Below, one piece after another: positions 1 to 42,243 of a stretch of DNA of 42,243 nt (the stretch's first letter is position 1; every line of letters starts with the position of its first letter). The DNA comes from a virus (Duplodnaviria; Caudoviricetes): positions 1 through 42,243 of the IMG/VR virus record IMGVR_UViG_3300044259_000023; one strand, 5' to 3'. The translations under genes were made by a program, and so were the position numbers. The notes below the pieces were generated by a model. That model ran no database searches, was not told the DNA's origin, and worked only from the letters and a program-made list of their open reading frames with translations.

Positions 1-139
1 CAGCACTTCCTGGGCGGTTGCGTTGGGCACGCCGCCAGTCCCTACCCACTTGGTGCCGCCCGCAGCCTTGGTGCTGGGGGTCAAGTTGGCAGGCAATGCC
101 GGATCGTTGGTCATGCCGTAATTTTGCAGGCCGGCCACG
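1..139. repeat. Terminal direct repeat, left copy (circular assembly overlap)
   Basis: Identical to 42105-42243 except position 13 (G vs T, synonymous Ala codon in the capsid frame). Confidence 0.95.
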
Positions 140-651
140 CCGAACAGGTAGGTTTTGTTCTGGAACTTGTTCAGGGTCAACACAGAGGCGATCCCGACGC
201 GACTTGCCCAGTCAATCCGAGCGGCGCCAGCGCGCTCCAGCTCCTTCTCGCCCCACTGGGAAACGGTCTGGTAATGGAAGCTCTGGCGCTGCGGGAAGTT
301 GGTGTTTACGCCGGTTGCGCCGCTGTTGCTGTAGTCGCCGTAAGCGGCGGTCTGACCGGTAGATTCAACGACCGGGAACATCGCGGTCTCGGTGATCCAG
401 TCGCCCTTTTTGACTTCGGAGCCGACAGCCTCGGCCGCCTTAATCGGGGCAACCAGCACTTCGATCAGCTTCGGATCAATGTAGGTGGTCAGAAATGCCG
501 GGATACCGGAGTTGCTGACAGTGACAAGGCCAGGCTGCGCATCCATCGCCAGGCTGTAGTCATGAGCGAAGGCGGTATCCATCGCCATAGGCTGTTGGCC
601 CATGAAGTGAATGCCGGCGCGGCGCTCGAGCTCTTTAAAATCAATGATCAT
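1..651 (-). CDS. Major capsid protein (DUF2184-type), 5' part; continues across the circular junction to 41709
   Basis: Read manually: ATG at 651 with RBS TAAGGAG; MIIDFKELERRAGIHFMG...SNSGIPAFLTTYIDPKLIEVLVAP...YGDYSNSG...RQSFHYQT...; in frame with the 41709-42242 ORF; joined length about 348 aa. Confidence 0.9.
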   Translation of the reverse strand, partial: MIIDFKELERRAGIHFMGQQPMAMDTAFAHDYSLAMDAQPGLVTVSNSGIPAFLTTYIDPKLIEVLVAPIKAAEAVGSEVKKGDWITETAMFPVVESTGQTAAYGDYSNSGATGVNTNFPQRQSFHYQTVSQWGEKELERAGAARIDWASRVGIASVLTLNKFQNKTYLFGVAGLQNYGMTNDPALPANLTPSTKAAGGTKWVGTGGVPNATAQEVL

Positions 652-661
652 GTGCCGCTCC

Positions 662-1144
662 TTACAGGGAAATCACGGCCAGCTCGTTAAGAGCGGCAGC
701 TTGGGTGATAACGAAATCGGTCTCGATGAAACCGGAGATAGTGGCACCAGCGGCGCCAGCCTGCACAGTGCCATCGGTCAGCTTGGCAAAAGCCTTCTGG
801 CCCTTAGTGGCAGCGCCGACAGTGGCGGTGGCGAAGTAGTCGCCAGTGCGCATGACGGTTACCGGGAAGCCCTGCGGGATCACATTGCTGGACTCGGCCA
901 GGTAGGTGGAGATCAACGCCTGCTGCTCGCGGTGGATGAATCCATCCGGCTTGCCAGTGCCAGCGTTGGAGACCAGCCCAGTGGACGAGTCGATCCACGC
1001 AAAGCGGCCAACGGTCACGCCAGCAGATGCGGCAACATATTGACCCTCGCCAGCCGGGAACGATGCTCGCGGGTTGGCGGTGGCAAAATCACCAGCAACG
1101 GCAGGAGCCTGCTGGAGGTTTACGGTAGTTTGAAAACCTGACAT
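662..1144 (-). CDS. Head decoration/cement protein
   Basis: 160 aa, FQTTVNLQQAPAVAGDFATANP N-terminus; lies between protease and capsid genes. Confidence 0.75.
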   Translation of the reverse strand: MSGFQTTVNLQQAPAVAGDFATANPRASFPAGEGQYVAASAGVTVGRFAWIDSSTGLVSNAGTGKPDGFIHREQQALISTYLAESSNVIPQGFPVTVMRTGDYFATATVGAATKGQKAFAKLTDGTVQAGAAGATISGFIETDFVITQAAALNELAVISL

Positions 1145-1156
1145 TTTGTAGGCTCC

Positions 1157-2413
1157 TTATGCCTGACCGAAGCGGTCGAGGTTGAACTGTTTCACGGTAG
1201 CTGCGGAATCCTGCGCCAGGCTGGTGGAAGGCTTCGGAGCTGCGCGGCGATCTTTGATGGCATTGAACATCGAGCGCAGGCCGGGGGCCGGCATGTCCTT
1301 GTGGTCAACGCTCATTTTGTCCAGCGCGAAACGGTAGACTTGCTCGGCGCTATCCATGCCGATCACGTCGCCGACAACGGAGCGAACGTCAACCTTGGCT
1401 TGTTCAAGCTGGCGGAACTCGGCGCGCATGGAGTCCATCGCGGCGGTAACCTTCTCTTCCACGGCTTCCGGTTTCATTTCCAGATCTTCGTCCTTGGCGG
1501 CCATCATGCCTTTGGCAGCTTCCAGATCTTCCGGCGACAGCTTGCCAGCAAGGAACGCCATCAGGTCGTCGCCATCTTCGGCCACTTCCTTTTTGGGTTC
1601 GACAGCTTCCGGAGATTCTTCGATGCCGAGCACGGCATCAATGATCTCGTCCGCCTTCTCGGCGTCAATTTCGGAATCCATAGCGAGCAGGCTTTTCAGC
1701 ACCGACGCCTTCTTGAAGGTCTTTTTGTCAGCCTCCCCCACCAGGGCCGGCAAAGCCGAGTCCTGAGCGATTTTCGGGGACAGGCCTTGAAGCGACAGAG
1801 CAAGGGCTTTGCCCAGCTTGGTCATTTTCATGGCGGGGGTTTCCTTTGGTTTGGTAAAGGGGTTGGAGTCGGCGACGTAAACATCAGGCCCAGCGCGGCC
1901 GGCTTCCACGAGCGCTAGGTGATTGCCCTTGATGTCGCGCATTACCCCGTCGTATGCCTCGCCTTCCGGAGAGGTGCCGGGGGTCATGTCTGCGCGATAG
2001 TAATAGGCGGCTGATAGCTCGCACTGCTTTTCTGACTCCACGCCAGCGATGGCTGGAGCATCCCAGATGCACAATGAAGCCTTGAGGTATTGCTCATCGA
2101 AAGAGACGTCAGATCCGATGGAGCCGACTACATTCTCTTTCTTTGGCTCCTCTACAGTCACGCGAATGTGCTTGTTGAGGATAGGTAGATTGTTGAACGT
2201 GCTAGCGCCTTTTGTCAGCTCGTCAGGGTCGCGGTACAGGCGATAAACCTTGCCAGCATCAAGCCCAAGCTCTTGCCAGCCGGGGATCTCGCTACCCATG
2301 TACGGGCATACGTTGGCCTTACTGATGTTGGTTTTAGAAACGTGCAAGCGCCCGTCAGCGTCAATGCTACGGGCAGATTGGCGGTCAAAAGCCATCAAGT
2401 TTGGATTGGGCAT
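1157..2413 (-). CDS. Prohead protease/scaffold (DUF2213 family)
   Basis: DADGRLHV...KANVCPYMGSEIP...ELSAAY...GNHLALVEAGRAGPDV motifs; acidic scaffold-like C-terminus; start taken at ATG 2413. Confidence 0.85.
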   Translation of the reverse strand: MPNPNLMAFDRQSARSIDADGRLHVSKTNISKANVCPYMGSEIPGWQELGLDAGKVYRLYRDPDELTKGASTFNNLPILNKHIRVTVEEPKKENVVGSIGSDVSFDEQYLKASLCIWDAPAIAGVESEKQCELSAAYYYRADMTPGTSPEGEAYDGVMRDIKGNHLALVEAGRAGPDVYVADSNPFTKPKETPAMKMTKLGKALALSLQGLSPKIAQDSALPALVGEADKKTFKKASVLKSLLAMDSEIDAEKADEIIDAVLGIEESPEAVEPKKEVAEDGDDLMAFLAGKLSPEDLEAAKGMMAAKDEDLEMKPEAVEEKVTAAMDSMRAEFRQLEQAKVDVRSVVGDVIGMDSAEQVYRFALDKMSVDHKDMPAPGLRSMFNAIKDRRAAPKPSTSLAQDSAATVKQFNLDRFGQA

Positions 2414-2443
2414 CACCTGAACCACGTTTCGATAACTGCAACA

Positions 2444-2516
2444 ATTATGGGGCCGCGATGATTTTTTTGCAACGACCGCAAAACATGTTGCGCTTACTGG
2501 TGTTGTTGCGGATAAT
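2444..2516. promoter_or_regulatory. Divergent sigma70-like promoters (protease/capsid operon and inserted + strand operon)
   Basis: + strand TTGCGC(2488)-17-GATAAT(2511); - strand TTGCAA-17-CATAAT. Confidence 0.6.
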
Positions 2517-2545
2517 AAGCGAAACAACCAACAGTGGTGAACCAA

Positions 2546-2812
2546 ATGAAAAACTCAGATATGCCAGCAATGCCTAGTGACATTGATGCTCAAACTTTCG
2601 GCGAACTGTTCTCGTCCGATTTTAGAGAATTAACAAAATACCGATCCGGTATGACCAAACGTGAAACTATCGCAATGCACCTGATGCAAGGGATTCTCTC
2701 CGCCGGGGATGCTGATGGGTTCGTTTTTGGCGACGAAGTTGGCTTCGCTGGGTTCGCTGTATCGTGTGCGGATGCCCTTCTTGCAGAATTAGATCGCACA
2801 CAAACACCCTGA
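2546..2812 (+). CDS. Conserved phage hypothetical protein
   Basis: GMTKRETIAMHLMQG...ADALLAEL motif common in small phage early proteins. Confidence 0.7.
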   Translation: MKNSDMPAMPSDIDAQTFGELFSSDFRELTKYRSGMTKRETIAMHLMQGILSAGDADGFVFGDEVGFAGFAVSCADALLAELDRTQTP

Positions 2813-2846
2813 GCCACGCACTAACAACAGGAGGGATTATCCGAAA

Positions 2847-2981
2847 ATGCCAAAAACCATAACCTGCCCATACTGCGGCACAACAAAAACCGTCCGCGCC
2901 GACGCCGAGACCTGCGGGTCTGGTGTGTGCCGAATGAAGAAGTCACGGGAAGCCAAAAAACAACAGGAGAACAAGAAATGA
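2847..2981 (+). CDS. Small Zn-finger protein (44 aa; not in ORF track)
   Basis: MPKTITCPYCGTTKTVRADAETCGSGVCRMKKSR; upstream AGGAGGG; ATGA overlap with next gene. Confidence 0.65.
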   Translation: MPKTITCPYCGTTKTVRADAETCGSGVCRMKKSREAKKQQENKK

Positions 2982-3910
2982 AAATCAGCAAAAGCAAACG
3001 TCAACTGGCTCAATTGCTCATCGAAGCCGGGGTTAAGCAATTCCCCAACAGGGCAAACTTTGTGGCCCATGATGGTAATGGCGCCGGATTCTACTCTGGC
3101 GGAAAGCCGTACTGGGATTCCAACCATCACGAGTGGGCGTCAAATGCAGAAAATGGAAGTTGCGTTGGCGTCCATACACTCAATGGCCGCATAAAAAACC
3201 ACCATCAGACCGTACTGAGCCGCGCCGAGTTCGACAAGATAGTCGCTGAGGGCGCAGAACATGGCAAGCCTGATGCAGATGGGTGGATTGAGTGGAAAGG
3301 TGGTGAGCGTCCGGTTGATGGTTCCGCATTAGTAGAGGTAAAGCTGCGCAACCCTTCCGCTGGCAATATTGAACGAATCAGAAAAGCTGATGAATTTTGC
3401 TGGAATTCAGGATTTGGTGGTGGTGGAGAAATCATCTCCTATCGCCTGCACAAGCCGGAATCGGCTGAGCCGCAATACTGCGAATCCGTGACGCGCACAA
3501 TCCCCGAGCCGGTCACTGCGCCGACTCTAGATCAGTTGTTGCAGGATTACCGCAACGCCGCAGATTTCGCAGCTACCAAGCAGACAGAGGCGGACGAAGC
3601 TGCCAAGATGCGCGACGAGCGGTGGAAGGATGCGCAAGCGCGAGCCTGTGAGCTTGGTGTGCGCATCAGCGTTGAGCTAGTCGTTGATGCTGAAATTAGC
3701 GAACCTGAGCCGGTGATTACCGATTGGCGGGATGTTAAGCCGGGCGACATTGTGTGGATTGGCGACAGAGTTGATGATCCAGATTGCGATGGCGCTGAAT
3801 ATGAGGTGGAGCGCATTGATGAGCGCGATCAAGGGCAGCCGTTTAAACTTAACGGTGGCTTATGGCCTATGATTAATCGGAGGGGGTGGCGCTTCATCCG
3901 CCGACCGTAA
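2978..3910 (+). CDS. Multi-module phage hypothetical protein (310 aa)
   Basis: RBS AGGAG; contains GWIEWKGGERPV...VEVKLR...IISYRL module seen in many phage proteins. Confidence 0.75.
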   Translation: MKISKSKRQLAQLLIEAGVKQFPNRANFVAHDGNGAGFYSGGKPYWDSNHHEWASNAENGSCVGVHTLNGRIKNHHQTVLSRAEFDKIVAEGAEHGKPDADGWIEWKGGERPVDGSALVEVKLRNPSAGNIERIRKADEFCWNSGFGGGGEIISYRLHKPESAEPQYCESVTRTIPEPVTAPTLDQLLQDYRNAADFAATKQTEADEAAKMRDERWKDAQARACELGVRISVELVVDAEISEPEPVITDWRDVKPGDIVWIGDRVDDPDCDGAEYEVERIDERDQGQPFKLNGGLWPMINRRGWRFIRRP

Positions 3911-3927
3911 CAACAGGAGACAAAATA

Positions 3928-4218
3928 ATGGCAATAACAAAAGATCAAATGTATAGAGCGGCAGAGCAATTCAGCGAGTACAGGAGCAAACCAAAGCCCA
4001 AGTATTGCGCATATGAAGATGCCAAGAAACTCATAGTGTTTATGATGGAGAGAAAACTTCCTCCGTATACGGCGTTTATATTCCTCATGGTGCAAGGTCG
4101 CTTTTTTGAGCCCGACATTTCACTAAGGGATTTTGTGTGCAGATATGAAAATTTTGTGTTCGGCAGCCCTTACCGACGCGACAGGATGGAATATATCCAC
4201 AAGCTACTACATGGATAA
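3928..4218 (+). CDS. Hypothetical protein (AT-rich)
   Basis: RBS AGGAG, 96 aa, ends at terminator. Confidence 0.65.
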   Translation: MAITKDQMYRAAEQFSEYRSKPKPKYCAYEDAKKLIVFMMERKLPPYTAFIFLMVQGRFFEPDISLRDFVCRYENFVFGSPYRRDRMEYIHKLLHG

Positions 4219-4245
4219 CAAAAGCCCCATTGCGGGGCTTTTTTC
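4219..4245. terminator. Bidirectional intrinsic terminator
   Basis: AAAAGCCCC-ATTGC-GGGGCTTTTTT between convergent genes. Confidence 0.85.
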
Positions 4246-5022
4246 TTAGAACGGCAACACGCTCTTGCTCACACACCTACAGTTTATCTCCTCGCCGGGG
4301 AGAATGTGCTTTCCGTCAATCAAACACCCCTCGGCAATTTTGAACCTTCTCCCATCTGCCGCAACGTGCGACTTGCGCGGCTCTTTCCCGCCGTGCGAGT
4401 GCTGCCATATAGCCTCGGTTATTCCAAGCTCCTGCCGGCGTGCCTGCGTAGTCACAGCGTTAAGCTTGTTGGACTGGTCACGGGCAATCAGAGCGGCGCG
4501 GCTGCTGGTCACTTCATAGCGCGAGAGCAATTCATTGGTGATCTCTTCCAAGTCTCGCCCCCGGCTATACCCGCGCATGACAATGCCTTCCACTTGCGTG
4601 AAATACTGCTGCGGGATGGACTTGATTAGCGCGACATTCTCGACGACTGCCGCTTTCGCCGCATCCTGCATGGCTCGCGTCATCTTGAAGTCAACCGCCC
4701 ACCCAGCATCTTTCAGCGCCTTCTGGAATGAGTTGTCCGTTGCCTTGATGCTGCCGGCGGCAAACCGCTTGGCAATGTCAGCGGCCATATCGTTGAATCT
4801 GGCAATCCATCGCTTCGATACCTCGCGCACCTTTGCTGCCATCTCAGCGGCCGGCAGGGAGTCCATTGCCACTTCCGGCGGAGCCTTGCGGTACTGCGCG
4901 CGGAGCCAGTATTCCGCAGAATTGCTCATCTCCTTAATGAGTGCTTCGAGGTCACTGCGATATCTGGCCTCCACACCTCGGTTGGCGTGGATGGCTCGGA
5001 CGGTTTTGGGCTTTTGGGTCAT
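4246..5022 (-). CDS. Head morphogenesis protein (SPP1 gp7/Mu gpF family)
   Basis: RAALIARDQSNK...W...R.SH...PGEEINCRC motif; follows portal. Confidence 0.9.
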   Translation of the reverse strand: MTQKPKTVRAIHANRGVEARYRSDLEALIKEMSNSAEYWLRAQYRKAPPEVAMDSLPAAEMAAKVREVSKRWIARFNDMAADIAKRFAAGSIKATDNSFQKALKDAGWAVDFKMTRAMQDAAKAAVVENVALIKSIPQQYFTQVEGIVMRGYSRGRDLEEITNELLSRYEVTSSRAALIARDQSNKLNAVTTQARRQELGITEAIWQHSHGGKEPRKSHVAADGRRFKIAEGCLIDGKHILPGEEINCRCVSKSVLPF

Positions 5023-6569
5023 TATTGGCCCTCCTCGCTCGGCAGCGCATCCGGCGCCGGCATATCGGGATCTGCCTCGACATCAAACGTCCCCACCCCC
5101 ACGATCTCCAGTTCCCCGTCGATATTGTCCCACCCAGAGTCGGGGTCATCGGCCAGTTGCTGGCGCGCCTCGCTGGCATCAATCACCCCATTGGTGATGT
5201 ACACCTGGGTTTCGTTGGCGCGATTAATGCGGATTTCGCTTTCTTCCTTAGCGCTGGTCTGCCACAGCGACTTGAATTTGAACGTGATCGAGTCGTCAAT
5301 CTCGCCCCACAAGTGGAGCTGGATCACCTTCAGACAGGTGTCGATAGGCTGGTAGTAATACGCCTCTTGCACAGCACCAATCCAGTCGTAGAACGAGCGG
5401 ATCTCACCTTCGCTGCTGGCGTTCATCCCCGTGGGACTGATGCCGGTCAAAATCATGGCGGGAATGCGGCTCACTGAGCACATGTGCTCCTGTGCCTGCG
5501 CCTGCAAGTCGCTGAGCCCGGACAAGGGGGTGTTAACCTGCACCACATCTTCGGCTTCCATATCCATTACACCCATGCCAAGGTTTGACATCGTGTTGAC
5601 GTAGATATCCAGCCGGTCGAACAAGTCGCCGCCGTCGCCGCCATTGAGCACCTGGGACATGTCGGTTTTCAGGAACGTGCGAGAGAACTTGTCCACCAAG
5701 TCGCTCACAGCCTGCCGAGTGCGCAGCCAGTTCTCAACGTATGGCTGAGCCAGTTGAGACAGTGACATGCCGGAGAAGTTATAGGCCGGCTTGAGCATGT
5801 CGGGCAGCGGTCGGGTGATGATGGTCAGCAGGCGCGAGGCGTGAACGTTGCGACCCAGCACCCACCAAGTGCTCGGCTTGTAAAAGTCCGGCGCTGTGGG
5901 GTCGATGGCGTTATAGGCGCTCGGGCTAGTCCACATTGCCTCAATTGCGGTGAAGTCTCGCAAGCTTCCTTTCTGGATGGTGCGCGGGTCAAGAATAAGG
6001 GGGAGTGCCTGATCTGCCCCCTTGATGTTGATGGAGATCTGGCCTCGACCAAACAGAGTTTCCTGCTCAGCGGCCTGCCGGAAGACGTGGCGCAGGTTGA
6101 AATACTCGCACTCCTCCTCCAGTCGCTTTATCTTGTCGGCCAGGGCTTTGGCGTTTTTTCGATCCTTGCTAGTGATCTCAATCCACTCCCGGGTTAACTC
6201 GGTACTGGTGGTCGATGCGAATGCCCGGTATTCAGGGCGGGTGGCCAGCGCGGCAAGGTTCTGGTATCCGGGGAACGGCTGGATGTTGGCAGCATAGAGG
6301 ACGCCAGCAGCCGAGTTTAAAAACTGATAGATCGAGCCGCATAGCGAGTCCATTGCTACTGCTGGCTTTTCCCCTTCCGGCACCACCCCAGGTATTAACA
6401 TCGGAGGCTCCCAGCGGGCAGCAGCATCACGCGCTCGCTTTTCCATTGAGCGGATTTTTGCTTTTGCCAGCGCACTTCTGCGTCGCTTTTCCTGCTCTTC
6501 CGCACGGACTGCCGCAATCGCCGCCTCAATGGCCTCTTGCCGCTTCTCTTTTGCATCAAATGGCCACAT
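5022..6569 (-). CDS. Portal protein (DUF1073-type)
   Basis: 515 aa directly after terL; VHASRLL, LSGLSDL, IPAMILTGISPTGMNASSEGEIRSFYD motifs. Confidence 0.88.
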   Translation of the reverse strand: MWPFDAKEKRQEAIEAAIAAVRAEEQEKRRRSALAKAKIRSMEKRARDAAARWEPPMLIPGVVPEGEKPAVAMDSLCGSIYQFLNSAAGVLYAANIQPFPGYQNLAALATRPEYRAFASTTSTELTREWIEITSKDRKNAKALADKIKRLEEECEYFNLRHVFRQAAEQETLFGRGQISINIKGADQALPLILDPRTIQKGSLRDFTAIEAMWTSPSAYNAIDPTAPDFYKPSTWWVLGRNVHASRLLTIITRPLPDMLKPAYNFSGMSLSQLAQPYVENWLRTRQAVSDLVDKFSRTFLKTDMSQVLNGGDGGDLFDRLDIYVNTMSNLGMGVMDMEAEDVVQVNTPLSGLSDLQAQAQEHMCSVSRIPAMILTGISPTGMNASSEGEIRSFYDWIGAVQEAYYYQPIDTCLKVIQLHLWGEIDDSITFKFKSLWQTSAKEESEIRINRANETQVYITNGVIDASEARQQLADDPDSGWDNIDGELEIVGVGTFDVEADPDMPAPDALPSEEGQ

Positions 6570-6587
6570 GTGGCGCTCTCCTATCAG

Positions 6588-7874
6588 TTATCGTCTAGCC
6601 ATAGGATACCGCATGGCTCGGGCCTTGGCTTTCTCGGAAATCCGCACACGACCGCGATTCTTCATGACCTGTTCCAGGCCGTAGCGGATCGAGTCAATGT
6701 AGTGGTTGAACTTATCCAGTATGACCTTTGTCACGTCGCCTGTCAGCCTGTCCACCTTATAGCTGTAACGCTGAAACTCCCTGGCGGTCTCTTGACAGCG
6801 CGGGTGGATCACCACCAACGCAAACGACTTGATGAACTCGACCCCATCCTCGACGCTGCCCTTACCCTTCTCAACCCCGACAATTCCCGGCATGTTCTTG
6901 CGCTTCCCGTCAGGATCGGCGCGCTTGAGGTAGCTTATAGACTCTGGCCGCGCACTATCAGCGCGGACGGTTTCGCGGTCGAACTTCGGAATGCGACCAC
7001 AGATGTAATCGGCTGTGTGGTCTAGCTCAAGCCCGACCTTGCCTGCCTCATATTCGACATATAGCGTGTCGCCGTGGATCCAACATTGCGTGGCTGCCGT
7101 GGGGTCTTGGGAAAACCCGAAGTCCAGACCATTGTAGGGGCCATCCCAGTCATCGCCGTGGGTGAACTCCCGCACCTCATACTTGCCGGCAAATATCTGT
7201 GCCTGAGAGTTTTTGCGGTAAGCACCCTCCCACACCCAAGCGTATGTTGGGCCGTCGAGCCGGTTGTAGTCATTTAGGCGCTCTTGCTCAAGCACGGCCG
7301 GGAACCATGGATTGTCAGAGTAGTTCATCTCGACAATGCAGGCGTTATCGGGCGGGTTTATGCGAAAACGCTGGTTGGTCGGGCTTTCCTCGTCCTCCGG
7401 GTTCCAAGTGATCCAGACCTCGGAGTTTTCGGCGCGCACGGTAGGTAGCAGCTTTGACCACGCCATTTCCGACACGCTTTCCGCCTCGTCAATCCAGGCG
7501 ATCAGGATGCGAGCCTTCGACTTGATGCTGTCCAAGTTATGGCGCAGGCCACAAAACACATAGGACACTCGGCGATCTCTGGTTCGGATAAACTTTTCGC
7601 CAATCTCAAAAAACGCATCGAGCCAGGGTGTCTCTCGGATGGCCTGCTTGATCTCCTCCATTGAGGAATCTTCCAGAGAGTTCATGAACTCCCGACCGCA
7701 CAGCACGACACCATTGATCCCAGCCTGAGCAAACATCATCGCTCGTACGGCGGTCATTTTGGCGAATGTGCGGGTTTTGGCGCTACCTCGCCCACCGAAC
7801 GCGCCGCGATACCGGTAATTGCCGGTAAAGACGGGGATCAGCTTGGGCGGAACCTCAAGCCTGGCTGTCGTCAT
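6588..7874 (-). CDS. terL: Terminase large subunit, PBSX-type
   Basis: Walker A GGRGSAKT, Walker B WIDEA, nuclease GLDFGF and NHYIDSIRY. Confidence 0.95.
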   Translation of the reverse strand: MTTARLEVPPKLIPVFTGNYRYRGAFGGRGSAKTRTFAKMTAVRAMMFAQAGINGVVLCGREFMNSLEDSSMEEIKQAIRETPWLDAFFEIGEKFIRTRDRRVSYVFCGLRHNLDSIKSKARILIAWIDEAESVSEMAWSKLLPTVRAENSEVWITWNPEDEESPTNQRFRINPPDNACIVEMNYSDNPWFPAVLEQERLNDYNRLDGPTYAWVWEGAYRKNSQAQIFAGKYEVREFTHGDDWDGPYNGLDFGFSQDPTAATQCWIHGDTLYVEYEAGKVGLELDHTADYICGRIPKFDRETVRADSARPESISYLKRADPDGKRKNMPGIVGVEKGKGSVEDGVEFIKSFALVVIHPRCQETAREFQRYSYKVDRLTGDVTKVILDKFNHYIDSIRYGLEQVMKNRGRVRISEKAKARAMRYPMARR

Positions 7875-8292
7875 CAGTCGGACCAACAAGCTGAATGACA
7901 GTTGGGGTCAGCGCAGAGCCACCCGGGCCGGTATGCTCAATGATCTGCTTATCTAACCCCAGCAGCTTTGCCTTGCCCATCGTGGCGGCGGTAGCGGCGG
8001 CGGATTGAGGCGTTTCAGCACACAGAGCGGCCTGTCGGTTTTCCTCGAGCTCCTTTAGGAGCGTGTCTACCGTGATCTGATTGCGCTTTGATGTGGCTTC
8101 TTGGAGCTCTGCCACCCTCGCCGCCACATGCTCTTTTGCGAATAGCTCGCACGACTTCACGGCGACGGATGTTGCCTTCCACTCTCTTGAGCGAGGGTAA
8201 GCCTCTCGATAGGCATCAGCTTGAGTGGCGCCCTTAACTAGCGCTTGGCAGGCCGCTTCTTCTTGCAAGTTGCATTTCTTCATCTTCGTCAT
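7855..8292 (-). CDS. terS: Terminase small subunit
   Basis: ATQADAYREAY...V.ARVAEL...KAKLLGL pattern; immediately upstream of terL. Confidence 0.85.
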   Translation of the reverse strand: MTKMKKCNLQEEAACQALVKGATQADAYREAYPRSREWKATSVAVKSCELFAKEHVAARVAELQEATSKRNQITVDTLLKELEENRQAALCAETPQSAAATAATMGKAKLLGLDKQIIEHTGPGGSALTPTVIQLVGPTDDDSQA

Positions 8293-8340
8293 CGCTATTA
8301 CCGAATACTTAACAGCAAGCCTACCACTTTTCACCAAGCA

Positions 8341-8384
8341 ATAAAAAACCCCAGCGTACACCTTGTAGTGAAGAGGCCAGGGTC
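8341..8384 (-). terminator. Probable intrinsic terminator downstream of the tRNA-like RNA
   Basis: CCCTGG...CTGGGG followed by TTTTTTATT on - strand; stem imperfect. Confidence 0.5.
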
Positions 8385-8469
8385 ATGTTTTATTTTGTAG
8401 CGATACTGCGGTTTCAGTCCGTCGCCTCGAGCTCTCATAACCCATCAGCAGCTTTGGTTTCATTACCGT

Positions 8470-8584
8470 GTGGTGGCCGGTGCTGATCTCCGGCATTCCA
8501 GATTCAGCGCCTATCTGGAAAGATCGAGGGGTAAACCCTTAGCGACTCTGCTCTTCTTCTCGCATCAGCCTGCGCATTCACCAC
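8470..8584 (-). ncRNA. tRNA-shaped structured ncRNA (not a canonical tRNA)
   Basis: GUGGUG/CACCAC closing stem, CGCA/UGCG arm, UUCCAGAU/AUCUGGAA arm, GCCGG/CCGGC arm stacked on the closing stem; extended -10 TGCTAAAAT places +1 at 8584. Confidence 0.7.
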
Positions 8585-8640
8585 GTCAAGATTTTAGCAT
8601 ACCAAGGCGATCATGGTAGAGCCTTTAATGATAGTATCGC

Positions 8641-8937
8641 TCACTTCCCATTCAGAAATATCTCCCCCATCTGCCCATCTACAACAGCACGCGCCTTGGC
8701 TTCTGCAACCCGGTCATACCAACGCTCGAGAGACTTGGCATCTTCCATTTCTTGCAACTCTGCGCGAGTCTTTGGCCGGCACTCGATGCCAACTAGCGAG
8801 TTATTGACGACGCAAACGCTTGGCCCATAGATGCGCTCATAGCGCGCCAGCTCTTCCGCAATCTTGTCCGATTTGTAGCTTTCCCAGTAGTGGTTTCCAA
8901 CTGCGGCAGCAACGATGATAATTACGATGCGCGACAT
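8641..8937 (-). CDS. Hypothetical protein with N-terminal hydrophobic/signal segment
   Basis: MSRIVIIIVAAAVG; RBS GGAG. Confidence 0.6.
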   Translation of the reverse strand: MSRIVIIIVAAAVGNHYWESYKSDKIAEELARYERIYGPSVCVVNNSLVGIECRPKTRAELQEMEDAKSLERWYDRVAEAKARAVVDGQMGEIFLNGK

Positions 8938-9587
8938 TGTTTTTTCTCCAGCCTTTTGACTTTTACTGTGTGCGCCATCTGGCACAGAATCTCTTTGCGA
9001 GTCTCCCTGTCAACACCTCGGCCGATAAGGACTGAATTTCTGTTTTCCAGTGACGCGAGAAGGTCTAGGTCTGCCGCGCCAAGGGCGTCTCGATCCACTG
9101 ATTCAAACATGCCGGTTAGTGCGTAATTAACAAGTCTCGCCTCGTTGGCGTAGTGGAAGTGCTGGGTATCTTTGCCTTGCTCAGCCCTTACCATCTGCAA
9201 GATCTCGTTTGCGACTTTGTTTGATGACTTACTGGCGTGGCGCATCATGCCCCAGTCGATTGAATCTCGATCGCCGTGAATGATCTTATCGATTTGCAAA
9301 TCACACCAAACAGCAAAGTCATCACTAAGCCATCGAGCAAATGCAACGGCCAGCTTTGGGTGCATCCACGTCCCGCCATTGCGCCCGCGCGAGGTCTTTA
9401 TAATGTCAGATTTTCCAATATTTAAAGCCCTTGACATTGAATCAATGTAAGAGTCGGTTGATGGAAGCGAAAGCCAGTTTGCTGGGAGTTTCCCGAACTT
9501 CTCAGCGGCGGCGGTGGCGTTGAACCAGCCAGCATCATTGAATTGCATAACATGGCCGTCGAAGTCGGCCTTGATTAGCTTGACCAT
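8922..9587 (-). CDS. KilA-N domain DNA-binding protein
   Basis: GWFNATAAAEKFGK...W...RGRNGGTWMHPKLAVAFARWLSDDFAVWCD, the KilA-N signature. Confidence 0.9.
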   Translation of the reverse strand: MVKLIKADFDGHVMQFNDAGWFNATAAAEKFGKLPANWLSLPSTDSYIDSMSRALNIGKSDIIKTSRGRNGGTWMHPKLAVAFARWLSDDFAVWCDLQIDKIIHGDRDSIDWGMMRHASKSSNKVANEILQMVRAEQGKDTQHFHYANEARLVNYALTGMFESVDRDALGAADLDLLASLENRNSVLIGRGVDRETRKEILCQMAHTVKVKRLEKKQCRAS

Positions 9588-9672
9588 AAACACCTCGTAG
9601 TAGGTGGCGTAGATTGAAGTGGCGCGGCAGTGCAGTCTACGTTCTGCATTTTCGGATGCCTCCTAGCCGCAC
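9588..9672 (-). promoter_or_regulatory. Structured 5' leader of kilA-N (three-way junction plus RBS-sequestering hairpin)
   Basis: TATAAT at 9682-9677; stems GUGCGGC/GCCGCGC, UGCAG/CUGCA and CACCU/AGGUG. Confidence 0.6.
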
Positions 9673-9691
9673 GGTCATTATACAGCGGAAA

Positions 9692-9750
9692 TAAAAAAGC
9701 CCCAACTAGTGGGGCAGGCGAGCGGAGCTGGGAGGCTCTTGTGGAGATTG
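9692..9750 (-). ncRNA. Putative ~58-nt anti-Shine-Dalgarno small RNA (sRNA-A)
   Basis: TTGCCA(9784)-17-GATAAT(9761) promoter; terminator GCCCCA-CTAGT-TGGGGC-TTTTTT; no ORF; three CUCC motifs. Confidence 0.6.
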
Positions 9751-9785
9751 ATCTGATTATCGCCCCGCCAGAGTTAAATGGCAAG

Positions 9786-10106
9786 TCAGTGTAACAACTG
9801 GTCTCCGTCGAATTGCAACTGGGCTATCTCAGCAGGCATCACGCAATGTCCGTAGGCAGCCGACTCGGTGATCGTCCCATCCAGGTTTTTCCACTCGTAG
9901 ACGGCGGCCGGAAGGTTGATTTGCTTTCCATCTCGGCTAACCGCCACTGACACGCCGAACGCGGTCACACATCCATCCTCAGCGATTGTGGCTGGTACCC
10001 GCTCTGACCGCCCGTTGATTGTCACCTCAACGCTGGCGGAGTAGATCCCGACATTGGCTAACCGGTCATCCCATAGCATCAGCGTTTGTCGATTGATGAT
10101 TGGCAT
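9786..10106 (-). CDS. Hypothetical protein
   Basis: 106-aa ORF, RBS GAGG, in operon. Confidence 0.6.
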   Translation of the reverse strand: MPIINRQTLMLWDDRLANVGIYSASVEVTINGRSERVPATIAEDGCVTAFGVSVAVSRDGKQINLPAAVYEWKNLDGTITESAAYGHCVMPAEIAQLQFDGDQLLH

Positions 10107-10112
10107 ATGGCC

Positions 10113-10631
10113 TCACTTTGTCTTTTTGATGCCAGTGCAACCAGAGAATGGCTGTACGTGAATCACGTCATCAACTAACGGCCTGCATGCCTCGATGATT
10201 CGCTCATCATCATCCACAAGCACCAGGCGCCGACCTTCAAGGGCAGCAATGCGACCAATCATGTCGGCCTTGTAGTCTGCTGCTGACCGGTGATCGCTTT
10301 GCTCTCGCATGAGCAGCTGGGCGCACAGTACTTTGTCACACAGGTGCTTGCAGCTAAAAATTTCACGAGAGGCGCGATTCAGTGACACTCGCGTTTCCTG
10401 CTGGCAAATCTCACTTCGCCCGGTAAGAAACAGGATGTGATGGCCGTGGCGCATAAGCTCACCCATTAGCTGCCACATGTGGACAATCGGATAGTCATCG
10501 ATGCAGGCCAGATTGAAAGCATCCCACTGCTCAGTCGTGGAGCCGCACCCAGTCGGCAGCAGGCGCTCCCGGTGGCTGTTGTCCATCAGTGTGCCGTCAA
10601 TGTCCATGATGTAGAGTGTTTGGCTGTTCAA
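10113..10631 (-). CDS. HAD-superfamily phosphatase (resembles the polynucleotide kinase 3'-phosphatase domain)
   Basis: DIDGT motif I, LTGR motif II, LMR..D.R, DD motif IV; TTG start after GAGGAG. Confidence 0.8.
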   Translation of the reverse strand: MNSQTLYIMDIDGTLMDNSHRERLLPTGCGSTTEQWDAFNLACIDDYPIVHMWQLMGELMRHGHHILFLTGRSEICQQETRVSLNRASREIFSCKHLCDKVLCAQLLMREQSDHRSAADYKADMIGRIAALEGRRLVLVDDDERIIEACRPLVDDVIHVQPFSGCTGIKKTK

Positions 10632-10634
10632 CTT

Positions 10635-10838
10635 TTACTCCTCAATCCGCTCAATTTCATTGTTAATGGCTGCCAAAATAGCGGCCGTCTTGCTGCCGTA
10701 GTTCTGCGCCAGTTTATCCAGCGCTGCCTCCTGCTCATCTGTCAGATAGATGGCCGGAGTTCTTGGCCGCCCCTTTCGCTTTTCCAGGTAGTGCTTTAGG
10801 TCTGCCCTGGCGTTTGCCTCTGTGCGCTGGCGCTTCAT
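10635..10838 (-). CDS. Small DNA-binding protein (ribbon-helix-helix-like)
   Basis: IYLTDEQEAALDKLAQNYGSKTAAILAAI pattern. Confidence 0.5.
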   Translation of the reverse strand: MKRQRTEANARADLKHYLEKRKGRPRTPAIYLTDEQEAALDKLAQNYGSKTAAILAAINNEIERIEE

Positions 10839-11362
10839 GCTTCTGATATCCCGCGTTTAAATGGCACCCTGATGGACCGACCAATCTTGTGTGCCGGGAA
10901 CAGAACCAGCGCAGAGCCGAAATTTGCGCCAGACTTCATCGTTTCTCCGTCGCGCTCCAAAAACTGATATCGGCCGTCCGGCTCATAGATGATCACCTCA
11001 TCAGCTAGCAGCTCTCTCCACCACTTCGTTAGCGGCTCGTAAGGAAGGAGCATCATGCCAGGATGCCCGTCCGCCTGAGCGCTCCTTGCTGCACCGATAA
11101 AAGAGGTCTTATCGGTAAATGGCGGATTGCACCACCAGTCATCATCCCATTCGGATGTGAGCGCATCCACGCCAACAGCATCAAGATCGTCATCATCAGG
11201 GCGAACATAGTATCGTTTGCATTTTGCCGTCTTTGCTTCTGCTGCCACGTCAAGCTTGAAGCTGCGCCCGTAGAGCCACTCGGCATCCTTGAATGCCTTC
11301 CAGCTCGTTGCCCAGAAATCTTTATCTTGCTCAGGCGTTTTCGTTTTAACCAGTATCGCCAT
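10835..11362 (-). CDS. Phage DNA N6-adenine methyltransferase (Dam-like)
   Basis: KDFWAT, FKLDVAA, WCNPPF catalytic motif; sequence specificity not determinable. Confidence 0.85.
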   Translation of the reverse strand: MAILVKTKTPEQDKDFWATSWKAFKDAEWLYGRSFKLDVAAEAKTAKCKRYYVRPDDDDLDAVGVDALTSEWDDDWWCNPPFTDKTSFIGAARSAQADGHPGMMLLPYEPLTKWWRELLADEVIIYEPDGRYQFLERDGETMKSGANFGSALVLFPAHKIGRSIRVPFKRGISEA

Positions 11363-11517
11363 TATCTCATCTCCGCATCACGATCATTCCATCCGGCTGC
11401 CCACCAGTGGCGATCTTCCCAGCTCAAATCGCCGGGTGGATTTGCTGGCTGACCCAGGCAGCTAGCTGTAACACCAGCGTGATAGATTCGCATCTTTGCC
11501 TTTTCGCGGACGGTCAT
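11362..11517 (-). CDS. Small protein with Rmf/CrpP-like motif
   Basis: YHAGVTA...G...NPP...W.AGW, 51 aa. Confidence 0.5.
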   Translation of the reverse strand: MTVREKAKMRIYHAGVTASCLGQPANPPGDLSWEDRHWWAAGWNDRDAEMR

Positions 11518-12089
11518 TTTGTTTGCTCCGGCTTGGGTGCGGCGGCGAGCATGGCGCTCCATTGATGGTCTGGGCAGTCCAGGCACCAGTTATCCCCACT
11601 CTCACACTCCTCGTGCGCGTCATGGAACGCCTCGCGCATGGCCCTAGTCAATTCAATAGGCACCAGCTTCCAGCCATCCGGCACCATATTCCCAACGCCA
11701 GCAAAATGGTCATACAGCTCACTGGAAAGCAATGATTCACACTTATCAAGGTGCTCAGAGAGAATGGATAGAGCGTCTTCTTTCCCGTCGTTTTCGCTAA
11801 GGTCGATAAGGAAACCAAGCGCCTTATTGATGTCGCAACTGTCACGCAGCAGCTCAGCCATCGCAGCGATCTGCTGATTTGCAGCTTTTAGCTGTTGAGC
11901 AAATTTATCTCGCTCAAGCCCAGACTTTCCGGCCATTACATATGCCGCATCCCGCTGCTCCTGCATCTTGGCTGCGCCATTGGCGCACTCCTGCAAATGG
12001 GCTTGCAGATCTTCAATCTGCTTTGCCATGCACATGTGCTGCTCAGCTTGGTGCTCGCCCATGGCTTGAAGTTGCTGTTTGTCGATCAT
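11514..12089 (-). CDS. Coiled-coil phage protein with VPDGWKLVP...AMLAAAP module
   Basis: C-terminal motif typical of lambdoid Eaa-like modular proteins. Confidence 0.65.
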   Translation of the reverse strand: MIDKQQLQAMGEHQAEQHMCMAKQIEDLQAHLQECANGAAKMQEQRDAAYVMAGKSGLERDKFAQQLKAANQQIAAMAELLRDSCDINKALGFLIDLSENDGKEDALSILSEHLDKCESLLSSELYDHFAGVGNMVPDGWKLVPIELTRAMREAFHDAHEECESGDNWCLDCPDHQWSAMLAAAPKPEQTK

Positions 12090-12250
12090 TCCCAGATCTC
12101 CTTGTGCTTGTTCTCGATTTCCAGCTGCTCGCGCATAACCTCAATCTTGCGTCGAGCTTCCGCGTTGCGGCGATCACGCTCTGACTGGCGATATTCGCGC
12201 TCTACCTTCGGGCGGCGCGGGGCCAAGTATTCGTTGAATGACTCACTCAT
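12086..12250 (-). CDS. Hypothetical protein (54 aa)
   Basis: ATGA-coupled at both ends; track start at 12400 is unlikely. Confidence 0.6.
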   Translation of the reverse strand: MSESFNEYLAPRRPKVEREYRQSERDRRNAEARRKIEVMREQLEIENKHKEIWE

Positions 12251-12372
12251 GCCACCACACTCCCGATGATTGCGATACAGGTCAAGAACGCCAGGAACTT
12301 CACGTCGTCGCCGTGTTTTCGCCACCAGATCTTGAATTGCGATGGCTTTTTGCTGTTTACGTAGTCTTTCAT
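12247..12372 (-). CDS. Small membrane protein (41 aa; not in ORF track)
   Basis: RBS GGGAGG; MKDYVNSKKPSQFKIWWRKHGDDVKFLAFLTCIAIIGSVVA. Confidence 0.6.
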   Translation of the reverse strand: MKDYVNSKKPSQFKIWWRKHGDDVKFLAFLTCIAIIGSVVA

Positions 12373-12399
12373 TCCAACCTCCCAGTTGATTTCGAGACA

Positions 12400-12443
12400 A
12401 ATATAATATTGAGCACTCAATACATCAAGTGATTTGTGTCACA
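12400..12443 (-). promoter_or_regulatory. Sigma70-like promoter with palindromic spacer and CRP-like box
   Basis: TTGATG-17-TATATT; spacer palindrome TATTGAG-TG-CTCAATA; TGTGA-N6-TCACT abutting the -35. Confidence 0.6.
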
Positions 12444-12446
12444 AAT

Positions 12447-12662
12447 TCAGATTCGGCCATCCTGCAACCGCATAATCGACGACTTAAGCCACAGCGCCGG
12501 TATGCCATGCTTCTTGCTCTCTTGCTGAACGCGTTTAGCAACGATTCTGGCGCATTCCTCATGGTTGCCCTTGTGGTTGCCTAGCTCGACCTCTAACTCT
12601 TGCAGCAATCGCTTTGCAAGCGCTCTGGCTGCTAATCGCTCAGTTTCGCTAAGGGCTCTCAT
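12447..12662 (-). CDS. Hypothetical protein
   Basis: 71 aa, ATGA-coupled to upstream gene. Confidence 0.6.
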   Translation of the reverse strand: MRALSETERLAARALAKRLLQELEVELGNHKGNHEECARIVAKRVQQESKKHGIPALWLKSSIMRLQDGRI

Positions 12663-13051
12663 GACATTGCCGCCTCATACTGCGCTTTTGTGCAGCGCTC
12701 CCATGTGAACCCTGCATGGTTAGCTGTCAGACCCTTGGTTGCCCGGTAAACGTTGCTGATGTTGAACCCATTCGCGGCAAGGTGCTTTGTGTTGCAGAAG
12801 TAGTGGCGCTCGCCGGTCGAGATGCTGGTGGCAACAAAGCAGGCATTACCCCAGGCGGCGCGGCGGCGCTCGATGAGCCCCAGGCGCATTGCCTTCTTGA
12901 CAGCCCATTCCACATTTCCGGTTCGCTCGCCGGTGAATGCAGCGATCTGCTTGTTGGTTAATCCTCTCACGCGCATCTCGATGTAGCGCGCCACATGCGG
13001 CCACATCTTGTGGCCGCGGTAATCGACAAATTGTGATGGGTTGTAGTACAT
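12659..13051 (-). CDS. HTH + NUMOD1-like DNA-binding protein (paralog 1)
   Basis: GLTNKQIAAFTG HTH-like segment; C-terminal TGE..F...HAGFTW; RBS GGGAGG. Confidence 0.6.
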   Translation of the reverse strand: MYYNPSQFVDYRGHKMWPHVARYIEMRVRGLTNKQIAAFTGERTGNVEWAVKKAMRLGLIERRRAAWGNACFVATSISTGERHYFCNTKHLAANGFNISNVYRATKGLTANHAGFTWERCTKAQYEAAMS

Positions 13052-13069
13052 GTCACACCTCCCAGTGTT

Positions 13070-14230
13070 TCAGTTTTTTATTGCAGAATCTATGCGGCGA
13101 CCAATCCACGCCATGCATGGAACGGCCATAGAGTTTCCAATCGCCTTGTAGCGAGGGCCGTCTGCTGCTGGTTTGCCGCGATATGACACATCGGTATGAC
13201 CGTCTGGAAACCCCTGCAGGCGCTCGCACTCAATGGGAGTGAGGCGACGAACGGCATTTACAAGCACCGCATTTTCCTGCCCCTGATTGCGGCCCAGCGT
13301 GTGGGCCAGCTCGGTGTTGGTGTCTGGGTCTTGGGTGCCGTGGACGGTCATCACAGCCAGATCGGTAGCATCCTTGTAGTCTCTGGCCTTCATAGTGCTG
13401 GCAGTGCCATCGCAGGCGTATTCACCAAACGCCACCATTCTGAACGCTTCGGCTGGGGTCAAATGTCCTGCTTGTCCTTGGTTGTCGTCTGCACCACACG
13501 TTCCAACGCCGTTTGCAGTAAGGGCGGCAACGACCGAGCCCGTTTCTCTGCTCGGTGGAGTATCCCGGCGCAGGCCTTCGGGCTCAAAAAGTACCGCTGC
13601 GGGATCGAACCCTGCTCGAGCACTTGCGACAACAAACACACGGAGGCGTCGTTGGGCCACTCCGAAATATTGGGCATCGAGGACGCGCCACGCGACTGCT
13701 CTTTTGGGGCCAAGCACACAACCAGCGTTCGACCATTTGTCCCCTGGCGGGACGATCTCGCAATCTTCTCCGGCAAGGAGGCCAAGGAATGAACCAAAAG
13801 CGTTTCCTTTGTCGCTGAGAACTCCGGGGACGTTTTCCCACCAGACGACGCAGGGAACATATCCAGTTGATCCTCTCTTCTCATCAATTTCATCTGCCAG
13901 CTCCACGAATTTGATTGTTAAAAAGCCACGGTCATCAGCCAAACCCTTTCTTGCCCCGGCCACGCTGAAGGCTTGGCACGGTGTGCCGCCGACCAGCACG
14001 TCTGGCGCTGGCACATTGTCATTCGCCACCTGCTCGGCAATCTTGGTCATGTCGCCAAGGTTGGTAACGTGCGGCCAGTGGTGTGCCAGAACCGATGATG
14101 GGAAAGGCTCGATCTCGGCAAACCATGCAGGTTTCCACCCCAGCGGCTCAACCGCAACGCTTGCCGCCTCAATGCCGCTGCACACGCTTCCGTAAGTAAT
14201 GGCTGCCTCTGAATTTGTTTTAGCGCTCAT
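13070..14230 (-). CDS. DNA cytosine-5 methyltransferase
   Basis: SVCSGIEA (I), GGTPCQAFS (IV), WENVPG (VI), Q.R.RVF (VIII), RRLTP.ECERLQGFP (IX), YKAIGNS (X). Confidence 0.95.
   Translation of the reverse strand: MSAKTNSEAAITYGSVCSGIEAASVAVEPLGWKPAWFAEIEPFPSSVLAHHWPHVTNLGDMTKIAEQVANDNVPAPDVLVGGTPCQAFSVAGARKGLADDRGFLTIKFVELADEIDEKRGSTGYVPCVVWWENVPGVLSDKGNAFGSFLGLLAGEDCEIVPPGDKWSNAGCVLGPKRAVAWRVLDAQYFGVAQRRLRVFVVASARAGFDPAAVLFEPEGLRRDTPPSRETGSVVAALTANGVGTCGADDNQGQAGHLTPAEAFRMVAFGEYACDGTASTMKARDYKDATDLAVMTVHGTQDPDTNTELAHTLGRNQGQENAVLVNAVRRLTPIECERLQGFPDGHTDVSYRGKPAADGPRYKAIGNSMAVPCMAWIGRRIDSAIKN
13459..13893 (-). CDS. Nested alternative-frame gene inside the m5C MTase (M.EcoHK31I beta-subunit-like)
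   Basis: Same strand, different frame; GGAG 7 nt before ATG; peptide LLSQVLE...YFLSPKACAGILHRAEKRARSLPPLL. Confidence 0.6.
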   Translation of the reverse strand: MKLMRREDQLDMFPASSGGKTSPEFSATKETLLVHSLASLPEKIARSSRQGTNGRTLVVCLAPKEQSRGASSMPNISEWPNDASVCLLSQVLEQGSIPQRYFLSPKACAGILHRAEKRARSLPPLLQTALERVVQTTTKDKQDI

Positions 14231-14589
14231 AATTCCACCTTAATCCAATGAAACCCGCCGTGTGTGCCGCCAGTTGATGCGGCTCTGCGCACTGAACGTG
14301 GGCTAAACCCTGCGCCGTCAATGGCTCGCTCACCGGTAAAAACGAATTGCTCTCCTGTTGCGCGGCTGGTGGCCCGGTACTTCGCTGCGCCGAACCCGGC
14401 TCGACGGCGAGTGATCGCTCCGCGCTGGATGTACCGCGAGTTGATGGCGCTAACAGTCCCTAGGCTAACGCCCATCCATGCCGCTATCTGGCGGATCATG
14501 ATTCCGCGATTGCGCATAGCGATCACCATTTCGGTTGATGGGAGCATCACGCCATTTTCGGTGCTGACGAAATCACTTTTTTTGTGCAT
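14227..14589 (-). CDS. HTH + NUMOD1-like DNA-binding protein (paralog 2)
   Basis: Aligns end to end with 12659-13051 (MR.RG....QIAA..G...G.V; RRRA..G.A; ATS..TGE; H.GF.W). Confidence 0.6.
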   Translation of the reverse strand: MHKKSDFVSTENGVMLPSTEMVIAMRNRGIMIRQIAAWMGVSLGTVSAINSRYIQRGAITRRRAGFGAAKYRATSRATGEQFVFTGERAIDGAGFSPRSVRRAASTGGTHGGFHWIKVEL

Positions 14590-15160
14590 TGCTCTCTCTC
14601 CACTTGTTCACTCCGATAGCTAGGCTCTCCAGGCTCTTTCCGCTTTCCGCCTTCTTCTCGCTCAGCTCGATTCGCCCCGGTAGTGATGCCGGCAGTGCTT
14701 CAAGCGGTGTGCGTTCGAAGGTCTCATACATCCTGATGAACTCTTTGCGCTTCCATTCCATCTTGGCGCTCTCTGTCTGGCAGAGTGACTGCCATCCCCC
14801 CAGCGCTTTGACGGCTGCCAGCGCCTGCTTGTCGTCAAGCTTGAGAGTGCCATAACTCCCGATACGGCGAATGTCGCGCTCGATGCAGGCCCATGCCATG
14901 GCGGCCCGATCTTCGATTGCCGCCTCCTGCTGCTTTGTTGTTCCGGCGATCTGCTTGATAAGGTCGGCGGGCTTCGGGAAAAACTGGCCGGTATCCGTGT
15001 TCTGCATGTGGGCCATCATTGCCGCCCGGGCTTGCTCGATGGTCATCATCGACAGGGCAGCAAAGTAGATTTGCAGCAGGGGGCCGGTTATCTCTTTGCC
15101 GTACACCTCGCCAGCGGCCATCATGGCGCGCTCGAAAGCTGGTTTGTCTTGCTCCTGCAT
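14573..15160 (-). CDS. Replication-associated protein (DUF6475-like; probable helicase loader)
   Basis: GQFFPKPADLI, GSY..L.LDD, LGGW..LC, EFIRMY; directly downstream of initiator. Confidence 0.7.
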   Translation of the reverse strand: MQEQDKPAFERAMMAAGEVYGKEITGPLLQIYFAALSMMTIEQARAAMMAHMQNTDTGQFFPKPADLIKQIAGTTKQQEAAIEDRAAMAWACIERDIRRIGSYGTLKLDDKQALAAVKALGGWQSLCQTESAKMEWKRKEFIRMYETFERTPLEALPASLPGRIELSEKKAESGKSLESLAIGVNKWRESNAQKK

Positions 15161-16026
15161 CACCAACCCCCTTTCAGGTTTTCCAGGTTCTTGCGAGATA
15201 TGGCGCTGAGCCCCGCCATGGGCCCCTGCGCTGCCCGGGCTGCCGTTAGGTAGCCGTTGAACTTACCAGCCTGAAACAACGTCTCCGGTCGCAGGTACTG
15301 GGCCATCTTCGGATCGTGCAGCCACTCACCACACTTGAACCGCACAACGTCCAGCAGGTCATCAACGCTGTGTCCGTCACCGAGTCGGCCGCTGATGTTT
15401 GCAGAGTGGCTCTTTGTGCTGGCTCGGTACTTTGAGCCGGTTAGCGAGTTTAGGAGATCGATCACCTGCTTGACTCGCTCGTCTGCCGCTGGCTTTGGCG
15501 CGTCGTCGCAAACCGCAGGTTTCGACATAGATTCTTTAGTCTCTTCTCTAATCTCTTCTTGTCTAATCTGATCTAATCTAATCTGATCTTGCATGACGTA
15601 ATCAGGGTTCTCCTTGATGGCGTCATGATTTTTGCTTTCCTCCACTGCTGGGTTCGCAACATTTGACCCTCTGGCGAGCTTGAAAGAGTTAATGATTGCG
15701 CGCATTGCCGGGTTGCTAGTCATTGACTGATCGATGCGTTTTGCCAGTTTCATGCAGGTTATGACGCCATCGCAGTTTTCAAACAGGCCGATCGTCACAA
15801 AGTAGCGCATCATTTCTTCAACCTTCTGCGCTGTGCTCCCGGTGTTTCGCGCAATGATCCTGGCGTCGTGCTCAAGGCTGAATGTGATGTTGTCGGAATC
15901 AACATTCCCGGCGATCAGTTCTATGCAGTACCAGTAGAGGCCGTAGCCTTCCAGCCCGTAATCAAGCAGCACGTTTTGCAACTTGCTGTCTGAACTGGCG
16001 TTTGTGTCATGCTTAAACCATTTGAT
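15160..16026 (-). CDS. Phage replication initiator, probable ATC start
   Basis: N-terminal KWFKHDTNA..D.KL...YGLEGYGLYW (Lin1244/DUF4373-like); C-terminal W.HDPKM.QYLRPETLF...KF.GYL; frame open only to ATC 16026. Confidence 0.8.
   Translation of the reverse strand: MKWFKHDTNASSDSKLQNVLLDYGLEGYGLYWYCIELIAGNVDSDNITFSLEHDARIIARNTGSTAQKVEEMMRYFVTIGLFENCDGVITCMKLAKRIDQSMTSNPAMRAIINSFKLARGSNVANPAVEESKNHDAIKENPDYVMQDQIRLDQIRQEEIREETKESMSKPAVCDDAPKPAADERVKQVIDLLNSLTGSKYRASTKSHSANISGRLGDGHSVDDLLDVVRFKCGEWLHDPKMAQYLRPETLFQAGKFNGYLTAARAAQGPMAGLSAISRKNLENLKGGW
15542..15591. repeat. Ten tandem TCTNN pentamers; candidate origin element inside the initiator gene
   Basis: tcttc tctaa tctct tcttg tctaa tctga tctaa tctaa tctga tcttg. 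Confidence 0.6.
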
Positions 16027-16405
16027 AAATCATCTCCTCAAGGAGTCTTGCTCCTTTTGCGCTATTGCATGATCGACACATGGTTTGAAGATTTGACTCC
16101 TCGTCACTTCCGCCGCGAGATCTTGGGGTTATGTGATCTATGGTGAGATCGCTATCAGAACCGCACCTAACGCAGGCATACCCATCTCGTTTAAATATCT
16201 TCCAGCGCACATCACTACCCAGGGGTTCGCGCTTTTCTTGGCACTCTCGCGCCCGGTCTCTTTCATATCCACCATGCCAATGCTCGTAGGCGTTAGCCAC
16301 CCTCATCGCGCATCTATCGCACACGCATAATCCGTGGCGGTCCAGGTTTTTGACTATCTCCTCTCCATCAAGCTGATTTTCGCAAATCTTGCAGCTTTTG
16401 ATCAC
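16013..16405 (-). CDS. HNH endonuclease
   Basis: RD...CVRCG...LTIDHITPRSRGGSD..SNLQTMCRSCNSAKG; N-terminal CxxC pairs. Confidence 0.92.
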   Translation of the reverse strand: MIKSCKICENQLDGEEIVKNLDRHGLCVCDRCAMRVANAYEHWHGGYERDRARECQEKREPLGSDVRWKIFKRDGYACVRCGSDSDLTIDHITPRSRGGSDEESNLQTMCRSCNSAKGARLLEEMIYQMV

Positions 16406-16608
16406 TTGTCACCCTCCCCCAGCGCGATGAACTCTGAAACCTGCATACCAAAGAAATTTGCAAGCTTCTGGATTGTTCCGATACCAGACTCTGCATCACG
16501 ACAAATCTTACTGATGTAGGCGACGGAGCAGCCCATTTCGCGAGCAAGATCCACTTGCTTCATGTCACGCTTTGCCATCGCCACCTTTACCGAACGACCA
16601 ATGTTCAA
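16402..16608 (-). CDS. Cro/XRE-family HTH regulator
   Basis: MKQVDLAREMGCSVAYISKI...TIQKLANFFG; TTG start after GGAGGTG. Confidence 0.85.
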   Translation of the reverse strand: MNIGRSVKVAMAKRDMKQVDLAREMGCSVAYISKICRDAESGIGTIQKLANFFGMQVSEFIALGEGDK

Positions 16609-16641
16609 GAGTCACCTCCGAGTTACTGTGTTTGTTTTTTC

Positions 16642-16670
16642 ATTATTAACCGGCTGGGTTATCATTGCAA
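16642..16670 (-). promoter_or_regulatory. Promoter of the cro-like/replication operon with inverted-repeat operator
   Basis: TTGCAA-17-AATAAT; TAACC-N5-GGTTA in the spacer. Confidence 0.55.
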
Positions 16671-16705
16671 TAACTAAATGAGTTTATTTTATGTTGCGCT
16701 GACAA

Positions 16706-16728
16706 CAAAAAACCCGCCGAAGCGGGTG
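16706..16728 (-). terminator. Intrinsic terminator
   Basis: ACCCGC-TTCG-GCGGGT-TTTTT. Confidence 0.85.
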
Positions 16729-16731
16729 TGT

Positions 16732-17004
16732 TTATTCCTCAAGCACAACCTGGCCCTGCGCCATCTCCTCTAGCCAACTTCGCAGGGAGTGCAGGCAGCC
16801 TGCCGGGAGCGGCTGCGCAGCCAATCCCTTGATGATGACGTGTACCCGTGGGTACTCAGTAAGGCGCGGCAGGAGCCTGGCGCAGCACTTGCGGATCGCT
16901 GTGTTGGGCTTCCCCCTACGGTGGATCTCGGCGCAAAGCTCGAGCGTCACAAGTGCAGACAGGTAGGCTATGCACTCTTGGTCTCGGCTGGTGTATTCGA
17001 TCAT
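16732..17004 (-). CDS. Hypothetical protein
   Basis: 90 aa, ATGA-coupled. Confidence 0.65.
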   Translation of the reverse strand: MIEYTSRDQECIAYLSALVTLELCAEIHRRGKPNTAIRKCCARLLPRLTEYPRVHVIIKGLAAQPLPAGCLHSLRSWLEEMAQGQVVLEE

Positions 17005-17723
17005 TCTGCCTTCTCCGTTTTGATGCAGTGCGCCTGCAAAGTGCCTAGATCAAGCAGGGTGAAATACCCGCCCTTCTGCGGGCACCATCCGGCTGTGTCG
17101 ATGTGGATCACGTTGCCAAGTGCCATCGGCTCGCCAATCGGCGTGTGGCCAACGACAAGGGCTCGCACACCGTCAACTCCGCTACGGTCTTCAAGCTCCA
17201 CTCGGCGACGAGACCACATGCAGGCGTTCTTGATGGAACGCAGCAGCCCTGCATTGCCCTCAGCACCATCTTCGAGCTTTTCCAACAGATACCACCACGA
17301 AGGGAACGGGCAATCGGCATGGATTAGCCCGACCTTGCCGTCCGGCGTCTCCACTTCAATGGCGATCGGCAACTCGCGGAACTGGGCTGCGTACTCGCCT
17401 CGCTCTGACTCCATAAGCGACATGAACCATGCGCCGCCGTTTTGCAGCCAGTTCCCGGTATCGCCGGTATCGTGCCGGCACACGTAGTCGTCGTGGTTGC
17501 CGCGCACCGGGTGGAACCATGGCTTAGCTAACCACCCGAGCACCAGCTCGCACTCAGGGCCACGGTCAATCAGGTCTCCAACGCTGAACAGCCTGTCTTT
17601 CTCTGAGTCAAAACCAATTGCGTCAAGGGCGGATTGCAGAGCAGTGAAATGACCATGAATGTCACCTACGGCGTAGTCTCGCCCTAATGTATTTGGCGTA
17701 AATCGCTTAACAAGATTAGTCAT
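17001..17723 (-). CDS. Ser/Thr protein phosphatase (lambda NinI/PphA-like metallophosphoesterase)
   Basis: GDIHG, GDLIDRG, RGNHD, GHT, IDTA motifs. Confidence 0.92.
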   Translation of the reverse strand: MTNLVKRFTPNTLGRDYAVGDIHGHFTALQSALDAIGFDSEKDRLFSVGDLIDRGPECELVLGWLAKPWFHPVRGNHDDYVCRHDTGDTGNWLQNGGAWFMSLMESERGEYAAQFRELPIAIEVETPDGKVGLIHADCPFPSWWYLLEKLEDGAEGNAGLLRSIKNACMWSRRRVELEDRSGVDGVRALVVGHTPIGEPMALGNVIHIDTAGWCPQKGGYFTLLDLGTLQAHCIKTEKAE

Positions 17724-17726
17724 GCT

Positions 17727-18446
17727 TCACCATCCTTGATTGTCATTGGCTGCCACAGCCATTCTTGCGTTGTGCTTCGCCAGCTCGCCGGCCAGCCACT
17801 CGACCCCCTTCGTGGTGATCTTGGCTTGCGAATAGGCGTGACCGTGTTCGGCAACGCCTGCTTTCACTTCAAAACGGCCTGCGTCAATGTGATCGGCGTA
17901 CGGCGTCAGTTTCCCCGCCAGTCGGTATAAGATTTTGCGCTGGATCATGAAATCGCGCAGATCGTTCTCCTTGATTTTCAGGAGCTTTGCCACTTGCCGA
18001 AAACACAGATTGCCGGTCGATGCCACGTATTTATCGACAAACTCTACCTTGGGCGCGGCCAGGGCGAGCTGCCCAGCCTGCCGCTCGACTTCCAGCGCGA
18101 GACGGCCAGCTTCAAGCAATGCCTCTGCATAGGTGCGCGGTACTGCCGGTGCCTGCTTGGCTTCCAGCTCTTGCCAGCGGTCAACGATGGCCGCCGTGAA
18201 CTCTGGGCAGTTCTGGGCCACCAGCACCAGGCTGTCGCGTTTGTTCAGCCGGTACTCGACATAGGTTTGCTCGTTCTGCTCGTGAGTGTAGGGGGACTCA
18301 GCCAATGGCTGACACCCCCCAATCACACCAGATTCAGCAAGCCGGTAAGCGCTGCGCTTGATGTCACTGTGATTCTTACCGAGCATTTCCGCAATCTCTC
18401 GGGTGCCCATAGTAAGCTGCTGATTGCCCAAAATGGCTAATTGCAT
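17727..18446 (-). CDS. Rha-family/KilAC antirepressor-like protein
   Basis: LTMGTREIAE..GK.H...IVDRWQELE N-domain; P.TYAEAL; APKVEFVD...ITTKGVEWL C-domain. Confidence 0.88.
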   Translation of the reverse strand: MQLAILGNQQLTMGTREIAEMLGKNHSDIKRSAYRLAESGVIGGCQPLAESPYTHEQNEQTYVEYRLNKRDSLVLVAQNCPEFTAAIVDRWQELEAKQAPAVPRTYAEALLEAGRLALEVERQAGQLALAAPKVEFVDKYVASTGNLCFRQVAKLLKIKENDLRDFMIQRKILYRLAGKLTPYADHIDAGRFEVKAGVAEHGHAYSQAKITTKGVEWLAGELAKHNARMAVAANDNQGW

Positions 18447-18494
18447 GTAAAATCCCTCTTGGTTGGTTGTGGCCGTTGCGAAAGCGCGGCCTTT

Positions 18495-18704
18495 TTATTT
18501 ACGCTCGAGCCAGCCAGTCAGCACGTTAGCATCGCTCATGTAGATGAGCATCTCAATGCTGGCGATTGCCGATGCGGTCGGTTTGTTCTCGCCACCCTCC
18601 CACTTCTGATAGGTCTTTACGCAGGTTAGGCCTAGCGCATTAGCCATCTCGCTCTGAGAGAGGCCCAGCGAGTGCCGGGCCTGCTTGATTTGATCTGTGG
18701 TCAT
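18495..18704 (-). CDS. XRE-family HTH regulator
   Basis: IKQARHSLGLSQSEMANALG...TYQKWEGGENKP. Confidence 0.85.
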   Translation of the reverse strand: MTTDQIKQARHSLGLSQSEMANALGLTCVKTYQKWEGGENKPTASAIASIEMLIYMSDANVLTGWLERK

Positions 18705-18892
18705 GCGCTTACCTCTGCACTAGCCATGAATTCTTGATAGGCCGAATATTCAGCTGAGCAAGCTGCTCTATAATCAGCCCAAGCGGTGGAGTAGGCATAC
18801 TCAACACCAGGAAGATCGAGCGATGCCTTCCACGCCTTCAGTGTGGCATCAACTACTTCGCAAGCCGCCAACCATTTTTGTTTTGCGTTCAT
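18701..18892 (-). CDS. Hypothetical protein (63 aa)
   Basis: GTGGAG RBS favours ATG 18892 over the track start at 18907. Confidence 0.6.
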   Translation of the reverse strand: MNAKQKWLAACEVVDATLKAWKASLDLPGVEYAYSTAWADYRAACSAEYSAYQEFMASAEVSA

Positions 18893-18939
18893 TTTGTTTA
18901 TCTCCACTTGGCTTGGCCCCGCGCCTCACCGTTGAGATA

Positions 18940-18993
18940 ACTATACCCCAGCGGGTCATGACCCGCAAGGTCTTTTGTGTGATATTTATCACA
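18940..18993 (-). promoter_or_regulatory. Promoter with perfect 16-bp operator palindrome and consensus CRP-type box
   Basis: TTGCGG-17-TATAGT; GCGGGTCATGACCCGC at 18951-18966; TGTGA-N6-TCACA at 18978-18993. Confidence 0.7.
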
Positions 18994-18997
18994 AAAG

Positions 18998-19023
18998 AAA
19001 AAGCCGGATTTCTCCGGCCTTTG
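18998..19023 (-). terminator. Intrinsic terminator
   Basis: GCCGGA-GAAA-TCCGGC-TTTTT. Confidence 0.8.
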
Positions 19024-19024
19024 T

Positions 19025-19195
19025 TTATCGCTTCTTTGGTAGTGGTGCCCACATCATGTGGATGCGATCTTGGCTGATGCCATGCTCCTTTCCAGTCTCG
19101 TCTATGATGCGAGCGATTCCGTCTTTAACCTCTGCAATCCTAGCCTTGAGTACCTGGCCGCGAGGCTTCATGATGCTGTAGTGTGTCCAGTCCAT
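19025..19195 (-). CDS. Hypothetical protein
   Basis: 56 aa, coupled to upstream stop. Confidence 0.55.
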   Translation of the reverse strand: MDWTHYSIMKPRGQVLKARIAEVKDGIARIIDETGKEHGISQDRIHMMWAPLPKKR

Positions 19196-19458
19196 CACTT
19201 CCCAGCCTCCAGCACTTTCCAAGATTTTTCCAGCATGCTTCGCAGCTCATCCACGGTAATGGCGTGGCCGCAGCAGTTTGCTGGCAATTCAACTGTCATC
19301 GTGGCGTGCCGAGCATACCACCCAGCGCGCCATCCCACCCACATTGCCGGCAACTCTTCCCCGACATACTCGCCAGTTTCTTGGTTAATCTCTAGTTCCC
19401 AGGGCTCGTATCCGCTTGCGATCATCTCGCTCTCAAATAACTTTCTAATTTTGCTCAT
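19195..19458 (-). CDS. Conserved phage hypothetical protein
   Basis: RKLFE...Y.....MWVGW.A motif; RBS GAGGT. Confidence 0.65.
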   Translation of the reverse strand: MSKIRKLFESEMIASGYEPWELEINQETGEYVGEELPAMWVGWRAGWYARHATMTVELPANCCGHAITVDELRSMLEKSWKVLEAGK

Positions 19459-19466
19459 CGCTTACC

Positions 19467-19556
19467 TCAGCTCATATTAAAAACAACAATCCCAGCCAGC
19501 ACCAAAGCCATGCAGATTGGTGTAGCCATCAGGCAAAAAGCTAGCTTGATGTTCAT
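19467..19556 (-). CDS. Small hydrophobic peptide (29 aa; not in track)
   Basis: MNIKLAFCLMATPICMALVLAGIVVFNMS; ATGA overlap with upstream gene. Confidence 0.45.
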   Translation of the reverse strand: MNIKLAFCLMATPICMALVLAGIVVFNMS

Positions 19557-19807
19557 GATGCTTTACCTGTTGGCGCGTAAACATTGACCTTCGCCTTGTT
19601 GCCGTAGTATCCGCGCCTGCTTGATTGACCGCGCAGCTTGTTGAGATATCCAGCCCTGACCAGCTTCGACACTCTGTTTAACACGGCGTTACGGTCTCCG
19701 TTAACGGCCTGCCAAGCCCCCATCTGCATCAGGTCATCCAGCGTTCGCGGCTGGCCGGAGAACATGCTTAGCACGGCTAGATCGATTTCTGTAATTGGCG
19801 CACTCAT
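19553..19807 (-). CDS. Hypothetical protein, winged-helix-like
   Basis: 84 aa; VLNRVSKLVRAGYL pattern. Confidence 0.55.
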   Translation of the reverse strand: MSAPITEIDLAVLSMFSGQPRTLDDLMQMGAWQAVNGDRNAVLNRVSKLVRAGYLNKLRGQSSRRGYYGNKAKVNVYAPTGKAS

Positions 19808-20736
19808 GATTTGCTCTCCGGGTGCAGATGGTCATAGATGGCGAGGGCCATTGACATAAAGCTTTCGGATGGGGTCTTACGGTCGCCTACAGGCACGGCC
19901 AGCATCACATCGACCAGTTCGCTGGCGACGCGCTCGCGCTCGGTTTGGACTGGGCGGAATTTGCAGTTAACGCATTCACACATAGCGCCGAACTCATTCT
20001 CTGTTACGGGGTGACCATGGCGAGAAAATCCAACAATGAAAACCCACTCCCAATTTCCATCAAGAAACATCTCGCACTCAGTGCCAACCGGCGGCAGCTC
20101 ACCGCGGTTGTGCCAGTCGTCGCTGGATGGTTCAGGATCTGGTTCGGACTTTGCAGCTTGCGGTCGGCGCTCGAGTGTGTCGCGCCAGTCGCCAAGGACT
20201 TCGCCAGAATTTTGAGAAAGCCACGCGTAAACGCCGTCAAATCTCCACCCGCCGACATCACCGGATGATGCAAAAGGCTCTCGATTAAAGAATTCCCATC
20301 GCCCATCATGGCGCTGAGCCACCCATTCTGCGTCGCTTTCCACCTCGCCCCAGTCCGGCTTGTTTTGCAGCTCTGCGCGGCGGGTGAGCCATTGGTCCTT
20401 ATCAAACTGCGAATACGGGAAGCTGCTGCTAAGCACATTACTTGCCCATGTTCTTTCGCCATCTATTTTTGTCACCACGTAACACCATGGCTGATGTTTT
20501 CCGCACGGCCACTCATGGACATTCCGCGCCAACCATGTGAGATCGTCGTCTGCTTGTTGCTTGGGAATTTCAATAATGCAATTCGGTAGATTTTGAGCTT
20601 GAATCTCAGTCTCAATCCACTTTCCGGAGCTAGCATAAAAGCAAACAGAGTTTTCAGATACTTTGTAATAGTTGGTTTGGTCACCATTTTGCAAGTAATG
20701 CGTAGATCCATATGGGGTGTTATTTAACTTATCCAT
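19804..20736 (-). CDS. Multi-module phage hypothetical protein (310 aa)
   Basis: DLTWLARNVHEW, DWRDTLERRP and GELPPVGTECE modules; RBS AGGAG. Confidence 0.75.
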   Translation of the reverse strand: MDKLNNTPYGSTHYLQNGDQTNYYKVSENSVCFYASSGKWIETEIQAQNLPNCIIEIPKQQADDDLTWLARNVHEWPCGKHQPWCYVVTKIDGERTWASNVLSSSFPYSQFDKDQWLTRRAELQNKPDWGEVESDAEWVAQRHDGRWEFFNREPFASSGDVGGWRFDGVYAWLSQNSGEVLGDWRDTLERRPQAAKSEPDPEPSSDDWHNRGELPPVGTECEMFLDGNWEWVFIVGFSRHGHPVTENEFGAMCECVNCKFRPVQTERERVASELVDVMLAVPVGDRKTPSESFMSMALAIYDHLHPESKS

Positions 20737-20884
20737 TTTTAATCTCCTTTGCCTTTTTTCTCGCCGCCATGACTCGGTGCGAGTCGCTACAGAACCTTAC
20801 TCGCCAGTGCCTATCTGCCGGTAACTCCTTGCCACAGTATTCGCAGTGAGTTGCTAGAAACTGGCACTTGAATGTGTAACTCAT
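20729..20884 (-). CDS. Small Zn-finger protein (51 aa; not in track)
   Basis: CEYCGKE...RFCSDSHRVMAARKK; first gene after promoter TTGACC-17-TACGCT. Confidence 0.65.
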   Translation of the reverse strand: MSYTFKCQFLATHCEYCGKELPADRHWRVRFCSDSHRVMAARKKAKEIKNG

Positions 20885-20956
20885 TGGCCTACCTTGCTTA
20901 GTTGATGTTACGGGATAAAGCGTAACTCATGTGGTTTTATTGGTCAACAGGCAGCA

Positions 20957-20984
20957 ATAAAAAAGGGCCGTTACTGGCCCTTTT
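20957..20984. terminator. Intrinsic terminator after ninG
   Basis: AAAAAAGGGCC-N7-GGCCCTTTT. Confidence 0.8.
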
Positions 20985-21576
20985 CTTTCAGCTCCTTGAG
21001 CTTGCGCTTGTAGTAAGCCTCGATTTCCTCAAGCTCGGCGCGAGTGTAACGCCGGATCTCGTGGTTGTTGTCCAACGACTGGACGAACTCTTCACCGTAC
21101 TTCTTAACCATCCACATCCGGTACATGGTCAGGTTCCCGCTCTTGTGCTGATTGCATACCTGGCAGCATCGATGGATGTTGCGCTCGTCAAACTTCAGGG
21201 CTGAGTTAACGCCTGCTGGCCGATAGTGCGCTGCATCCCACTGCACTGCGCTTGTGGCTTCGCAGCATGGGCACGGCATACCTTCGTCACGAGTGCGAAT
21301 GTAGAGGTGGCAGGCTGATTTGGCTTTAGCCCTAAAGTAGGCGATTGGCTTTACCGCCAGCTTCCTGGCGCGAAGCTCTTTGCGAGCCTCCTTGGCCTTG
21401 GCCTCGCTCTCCCGTCGTGCCTTGGCCGCCTGGCGCTCGCGCTGCTTGGCTGACTTCTCCATAGCGAATTGGATCGCGTGATCATGGCAGCAGAAGAAGC
21501 CAGCCGGTGTTTTGATCCCGCAATCAGCGTCAACGTACTCGCAACACTGCTTGCATCTACGGCGTGAGTTAGCCAT
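20971..21576 (-). CDS. ninG: NinG (Rap)-family recombination endonuclease
   Basis: YIRTRD...C.CC...WDAAHYR...LKFDERNIHRCCQVCNQHKSGN. Confidence 0.9.
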   Translation of the reverse strand: MANSRRRCKQCCEYVDADCGIKTPAGFFCCHDHAIQFAMEKSAKQRERQAAKARRESEAKAKEARKELRARKLAVKPIAYFRAKAKSACHLYIRTRDEGMPCPCCEATSAVQWDAAHYRPAGVNSALKFDERNIHRCCQVCNQHKSGNLTMYRMWMVKKYGEEFVQSLDNNHEIRRYTRAELEEIEAYYKRKLKELKEKGQ

Positions 21577-21851
21577 CACGCCATGCCCTTTCCGATTTCA
21601 GCAGCAGCCATGACGATGGCGCGGCGTGTTGCTGCGTAAATGTCATCGCCGTCTTCATGATTGTCAGCCGCTCTTTTGGTGAAAACTTTCCCGTACAGCA
21701 GGTTCAGTTTTACGGCCAGCCGCAGCGCGTCGCCGTCGTTTGTGAGGGGGTTAAAAGGTTCCACTCCGGAGTAGTGCTTTCCGCTTTCCGTCCATTTAAG
21801 TTCAACACCGGCAGCCCTTGCCGCCAACTCCAATAACTCACGATCTGTCAT
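21576..21851 (-). CDS. Conserved phage hypothetical protein
   Basis: DRELLELAARAAG...FNPLTNDGDALRLAVKL...ATRRAIV.AAAEIG motif. Confidence 0.75.
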   Translation of the reverse strand: MTDRELLELAARAAGVELKWTESGKHYSGVEPFNPLTNDGDALRLAVKLNLLYGKVFTKRAADNHEDGDDIYAATRRAIVMAAAEIGKGMA

Positions 21852-21852
21852 A

Positions 21853-22227
21853 TTAAAGCTCCTGTAGTAGATAGTGGCACATCTCGATGACGTTCGAGAG
21901 CTGCGCCTTTGTCATGTGACTGGTGGATTTTCCGATTACGACCAGCTGATTGCCGTTGATGGATGGTACGGTTATGGCCTCATCCATGCTGGCAGTGATC
22001 AGCGTTTTCCAACTTGCCGGTGATAGCCTGCGGCCATGCCAGCGTTTGGCTATCGATAGCTCGGTGAGCAGAGCCCACAGCATCGAGTTTTGATCTGTGG
22101 AGCGAGCATCAACCGGTTTTATGTCGATGGCGTAAACTTCACCGTCGGCCAGTTTGTCGAAGGCATCCACATCTGGTAGTGATGCGGGGGACAGGCCCCC
22201 GCTAGTCTTGATCGCTTTGATTTTCAT
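21853..22227 (-). CDS. ninB: NinB (Orf)-family recombination protein
   Basis: RSTDQNSMLWALLTELS...WHGRRL...WK...GKSTS.M motif. Confidence 0.85.
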   Translation of the reverse strand: MKIKAIKTSGGLSPASLPDVDAFDKLADGEVYAIDIKPVDARSTDQNSMLWALLTELSIAKRWHGRRLSPASWKTLITASMDEAITVPSINGNQLVVIGKSTSHMTKAQLSNVIEMCHYLLQEL

Positions 22228-22706
22228 CAGAAAGGCACGCTTTCATTCCAGTCTTGCTGCACTTGCGGTTGCTGGCGCACCTGCTGGTAGTTGTTCTGCT
22301 GTTGAGGAGCTCGCTGTTGCTGCTGTCCTTGGCTCTGCTGGCTCTGCTGGTTTCCGCTCGGGCTGCCAAGCATCTGCATCACTCCGCCAACATCAACGAC
22401 CACTTCGGTGGAGTAGCGATCCAGACCGGTCTGATCCTGCCACTTGCGGGTTTGCAGCTTGCCCTCGATGTAGACCTGTGAGCCCTTGCGCAGGTATTCC
22501 CCGGCAATCTCGGCCAACTTGCCGAACATCACAACACGGTGCCATTCGGTCTTTTCCTTCTGTTCTCCGGTATTCTTGTCTTTCCAACTTTCTCCGGTAG
22601 CCAGGGTGATGTTAGTTACCGCGCCGCCGCCCTGGGTGTAGCGGACTTCTGGGTCTTGACCAAGACGCCCTACGAGAATCACCTTGTTAACTCCATTTTG
22701 AGCCAT
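22227..22706 (-). CDS. ssb: Single-stranded DNA-binding protein
   Basis: [19 protein letters not shown]...TEWHRVV...[16 protein letters not shown]; C-terminal VPF. Confidence 0.97.
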
Positions 22707-22726
22707 TTCATTTCCTCGATTAGTTG

Positions 22727-22774
22727 TTGACTGACCACGACATAGATACTACATTACACATCATAAAACATCAA
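22727..22774. promoter_or_regulatory. Overlapping divergent promoters (ssb-nin and alpA-recT-exo)
   Basis: + TTGACT-17-TACATT; - TTGATG-17-TAGTAT. Confidence 0.6.
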
Positions 22775-22790
22775 TGGACAGGTACGAACA

Positions 22791-22970
22791 ATGTTGCTCA
22801 CAGTAAAACAGGTGTGCGAGAAGCTAGGGGTTAGCCGTTCCACTCTATTCCTTATGCGGAAAAATGAAGGATTCCCGACTCCGTATTGTTTATCAGAGTC
22901 GGCGCAGCGGTGGAGCGAGCAGGAAGTGGATGAGTGGGTTAAATCCCGCAAGGTGGAGAGACAAAAATGA
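22791..22970 (+). CDS. AlpA/excisionase-like HTH protein (59 aa; not in track)
   Basis: MLLTVKQVCEKLGVSRSTL...GFPTP...RWSEQEVDEW; ATGA-coupled to recT. Confidence 0.8.
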   Translation: MLLTVKQVCEKLGVSRSTLFLMRKNEGFPTPYCLSESAQRWSEQEVDEWVKSRKVERQK

Positions 22971-23830
22971 GTTTTGATGTTGTTAGTTTTGTGGATGGGC
23001 AGGCCAGTCTGTTTCGTGGTGCTCTGTCTGATCAGGCCATTTCCTGGGAGAAAGAAAAGCAGTTTGCCATTCAGGCTTTCCAGAAAAACGACTATCTGGC
23101 CAAGGTGGCAATGGCAAACATGTCGAGCGCCCAGAATGCCATCGTCAATGTGGCCGCCATCGGGATCACGCTTAATCCGGCAGCAAAGTTGGCTTATCTG
23201 GTGCCGCGAGATGGGATGGTTTGCCTAGACATCAGTTACATGGGTCTGCTGCATCTGGCCCAAGTGTCGGGGGCGATCCAGTGGGGCCAGTGCAAGCTTG
23301 TGCATGCCAATGACACCTACGAAAGCAACGGGTTAGACAGAGCTCCGACACATCGTTACAACGCATTCGGCGAGCGCGGCGATGTGGTGGGCGGGTATTG
23401 CACCATCAAGACTGCGCAAGGCGACTACCTGACCGAGGAGATGAGTCTTGCTGATATCAAGCAGGTTGAGCTGTCCAGCAAGGCTAAGAACGGCCCGTGG
23501 CAAAAGTGGTGGGATGAGATGGCGCGCAAGACCATCGTCAAACGGGCGTCAAAATACTGGCCGCGATGCGAGCGACTGGATCACGCTATCGACCACCTGA
23601 ACACTGACGGCGGCGAAGGCTTGGCGGATCCGTTGGAGCAACAGCAAGAGGTAATCGTTAATCCGGTGGAAGTCATCAAGCAGGCCATTGCAGCAAGAGG
23701 TCAGACAGATCAACAGTTTTTCCAGTGGTTTAGCAAGGCGAGAGGGTTGCAAGTTCCGGTGTCGTCATTTGATGAGATGAGCGAGGGGGATCTTCAGCTG
23801 GCAGCACGCAAGTTGGAGGCGAAGCGATGA
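22967..23830 (+). CDS. recT: RecT-family ssDNA annealing protein
   Basis: AAIGITLNPA.KLAYLVPR...ISYMGL...PW..WWDEMARKT.VKRA.KYWP. Confidence 0.9.
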   Translation: MSFDVVSFVDGQASLFRGALSDQAISWEKEKQFAIQAFQKNDYLAKVAMANMSSAQNAIVNVAAIGITLNPAAKLAYLVPRDGMVCLDISYMGLLHLAQVSGAIQWGQCKLVHANDTYESNGLDRAPTHRYNAFGERGDVVGGYCTIKTAQGDYLTEEMSLADIKQVELSSKAKNGPWQKWWDEMARKTIVKRASKYWPRCERLDHAIDHLNTDGGEGLADPLEQQQEVIVNPVEVIKQAIAARGQTDQQFFQWFSKARGLQVPVSSFDEMSEGDLQLAARKLEAKR

Positions 23831-24504
23831 TCTACACAAACCACATCACAGGCGTTAACGTCTACGACATGGAGCAGGGCACAGAGGAATGGCTCCGGCA
23901 TCGCGCCGGGGTTATCACTGCCTCACGCGCCCACGACATCATTAAGTCTGGCAGGTCAAAAGGTAGCTATTCAGAGGCTCGGGATACCTACATGCTTGAG
24001 TTGATCGCCCAAGTTTGCACCGGGCTTGTGCCGGAATCCGCATCATTCAAACAGGCTGAGTGGGGGCACGAAAACGAGCCGCTCACACGGGAAGCTTATG
24101 AGGCTCTGGAATTCGTCAGCGTCAACCAGTGTGGTCTGATTTACCGCGATGAGTCGCTGCGCTGCGCAATCAGCCCTGACGGCATACTTGAGGATCGCGG
24201 CCTTGAGATAAAAAACCCGTTCACAAGTCAGGTTCATATCGCCACATTGCTTGATGGCGCCATAAAGCCGGAGTATGTGACTCAGTGCCAATACAGCATG
24301 TGGGTTTCTGGCCTGGAACGATGGGACTTTTGCAGCTATGACCACCGCATGCGTGGCGAAGCAAGCAATAGGCTGTGCGTTATCCCTCAGTATCGAGACC
24401 AAGAGTTTATGGATAAATTCGACGCTGAGATACCTAAGTTTATTTCTGAGATGGACGAAAAACTATCGGCGCTCGGGTTCGCATTTGGAGATCAGTGGCG
24501 ATGA
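23827..24504 (+). CDS. Lambda-type (YqaJ) 5'-3' exonuclease
   Basis: QGTEEW..HR.G.ITAS, WGHENEP, SPDG...GLEIKNP, QCQYSMW. Confidence 0.92.
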   Translation: MIYTNHITGVNVYDMEQGTEEWLRHRAGVITASRAHDIIKSGRSKGSYSEARDTYMLELIAQVCTGLVPESASFKQAEWGHENEPLTREAYEALEFVSVNQCGLIYRDESLRCAISPDGILEDRGLEIKNPFTSQVHIATLLDGAIKPEYVTQCQYSMWVSGLERWDFCSYDHRMRGEASNRLCVIPQYRDQEFMDKFDAEIPKFISEMDEKLSALGFAFGDQWR

Positions 24505-24650
24505 TTATTATCAATGACGAATATTGTTCAGTGGCTGAGATTAAGCAGCGCCGAGAGCGCTACATGTCAGACCTAATCCGGCACCCGAACTGCCAAGATC
24601 CTGACCACCCAGGCTGCGAAAAGTGCGAGCCTGTCGAGAGTGAAGATTGA
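24501..24650 (+). CDS. Small Cys/His-rich protein (49 aa; not in track)
   Basis: HPNCQDPDHPGCEKC; ATGA-coupled. Confidence 0.6.
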   Translation: MIIINDEYCSVAEIKQRRERYMSDLIRHPNCQDPDHPGCEKCEPVESED

Positions 24651-24823
24651 TGTGCGCCATCACTGGATATTACCGTGCAACATCAAGGGCCGACGCGCTG
24701 CGCTGGCTCCTTGATAACAGATTCAGCAACATCAACGGGCACTGGATGGATGGGCAGAATCGGTTTGCCATCATCGAGAAGCTGCCTAGTGGCAGGTTGA
24801 TAGTTAAGATTGGGGTTGCGTGA
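24650..24823 (+). CDS. Hypothetical protein (57 aa; not in track)
   Basis: TGATG-coupled to upstream gene. Confidence 0.5.
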   Translation: MCAITGYYRATSRADALRWLLDNRFSNINGHWMDGQNRFAIIEKLPSGRLIVKIGVA

Positions 24824-24850
24824 TTACTTACCGCTGAGATATATTTGTTC

Positions 24851-24927
24851 CATTAAGTCCAGTTGTTGTTGCTTCTGCTGTCTCCTCCTGTGACATTTTA
24901 AAGCCCCTCGCTTGAGGGGCTTTTTTT
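24851..24927 (+). ncRNA. Putative ~75-nt anti-Shine-Dalgarno small RNA (sRNA-B) ending in a strong terminator
   Basis: TTGCGT-18-TATATT upstream; body AGUUGUUGUU...UGUCUCCUCCUGU; terminator AAAGCCCCTC-GCTT-GAGGGGCTTTTTTT. Confidence 0.55.
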
Positions 24928-24973
24928 GTGGGTTGTGGGATGCGCTTAACCGATCTATCCAACTCACCCTAGG

Positions 24974-25546
24974 TCAGGGAAGCTTTGGCAGTGGAAGGTC
25001 AAGCAGGCCGTTATACAAAGCAAGTGTGGCTGATATGGTCTGCGCTTGCGTGTCGATGGACTCGATCTCGAGCAGGATCTCTTGGTTTGGCTCAATAATC
25101 CATCCGTAACCAGCGACAACCTGCGCAACACCCTGCCCTTGCACTTGGGAATTTCCTTGCAGGATGATATCAGCCGACCACTTCGTTCCAAGTGATGCCG
25201 GGGCTGCGGCCAAGGCATAAAGATCAAAGTCACGCGCAGCAGGCTTACCGGGGCGCAGGCAGTATACCGCCTCTGGGGTTGGCAAGGTTTGCGGCGTGAA
25301 CCCGGTGTAAAATCTGGCAATGATGCCGGCACCGGTAAAGCTAAAGACCCTTGATTTCAGATCAATTGGTAGGGTTCTGGATTTCAGGATGGAGTAAGCC
25401 TTTGAGCCAGCGGCGGCGCTAACTATTCGGCGGCTAGCCACCCACTGAGTGCCGTTCTTTTTGTTTGCTTCGTCGTATGACTGCACTGTTTCAGCTCTGG
25501 TCCCGGAGTACAGGCCGGACGGACCGTTATGTGATGGATATGGCAT
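24974..25546 (-). CDS. Hypothetical protein (beta-rich, possibly virion-associated)
   Basis: 190 aa; RBS GGAGGT. Confidence 0.7.
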   Translation of the reverse strand: MPYPSHNGPSGLYSGTRAETVQSYDEANKKNGTQWVASRRIVSAAAGSKAYSILKSRTLPIDLKSRVFSFTGAGIIARFYTGFTPQTLPTPEAVYCLRPGKPAARDFDLYALAAAPASLGTKWSADIILQGNSQVQGQGVAQVVAGYGWIIEPNQEILLEIESIDTQAQTISATLALYNGLLDLPLPKLP

Positions 25547-25547
25547 G

Positions 25548-25919
25548 TTAGTACCTCCAGAAAGTGATTCGCGCCGTCACAGCGCCGGTTATGCCGCTGA
25601 GCGTCACGCGCCCCTTGCTGGCCCTACCCTCAAACAGAGGTGGCTCGTAAGTGGCTGACACACCAGCCGACGACGCATTGATTACGTTGTGATTTGATGA
25701 CGCCATCCAGCCAGATCCCATCGGGGAGATTTCGACTGACACAACGCCAGCGGTTGGCGCGACCGGTACAGTGCCGGCAGCATCGCTAAAGAATTCAAAA
25801 TATACCTGGCACATCGATGCGCTCGACGCGCTCATGTCGCCAGTGTATAGCACTGCATCGGCGACAGGCAGTACATCACCGCCAGTCGCCGTCAGCACCG
25901 GATAGCGTTCATTTGCCAT
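25548..25919 (-). CDS. Hypothetical protein (beta-rich, possibly virion-associated)
   Basis: 123 aa; RBS TAAGGAG. Confidence 0.7.
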   Translation of the reverse strand: MANERYPVLTATGGDVLPVADAVLYTGDMSASSASMCQVYFEFFSDAAGTVPVAPTAGVVSVEISPMGSGWMASSNHNVINASSAGVSATYEPPLFEGRASKGRVTLSGITGAVTARITFWRY

Positions 25920-26080
25920 AACGACTCCTTATTGGCACGTCACGGTTGCCACAAATGCAACCATGGTCAAGTCTTAATCATATCACGCAGGCCGATAGGC
26001 GGTGTCGCGGATAATGCAGTAGGTTCAAGATGTCAAGACAATGTGCGATAATCCCTCTAGCGCCGAGAAGAGGACCGACG

Positions 26081-26554
26081 ATGACAAACCCAAACAGCCA
26101 CGACCCAGGGGGAGCTTATCAGCTCGGTCGCATGGCTGAGGCTATCGCTCAAAACACGCAGACGCTCACTAAGTTGGTCGAAGCTGTTGATGAAAGCTCC
26201 CGAAGTATTGCGAGGTTGGCAAGCCGGCAAGATCGGATGGAAATAACTATCGAGCAGATCCAAGCCGATAACCGGAAGATGATCAACATCAGCATGACGG
26301 GACAAAAAGATGAGGCTGATGTGCGCAAGCGCATGGAGTGGCTGGACAAAAAATACCAAGAAGAAATCAGTAATGCCGGCATGAAAGAGCACGGGAAAAA
26401 GGTTCTTTACGGCGCCATAGTTGTTGCCTTGTTCTGGTGGATGTTTTCCACCATCAAATCGGCCCTGGTCACTGAATTTGCGGCACAAGCCAGAGAGCAG
26501 ATAACCTCTGGCGATGGTGTCGAGCAAGACGAAAGATCGACGAGGAAGCAATGA
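26081..26554 (+). CDS. Coiled-coil single-TM protein heading the lysis cassette (holin/antiholin candidate)
   Basis: RBS GAGGA; TM segment VLYGAIVVALFWWMFSTI. Confidence 0.6.
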   Translation: MTNPNSHDPGGAYQLGRMAEAIAQNTQTLTKLVEAVDESSRSIARLASRQDRMEITIEQIQADNRKMINISMTGQKDEADVRKRMEWLDKKYQEEISNAGMKEHGKKVLYGAIVVALFWWMFSTIKSALVTEFAAQAREQITSGDGVEQDERSTRKQ

Positions 26555-27111
26555 CGAACAACCGACGAAATGTGATCGTGGCCGGCACTCTAGCGGCATC
26601 AATGGCGGCGGCAATGACCAGCTACTTTGAATCGTCCGGAAAGATGATCCTGACCGCATATCAAGATCAAGGCGGTGTTTGGACTATCTGCGACGGCATC
26701 ACCCGAGGAGTCCGCCCAGGCATGACCGTTACGGAGGACTGGTGCAAGACCGCCAAGCTAGAAGAGCTAGAGCGACACAGCGAGCCACTGACCAAGGTCC
26801 CCTACGAACTGCCAGTGAACATGCAAGTGGCGTGGACCGACTTCTGCTATAACGTCGGCTCGGGAGCCTGCTCAAGATCCACTGGCATGAAGCTGCTGAT
26901 CGCAGGAAAGACCGAAGAAGCATGTGAGCGCATCCTTGATTGGCGCATGACAACCGTTAAAGGACGCAAGGTGGACTGCTCGATAAGCTCAAACGGATGC
27001 AATGGCATCTGGACACGCCGCAAGGCAGAGCGAGACTTATGCGCTGGAGAATTGTCAGTGCGTGACGCCCAGAAAATCTTCTCAGGCTTGCAAGTCGGTG
27101 GCGTCAAATGA
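26551..27111 (+). CDS. Endolysin, GH24 lysozyme with SAR-like N-terminus
   Basis: FE...AYQDQGGVWTICDG, YNVG.GA...ST, RRKAERDLC; Ala/Gly-rich N-terminal anchor. Confidence 0.9.
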   Translation: MTNNRRNVIVAGTLAASMAAAMTSYFESSGKMILTAYQDQGGVWTICDGITRGVRPGMTVTEDWCKTAKLEELERHSEPLTKVPYELPVNMQVAWTDFCYNVGSGACSRSTGMKLLIAGKTEEACERILDWRMTTVKGRKVDCSISSNGCNGIWTRRKAERDLCAGELSVRDAQKIFSGLQVGGVK

Positions 27112-27341
27112 AAGTCAAAGTCAAACCGATCGACAACTGGCGGCAAGGATGGCGGTTCTCCAGCGTCCAGCTGCAAGCAGTCGCCGTGCTCTGTGACACC
27201 CTGGTCGCCGCCATCGTGATCGTCGGAGAGTCATGGCCGGTCAGCCCGCTGTGGTATGTCTGGGGTCGCCTCGGACTGACCGTCGTGAGCATGGCCGCCC
27301 GATTCATCGCACAGGAGAGCCGACATGCCGACATCGATTAA
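27108..27341 (+). CDS. Putative holin (2 TM)
   Basis: DNWRQGWRFSSVQL...ARFIAQ; located between endolysin and spanins. Confidence 0.7.
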   Translation: MKVKVKPIDNWRQGWRFSSVQLQAVAVLCDTLVAAIVIVGESWPVSPLWYVWGRLGLTVVSMAARFIAQESRHADID

Positions 27342-27813
27342 GCCGTGGCTGTACCTCGGCGCTGCACTCTTGCTGGCCGCCACCCTGGTCTTCGCATACC
27401 ACAAGGGCCACGCGTCCGCCGACGCTGCGTGGGAGCTCAAGGTCACCAAGCTAAAAGCCGATCAGGAAGCGCAGGCCCGCGAGGTCGAGCGCAATACTCA
27501 GTCCAAGATGGAGAAGATACAAGATGCTGCCGAAAAACAGATCGCCCTGGCTCGCACCGATGCTGCTGTCGCTGACGCTGCTGCTGACAGCCTGCACAAG
27601 CAAGCCGCAGCCTATGCTCGCCGACTGTCCAGCTGTTCCACCACTGCCGGCAGCGGCCAAGCAGACGGACGAGGGGCCGCTGTGCTCGCCGACTTGCTCG
27701 AGCGCGCTGACAAGAGAGCGGGAGAGCTGGCAGCGGCTCTTGACCGAAGCCGAGTAGCAGGCGCGGCGTGTCAGGCGGCCTATGACGGGGTGCGCCATGC
27801 TGCTGAAAATTAA
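27325..27813 (+). CDS. Inner-membrane spanin (Rz-like, DUF2514-type)
   Basis: N-terminal TM, coiled coil, VLADLL.RAD.RAGELA...D.SR.AG.ACQ.AYD. Confidence 0.85.
   Translation: MPTSIKPWLYLGAALLLAATLVFAYHKGHASADAAWELKVTKLKADQEAQAREVERNTQSKMEKIQDAAEKQIALARTDAAVADAAADSLHKQAAAYARRLSSCSTTAGSGQADGRGAAVLADLLERADKRAGELAAALDRSRVAGAACQAAYDGVRHAAEN
27524..27757 (+). CDS. Outer-membrane spanin lipoprotein (Rz1-like), embedded
   Basis: Lipobox LTA-C, Pro-rich mature part; alternative frame entirely within the i-spanin gene. Confidence 0.8.
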   Translation: MLPKNRSPWLAPMLLSLTLLLTACTSKPQPMLADCPAVPPLPAAAKQTDEGPLCSPTCSSALTRERESWQRLLTEAE

Positions 27814-27994
27814 CGCGGTGGCCTACAATGTGCGCTATGTGCTCGAATGCACCACCATTCCAGCAGTGCGCACCGGCAACGCGCTGATCGTTCCGGCCGA
27901 ACACGCGGCGGCGTGCCGATACCTGGCCTGCGGCGAAATAGTTGATGTGACGCCGGATGACGTTGAGAAGTATGAAAAAGAAGGCCCGCATTAA
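27797..27994 (+). CDS. Hypothetical protein
   Basis: 65 aa, last gene before terminator. Confidence 0.5.
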   Translation: MLLKINAVAYNVRYVLECTTIPAVRTGNALIVPAEHAAACRYLACGEIVDVTPDDVEKYEKEGPH

Positions 27995-28004
27995 GCGGGC
28001 TTTT
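27981..28004. terminator. Terminator between convergent lysis and tail operons
   Basis: AAGGCCCGC-ATTAA-GCGGGCTTTT. Confidence 0.75.
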
Positions 28005-28006
28005 CA

Positions 28007-28564
28007 TTAGACCGGATCGACCGGGTTCAGTGTGAACACGTATTTCTGTCGGCCTTTATTGCCACCAGTCGCCAGCCCGATTATCTTCCATCCAAATCGA
28101 AAGTAGAACAGCCGCGCTCTGAATTGCCACCGCCAAAACTTGAACGCTGGGATCGAGCGCGCTCTGCAGCTAAATTCGAAATGCCCGTCGTCCTGCCAAA
28201 TGAACCACCAGCCGATCCCCTTCTGTGTTTCCGGCGTCAGGCTCCCGCGCCAGTGGTATGCCAGTGTTGACGGATAGTATGCCAATACAGTCCACGCGAA
28301 ACCATAAGCTGGGTTGCGAGCAAGCCACCTGACACGCCTGTAATACTGTGGGTACTGGTCAGGTGGGAAATCCTTGGCAAACCCCGAGTCACCGTCCAGC
28401 GGCGCATCCGGCGTCTGGAACCAACTCAACCAGCTGGGCAGCGTATCGCGGCCAATGGCGAACAAAGGCAGAATTGGAGACAGGAACCAGCACACAAGCC
28501 CCATCAGCAGGTGAAGCGGCAGCAGCGTGAAATACTGAGCCATTCGTAACGCGATCATCATCAC
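28007..28564 (-). CDS. Membrane-associated phage protein
   Basis: N-terminal TM; LPSWLSWFQTPDAPLDGD...WLARNPAYGF motif, often found next to tail fibre genes. Confidence 0.7.
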   Translation of the reverse strand: MMMIALRMAQYFTLLPLHLLMGLVCWFLSPILPLFAIGRDTLPSWLSWFQTPDAPLDGDSGFAKDFPPDQYPQYYRRVRWLARNPAYGFAWTVLAYYPSTLAYHWRGSLTPETQKGIGWWFIWQDDGHFEFSCRARSIPAFKFWRWQFRARLFYFRFGWKIIGLATGGNKGRQKYVFTLNPVDPV

Positions 28565-28597
28565 CCCTCAGAATAACGGCCCCGAAGGGCCGCTCTG

Positions 28598-28711
28598 TTA
28601 AACTGGTTGCTCGTACCCACATACCGGGCAGACCCAGTACCACAGTCCGTCCGACTTTTGCTGCTTCACCATTCTGGTTGAATCACGGATACATCTTACA
28701 CTGATAGCCAT
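28598..28711 (-). CDS. Small Zn-ribbon-like peptide (37 aa; not in track)
   Basis: MAISVRCIRD...WVCPVCGYEQPV; start immediately after the upstream TAA. Confidence 0.5.
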   Translation of the reverse strand: MAISVRCIRDSTRMVKQQKSDGLWYWVCPVCGYEQPV

Positions 28712-29029
28712 TTAACTTACCCCGTATTTGGTTTTTAGTGCCGCCACATCGGCGTCGTACTGCGCGTCGAGCTCGGCGATTTCCGACTCAACATCTTCTT
28801 TGCGTACAGTTTCTTCCGTGCCGTCCGCTACAGCAGCGCGCAGCCATGCGGCGCATAGCGTGTCGCGGTCGGCGTTGTATGGTGCGGTGAGGGCTGTTAG
28901 CTCTTGGGCGTATGTGAGCACTGGCACCAATACAGGCTGCGTCCCACTGAACACCTCACCTGGCAACAAGTCATCAATAGAGTCAATGGCTCGCCAGCCA
29001 GTACCGGTAGAATTTATTGCGTAACTCAT
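28712..29029 (-). CDS. Tail fibre assembly/chaperone-like protein
   Basis: Directly downstream of tail fibre; WRAIDSIDDLLPGEVF motif. Confidence 0.6.
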   Translation of the reverse strand: MSYAINSTGTGWRAIDSIDDLLPGEVFSGTQPVLVPVLTYAQELTALTAPYNADRDTLCAAWLRAAVADGTEETVRKEDVESEIAELDAQYDADVAALKTKYGVS

Positions 29030-30465
29030 AATGTATCCATCCATCCCACGACAATTAACTTGGAAGAGCTTGACGAAGATCCATAATATACATTTTGTGA
29101 TTCAAGAGTTATCCATCCGTTGGTGACAATTAATGTAGAGGTCGCCTGAGCATTGGCAAAAAGACATGGGCCATCGGATCCTGATGGTAGCGGCCATGCA
29201 GAGGACGGTGATAACATCGACGCCGTGTTGTTGAATGTTCCTGACAAAATAAAATTTGCGCTGACTGCGGTGTCTGGAACAAATTGAGAAATATTAACGG
29301 CGGTGTACGACGATAATGAGCCAACGATTCCAGAGGCGGCAGCGCGAGGCTGAGTAAGATTAGTCCCTGCATTAACCCTGTAAGTGATATGGCAACCATT
29401 TTGCAAAAAGGAAAATGGATATTTATTTGCAGTGGCATCCGTCCGAACCCAACCAACACGGCGGCGATATGTGTACCCTGAAGGCATTGTCGGCGCTGTT
29501 GATGATAGGCTAAGCAGTCCAGCAACGGTTGTGCCGTTGGAAATCACCCACACGCTATACCACGCGCTGGCGGCTGATGTTCCAGCATCCAGGCCGTTAG
29601 CACCGGATACTGTCAATGATGGAAATACCGATACCGAGTTAACCAGCAGTGGTGGGGCTCCAGCTGTAGAGTCTAGGGCAATCTGGTCTGCTGTGACAGT
29701 TACAGTTGCGGACGTGCCCGTGGCTGACGCTTTCAGATTGCGCAGACCTCCAACAAGGCCCAAATTAGATAGGGTCTGACCAGTACCAAAAACCCACCAC
29801 GCCGCGCCTGTGCTTACTGCGAGCACCTCCGTCCCTGCTGGCACAAGCAGGGATGTCACAGATGCGTTGCCCGCCTGCATTGCTCCTCCGCCGGAAACTG
29901 ACAGCGTAAACCCTGCTGAAGTATGCAGCTTATAAGCTCCGCCGGAAGCGATTCCGGATGCGGCTGGGAGCGCTACAGTCGATGCAGTCGCGGTGAATAG
30001 AAACGCTTGCCCAGCTTGCGCTGGCGTTAATGTGGTGGATGATGCGGTTACAGTTGTGGCATTGGCGTAACTTCCGGCCGAGTCGGAAATCCAACCTGCG
30101 CCGCCAGAGTCAGGGTTTGTGGTGTTGCTTGCTGTGATGTTACGCCAGAATCCCATTCCGCTTGCCTTGGCAAGCATTGCACCAAGCGGGTACCCACCGA
30201 TGGCTGTTGATAGCTCAGAGCTGTAAGTGGGGTGCCCGCCAGCTTGCATATACTGCAAAATTTGCGTTATATCAAAAAATATCCCGTTGAAATCTTGGCC
30301 AAATGGGGGAATGCCGCCAGCCTCCTTTGCGGTCATATTAATGGCTGGGAATCCTTGGTCGTAACCGGCCTTACCCGTCACTGGGTTGGCTGTGCTTGGG
30401 ATTGCGTTCCTGAGACCGCTAGTTGCCCACGGCGTCAAGATTTTACTGGGTTCAGATACCGACAT
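29026..30465 (-). CDS. Tail fibre / receptor-binding protein
   Basis: N-terminal GFP.I.M...AGGIPPFGQDFNG...IGGYP.GA.L anchor; Ser/Thr/Gly-rich distal part. Confidence 0.85.
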   Translation of the reverse strand: MSVSEPSKILTPWATSGLRNAIPSTANPVTGKAGYDQGFPAINMTAKEAGGIPPFGQDFNGIFFDITQILQYMQAGGHPTYSSELSTAIGGYPLGAMLAKASGMGFWRNITASNTTNPDSGGAGWISDSAGSYANATTVTASSTTLTPAQAGQAFLFTATASTVALPAASGIASGGAYKLHTSAGFTLSVSGGGAMQAGNASVTSLLVPAGTEVLAVSTGAAWWVFGTGQTLSNLGLVGGLRNLKASATGTSATVTVTADQIALDSTAGAPPLLVNSVSVFPSLTVSGANGLDAGTSAASAWYSVWVISNGTTVAGLLSLSSTAPTMPSGYTYRRRVGWVRTDATANKYPFSFLQNGCHITYRVNAGTNLTQPRAAASGIVGSLSSYTAVNISQFVPDTAVSANFILSGTFNNTASMLSPSSAWPLPSGSDGPCLFANAQATSTLIVTNGWITLESQNVYYGSSSSSSKLIVVGWMDTL

Positions 30466-31102
30466 TGATCAGGTCTCCGTTGGCGAGCAAGGTTCCCTGC
30501 CCGAATGGTTGTGAGCTGTCGCCAGCCTCAAAAAATCCAAATGTTTCAGCTGGAGCAGTTAGCACTGTCGCCAGCACTCCACCTGGCCTTGGTAGCGAGT
30601 CTGATTTTATAACAGACACCTCCCAAGGCTCCAGCTTGAACTCAAACACATAGCGGATCGCCATGTTTTGCATGTCATTGACCCAGCATCGCCCTCGACC
30701 TGGGAATAACTCTTGCAGCACGCGATTAAGTCCTGGCATTGTTGAGTCACTGATATTTGACATGGCCTTAGTCAAAATCAGTGTGCGAAATGCTTGGTCG
30801 GCTAGCTCGTAAGTCTGAGTTTCTGCAGCTCCAGCATAAAACGTCCCGTTTCCGAACGTTTGCCATGACTGATTGATGGCGTCATTAAAGCCAAAATAAT
30901 CGCCGCTTTCAATCTTAAGGTAGCGGCCATTTTCCAGACCAACAATCCGCCCCCAGATATCAAGCCCAAAGCCCTGCGCAGTGTCTACATTCCACACGGC
31001 GCTATAGAAATCATCCACCCACGAAGCGGAAAAATACTCAGTATGGTAACTAATTAGCTGCTTAATGCGTGGCGATGCTGCGTACTCGCGCATGGAGATC
31101 AT
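30452..31102 (-). CDS. Baseplate protein (DUF2612-type)
   Basis: YAASP...VWNVDTAQGFGLDIWGRIVG...LPRPGGV. Confidence 0.85.
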   Translation of the reverse strand: MISMREYAASPRIKQLISYHTEYFSASWVDDFYSAVWNVDTAQGFGLDIWGRIVGLENGRYLKIESGDYFGFNDAINQSWQTFGNGTFYAGAAETQTYELADQAFRTLILTKAMSNISDSTMPGLNRVLQELFPGRGRCWVNDMQNMAIRYVFEFKLEPWEVSVIKSDSLPRPGGVLATVLTAPAETFGFFEAGDSSQPFGQGTLLANGDLINVGI

Positions 31103-32316
31103 GACAGAACCACCTCGATATTACTCTCGCTGATTGTGGGGGCCTGATCTATGCCAACCGCAACGGAGTCAAGCGTTGCTGTAGTTGTCCCGACGCGAAC
31201 AGATAGCACCTGCACGGCATTTGAGATCTGCGCGATAGCGCCATAGTAGTTTGATGCGTAAACCTCACCTCCGATCCGAGCGCGTTGGAACCCGTTTTCG
31301 CCGTTGAACGTTGCGATGACTGACGCCTTAACAAGATCGGTGATGTCTGATGGCAGCGCCGACGAGTTGCGCAGAGTCACTTTGACTTTAATGGGCATCG
31401 ATGCTGGCCGCTCGAATGAGATCTGATATTCAGGGTATGGGTAGCCTACGTCACTTTCAGTGTCCTGCACTGTCACTGATGTGTTTCCGGTCAGGTTGCA
31501 ACCGCCGTCCTTTTTTTTGTATATGGCGGTGGCAACATCAGCGTCAGTGCCGCCGGCAACGGCGACATAAACGCAGTGGGCTGGAATGGAGTATGCGGTT
31601 GACCCTACCGCAACCGCTGCGCCGGTGAAATTATCATAGGCGTAAACATCGATGACGCCATCGACATCCCACACCGATCCGCGAATCGCCGGGGCTGACC
31701 CTTGAGCATTTTTCGCCACAGAGGCAAACCGGCGCGCCTCGAACTCGGCGCGAGTTTCTACGGCTGTGCCAGTCACCGCCGCCCCGGCATTGCTGATGGC
31801 GTCCCATCCCGCCGAGGCTTGGGCGATTCGATTCAACTCCCCCGCCCCAAGCTCAATGGGGCCTGCTGTGGTGCAGGCAAACTGCACATCGACCACTCCT
31901 CCAGTGGGAAATGTAACGTCACCACTGGACGCCCAGTAGTAGCCGCTTTCGTCCCGCGCCAGTGCCCCAGCAGAAAGCACGGCTCCAGGCTGACCAGTGA
32001 CGGTAGCTTGCACCACCGACGACGTTGCCCCCTTGCGATCCTGGAAGTAAATCCGACCGATAGCGTCCTGCATGCGCCCCTCGCTGGTCGCTGGGTCAAC
32101 CCCAGCAATCACGGAGGCAACAGCGGCGTTGGCATCGGTGATATTTTGCGTCAAGTTGTCGGCCAAATGGGCTTGCGGCGTGGCGCTGCTGGTGATGTTG
32201 AGGTTACCACCAAAAGCCACGTTATAGTCTGCCAGCGCGCCGGCTCGAATGGCTGTGGCCTGCGGCACGGTAACGCCCTGATATGTGATCGTTAATTTCG
32301 GTACGCTGCTAGACAT
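31099..32316 (-). CDS. Baseplate J-like wedge protein
   Basis: TPQ, DP..SEGRMQDAIGRIYF.DRK.AT, ETRAEFEARR motifs. Confidence 0.9.
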   Translation of the reverse strand: MSSSVPKLTITYQGVTVPQATAIRAGALADYNVAFGGNLNITSSATPQAHLADNLTQNITDANAAVASVIAGVDPATSEGRMQDAIGRIYFQDRKGATSSVVQATVTGQPGAVLSAGALARDESGYYWASSGDVTFPTGGVVDVQFACTTAGPIELGAGELNRIAQASAGWDAISNAGAAVTGTAVETRAEFEARRFASVAKNAQGSAPAIRGSVWDVDGVIDVYAYDNFTGAAVAVGSTAYSIPAHCVYVAVAGGTDADVATAIYKKKDGGCNLTGNTSVTVQDTESDVGYPYPEYQISFERPASMPIKVKVTLRNSSALPSDITDLVKASVIATFNGENGFQRARIGGEVYASNYYGAIAQISNAVQVLSVRVGTTTATLDSVAVGIDQAPTISESNIEVVLS

Positions 32317-32653
32317 TGATGGTTGTCCCGTCTGTCAATGTTATTTGGATTTGCCCAGTAACGCCGCGAGCCTGATCGTAGTTTAGTGCCGGCGTGGCCG
32401 ACGCGACATCGGGAACGCGAAGCGCCTCTTCCTGATACCACGCCGCCAAAGTTGCCTGCGCCGGACGCTGGCCCAGCACGGATGATTCGTAAGGTACGCC
32501 GTCGCTTGTGCTGTATGGGGCCTCGCCACGCCACAGTAAAGTCTGGCTTGCCACGTCCTGCGCTACCGCATAGGCAGATGATGCAGTAGCAATGTTGCCA
32601 GAGGCGTCCACATCCAGATCCCATGTGTCAGGGTTGAGAAAAATCGTGTCCAC
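32309..32653 (-). CDS. Baseplate wedge/sheath initiator protein
   Basis: WDLDVDASGNIA...YAVAQDVAS...GE..Y....GVPY. Confidence 0.75.
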   Translation of the reverse strand: MDTIFLNPDTWDLDVDASGNIATASSAYAVAQDVASQTLLWRGEAPYSTSDGVPYESSVLGQRPAQATLAAWYQEEALRVPDVASATPALNYDQARGVTGQIQITLTDGTTINV

Positions 32654-32661
32654 ACGGTCTC

Positions 32662-33294
32662 CTAGTTGGCTTTTGTCAGGGTGGTTATCTGATCGGTTCC
32701 AGCCTGCTGCGTGGGTGTTGGGCCACCCCCGTGCGTGTGGCTGTTGAACAGCGCGATAAACCGCTCGTCCACCAACGCTCGCACTTCGGCGCCAGTGTCA
32801 CCAAGTTTAACACCAGATGAGTTGTGAACCAAAATCCCGCCTCCGGTGATCTGAATGTAACTGGTTGGTGTGCCATTGAGAAAGCCCCCAATGTAGAGTG
32901 CGTCGCTGAAATGATGGCTGCGCCAACTTCCTGGCGGCGCCTGTTTTTTGGATGACTTGACTGCCGAGATGTCGCGGGAGCAGAAGCAGGCCATGCCGAT
33001 ATCGCCTGGTGATGGATCAACTATCACCGCATTGGTGCCGCCCTGCAAGCGGAAGTACGGCACATTGCTGATCACCCCGTGTTGTACCGTGTTGCCCTGT
33101 CCGTCAACCATGTCCACCAAAACAGTAATGTCAACCACACCGACAGGAGATGCGCCAGTATTTCTCACGGCATCCACGCGCACCGGAAGCGACGTCTGCA
33201 ACTGCAACATGGCCTGCTGGATGGCGAATTGTAGGCTGTTGACGCCTCCATCAAAATCAGTTGGCTGTGATAGTGGGTGGTTGGTATCTGCCAT
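32662..33294 (-). CDS. Baseplate central spike protein
   Basis: NVPYFRLQGG.NAVI.DP..GDIG...RDIS; C-terminal HTH (His-Thr-His) metal-binding tip. Confidence 0.85.
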   Translation of the reverse strand: MADTNHPLSQPTDFDGGVNSLQFAIQQAMLQLQTSLPVRVDAVRNTGASPVGVVDITVLVDMVDGQGNTVQHGVISNVPYFRLQGGTNAVIVDPSPGDIGMACFCSRDISAVKSSKKQAPPGSWRSHHFSDALYIGGFLNGTPTSYIQITGGGILVHNSSGVKLGDTGAEVRALVDERFIALFNSHTHGGGPTPTQQAGTDQITTLTKAN

Positions 33295-34182
33295 TTATCG
33301 CACCTTAACAAACTGGCTGATTGCATTGGTGTTGACCATCATAAACCAAGCTCCGCCAGGGGTCTCGCAATCAAGCTCAACAGCGACGCTGCGCACATAC
33401 CACTCGCCAGCGCACGGGGTTACACTGGTCTCGAGCTTGATCTTGCGACCACGATATATGCCTGGGTCATACAGGCACATGAAATCAACACCTAGGTGCG
33501 TCGGAGTGGGCCAGCCAATCAGACCACGTTCGCCATTCATGACCACGGCATCCTGATTTCTCGGCGTTCCGGCTGGCGCAATGGCGATCACCCCCTCCGC
33601 TTCCTCGACCCACATCTGACACCTTGCCATGTCACACAGCGCACGCATTTGGTTGAGGTATGAACCGCTCAAATAGACATCGGACACCGTGGCGGTCACA
33701 CCGTTATTTTCCAGCGTGAGGCCAATCTTTTTGCACAATTCTGACGCAATGGCGCTGACGCTTTGCGCCCCCGGCCATGACGTTGGGGGGCTTGCGTCGG
33801 TGGCAGATTGCAGCGACTGGTAGGCCTCAACGATAAACGACACATCCGGCGCGCCAGCGTAGTCAGTATAGGCCGATCCAATGGTGCCAAGGAAAAGTGT
33901 ATTGTACTCGCCGTCCGGCCCTGTTGCCTCGACGAGAACCTCGTTGCGCTGCAACTCCGTGTTGACGTAATTAATGATCGTCAGTCGATTCATTACGTCT
34001 TGCGCCAGACCCTTAATGGAGATCCTGGCAGTGGCGAACTGCGCCCCGCCAGGAGCCTTGATCTGCACCGACGATCGGAACCCGTCATAAACCACGGTAT
34101 CCGGCTCGCCTGGGCCAGAGAATGACCCAGTGCGCATTTTGAAGGTAAATCTTAGGCTGCGTCGTTGAAAAGAAGTAGCCAT
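33295..34182 (-). CDS. Baseplate hub protein
   Basis: Position in tail module; LFLGTI, ENNGV, GLIGWP motifs. Confidence 0.75.
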   Translation of the reverse strand: MATSFQRRSLRFTFKMRTGSFSGPGEPDTVVYDGFRSSVQIKAPGGAQFATARISIKGLAQDVMNRLTIINYVNTELQRNEVLVEATGPDGEYNTLFLGTIGSAYTDYAGAPDVSFIVEAYQSLQSATDASPPTSWPGAQSVSAIASELCKKIGLTLENNGVTATVSDVYLSGSYLNQMRALCDMARCQMWVEEAEGVIAIAPAGTPRNQDAVVMNGERGLIGWPTPTHLGVDFMCLYDPGIYRGRKIKLETSVTPCAGEWYVRSVAVELDCETPGGAWFMMVNTNAISQFVKVR

Positions 34183-34451
34183 CGGCTCCCCCACCCTGTG
34201 TATTCTGGCGCGTCGTCGCCCTGCGTGTCATAAACCGCAATGTCACCGACAAAGCCGGTGTAAGCGGCGCGGATGATCGCCGACCGATTAACCATTAGGA
34301 CTGTTTCGCAAAGCACAGTGCCAGCCCACGAAACGCTGATGTATTGGCGTCCGCCGAGCTGGCGCAAGTACAGCGTCACGGGCTGATCAGCTAGTGTTAC
34401 CTGCACCGTCTGAGCCGGCACAGCGCGGATGGGGATGATGTTTATTGCCAT
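34152..34451 (-). CDS. Small baseplate (plug-like) protein
   Basis: IPIRAVPAQ...L...DTQG...P.YTGWGSRW.L. Confidence 0.7.
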   Translation of the reverse strand: MAINIIPIRAVPAQTVQVTLADQPVTLYLRQLGGRQYISVSWAGTVLCETVLMVNRSAIIRAAYTGFVGDIAVYDTQGDDAPEYTGWGSRWLLLFNDAA

Positions 34452-35044
34452 TGCACATCCTTAATGGGCTCAACGGCCTCACCAAGTTGCACCCGCGCAG
34501 TCGGCGTGGGCGGCACGTTGTTGGCGTCTGAGATCTTGCTGTTGCTGTAGAGCGCCGATGTCTCGCGCATCTCTTGAATCATGAGATCGGCCACGATCAT
34601 GCCAGCCCCGCTGGCTGAGCTGCGCAGCATGCGATACTCGACAAGCGTGTAGCCGTTGTATCGCTTCTCGGGCATCACAACGTCAAAAACGGTGGTTGCC
34701 TCGACGCTGGTCGCCAGCCACTCATTGATATAGGCTCGGGTTGCTGCGTTGCCCTCCTTCGAAATGCGGATCATGAAGGCGTTAGGGTTGCGCACCTTGT
34801 TGTAGCTGACAAAGCTGCCGGCCTCGATCTTGTACGTGGATGCCTCGGCCGATCCGTTAAGGCCCAACTCAACAACAGAATCCACTTCAACCTTGGAGGT
34901 TTCGCTGCCGGACTCGTAGATGCCCCACCTCTCGCCGGGAAATAGGGCCGACCACAACGACCCGATGGCGGCACTGATTACGCTGGTGATCGGAGCCGGA
35001 ATCTTGCCACTTTTAAGGATTGGAAAGCCTGGTATGCCTGCCAT
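34442..35044 (-). CDS. Tail tube initiator/Dit-like baseplate protein
   Basis: Follows tape measure; Y.IE.GSF.SYNKV..P motif. Confidence 0.7.
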   Translation of the reverse strand: MAGIPGFPILKSGKIPAPITSVISAAIGSLWSALFPGERWGIYESGSETSKVEVDSVVELGLNGSAEASTYKIEAGSFVSYNKVRNPNAFMIRISKEGNAATRAYINEWLATSVEATTVFDVVMPEKRYNGYTLVEYRMLRSSASGAGMIVADLMIQEMRETSALYSNSKISDANNVPPTPTARVQLGEAVEPIKDVQWQ

Positions 35045-35095
35045 GCGTAAGCCTCGGTTTTGCTATGGGGTAATTATTGCACAAAGCAGGTTGCA

Positions 35096-36763
35096 TTACC
35101 GCACCCCCCTATCCGTCTGGCGCACCAGCTCACCCTTGATCGTGCTGGCGATGCCCTTGGCGTCGGTGGCTGCCGTCTGTACGGTGATTTGCCCGACACT
35201 GATCGTCGTGTTGCCGCCACCACCGGCCGCGCCGCTGACCCCTGTCATGGGGCCTTGCTGTCCGGCGTATCCAACCCCCAATCCGCTAGCCAATTGCTGC
35301 CCCGACAATCTCCACCCAGACTCTTTGCGCGCCATAGCGGAGATAAGCGCCCCGGCCTGCATCGGGTTGTTCATGTCGATTTGCTGATTGGGATCCATTC
35401 CGGTCATTTTTGCAATATCTGCAATATACTTAGCTGTGTCATTTTCACCTGGCGGCGCCCAGGTTGACACTATCTTGCTGATTGTATTGAGACCGCGACC
35501 TTGATAAAGCTTTAACTGCGCTTGCATGGCTGCGATGCCGGCTTCCGGTGTTGCAAATTTTGCAAAACCGCCTTCACCCATCACGGCGCCTTTCTGGCCA
35601 ACGAAACGAATATTCCCTGGGTTGTTGTTGCGTCGAGCCAGCGTGTTACCGCCACCAACGCCACTGCCGGCAGTTGTCGGGCCGCCAGCGTTAGCCCCTT
35701 GCAGTTTCTTGAGCTCTTCATCCTCACCCTTGTTCAGGCCCTCAGAGTAGAGCAAGAACCCTAGCGGGGCAGCCAGTGCCGCCGCCGACGAGGCGAGCCC
35801 AGCCATCAGCGTGGACAGACTGGTGATGCCACCAATAATTGCGGAGCCGCCAAGTAGCCGCATGGTTGCCAGCGCCAAGATTAACGAAGTGCTCCACCCA
35901 TCCGTTTTTTCATCGAGCTGAGCGAAAATCTCCACCGCCTTGGTCATCGGCGGGATCATGACTTCGGCCATCTTCACGAACGAATTAGTGAGGCGTTCGA
36001 GCGACGGCAGAACTTTGATCGCCAGCTCTCGGGTTAGTTTTTCAAGGCGCTGCTGGGCCTTAATCCACGTTTGCTCGGCGCGGAAAGCTGCATCGGCATC
36101 TTTCTGGCTAAATCCCTGCTGGGCCGCCAAGGTTGAGCGCAACTCCTTGCCGCCCTTGGCGATCAAGTTGACGGTACCCTCGTCAAACCCCATCTGCTTA
36201 AGATAGGCGTATCTGGAGCCTCGGTCTGGATATGCTTTCTCGGCGGCATCAGCGATATCGCCAAGGATATTCGTCAGCGGCTTGGCCTTGCCTGCTGCAT
36301 CAACAACGCTAACGCCGAGCTGGCGCAGGAAAGGCACGATGGCGCTATCACCAGTCATTTGCAGCTCAGTGATCTGGCCGTTCAGACTTTGCAGCGTGCC
36401 AAGAAAGCCTTCCATAGTGCCGCCGTTGAGCTCGCTGGCCTTGCCCCAGCGGTGCATTGTGTCGGCGGATAGGTTGAGGTTTTTGGATAGGCGGGAGAGA
36501 TTGGCGCCGGTTGTCACTACGTCGCGGGTGAAGTTAACCAGGCCCTTGCCAGCTGTGATTACGGCGAAAAATTTCAAGGCGGAACGCTGCATCTGCCCGA
36601 AAAATTCGGCGGCATCTTTGCCGGAAGCCGAGATCTGCTTGCCAACCCGGTCAGTGTTCTTGCGAGTGTCGGACAGGCTCTTCTCTGTGTCTTTTACGCC
36701 CTGCTGGAAGTCTTTGTTATCCAGCCCGAGCGTGACAATTAAGCTGTCGATTACAGTTGCCAT
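35096..36763 (-). CDS. Tape measure protein with C-terminal lysozyme-like domain
   Basis: MATVIDSLIVTLGLD start; RNNNPGNIR...FATPEAGI...WAPPGENDT.KY. Confidence 0.88.
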   Translation of the reverse strand: MATVIDSLIVTLGLDNKDFQQGVKDTEKSLSDTRKNTDRVGKQISASGKDAAEFFGQMQRSALKFFAVITAGKGLVNFTRDVVTTGANLSRLSKNLNLSADTMHRWGKASELNGGTMEGFLGTLQSLNGQITELQMTGDSAIVPFLRQLGVSVVDAAGKAKPLTNILGDIADAAEKAYPDRGSRYAYLKQMGFDEGTVNLIAKGGKELRSTLAAQQGFSQKDADAAFRAEQTWIKAQQRLEKLTRELAIKVLPSLERLTNSFVKMAEVMIPPMTKAVEIFAQLDEKTDGWSTSLILALATMRLLGGSAIIGGITSLSTLMAGLASSAAALAAPLGFLLYSEGLNKGEDEELKKLQGANAGGPTTAGSGVGGGNTLARRNNNPGNIRFVGQKGAVMGEGGFAKFATPEAGIAAMQAQLKLYQGRGLNTISKIVSTWAPPGENDTAKYIADIAKMTGMDPNQQIDMNNPMQAGALISAMARKESGWRLSGQQLASGLGVGYAGQQGPMTGVSGAAGGGGNTTISVGQITVQTAATDAKGIASTIKGELVRQTDRGVR

Positions 36764-36772
36764 GCGGCCCCC

Positions 36773-37018
36773 TTATGCCCCTGACGCGGCGGCGCGCATC
36801 CGGGCGGCGTTGATTTGGTCAATTTGGTGGATCTCAAGCATCCGATACGCATCATAAGGGCCGTAGATCGTTTGCAGTTCATGGAGCGTTGCGAGCCGTG
36901 CCGAAACGAGGGTGGCGATGATGCCGGGGGTGTTTACATAGGGCGCCACCTCGACGCCGCGCCCCCCGGCCTGCTCTGCGACTGTTAGATCTGCTCGTCG
37001 CCACCAAAAGAAAAACCC
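36773..37018 (-). CDS. Tail assembly chaperone, frameshifted extension (gpT-like)
   Basis: -1 frame from G-GGT-TTT reads ...YVNTPGIIATLVSARLATLHELQTIYGPYDAYRMLEI... to TAA just before the tape measure gene. Confidence 0.75.
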   Translation of the reverse strand, partial: GFFFWWRRADLTVAEQAGGRGVEVAPYVNTPGIIATLVSARLATLHELQTIYGPYDAYRMLEIHQIDQINAARMRAAASGA

Positions 37019-37371
37019 AGGTGCAGACCCATAACGGCCTTGCGCAGCGTGATGCGCGTGGTGACATCCTCAATGTCGCCAGCCATCAGCGGCCTGGTGC
37101 CGCCAGCCGGAATCATCATGGACACGCAGCCCATCATCTCATCCAGCAAGGGCTTGGCCTGATCCGGGTGAACCTTTGCCAGCGCCTTGATACCCTGTGC
37201 CGCCATGTCAGCTAGCGGAGATTGGAAATTAAGCTCAGCCTCTGCGCCGGCAATAGCCTGCAACGCCCGAAATGCCCACCACTCCGCTGATTCAGCATCC
37301 ATCTCCGTGATCAGATACTTCTTGCCAGCGTCACGCCCATCTTTGATCTCAACCGTCTCTGTGCGTCTCAT
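36985..37371 (-). CDS. Tail assembly chaperone (gpG-like)
   Basis: GRDAGKKYLITEM.A..AE.WA.RA...DIEDV.T; lies between tube and tape measure. Confidence 0.85.
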   Translation of the reverse strand: MRRTETVEIKDGRDAGKKYLITEMDAESAEWWAFRALQAIAGAEAELNFQSPLADMAAQGIKALAKVHPDQAKPLLDEMMGCVSMMIPAGGTRPLMAGDIEDVTTRITLRKAVMGLHLGFSFGGDEQI

Positions 37372-37424
37372 GTCATCGTCTCATCGTCAGGAAAAATTAA
37401 GGCGACCATCTGGCCGCCTTGGGA

Positions 37425-37865
37425 TTATACCAGAGGGGTCGGCAAGACGCTTTCCCATGTGATTGTGAACGTTCTCGGCTGCAACACGCGCTGAGCGTTC
37501 GGGATCGACGTATAGCGGTTCAGCACGCCACGCGATAGAGTGTAAGACCGCTGAGTGCCTGGCAGGGTGATAACACCACCCAGTCGATAAACGGTCTTGT
37601 TAGCATCCTGGGCCAGCACGATGCCGTCGAAAACATCGATGCTGGCCGAATCCGCTTGCAGGGTAATTGTCTGGGTATACATGCGAGGCACCCAGCCGGC
37701 AGACATAACGCCGTCTACGCCAAGCATAACCTCGGCGGTGTCGGCTTCGTCCGTGGCAAATGCCGCATCAGCGGCATAGCCTTGGATCTGGATGGCCGCC
37801 AGCGCGAAGTCGGCAGAGCTAAGGATAAAAACGCTATCCGCGCTTGTAATGGTACGGGAAGCCAT
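37425..37865 (-). CDS. Tail tube protein
   Basis: RTITSADS...IQGYAAD...MLGVDG.MSAGW...ITLQADS.S; follows sheath. Confidence 0.85.
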   Translation of the reverse strand: MASRTITSADSVFILSSADFALAAIQIQGYAADAAFATDEADTAEVMLGVDGVMSAGWVPRMYTQTITLQADSASIDVFDGIVLAQDANKTVYRLGGVITLPGTQRSYTLSRGVLNRYTSIPNAQRVLQPRTFTITWESVLPTPLV

Positions 37866-37877
37866 GGTCGTCTCTCC

Positions 37878-39356
37878 TTACAGTACGGCGATAGACGCCA
37901 GGGTGATTTGCTGGATAGATCCGCCGTCGGTGTACCACAATTTTACCGGCGGGCTCTGGCGCTGACCTCGAACCTGGGCAGTTGCCGGCAGGATTTGCAG
38001 GTAGTACCCCTTGCTTTGCAGGTCGGAGCTGATGTCGATCCCGGCTTGCTGTGCGATGGTTGCCTTCTGGGAGTTGCTCAGCGAGACTCCGGTGCGGATC
38101 GTGCCGTTGTTCAGCGCCTCGTCAATCGGGTCTTGGCACCAAGCGCGGATCAGGCTTTCGCCGAGCGCATTGTAAGGTGCTGAGTTGACGGCAAGCAGCC
38201 CCTCGAACATAGCCAAGCGCAGCTGAGCATTCATGTAAAGTTGCGCCATGAACGAGTCGGCCCACAGGAAGTCGGAGCCCTTCATCTGGCCGTTGTACAT
38301 GATGCTGTACTCGTTGCCCTCACCGCGATCCACATAGGCTCCGTAATAGCTGGCGTTGTTGGTCAGTACGGCGGCGGCATCGGCGTAGCTGTCAACGAAG
38401 GTATCCAGACCGTCAAACTGACGGAAGGCCAGGGTGCTTCTGCCGTTAACGCTCTGCCAGTCGATAGAGCCGGCCCAGCCGCAAGCGGCGGCGGCATGGT
38501 TTGCCTCGCCGTAGATCACCAAGGTTCCCTCGTAACCAAGGGACTCTACAATAGAGCCAAAGGCGGCAGCGTTGTTGGTGGTCTTGTAACCGGCGTCGTT
38601 ATCCCATGCCACATAGGCATAACCTTTGTTTTGCCCGTTAGCCCACACAGCAAAGCCGGTGTGCTCGTCTGCGCTAGCCTCAAAAACGGTAGTGAAGGTA
38701 GCCCAGTTATAGGACTGAGTGGCGATGCGCGCCATGGCAACAGCCGGGGTGTCGGCGGCCACACCCTGCGACAGGATGCCAGCAGACAAGCCGAGCGGCT
38801 CGGCGGCGGTGCCGGTGGCAAGGGTGATTGTCGACGCCGCCCCAGTTGTGCCGGAAGTTACCACGAACTTGGATTGCGCGGCGTCCCACGTCACAGCAGC
38901 AGAACCGGTGAGGGCCAGCCCAGTGGTCAGCTTAGCGGCAGCATCGGTAAAGCTGGTTGCCGTAGTCAGGCTGACAGAGGCGTAGGTAAAGGCGGTCCCG
39001 TCGATGGTGATAGACAGCGACCCGGTTACGGCCTTGAGCTGCGCCAGAGTGAGGGACAGCTTTTGCCCACGCAGCCAGGCCGCGCGATTTGCAGCAGCAT
39101 AGCCACCGAAAAACAGCGTGCCTGGCTTTTTCAGGCTGTTACTAGGGCCGTTGAAGTAAAAGCCGGCCATGGCGTATTCGTCGGAGTTAAATCCGTAGTA
39201 GTCGCCAACGCTGGTGAGATTCGGGAAGCTCAGCAAAATGGATACCGGAGTGGTAAGCCCCTGATCCAAAAAAACCGCATTGAGAGAAAGCGGGTTGCCG
39301 CCTGTTCCCACCACTGCGGGGTTAACCGTCACGATCTGACTGACTGGGATAGGCAT
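37878..39356 (-). CDS. Tail sheath protein (DUF3383-type)
   Basis: IPVSQIV.VNP.V...PYN..G..LIRA...DPI..ALNNG.I..GV...R.SPP..LWYTDGGSIQ. Confidence 0.9.
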   Translation of the reverse strand: MPIPVSQIVTVNPAVVGTGGNPLSLNAVFLDQGLTTPVSILLSFPNLTSVGDYYGFNSDEYAMAGFYFNGPSNSLKKPGTLFFGGYAAANRAAWLRGQKLSLTLAQLKAVTGSLSITIDGTAFTYASVSLTTATSFTDAAAKLTTGLALTGSAAVTWDAAQSKFVVTSGTTGAASTITLATGTAAEPLGLSAGILSQGVAADTPAVAMARIATQSYNWATFTTVFEASADEHTGFAVWANGQNKGYAYVAWDNDAGYKTTNNAAAFGSIVESLGYEGTLVIYGEANHAAAACGWAGSIDWQSVNGRSTLAFRQFDGLDTFVDSYADAAAVLTNNASYYGAYVDRGEGNEYSIMYNGQMKGSDFLWADSFMAQLYMNAQLRLAMFEGLLAVNSAPYNALGESLIRAWCQDPIDEALNNGTIRTGVSLSNSQKATIAQQAGIDISSDLQSKGYYLQILPATAQVRGQRQSPPVKLWYTDGGSIQQITLASIAVL

Positions 39357-39393
39357 TGCCCGTCTCCTTTTGCAGGGTTTATGAATCCTGGCG

Positions 39394-39912
39394 CTATGCC
39401 GGGTTGCTCAAGTCGGCCGCATCCATTGACGTTTCGCCAAGGTTATCAAACTGCTCGGCGGCCACATTGATAATGGGATTGTACTGCATAGAGGCCGTTA
39501 CCGTCCAACGGGCCTCGTATTGCTGCTCACCAGTAACCAACGGAGACTGGATGCCATCAGAGCAGTAAAGGGGCCGGATGTTGGCTGGGAAATTATCTGC
39601 CCCGTACATGCTGCGAAACAGGGTCTTTGTCGTGCTGCACATCTCGCCAGCTTGACCGTCATAAAAGTCTATCTGCACGTTGATCTGAATCGAGCGCTGA
39701 TAGTTTGCCATGTCTCCGGCTAGCCAGTCATTGTGCGTCGTGGAGAGATCGATTTGTCCAACTTCAGTCAGCACAATGCACGGCGGCTCTGGCATGGCAA
39801 CCCGGTTTGCCTGTGCGCGCACGATTTGAGTGCCAGCAGGCATGATGGGTTGCAAAAAGTCAGCTAGCGCGTTAATCACTTCGTCAACGGTGATGTTTGG
39901 CAATGCGCTCAT
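39394..39912 (-). CDS. Neck/tail terminator protein
   Basis: QANRV.MP, QIDFY, PLYC, QQYE.RW...QYNP; upstream of sheath. Confidence 0.7.
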   Translation of the reverse strand: MSALPNITVDEVINALADFLQPIMPAGTQIVRAQANRVAMPEPPCIVLTEVGQIDLSTTHNDWLAGDMANYQRSIQINVQIDFYDGQAGEMCSTTKTLFRSMYGADNFPANIRPLYCSDGIQSPLVTGEQQYEARWTVTASMQYNPIINVAAEQFDNLGETSMDAADLSNPA

Positions 39913-40283
39913 GCTGCTGGCCCTTGATAGTTGATTACGACCTTGCACCAATCAGGCCACGTCTCCAGCACCTTTACGACAAGCCATAACTGGCCGCTGA
40001 AAGCCAGGATATCACCGCCCTTCTGGTCTGGGCGCACAACACCGACGACATCACCGTAAAGATAGGCGGCGCGCACTGTTCCCTGAATGTTGAGACCTTG
40101 GAGCTGATTAATATCATCGCTAGATAGCGCCTGAACGTTGGCTGACCCTGGTGTTTCAGTGTAGGCCGGCACCTGCTTTCGAGTTGCAGGGTCAATTGTG
40201 TAGCCGGCGGATTTTTTCAGGATCACTGGGGTGTTCGGGTTTATCGCCTGCGTGGCGGCGTTTGCGATTGCGCGAAGGTTCAT
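39909..40283 (-). CDS. Head-closure/neck protein
   Basis: MNLR.IAN......NP...QAL...LNIQG...W.VVKVLETWPDW. Confidence 0.7.
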   Translation of the reverse strand: MNLRAIANAATQAINPNTPVILKKSAGYTIDPATRKQVPAYTETPGSANVQALSSDDINQLQGLNIQGTVRAAYLYGDVVGVVRPDQKGGDILAFSGQLWLVVKVLETWPDWCKVVINYQGPAA

Positions 40284-40729
40284 TCGTCACCTTCCATGCG
40301 GACGTTGTAAGTGGTCGAGCGCAACATATCGCCATTATCGATGAGTGGATCATTAAAACCCTTTCGGTCAACTGTGCTTTGCGCATTCGGCGGATCTTGC
40401 CAGTTGACGATGGATGTTTTCAGGTCATCGTTAATCTTTTCGCCGATCAGGCTAAGCGCTTTGCGGGTGTTGTAGCCAGTGTGCACGGCGGCTTTGCCGA
40501 GCAGCTCAGGCCACCCCTTTGACTCTCTGTCGATCATTGTGCGAAAAAAAGGGCGCGCAGGGGCTCGGTTTGTGCCGAACTCATTCCAGAATGCAACTTG
40601 TGCCACCGGTGTGCCGTCGGGATAGGTGGCGCCAGCCATAAAGCCGACATCAAGCGACCCCGGCTCCATCCCCTTGGCTATCTCTGCCAGCTTGCGCGCC
40701 AGCTTGTCACCGCCGCTTATGGTTGCCAT
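40280..40729 (-). CDS. Tail completion/neck protein
   Basis: VGF..GATYPDG.PVAQVAFWNEFGT...PARPFFR...KGF..PLID.G.M. Confidence 0.75.
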   Translation of the reverse strand: MATISGGDKLARKLAEIAKGMEPGSLDVGFMAGATYPDGTPVAQVAFWNEFGTNRAPARPFFRTMIDRESKGWPELLGKAAVHTGYNTRKALSLIGEKINDDLKTSIVNWQDPPNAQSTVDRKGFNDPLIDNGDMLRSTTYNVRMEGDE

Positions 40730-41124
40730 CAATACCTCGTCGGTCGCGCCACATAACGGAATGAGCGCAGGTAGGCGGTCGCCTGCCAGAACTGCGCTCC
40801 GTAACCGGTTTGGGTGAACCACGCCGACCCCATGCCGGCGTGATACTCCAGTGACACACTGACGCTACCCTCTGACGCGCTAGCGGTGCGCCCGACAGGG
40901 CCAGGAATACCGCCAGGATTCAGCGCCCCGGCCAGTTGGGCGATGTGGGCCACCAGCAGCCAAAAAAGTTGCAGCCGTTTAGCTTCATCCTGTATCGGGC
41001 AATCCTCATTGGCGAGAAACATCTGTGCTCGCACAAAATAAGCATTCAGCGCCGCATCAGTCACGGCACTGAACTCCGGATATGCCGCTTTGAAGTCAGC
41101 AGGAACGAAGATGACGGCTGCCAT
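40729..41124 (-). CDS. Head-tail adaptor (DUF4054-type)
   Basis: FKAAYPEF...LLVAHI...VGR..SASEGSVSVS...WFTQT.YG..FW. Confidence 0.85.
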   Translation of the reverse strand: MAAVIFVPADFKAAYPEFSAVTDAALNAYFVRAQMFLANEDCPIQDEAKRLQLFWLLVAHIAQLAGALNPGGIPGPVGRTASASEGSVSVSLEYHAGMGSAWFTQTGYGAQFWQATAYLRSFRYVARPTRY

Positions 41125-41126
41125 GT

Positions 41127-41471
41127 TTAATCCTCGACCTTGGTCACGCCGTTGCCGTCAGTGGCAACACCTTCAAGGCCGGTCTTTTCCTTCACGCGCT
41201 CTTTGGCTGCGGAGCGGGTCTTTGATTCGGTGGCTTCGGCGAAGATTGCGCCATTCACCACTGCGGGAAAATCGGCATGCTTTGCCAGCCACGCATCCCA
41301 AAAGCCCTTGTCGACTTCGGTATAACCGCAATGGGTTGGCTGGATAAACAGCGCGCCGTTCATATCGGCGTTTTGGCCTTTCAGTTCGACCTGGGTTTCA
41401 TTGCCATTGCCATCATCCAGTCGCAGGATAATGCCGGTAGGCAGGCGGCAGCCCACAGTAACTTTGCTCAT
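41127..41471 (-). CDS. Virion-module hypothetical protein
   Basis: VTVGCRLPTG...GYT.VD..FWDAW...NGAIFA...KTGLE; downstream of capsid gene. Confidence 0.7.
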   Translation of the reverse strand: MSKVTVGCRLPTGIILRLDDGNGNETQVELKGQNADMNGALFIQPTHCGYTEVDKGFWDAWLAKHADFPAVVNGAIFAEATESKTRSAAKERVKEKTGLEGVATDGNGVTKVED

Positions 41472-41647
41472 TGTTTGGATCCTTTTTCGTCAATCATCAG
41501 CGCGTCAGCATCAAAAGTCCCGGTGAGCGGTCGCCCATCAACAAACCACGCACACTCAACAGAGCGCCCAGAGGTTCGCTCAACTGTCATGCTCGGGGAG
41601 CCGGAGCGCAAGCGGACAATCTCGCCGGGGGTGAATTGCTTCATCAT
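41468..41647 (-). CDS. YodC/DUF2158-like small protein (59 aa; not in track)
   Basis: GEIVRLRSGSPSMTV...VECAWF; ATGA-coupled to next gene. Confidence 0.7.
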   Translation of the reverse strand: MMKQFTPGEIVRLRSGSPSMTVERTSGRSVECAWFVDGRPLTGTFDADALMIDEKGSKQ

Positions 41648-41671
41648 TAATCTCGCAAATTAAGCCGCACA

Positions 41672-41695
41672 GAAAACAGGGGGCTTTCGCCCCCA
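41672..41695 (-). terminator. Intrinsic terminator after the major capsid gene
   Basis: GGGGGC-GAAA-GCCCCC-TGTTTTC. Confidence 0.8.
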
Positions 41696-41708
41696 TCTTA
41701 GCACAGCA

Positions 41709-42243
41709 TCAGACGCCAAGCATGCCTTGCACGGCGGCGGGGCGGTACAACACGGTACCCCAAGTGCCTTGCGACTTCTTCTGGCGGAATGCCGACATCT
41801 CAACAACAACCGGGTGGGCCCGCATCTTTTCAGTGAAGCAGCAATCCCAGGTGCGCTGGCCTTCGATCTCGTCAACAACCAGCTGAACCAGCTCACCAGA
41901 ACCGGTCTTGTATTCCGGGACGGTTTTCCAAGTCAGGTTCGGGAATGCCTGCTTGAGGTAGTCCTCAACGTTCAGGCCGTACTGGTTCACAAAGGTCTTG
42001 GCTACGGCAGCAGACGGCGAGGTGATCAGAGTCATCTTGCTGTCGGTGTCAACGTTACCGTTCAGGCGTACTTGCAGGTTCCAGAACATAGCCTGAATGT
42101 CTGCCAGCACTTCCTGTGCGGTTGCGTTGGGCACGCCGCCAGTCCCTACCCACTTGGTGCCGCCCGCAGCCTTGGTGCTGGGGGTCAAGTTGGCAGGCAA
42201 TGCCGGATCGTTGGTCATGCCGTAATTTTGCAGGCCGGCCACG
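41709..42243 (-). CDS. Major capsid protein, 3' part
   Basis: GLQNYGMTNDP.LP...FTEKMRAHPVV...QKKSQGTWGTVLYRP; continuation of 1-651. Confidence 0.9.
   Translation of the reverse strand, partial: VAGLQNYGMTNDPALPANLTPSTKAAGGTKWVGTGGVPNATAQEVLADIQAMFWNLQVRLNGNVDTDSKMTLITSPSAAVAKTFVNQYGLNVEDYLKQAFPNLTWKTVPEYKTGSGELVQLVVDEIEGQRTWDCCFTEKMRAHPVVVEMSAFRQKKSQGTWGTVLYRPAAVQGMLGV
42105..42243. repeat. Terminal direct repeat, right copy
   Basis: Matches 1-139 with one mismatch. Confidence 0.95.

What the first reader, a model, noticed from the sequence alone, without database searches (positions are those of the whole stretch)
9692..9784. sRNA-A: stand-alone ~58-nt RNA whose seeds match RBSs of the phage's own early genes
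Seen: promoter TTGCCA-17-GATAAT and terminator GCCCCA/TGGGGC-U6 bracket the ORF-less sequence ...AAUCUCCACAAGAGCCUCCCAGCUCCGCUCG.... Seed CCUCCCAG is centred on the loop of the GAGC/GCUC hairpin. It is the exact complement of CUGGGAGG in the RBSs of the genes starting at 13051 (site 13058-13065) and 12372 (site 12378-12385). The adjacent seed (A)UCUCCAC is complementary to GUGGAGA(U) in the RBSs of the genes starting at 18892 (18900-18907, 8 nt), 14589 (14597-14603) and recT (22953-22959). Each of the two HTH-NUMOD paralogs is matched by a different seed. Inference: a multi-seed trans-acting repressor that shuts off early/middle translation in a phage with no CI. Caveat: 7-8 nt anti-SD matches can arise by chance.
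Basis: partly seen in the sequence, partly recalled or inferred. Interest (0 to 1): 0.72.

Follow-up and report, generated by a model that had tools for sequence, protein, structure and literature searches.

The report
Phage small RNA with anti-RBS seeds
A phage related to Aeromonas phages carries a 57-base stretch between a promoter-like site and a terminator that is unchanged in a relative whose neighbouring DNA has diverged; its short C/U-rich words are complementary to the ribosome-binding sites of a few early phage genes, so it likely encodes a small RNA that would damp their translation, although neither the RNA nor its effect has been observed.

Summary
In detail: the promoter, the terminator and all five seed matches are at the stated places. 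The element looks like a real RNA gene. In a relative about 8% diverged, 9693-9748 has 0 of 56 differences, while the promoter spacer is replaced and the -10 box kept. Two further homologues exist (G003, G011). They share the 5' AUCUCC, a GCUCGC box and the terminator, and show CCUCCC(AG) in the terminator loop instead.

Targets are less certain. In-register matches of 7 nt or more number 7 in 37 early and 0 in 36 other start regions (P=0.002 for early, 0.06 overall). Against this, one of those sites is lost in the strain with the identical RNA. Matches are not own-genome-specific, and host targets could not be tested.

Verdict: likely a modular, trans-acting anti-RBS sRNA tuning a subset of early genes, not a general CI substitute. 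It resembles Burkholderia double-hairpin RNAs and c4 but belongs to neither.

The parts
9779..9784 (-). -35 hexamer TTGCCA, one base after the stop of the 106-aa gene
   Evidence: TTGACA and TTGACG at the same distance in G003 and G011
9756..9761 (-). -10 hexamer GATAAT
   Evidence: kept in X7 and X8 contigs whose spacer is replaced (table 7) and in G011
9692..9748 (-). predicted 57-nt small RNA (sRNA-A)
   Evidence: 0 of 56 differences over 9693-9748 in the X7 contig versus 231 of 2,851 in its flanking coding pieces; transcript not observed
9741..9748 (-). 5' single-stranded seed AUCUCCAC (AUCUCC shared with G003 and G011)
9728..9735 (-). loop seed CCUCCCAG in the 4-bp hairpin 9738-9725; in G011 the same 8-mer sits in the terminator loop
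9718..9723 (-). GCUCGC box just before the terminator, shared with G003 and G011
   Evidence: G011 was found with a pattern containing this box; G003 was not
9693..9715 (-). intrinsic terminator hairpin and U6 tail; probably also ends the long early operon
12378..12385 (-). candidate target: RBS of the 41-aa small protein gene 12247-12372; 8 nt perfect, 10 bp with G-U; best-supported target
13058..13065 (-). candidate target: RBS of HTH gene 12659-13051; match lost in strain X7
   Evidence: against: table 7
18900..18907 (-). candidate target: RBS of the 63-aa gene 18701-18892; the homologous leader in phage 56 has AC where the window has GT before GGAGAT
14597..14603 (-). candidate target (7 nt): RBS of HTH paralog 14227-14589
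22953..22959 (+). candidate target (7 nt): RBS of recT; recT RBSs in G003, 4_4512, 56 and G004 lack the word
9786..10631 (-). upstream module that travels with the RNA: PNKP/HAD phosphatase gene and 106-aa gene; both precede the homologue in G011 (59% aa identity for the 106-aa protein)

Best explanation
The stretch 9748-9692 likely encodes a 57-nt small RNA, predicted to be made from its own sigma-70 promoter, whose two exposed C/U-rich seeds would pair with the Shine-Dalgarno regions of a subset of the phage's early mRNAs and block ribosome loading. Shown: the promoter and terminator motifs, invariance of exactly the RNA span, homologues with the same scaffold and moved or swapped seeds, and enrichment of matches in early start regions. 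Inferred: transcription, Hfq use (U6 tail only), repression, and timing (a stable RNA accumulating alongside its targets would cap early expression after a first pulse). The best-supported target is the 41-aa small-protein gene at 12372. The RNA would tune particular genes rather than switch off the whole early region.
For: (1) X7 contig: 0 of 56 differences in the RNA versus 8.1% in flanking genes (P=0.009); 9749-9828 is replaced by 79 other letters, yet GATAAT and the 17-nt spacing are kept. (2) A second pair, G003 (myovirus) and G011 (BPP-1-like virion gene), is identical over 39 nt from the same first base while the promoters differ. G011 is syntenic with the window. Its pre-terminator part resembles sRNA-A more than shuffles do (P=0.003). 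(3) CCUCCCAG is loop-displayed in both the window and G011, in different hairpins; neither the fetch of G003 nor the pattern that found G011 contained the seed. (4) In-register matches of 7 nt or more: 7 in 37 early and 0 in 36 other start regions, null means 2.0 and 1.2, P(early)=0.002. CTGGGAGG is in 2 of 79 window start regions and 0 of 767 in 11 other phage records; GTGGAGA is in 3 of 79 versus 3 of 767. (5) The G011 terminator hairpin's top two matches among 846 start regions are the window's 12372 (12 nt) and 13051 (10 nt) RBSs. G003 and G011 also match the RBS of the 12372 homologue in 2_D05 and 4_D05 through a different 9-nt word (top 1%). (6) The G011 RNA has a 13-nt perfect complement 29 nt before one of its own early genes. 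The G003 RNA has a 12-nt complement covering SD-to-AUG of its own gene at 19168.
Against: In strain X7 the homologous RBS of the 13051 gene reads UUUUGAGG instead of CUGGGAGG while the RNA is identical (table 7). The total match count is not significant once the anti-SD cores are fixed (P=0.18-0.21; 0.06). Only 3 of 36 genome-wide complements of 8 nt or more lie in start regions (P=0.10). Duplex energies of the named sites rank only in the top 5-37% of 8,444 windows, and the sites are predicted only 25-50% unpaired. The RNA-by-genome matrix is not diagonal: cousins' genes match as well as or better than own genes. The phage 56 B-type RNA carries CCUCCCAGC, but no start region of phage 56 has CTGGGAGG. 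2_D05 and 4_D05 have no A-type RNA. The early regions of G003 and G011 are mostly missing, so own-genome covariation of the loop seed was not testable.
Confidence: 0.55

Rival explanations
1. The RNA is real and pairs with RBSs, but its main targets are host (probably Aeromonas) mRNAs: a broad anti-Shine-Dalgarno repressor that reroutes host translation, like Burkholderia NcS27 or lambda PreS. The phage matches would be by-products.
For: The CCUCCCAG seed recurs in RNAs of genomes with no own CTGGGAGG start region (phage 56). The X7 RNA is invariant although a phage site is lost. In E. coli K-12, used only as a proxy, GTGGAGA-N4-11-ATG occurs 64 times (reversed control 35), so seed 1 would find tens of host sites. 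The architecture resembles RF02278 RNAs (PMC5688073 passages).
Against: CTGGGAGG-N4-10-ATG occurs only 4 times in the whole E. coli genome but twice in this 42-kb phage. Host targeting does not explain the early-versus-late bias or the recurring match to the 12372 gene family.
Confidence: 0.22
2. The RNA is an interference weapon against co-infecting related phages: its seeds read the RBS vocabulary shared by this phage group's early genes, and own matches are tolerated or incidental.
For: Best matches are often in cousins. G011 matches the window RBS at 12 nt versus the window RNA's 8 nt. G003 and G011 match 2_D05 and 4_D05 leaders. The window's second RNA matches G001, G002 and G003 genes at 11 nt versus 8 nt at home. 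c4 determines P1/P7 heteroimmunity (PMC12197685 section 7).
Against: The window's seed words are enriched in its own start regions relative to 767 others. G003 and G011 have 12-13-nt matches in their own genomes. Mosaic exchange of modules would also give an off-diagonal matrix.
Confidence: 0.1
3. The RNA works as a sponge for host sRNAs or Hfq (AgvB-like, or pairing with GGA loops of Csr-type RNAs) rather than on mRNAs.
For: Short RNA with a U tail and several complements of GGA words (sequence). Known phage precedents AgvB, AsxR and VpdS (PMC12197685 passages).
Against: No Rfam match to such RNAs for sRNA-A; G003 scores only 15.3 bits on AgvB, gathering score 56. It does not explain the RBS-register matches.
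Confidence: 0.06
4. There is no functional RNA: the stretch is a 3' UTR plus terminator whose identity between strains reflects recent recombination or a DNA-level role.
For: These phages are mosaic. The internal hairpin is weak (z -1.8). Promoter-like sites are as common in shuffles.
Against: In two separate pairs of genomes the conserved block starts at the predicted first base while the promoter spacer drifts and the -10 box is kept. The seed is loop-displayed in two different hairpins.
Confidence: 0.07

Closest known systems
Burkholderia double-hairpin 'toxic' sRNAs, Rfam RF02278 (ncS03, ncS05, ncS27, ncS62; PMC5688073, PMC4603805 and PMC10987360, passages read)
   Same: Three of the four are 57-67 nt (ncS27 is 92 nt and is processed to a similar length). 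They consist almost wholly of two hairpins, with CU-rich unpaired stretches complementary to RBSs; the model consensus begins UGUCUCCUCC.
   Different: They are chromosomal and betaproteobacterial, with predicted host metabolic targets. sRNA-A has no match to the model; the G003 RNA scores 25.3 bits and the window's second RNA 28.8 bits, gathering score 50. Works-like, not a member.
c4 antisense RNA of P1/P7 (PMC12197685 section 7 read; RNase P processing and cloverleaf fold recalled)
   Same: Phage RNA with short loop-displayed sequences that pairs near an RBS of the phage's own mRNA and blocks translation.
   Different: c4 controls the linked antirepressor operon of a temperate phage. sRNA-A stays when the downstream KilA-N cassette is replaced, has no Rfam C4 match, and its candidate targets are scattered over three early operons of a CI-less phage.
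VpdS (VP882) and PreS/LPR1 (lambda) (review PMC12197685 parts 1-2 and passages; bioRxiv 10.1101/2024.10.31.621285 passages; VpdS primary paper not seen)
   Same: Phage-encoded, trans-acting, multi-target sRNAs; VpdS is reported to regulate host and phage mRNAs.
   Different: No sequence similarity was tested or found through Rfam. PreS partners are mainly host mRNAs. Neither is described, in what I read, as a scaffold with exchangeable anti-RBS seeds.

Membership tests
RF02278 double-hairpin / toxic sRNA | Covariance-model score at or above 50 bits | tested here: not met
   No hit for sRNA-A at E<=10; G003 25.3 bits
RF02278 double-hairpin / toxic sRNA | About 60 nt, two hairpins, CU-rich anti-RBS stretches in unpaired regions | tested here: met
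   in G003 and G011 only the terminator hairpin is predicted
RF02278 double-hairpin / toxic sRNA | Growth inhibition on expression | not testable with these tools
   needs a bench test
c4 antisense RNA | Match to the Rfam C4 models | tested here: not met
c4 antisense RNA | Co-transcribed with, and complementary to, the downstream antirepressor mRNA | tested here: not met
   A 9-of-10 match to the KilA-N leader exists only in the window's variant; X3, X5 and X8 leaders differ there, and other downstream contexts occur (table 7)
trans-acting Hfq-type sRNA | Own promoter and intrinsic terminator with U tail, conserved beyond flanks | tested here: met
   (motifs and conservation; no transcript data)
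trans-acting Hfq-type sRNA | Seed pairing to mRNAs encoded elsewhere | tested here: inconclusive
   for; against:
trans-acting Hfq-type sRNA | Expression as a discrete RNA and Hfq binding | not testable with these tools
   no RNA holder listed; only contigs were available
cis-antisense phage RNAs (sar, OOP, aQ) | Overlaps its target gene on the opposite strand | tested here: not met
   the only opposite-strand frame is shifted by one base in X7 and X8

The most novel reading that the evidence does not exclude
CI-less Popoff/Kunming-like phages use a family of modular RNAs: a fixed promoter-AUCUCC-GCUCGC-terminator scaffold whose seeds are swapped, or moved between hairpin loops, to follow the RBS words of their early genes. 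This RNA-only circuit would pulse-limit potentially harmful early proteins such as the 41-aa membrane-type protein (acting as a distant RNA antitoxin) and could silence the same genes in co-infecting relatives.
Probability: 0.3. Interest if true: 0.82.

Novelty: new variant of a known kind. Interest (0 to 1): 0.64.

Why it matters
How phages without CI or their own polymerase turn down strong sigma-70 early genes is poorly mapped, and characterised phage sRNAs come mostly from temperate phages. A seed that moves between hairpins and changes with RBS words would be a clear case of natural sRNA re-targeting. It is directly testable because cultured relatives (56, 2_D05, 4_D05) carry related stand-alone units, and fusions need only short leaders.

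Tried and rejected
Searches for close copies that found nothing: exact 22-mer in IMG/VR, 0 hits. GenBank phages: only the downstream leader and terminator matched; nothing for the G011 element. Plasmids: 2 short weak hits. Metagenome pattern scan: 61 of 61 hits judged chance, none with window homology. Genome scan: 1 hit, judged chance. Neighbour-protein scans of IMG/VR found no loci.

Pattern scans that gave little: one search gave 15 hits, none counted; the G006 family looks similar but is an unrelated phage found by a seed-containing pattern. One search gave 19 hits: G003 again, one look-alike (L238, not analysed further) and 17 others, of which the largest group is an RBS on the opposite strand. 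One search gave 58 hits: G003, G011 and 56 unrelated.

Expression: no RNA holder listed. Runs labelled RNA are contigs and may be DNA, so they were used only as strain variants.

Rejected readings: antisense to the KilA-N leader; an opposite-strand peptide; a promoter serving KilA-N (it has its own TATAAT at 9681-9676, kept in L105 and 4_4512); a Csr sponge (no GGA on the RNA strand); one strong unique target (whole-genome duplex scan).

No Aeromonas chromosome could be reached, so host targets were not tested; E. coli served only as a background proxy.

Literature: 10 full-text searches returned no report of this RNA. Kimelman 2012 was not held. Supplements of PMC12197685 (38 further phage sRNAs) and PMC5737381 (int-alpA) were not read and could bear on novelty.

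Full report
Setting. The window is a 97%-complete virus record of a contractile-tailed phage. Its terminase is 93% identical to that of Aeromonas phage 2_D05, and it shares long blocks with 2_D05, 4_D05, 56 and 4_4512. Two relatives of the gene upstream of the element are filed under an Aeromonadaceae MAG, so an Aeromonas host is inferred. No S24-type CI and no tyrosine integrase were found in 0 of 4 records tested, the window included. Two short HTH genes, an AlpA-like gene, an Ant/Rha gene and a KilA-N gene are present. The element closes the long minus-strand early operon, directly after a PNKP/HAD gene and a 106-aa gene.

Observation. The predicted RNA has a single-stranded 5' end (AUCUCCAC), a 4-bp hairpin whose loop carries CCUCCCAG, a GCUCGC box and the terminator. 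Rfam has no match at gathering level in the window and none of note for the RNA itself at E<=10.

Is it a real RNA gene? Contigs of related strains were laid on the region (runs X3, X7, X8, X9; X3, X5, X7, X8). An 8,350-nt contig of X7 differs at 231 of 2,851 positions in five flanking coding pieces but at 0 of 56 over 9693-9748 (P=0.009). The next 80 bases are replaced by 79 other letters that still give GATAAT, six bases before the RNA and 17 bases after a position ending in A (table 7). X8 holds both promoter types. No difference inside 9693-9748 is listed for any of the four runs. The table omits differences near piece ends, so only X7 is a direct count, and four of the five differences in one X5 piece could not be placed. 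X3 shows two other sequences beyond the terminator, so the RNA does not depend on the KilA-N cassette.

Homologues. A promoter-to-terminator scan of 10 genomes found the window's unit and six more: five longer B-type units (2_D05, 4_D05, 56, G001, G002) and one A-type unit in G003. It found none in 4_4512, KLEA5 or G004. A pattern for the GCUCGC box plus terminator (58 hits, 56 unrelated) returned G003 again and G011. In G011 the unit follows homologues of the PNKP gene and the 106-aa gene (59% identity), although its virion gene is BPP-1-like. G003 and G011 are identical over 39 nt from the same first base while their promoter spacers differ. Compared with the window they keep AUCUCC, GCUCGC and the terminator arms, carry a different G/U-rich middle, and show CCUCCC (G003) or ACCUCCCAG (G011) in the terminator loop. 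The loop seed has therefore been kept but moved. This is the strongest sign that exposed pairing sequence is the function.

What does it pair with? Results in favour. With start codons from one automatic caller (7 doubtful calls dropped, 1 added), 8 of 37 early and 0 of 36 late or opposite-strand genes have a perfect complement of 7 nt or more (Fisher 0.005; P=0.006 for the contrast with cores fixed). Counting only matches in register with GGAGA or GGAGG gives 7 versus 0, against null means of 2.0 and 1.2 (P=0.002 for early). CTGGGAGG is in 2 of 79 window start regions and 0 of 767 in 11 other records; GTGGAGA is in 3 of 79 versus 3 of 767. The G011 terminator hairpin, found without using the seed, has its two best matches among 846 start regions at the window's 12372 (12 nt) and 13051 (10 nt) genes. 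The 12372 gene encodes a 41-aa protein with a hydrophobic C-terminus, with homologues in 2_D05, 4_D05, 4_4512 and KLEA5. G003 and G011 match the leader of the 2_D05 and 4_D05 homologue through another word (9 nt, top 1%; the two leaders are identical and count once), but only 6-7 nt in 4_4512 and KLEA5. In their own genomes G011 has a 13-nt match before an early gene, and G003 has a 12-nt match over SD-to-AUG of an opposite-strand gene in the head region. The leader of gene 18892 is homologous to that of phage 56 gp71 and differs at the two bases before GGAGAT that the window's 5' seed reads; this is a single case.

Results against. The overall count is not significant once the anti-SD cores are fixed (P=0.18-0.21; 0.06). 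Only 3 of 36 genome-wide complements of 8 nt or more are in start regions (P=0.10). Duplex energies are ordinary and the sites are partly paired in their mRNAs. In X7 the homologous RBS of the 13051 gene has lost the match while the RNA is unchanged (table 7). Across 9 RNAs and 8 genomes the best matches to the opposite-strand head-region genes are often in cousins, and sRNA-A has none there. Phage 56 carries CCUCCCAGC in its B-type RNA without any CTGGGAGG start region. recT leaders of four relatives lack the word. In E. coli, a proxy only, the loop-seed word before ATG is rare (4) but the 5'-seed word is common (64, control 35), so host sites could titrate the RNA or be its real targets.

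Mechanism. Shown: motifs, conservation, modular seeds, early-gene bias. Inferred: a sigma-70 transcript of 57 nt, probably Hfq-bound through its U tail (established behaviour of such sRNAs, from my own knowledge), nucleates on SD regions through the 5' end or the loop and occludes the ribosome. Made from the start of infection and more stable than its targets, it would cap expression of a few early proteins. I put the RNA being real at about 0.9, RBS pairing at about 0.8, own early genes as relevant targets at 0.55, host targets mainly at 0.22 and rival phages at 0.10.

Comparison. It works like the Burkholderia double-hairpin RNAs (RF02278), which are mostly about 60 nt with CU-rich anti-RBS stretches and slow growth when NcS27 is overexpressed (PMC5688073 passages). 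It fails that model. It resembles c4 in loop-mediated RBS pairing on phage mRNA (PMC12197685 section 7) but is not tied to an antirepressor operon. VpdS and PreS are trans-acting phage precedents. Ten literature searches found no description of this RNA. The paper on 2_D05 and 4_D05 has no occurrence of 'small RNA' (PMC6669705 passages). Papers seen: PMC12197685 parts 1-2 of 6, section 7 and passages; passages of the PreS preprint, PMC6669705, PMC5737381, PMC4603805, PMC5688073 and PMC10987360; no supplements. Earlier notes of this scan describe similar anti-RBS RNAs in other phages. They are unchecked and were not used as support, but they suggest the kind recurs.

Verdict. A very probably real, undescribed family of phage small RNAs with exchangeable anti-RBS seeds. 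New variant of a known kind; interest 0.64.

Noticed in passing
window 24818-24930 (+): Second stand-alone ORF-less unit ending the recT operon, C/U- and G/U-rich. It scores 28.8 bits on RF02278, and 7 of its 54 complements of 8 nt or more lie in start regions (P=0.001). Longer counterparts with repeated UCCUGUUG-type words sit at the same place in 2_D05, 4_D05, 56, G001 and G002; their opposite strand can also be read as short Gln-rich peptides.
   Followed up: partly
window 9607-9673 (-): int-alpA-like structured leader (RF02996, 33.9 bits, gathering 35.8) before the KilA-N gene. Similar leaders precede mobile cassettes in 4_4512 (one sits between two pieces annotated as methylase) and KLEA5.
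   Followed up: partly
window 8340-8640 (-): Non-coding leader before terS with two blocks (8467-8496, 8558-8584) conserved in many phages around a variable insert of about 65 nt; no Rfam match. Possible undescribed structured RNA.
   Followed up: partly
window 2847-4218 (+): Opposite-strand genes inside the head operon with A/C-rich RBSs; the same arrangement in 7 relatives, where B-type and G003 RNAs match these leaders at 9-12 nt.
   Followed up: partly
window 18495-18970 (-): Two-gene unit (63 aa plus 69-aa HTH_3) with its own promoter-like site over a palindrome at 18951-18966; leader homologous to phage 56 gp71. Toxin-antitoxin-like layout, untested.
   Followed up: no
L238:10001-10067 (G012) and L090:1790-1890 (G006): Unrelated phages with strong promoter, AUCUCC-containing ORF-less stretch and terminator; found by patterns containing those words, so not independent evidence.
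   Followed up: no
L247:9157-9189 and about 30 similar loci: A recurring structured element of about 120 nt ending in a terminator in 50-110 kb phage contigs; not examined.
   Followed up: no
L220:19168-19888 (G003): The homologue of the window's 310-aa gene 2978-3910 is split over two frames.
   Followed up: no
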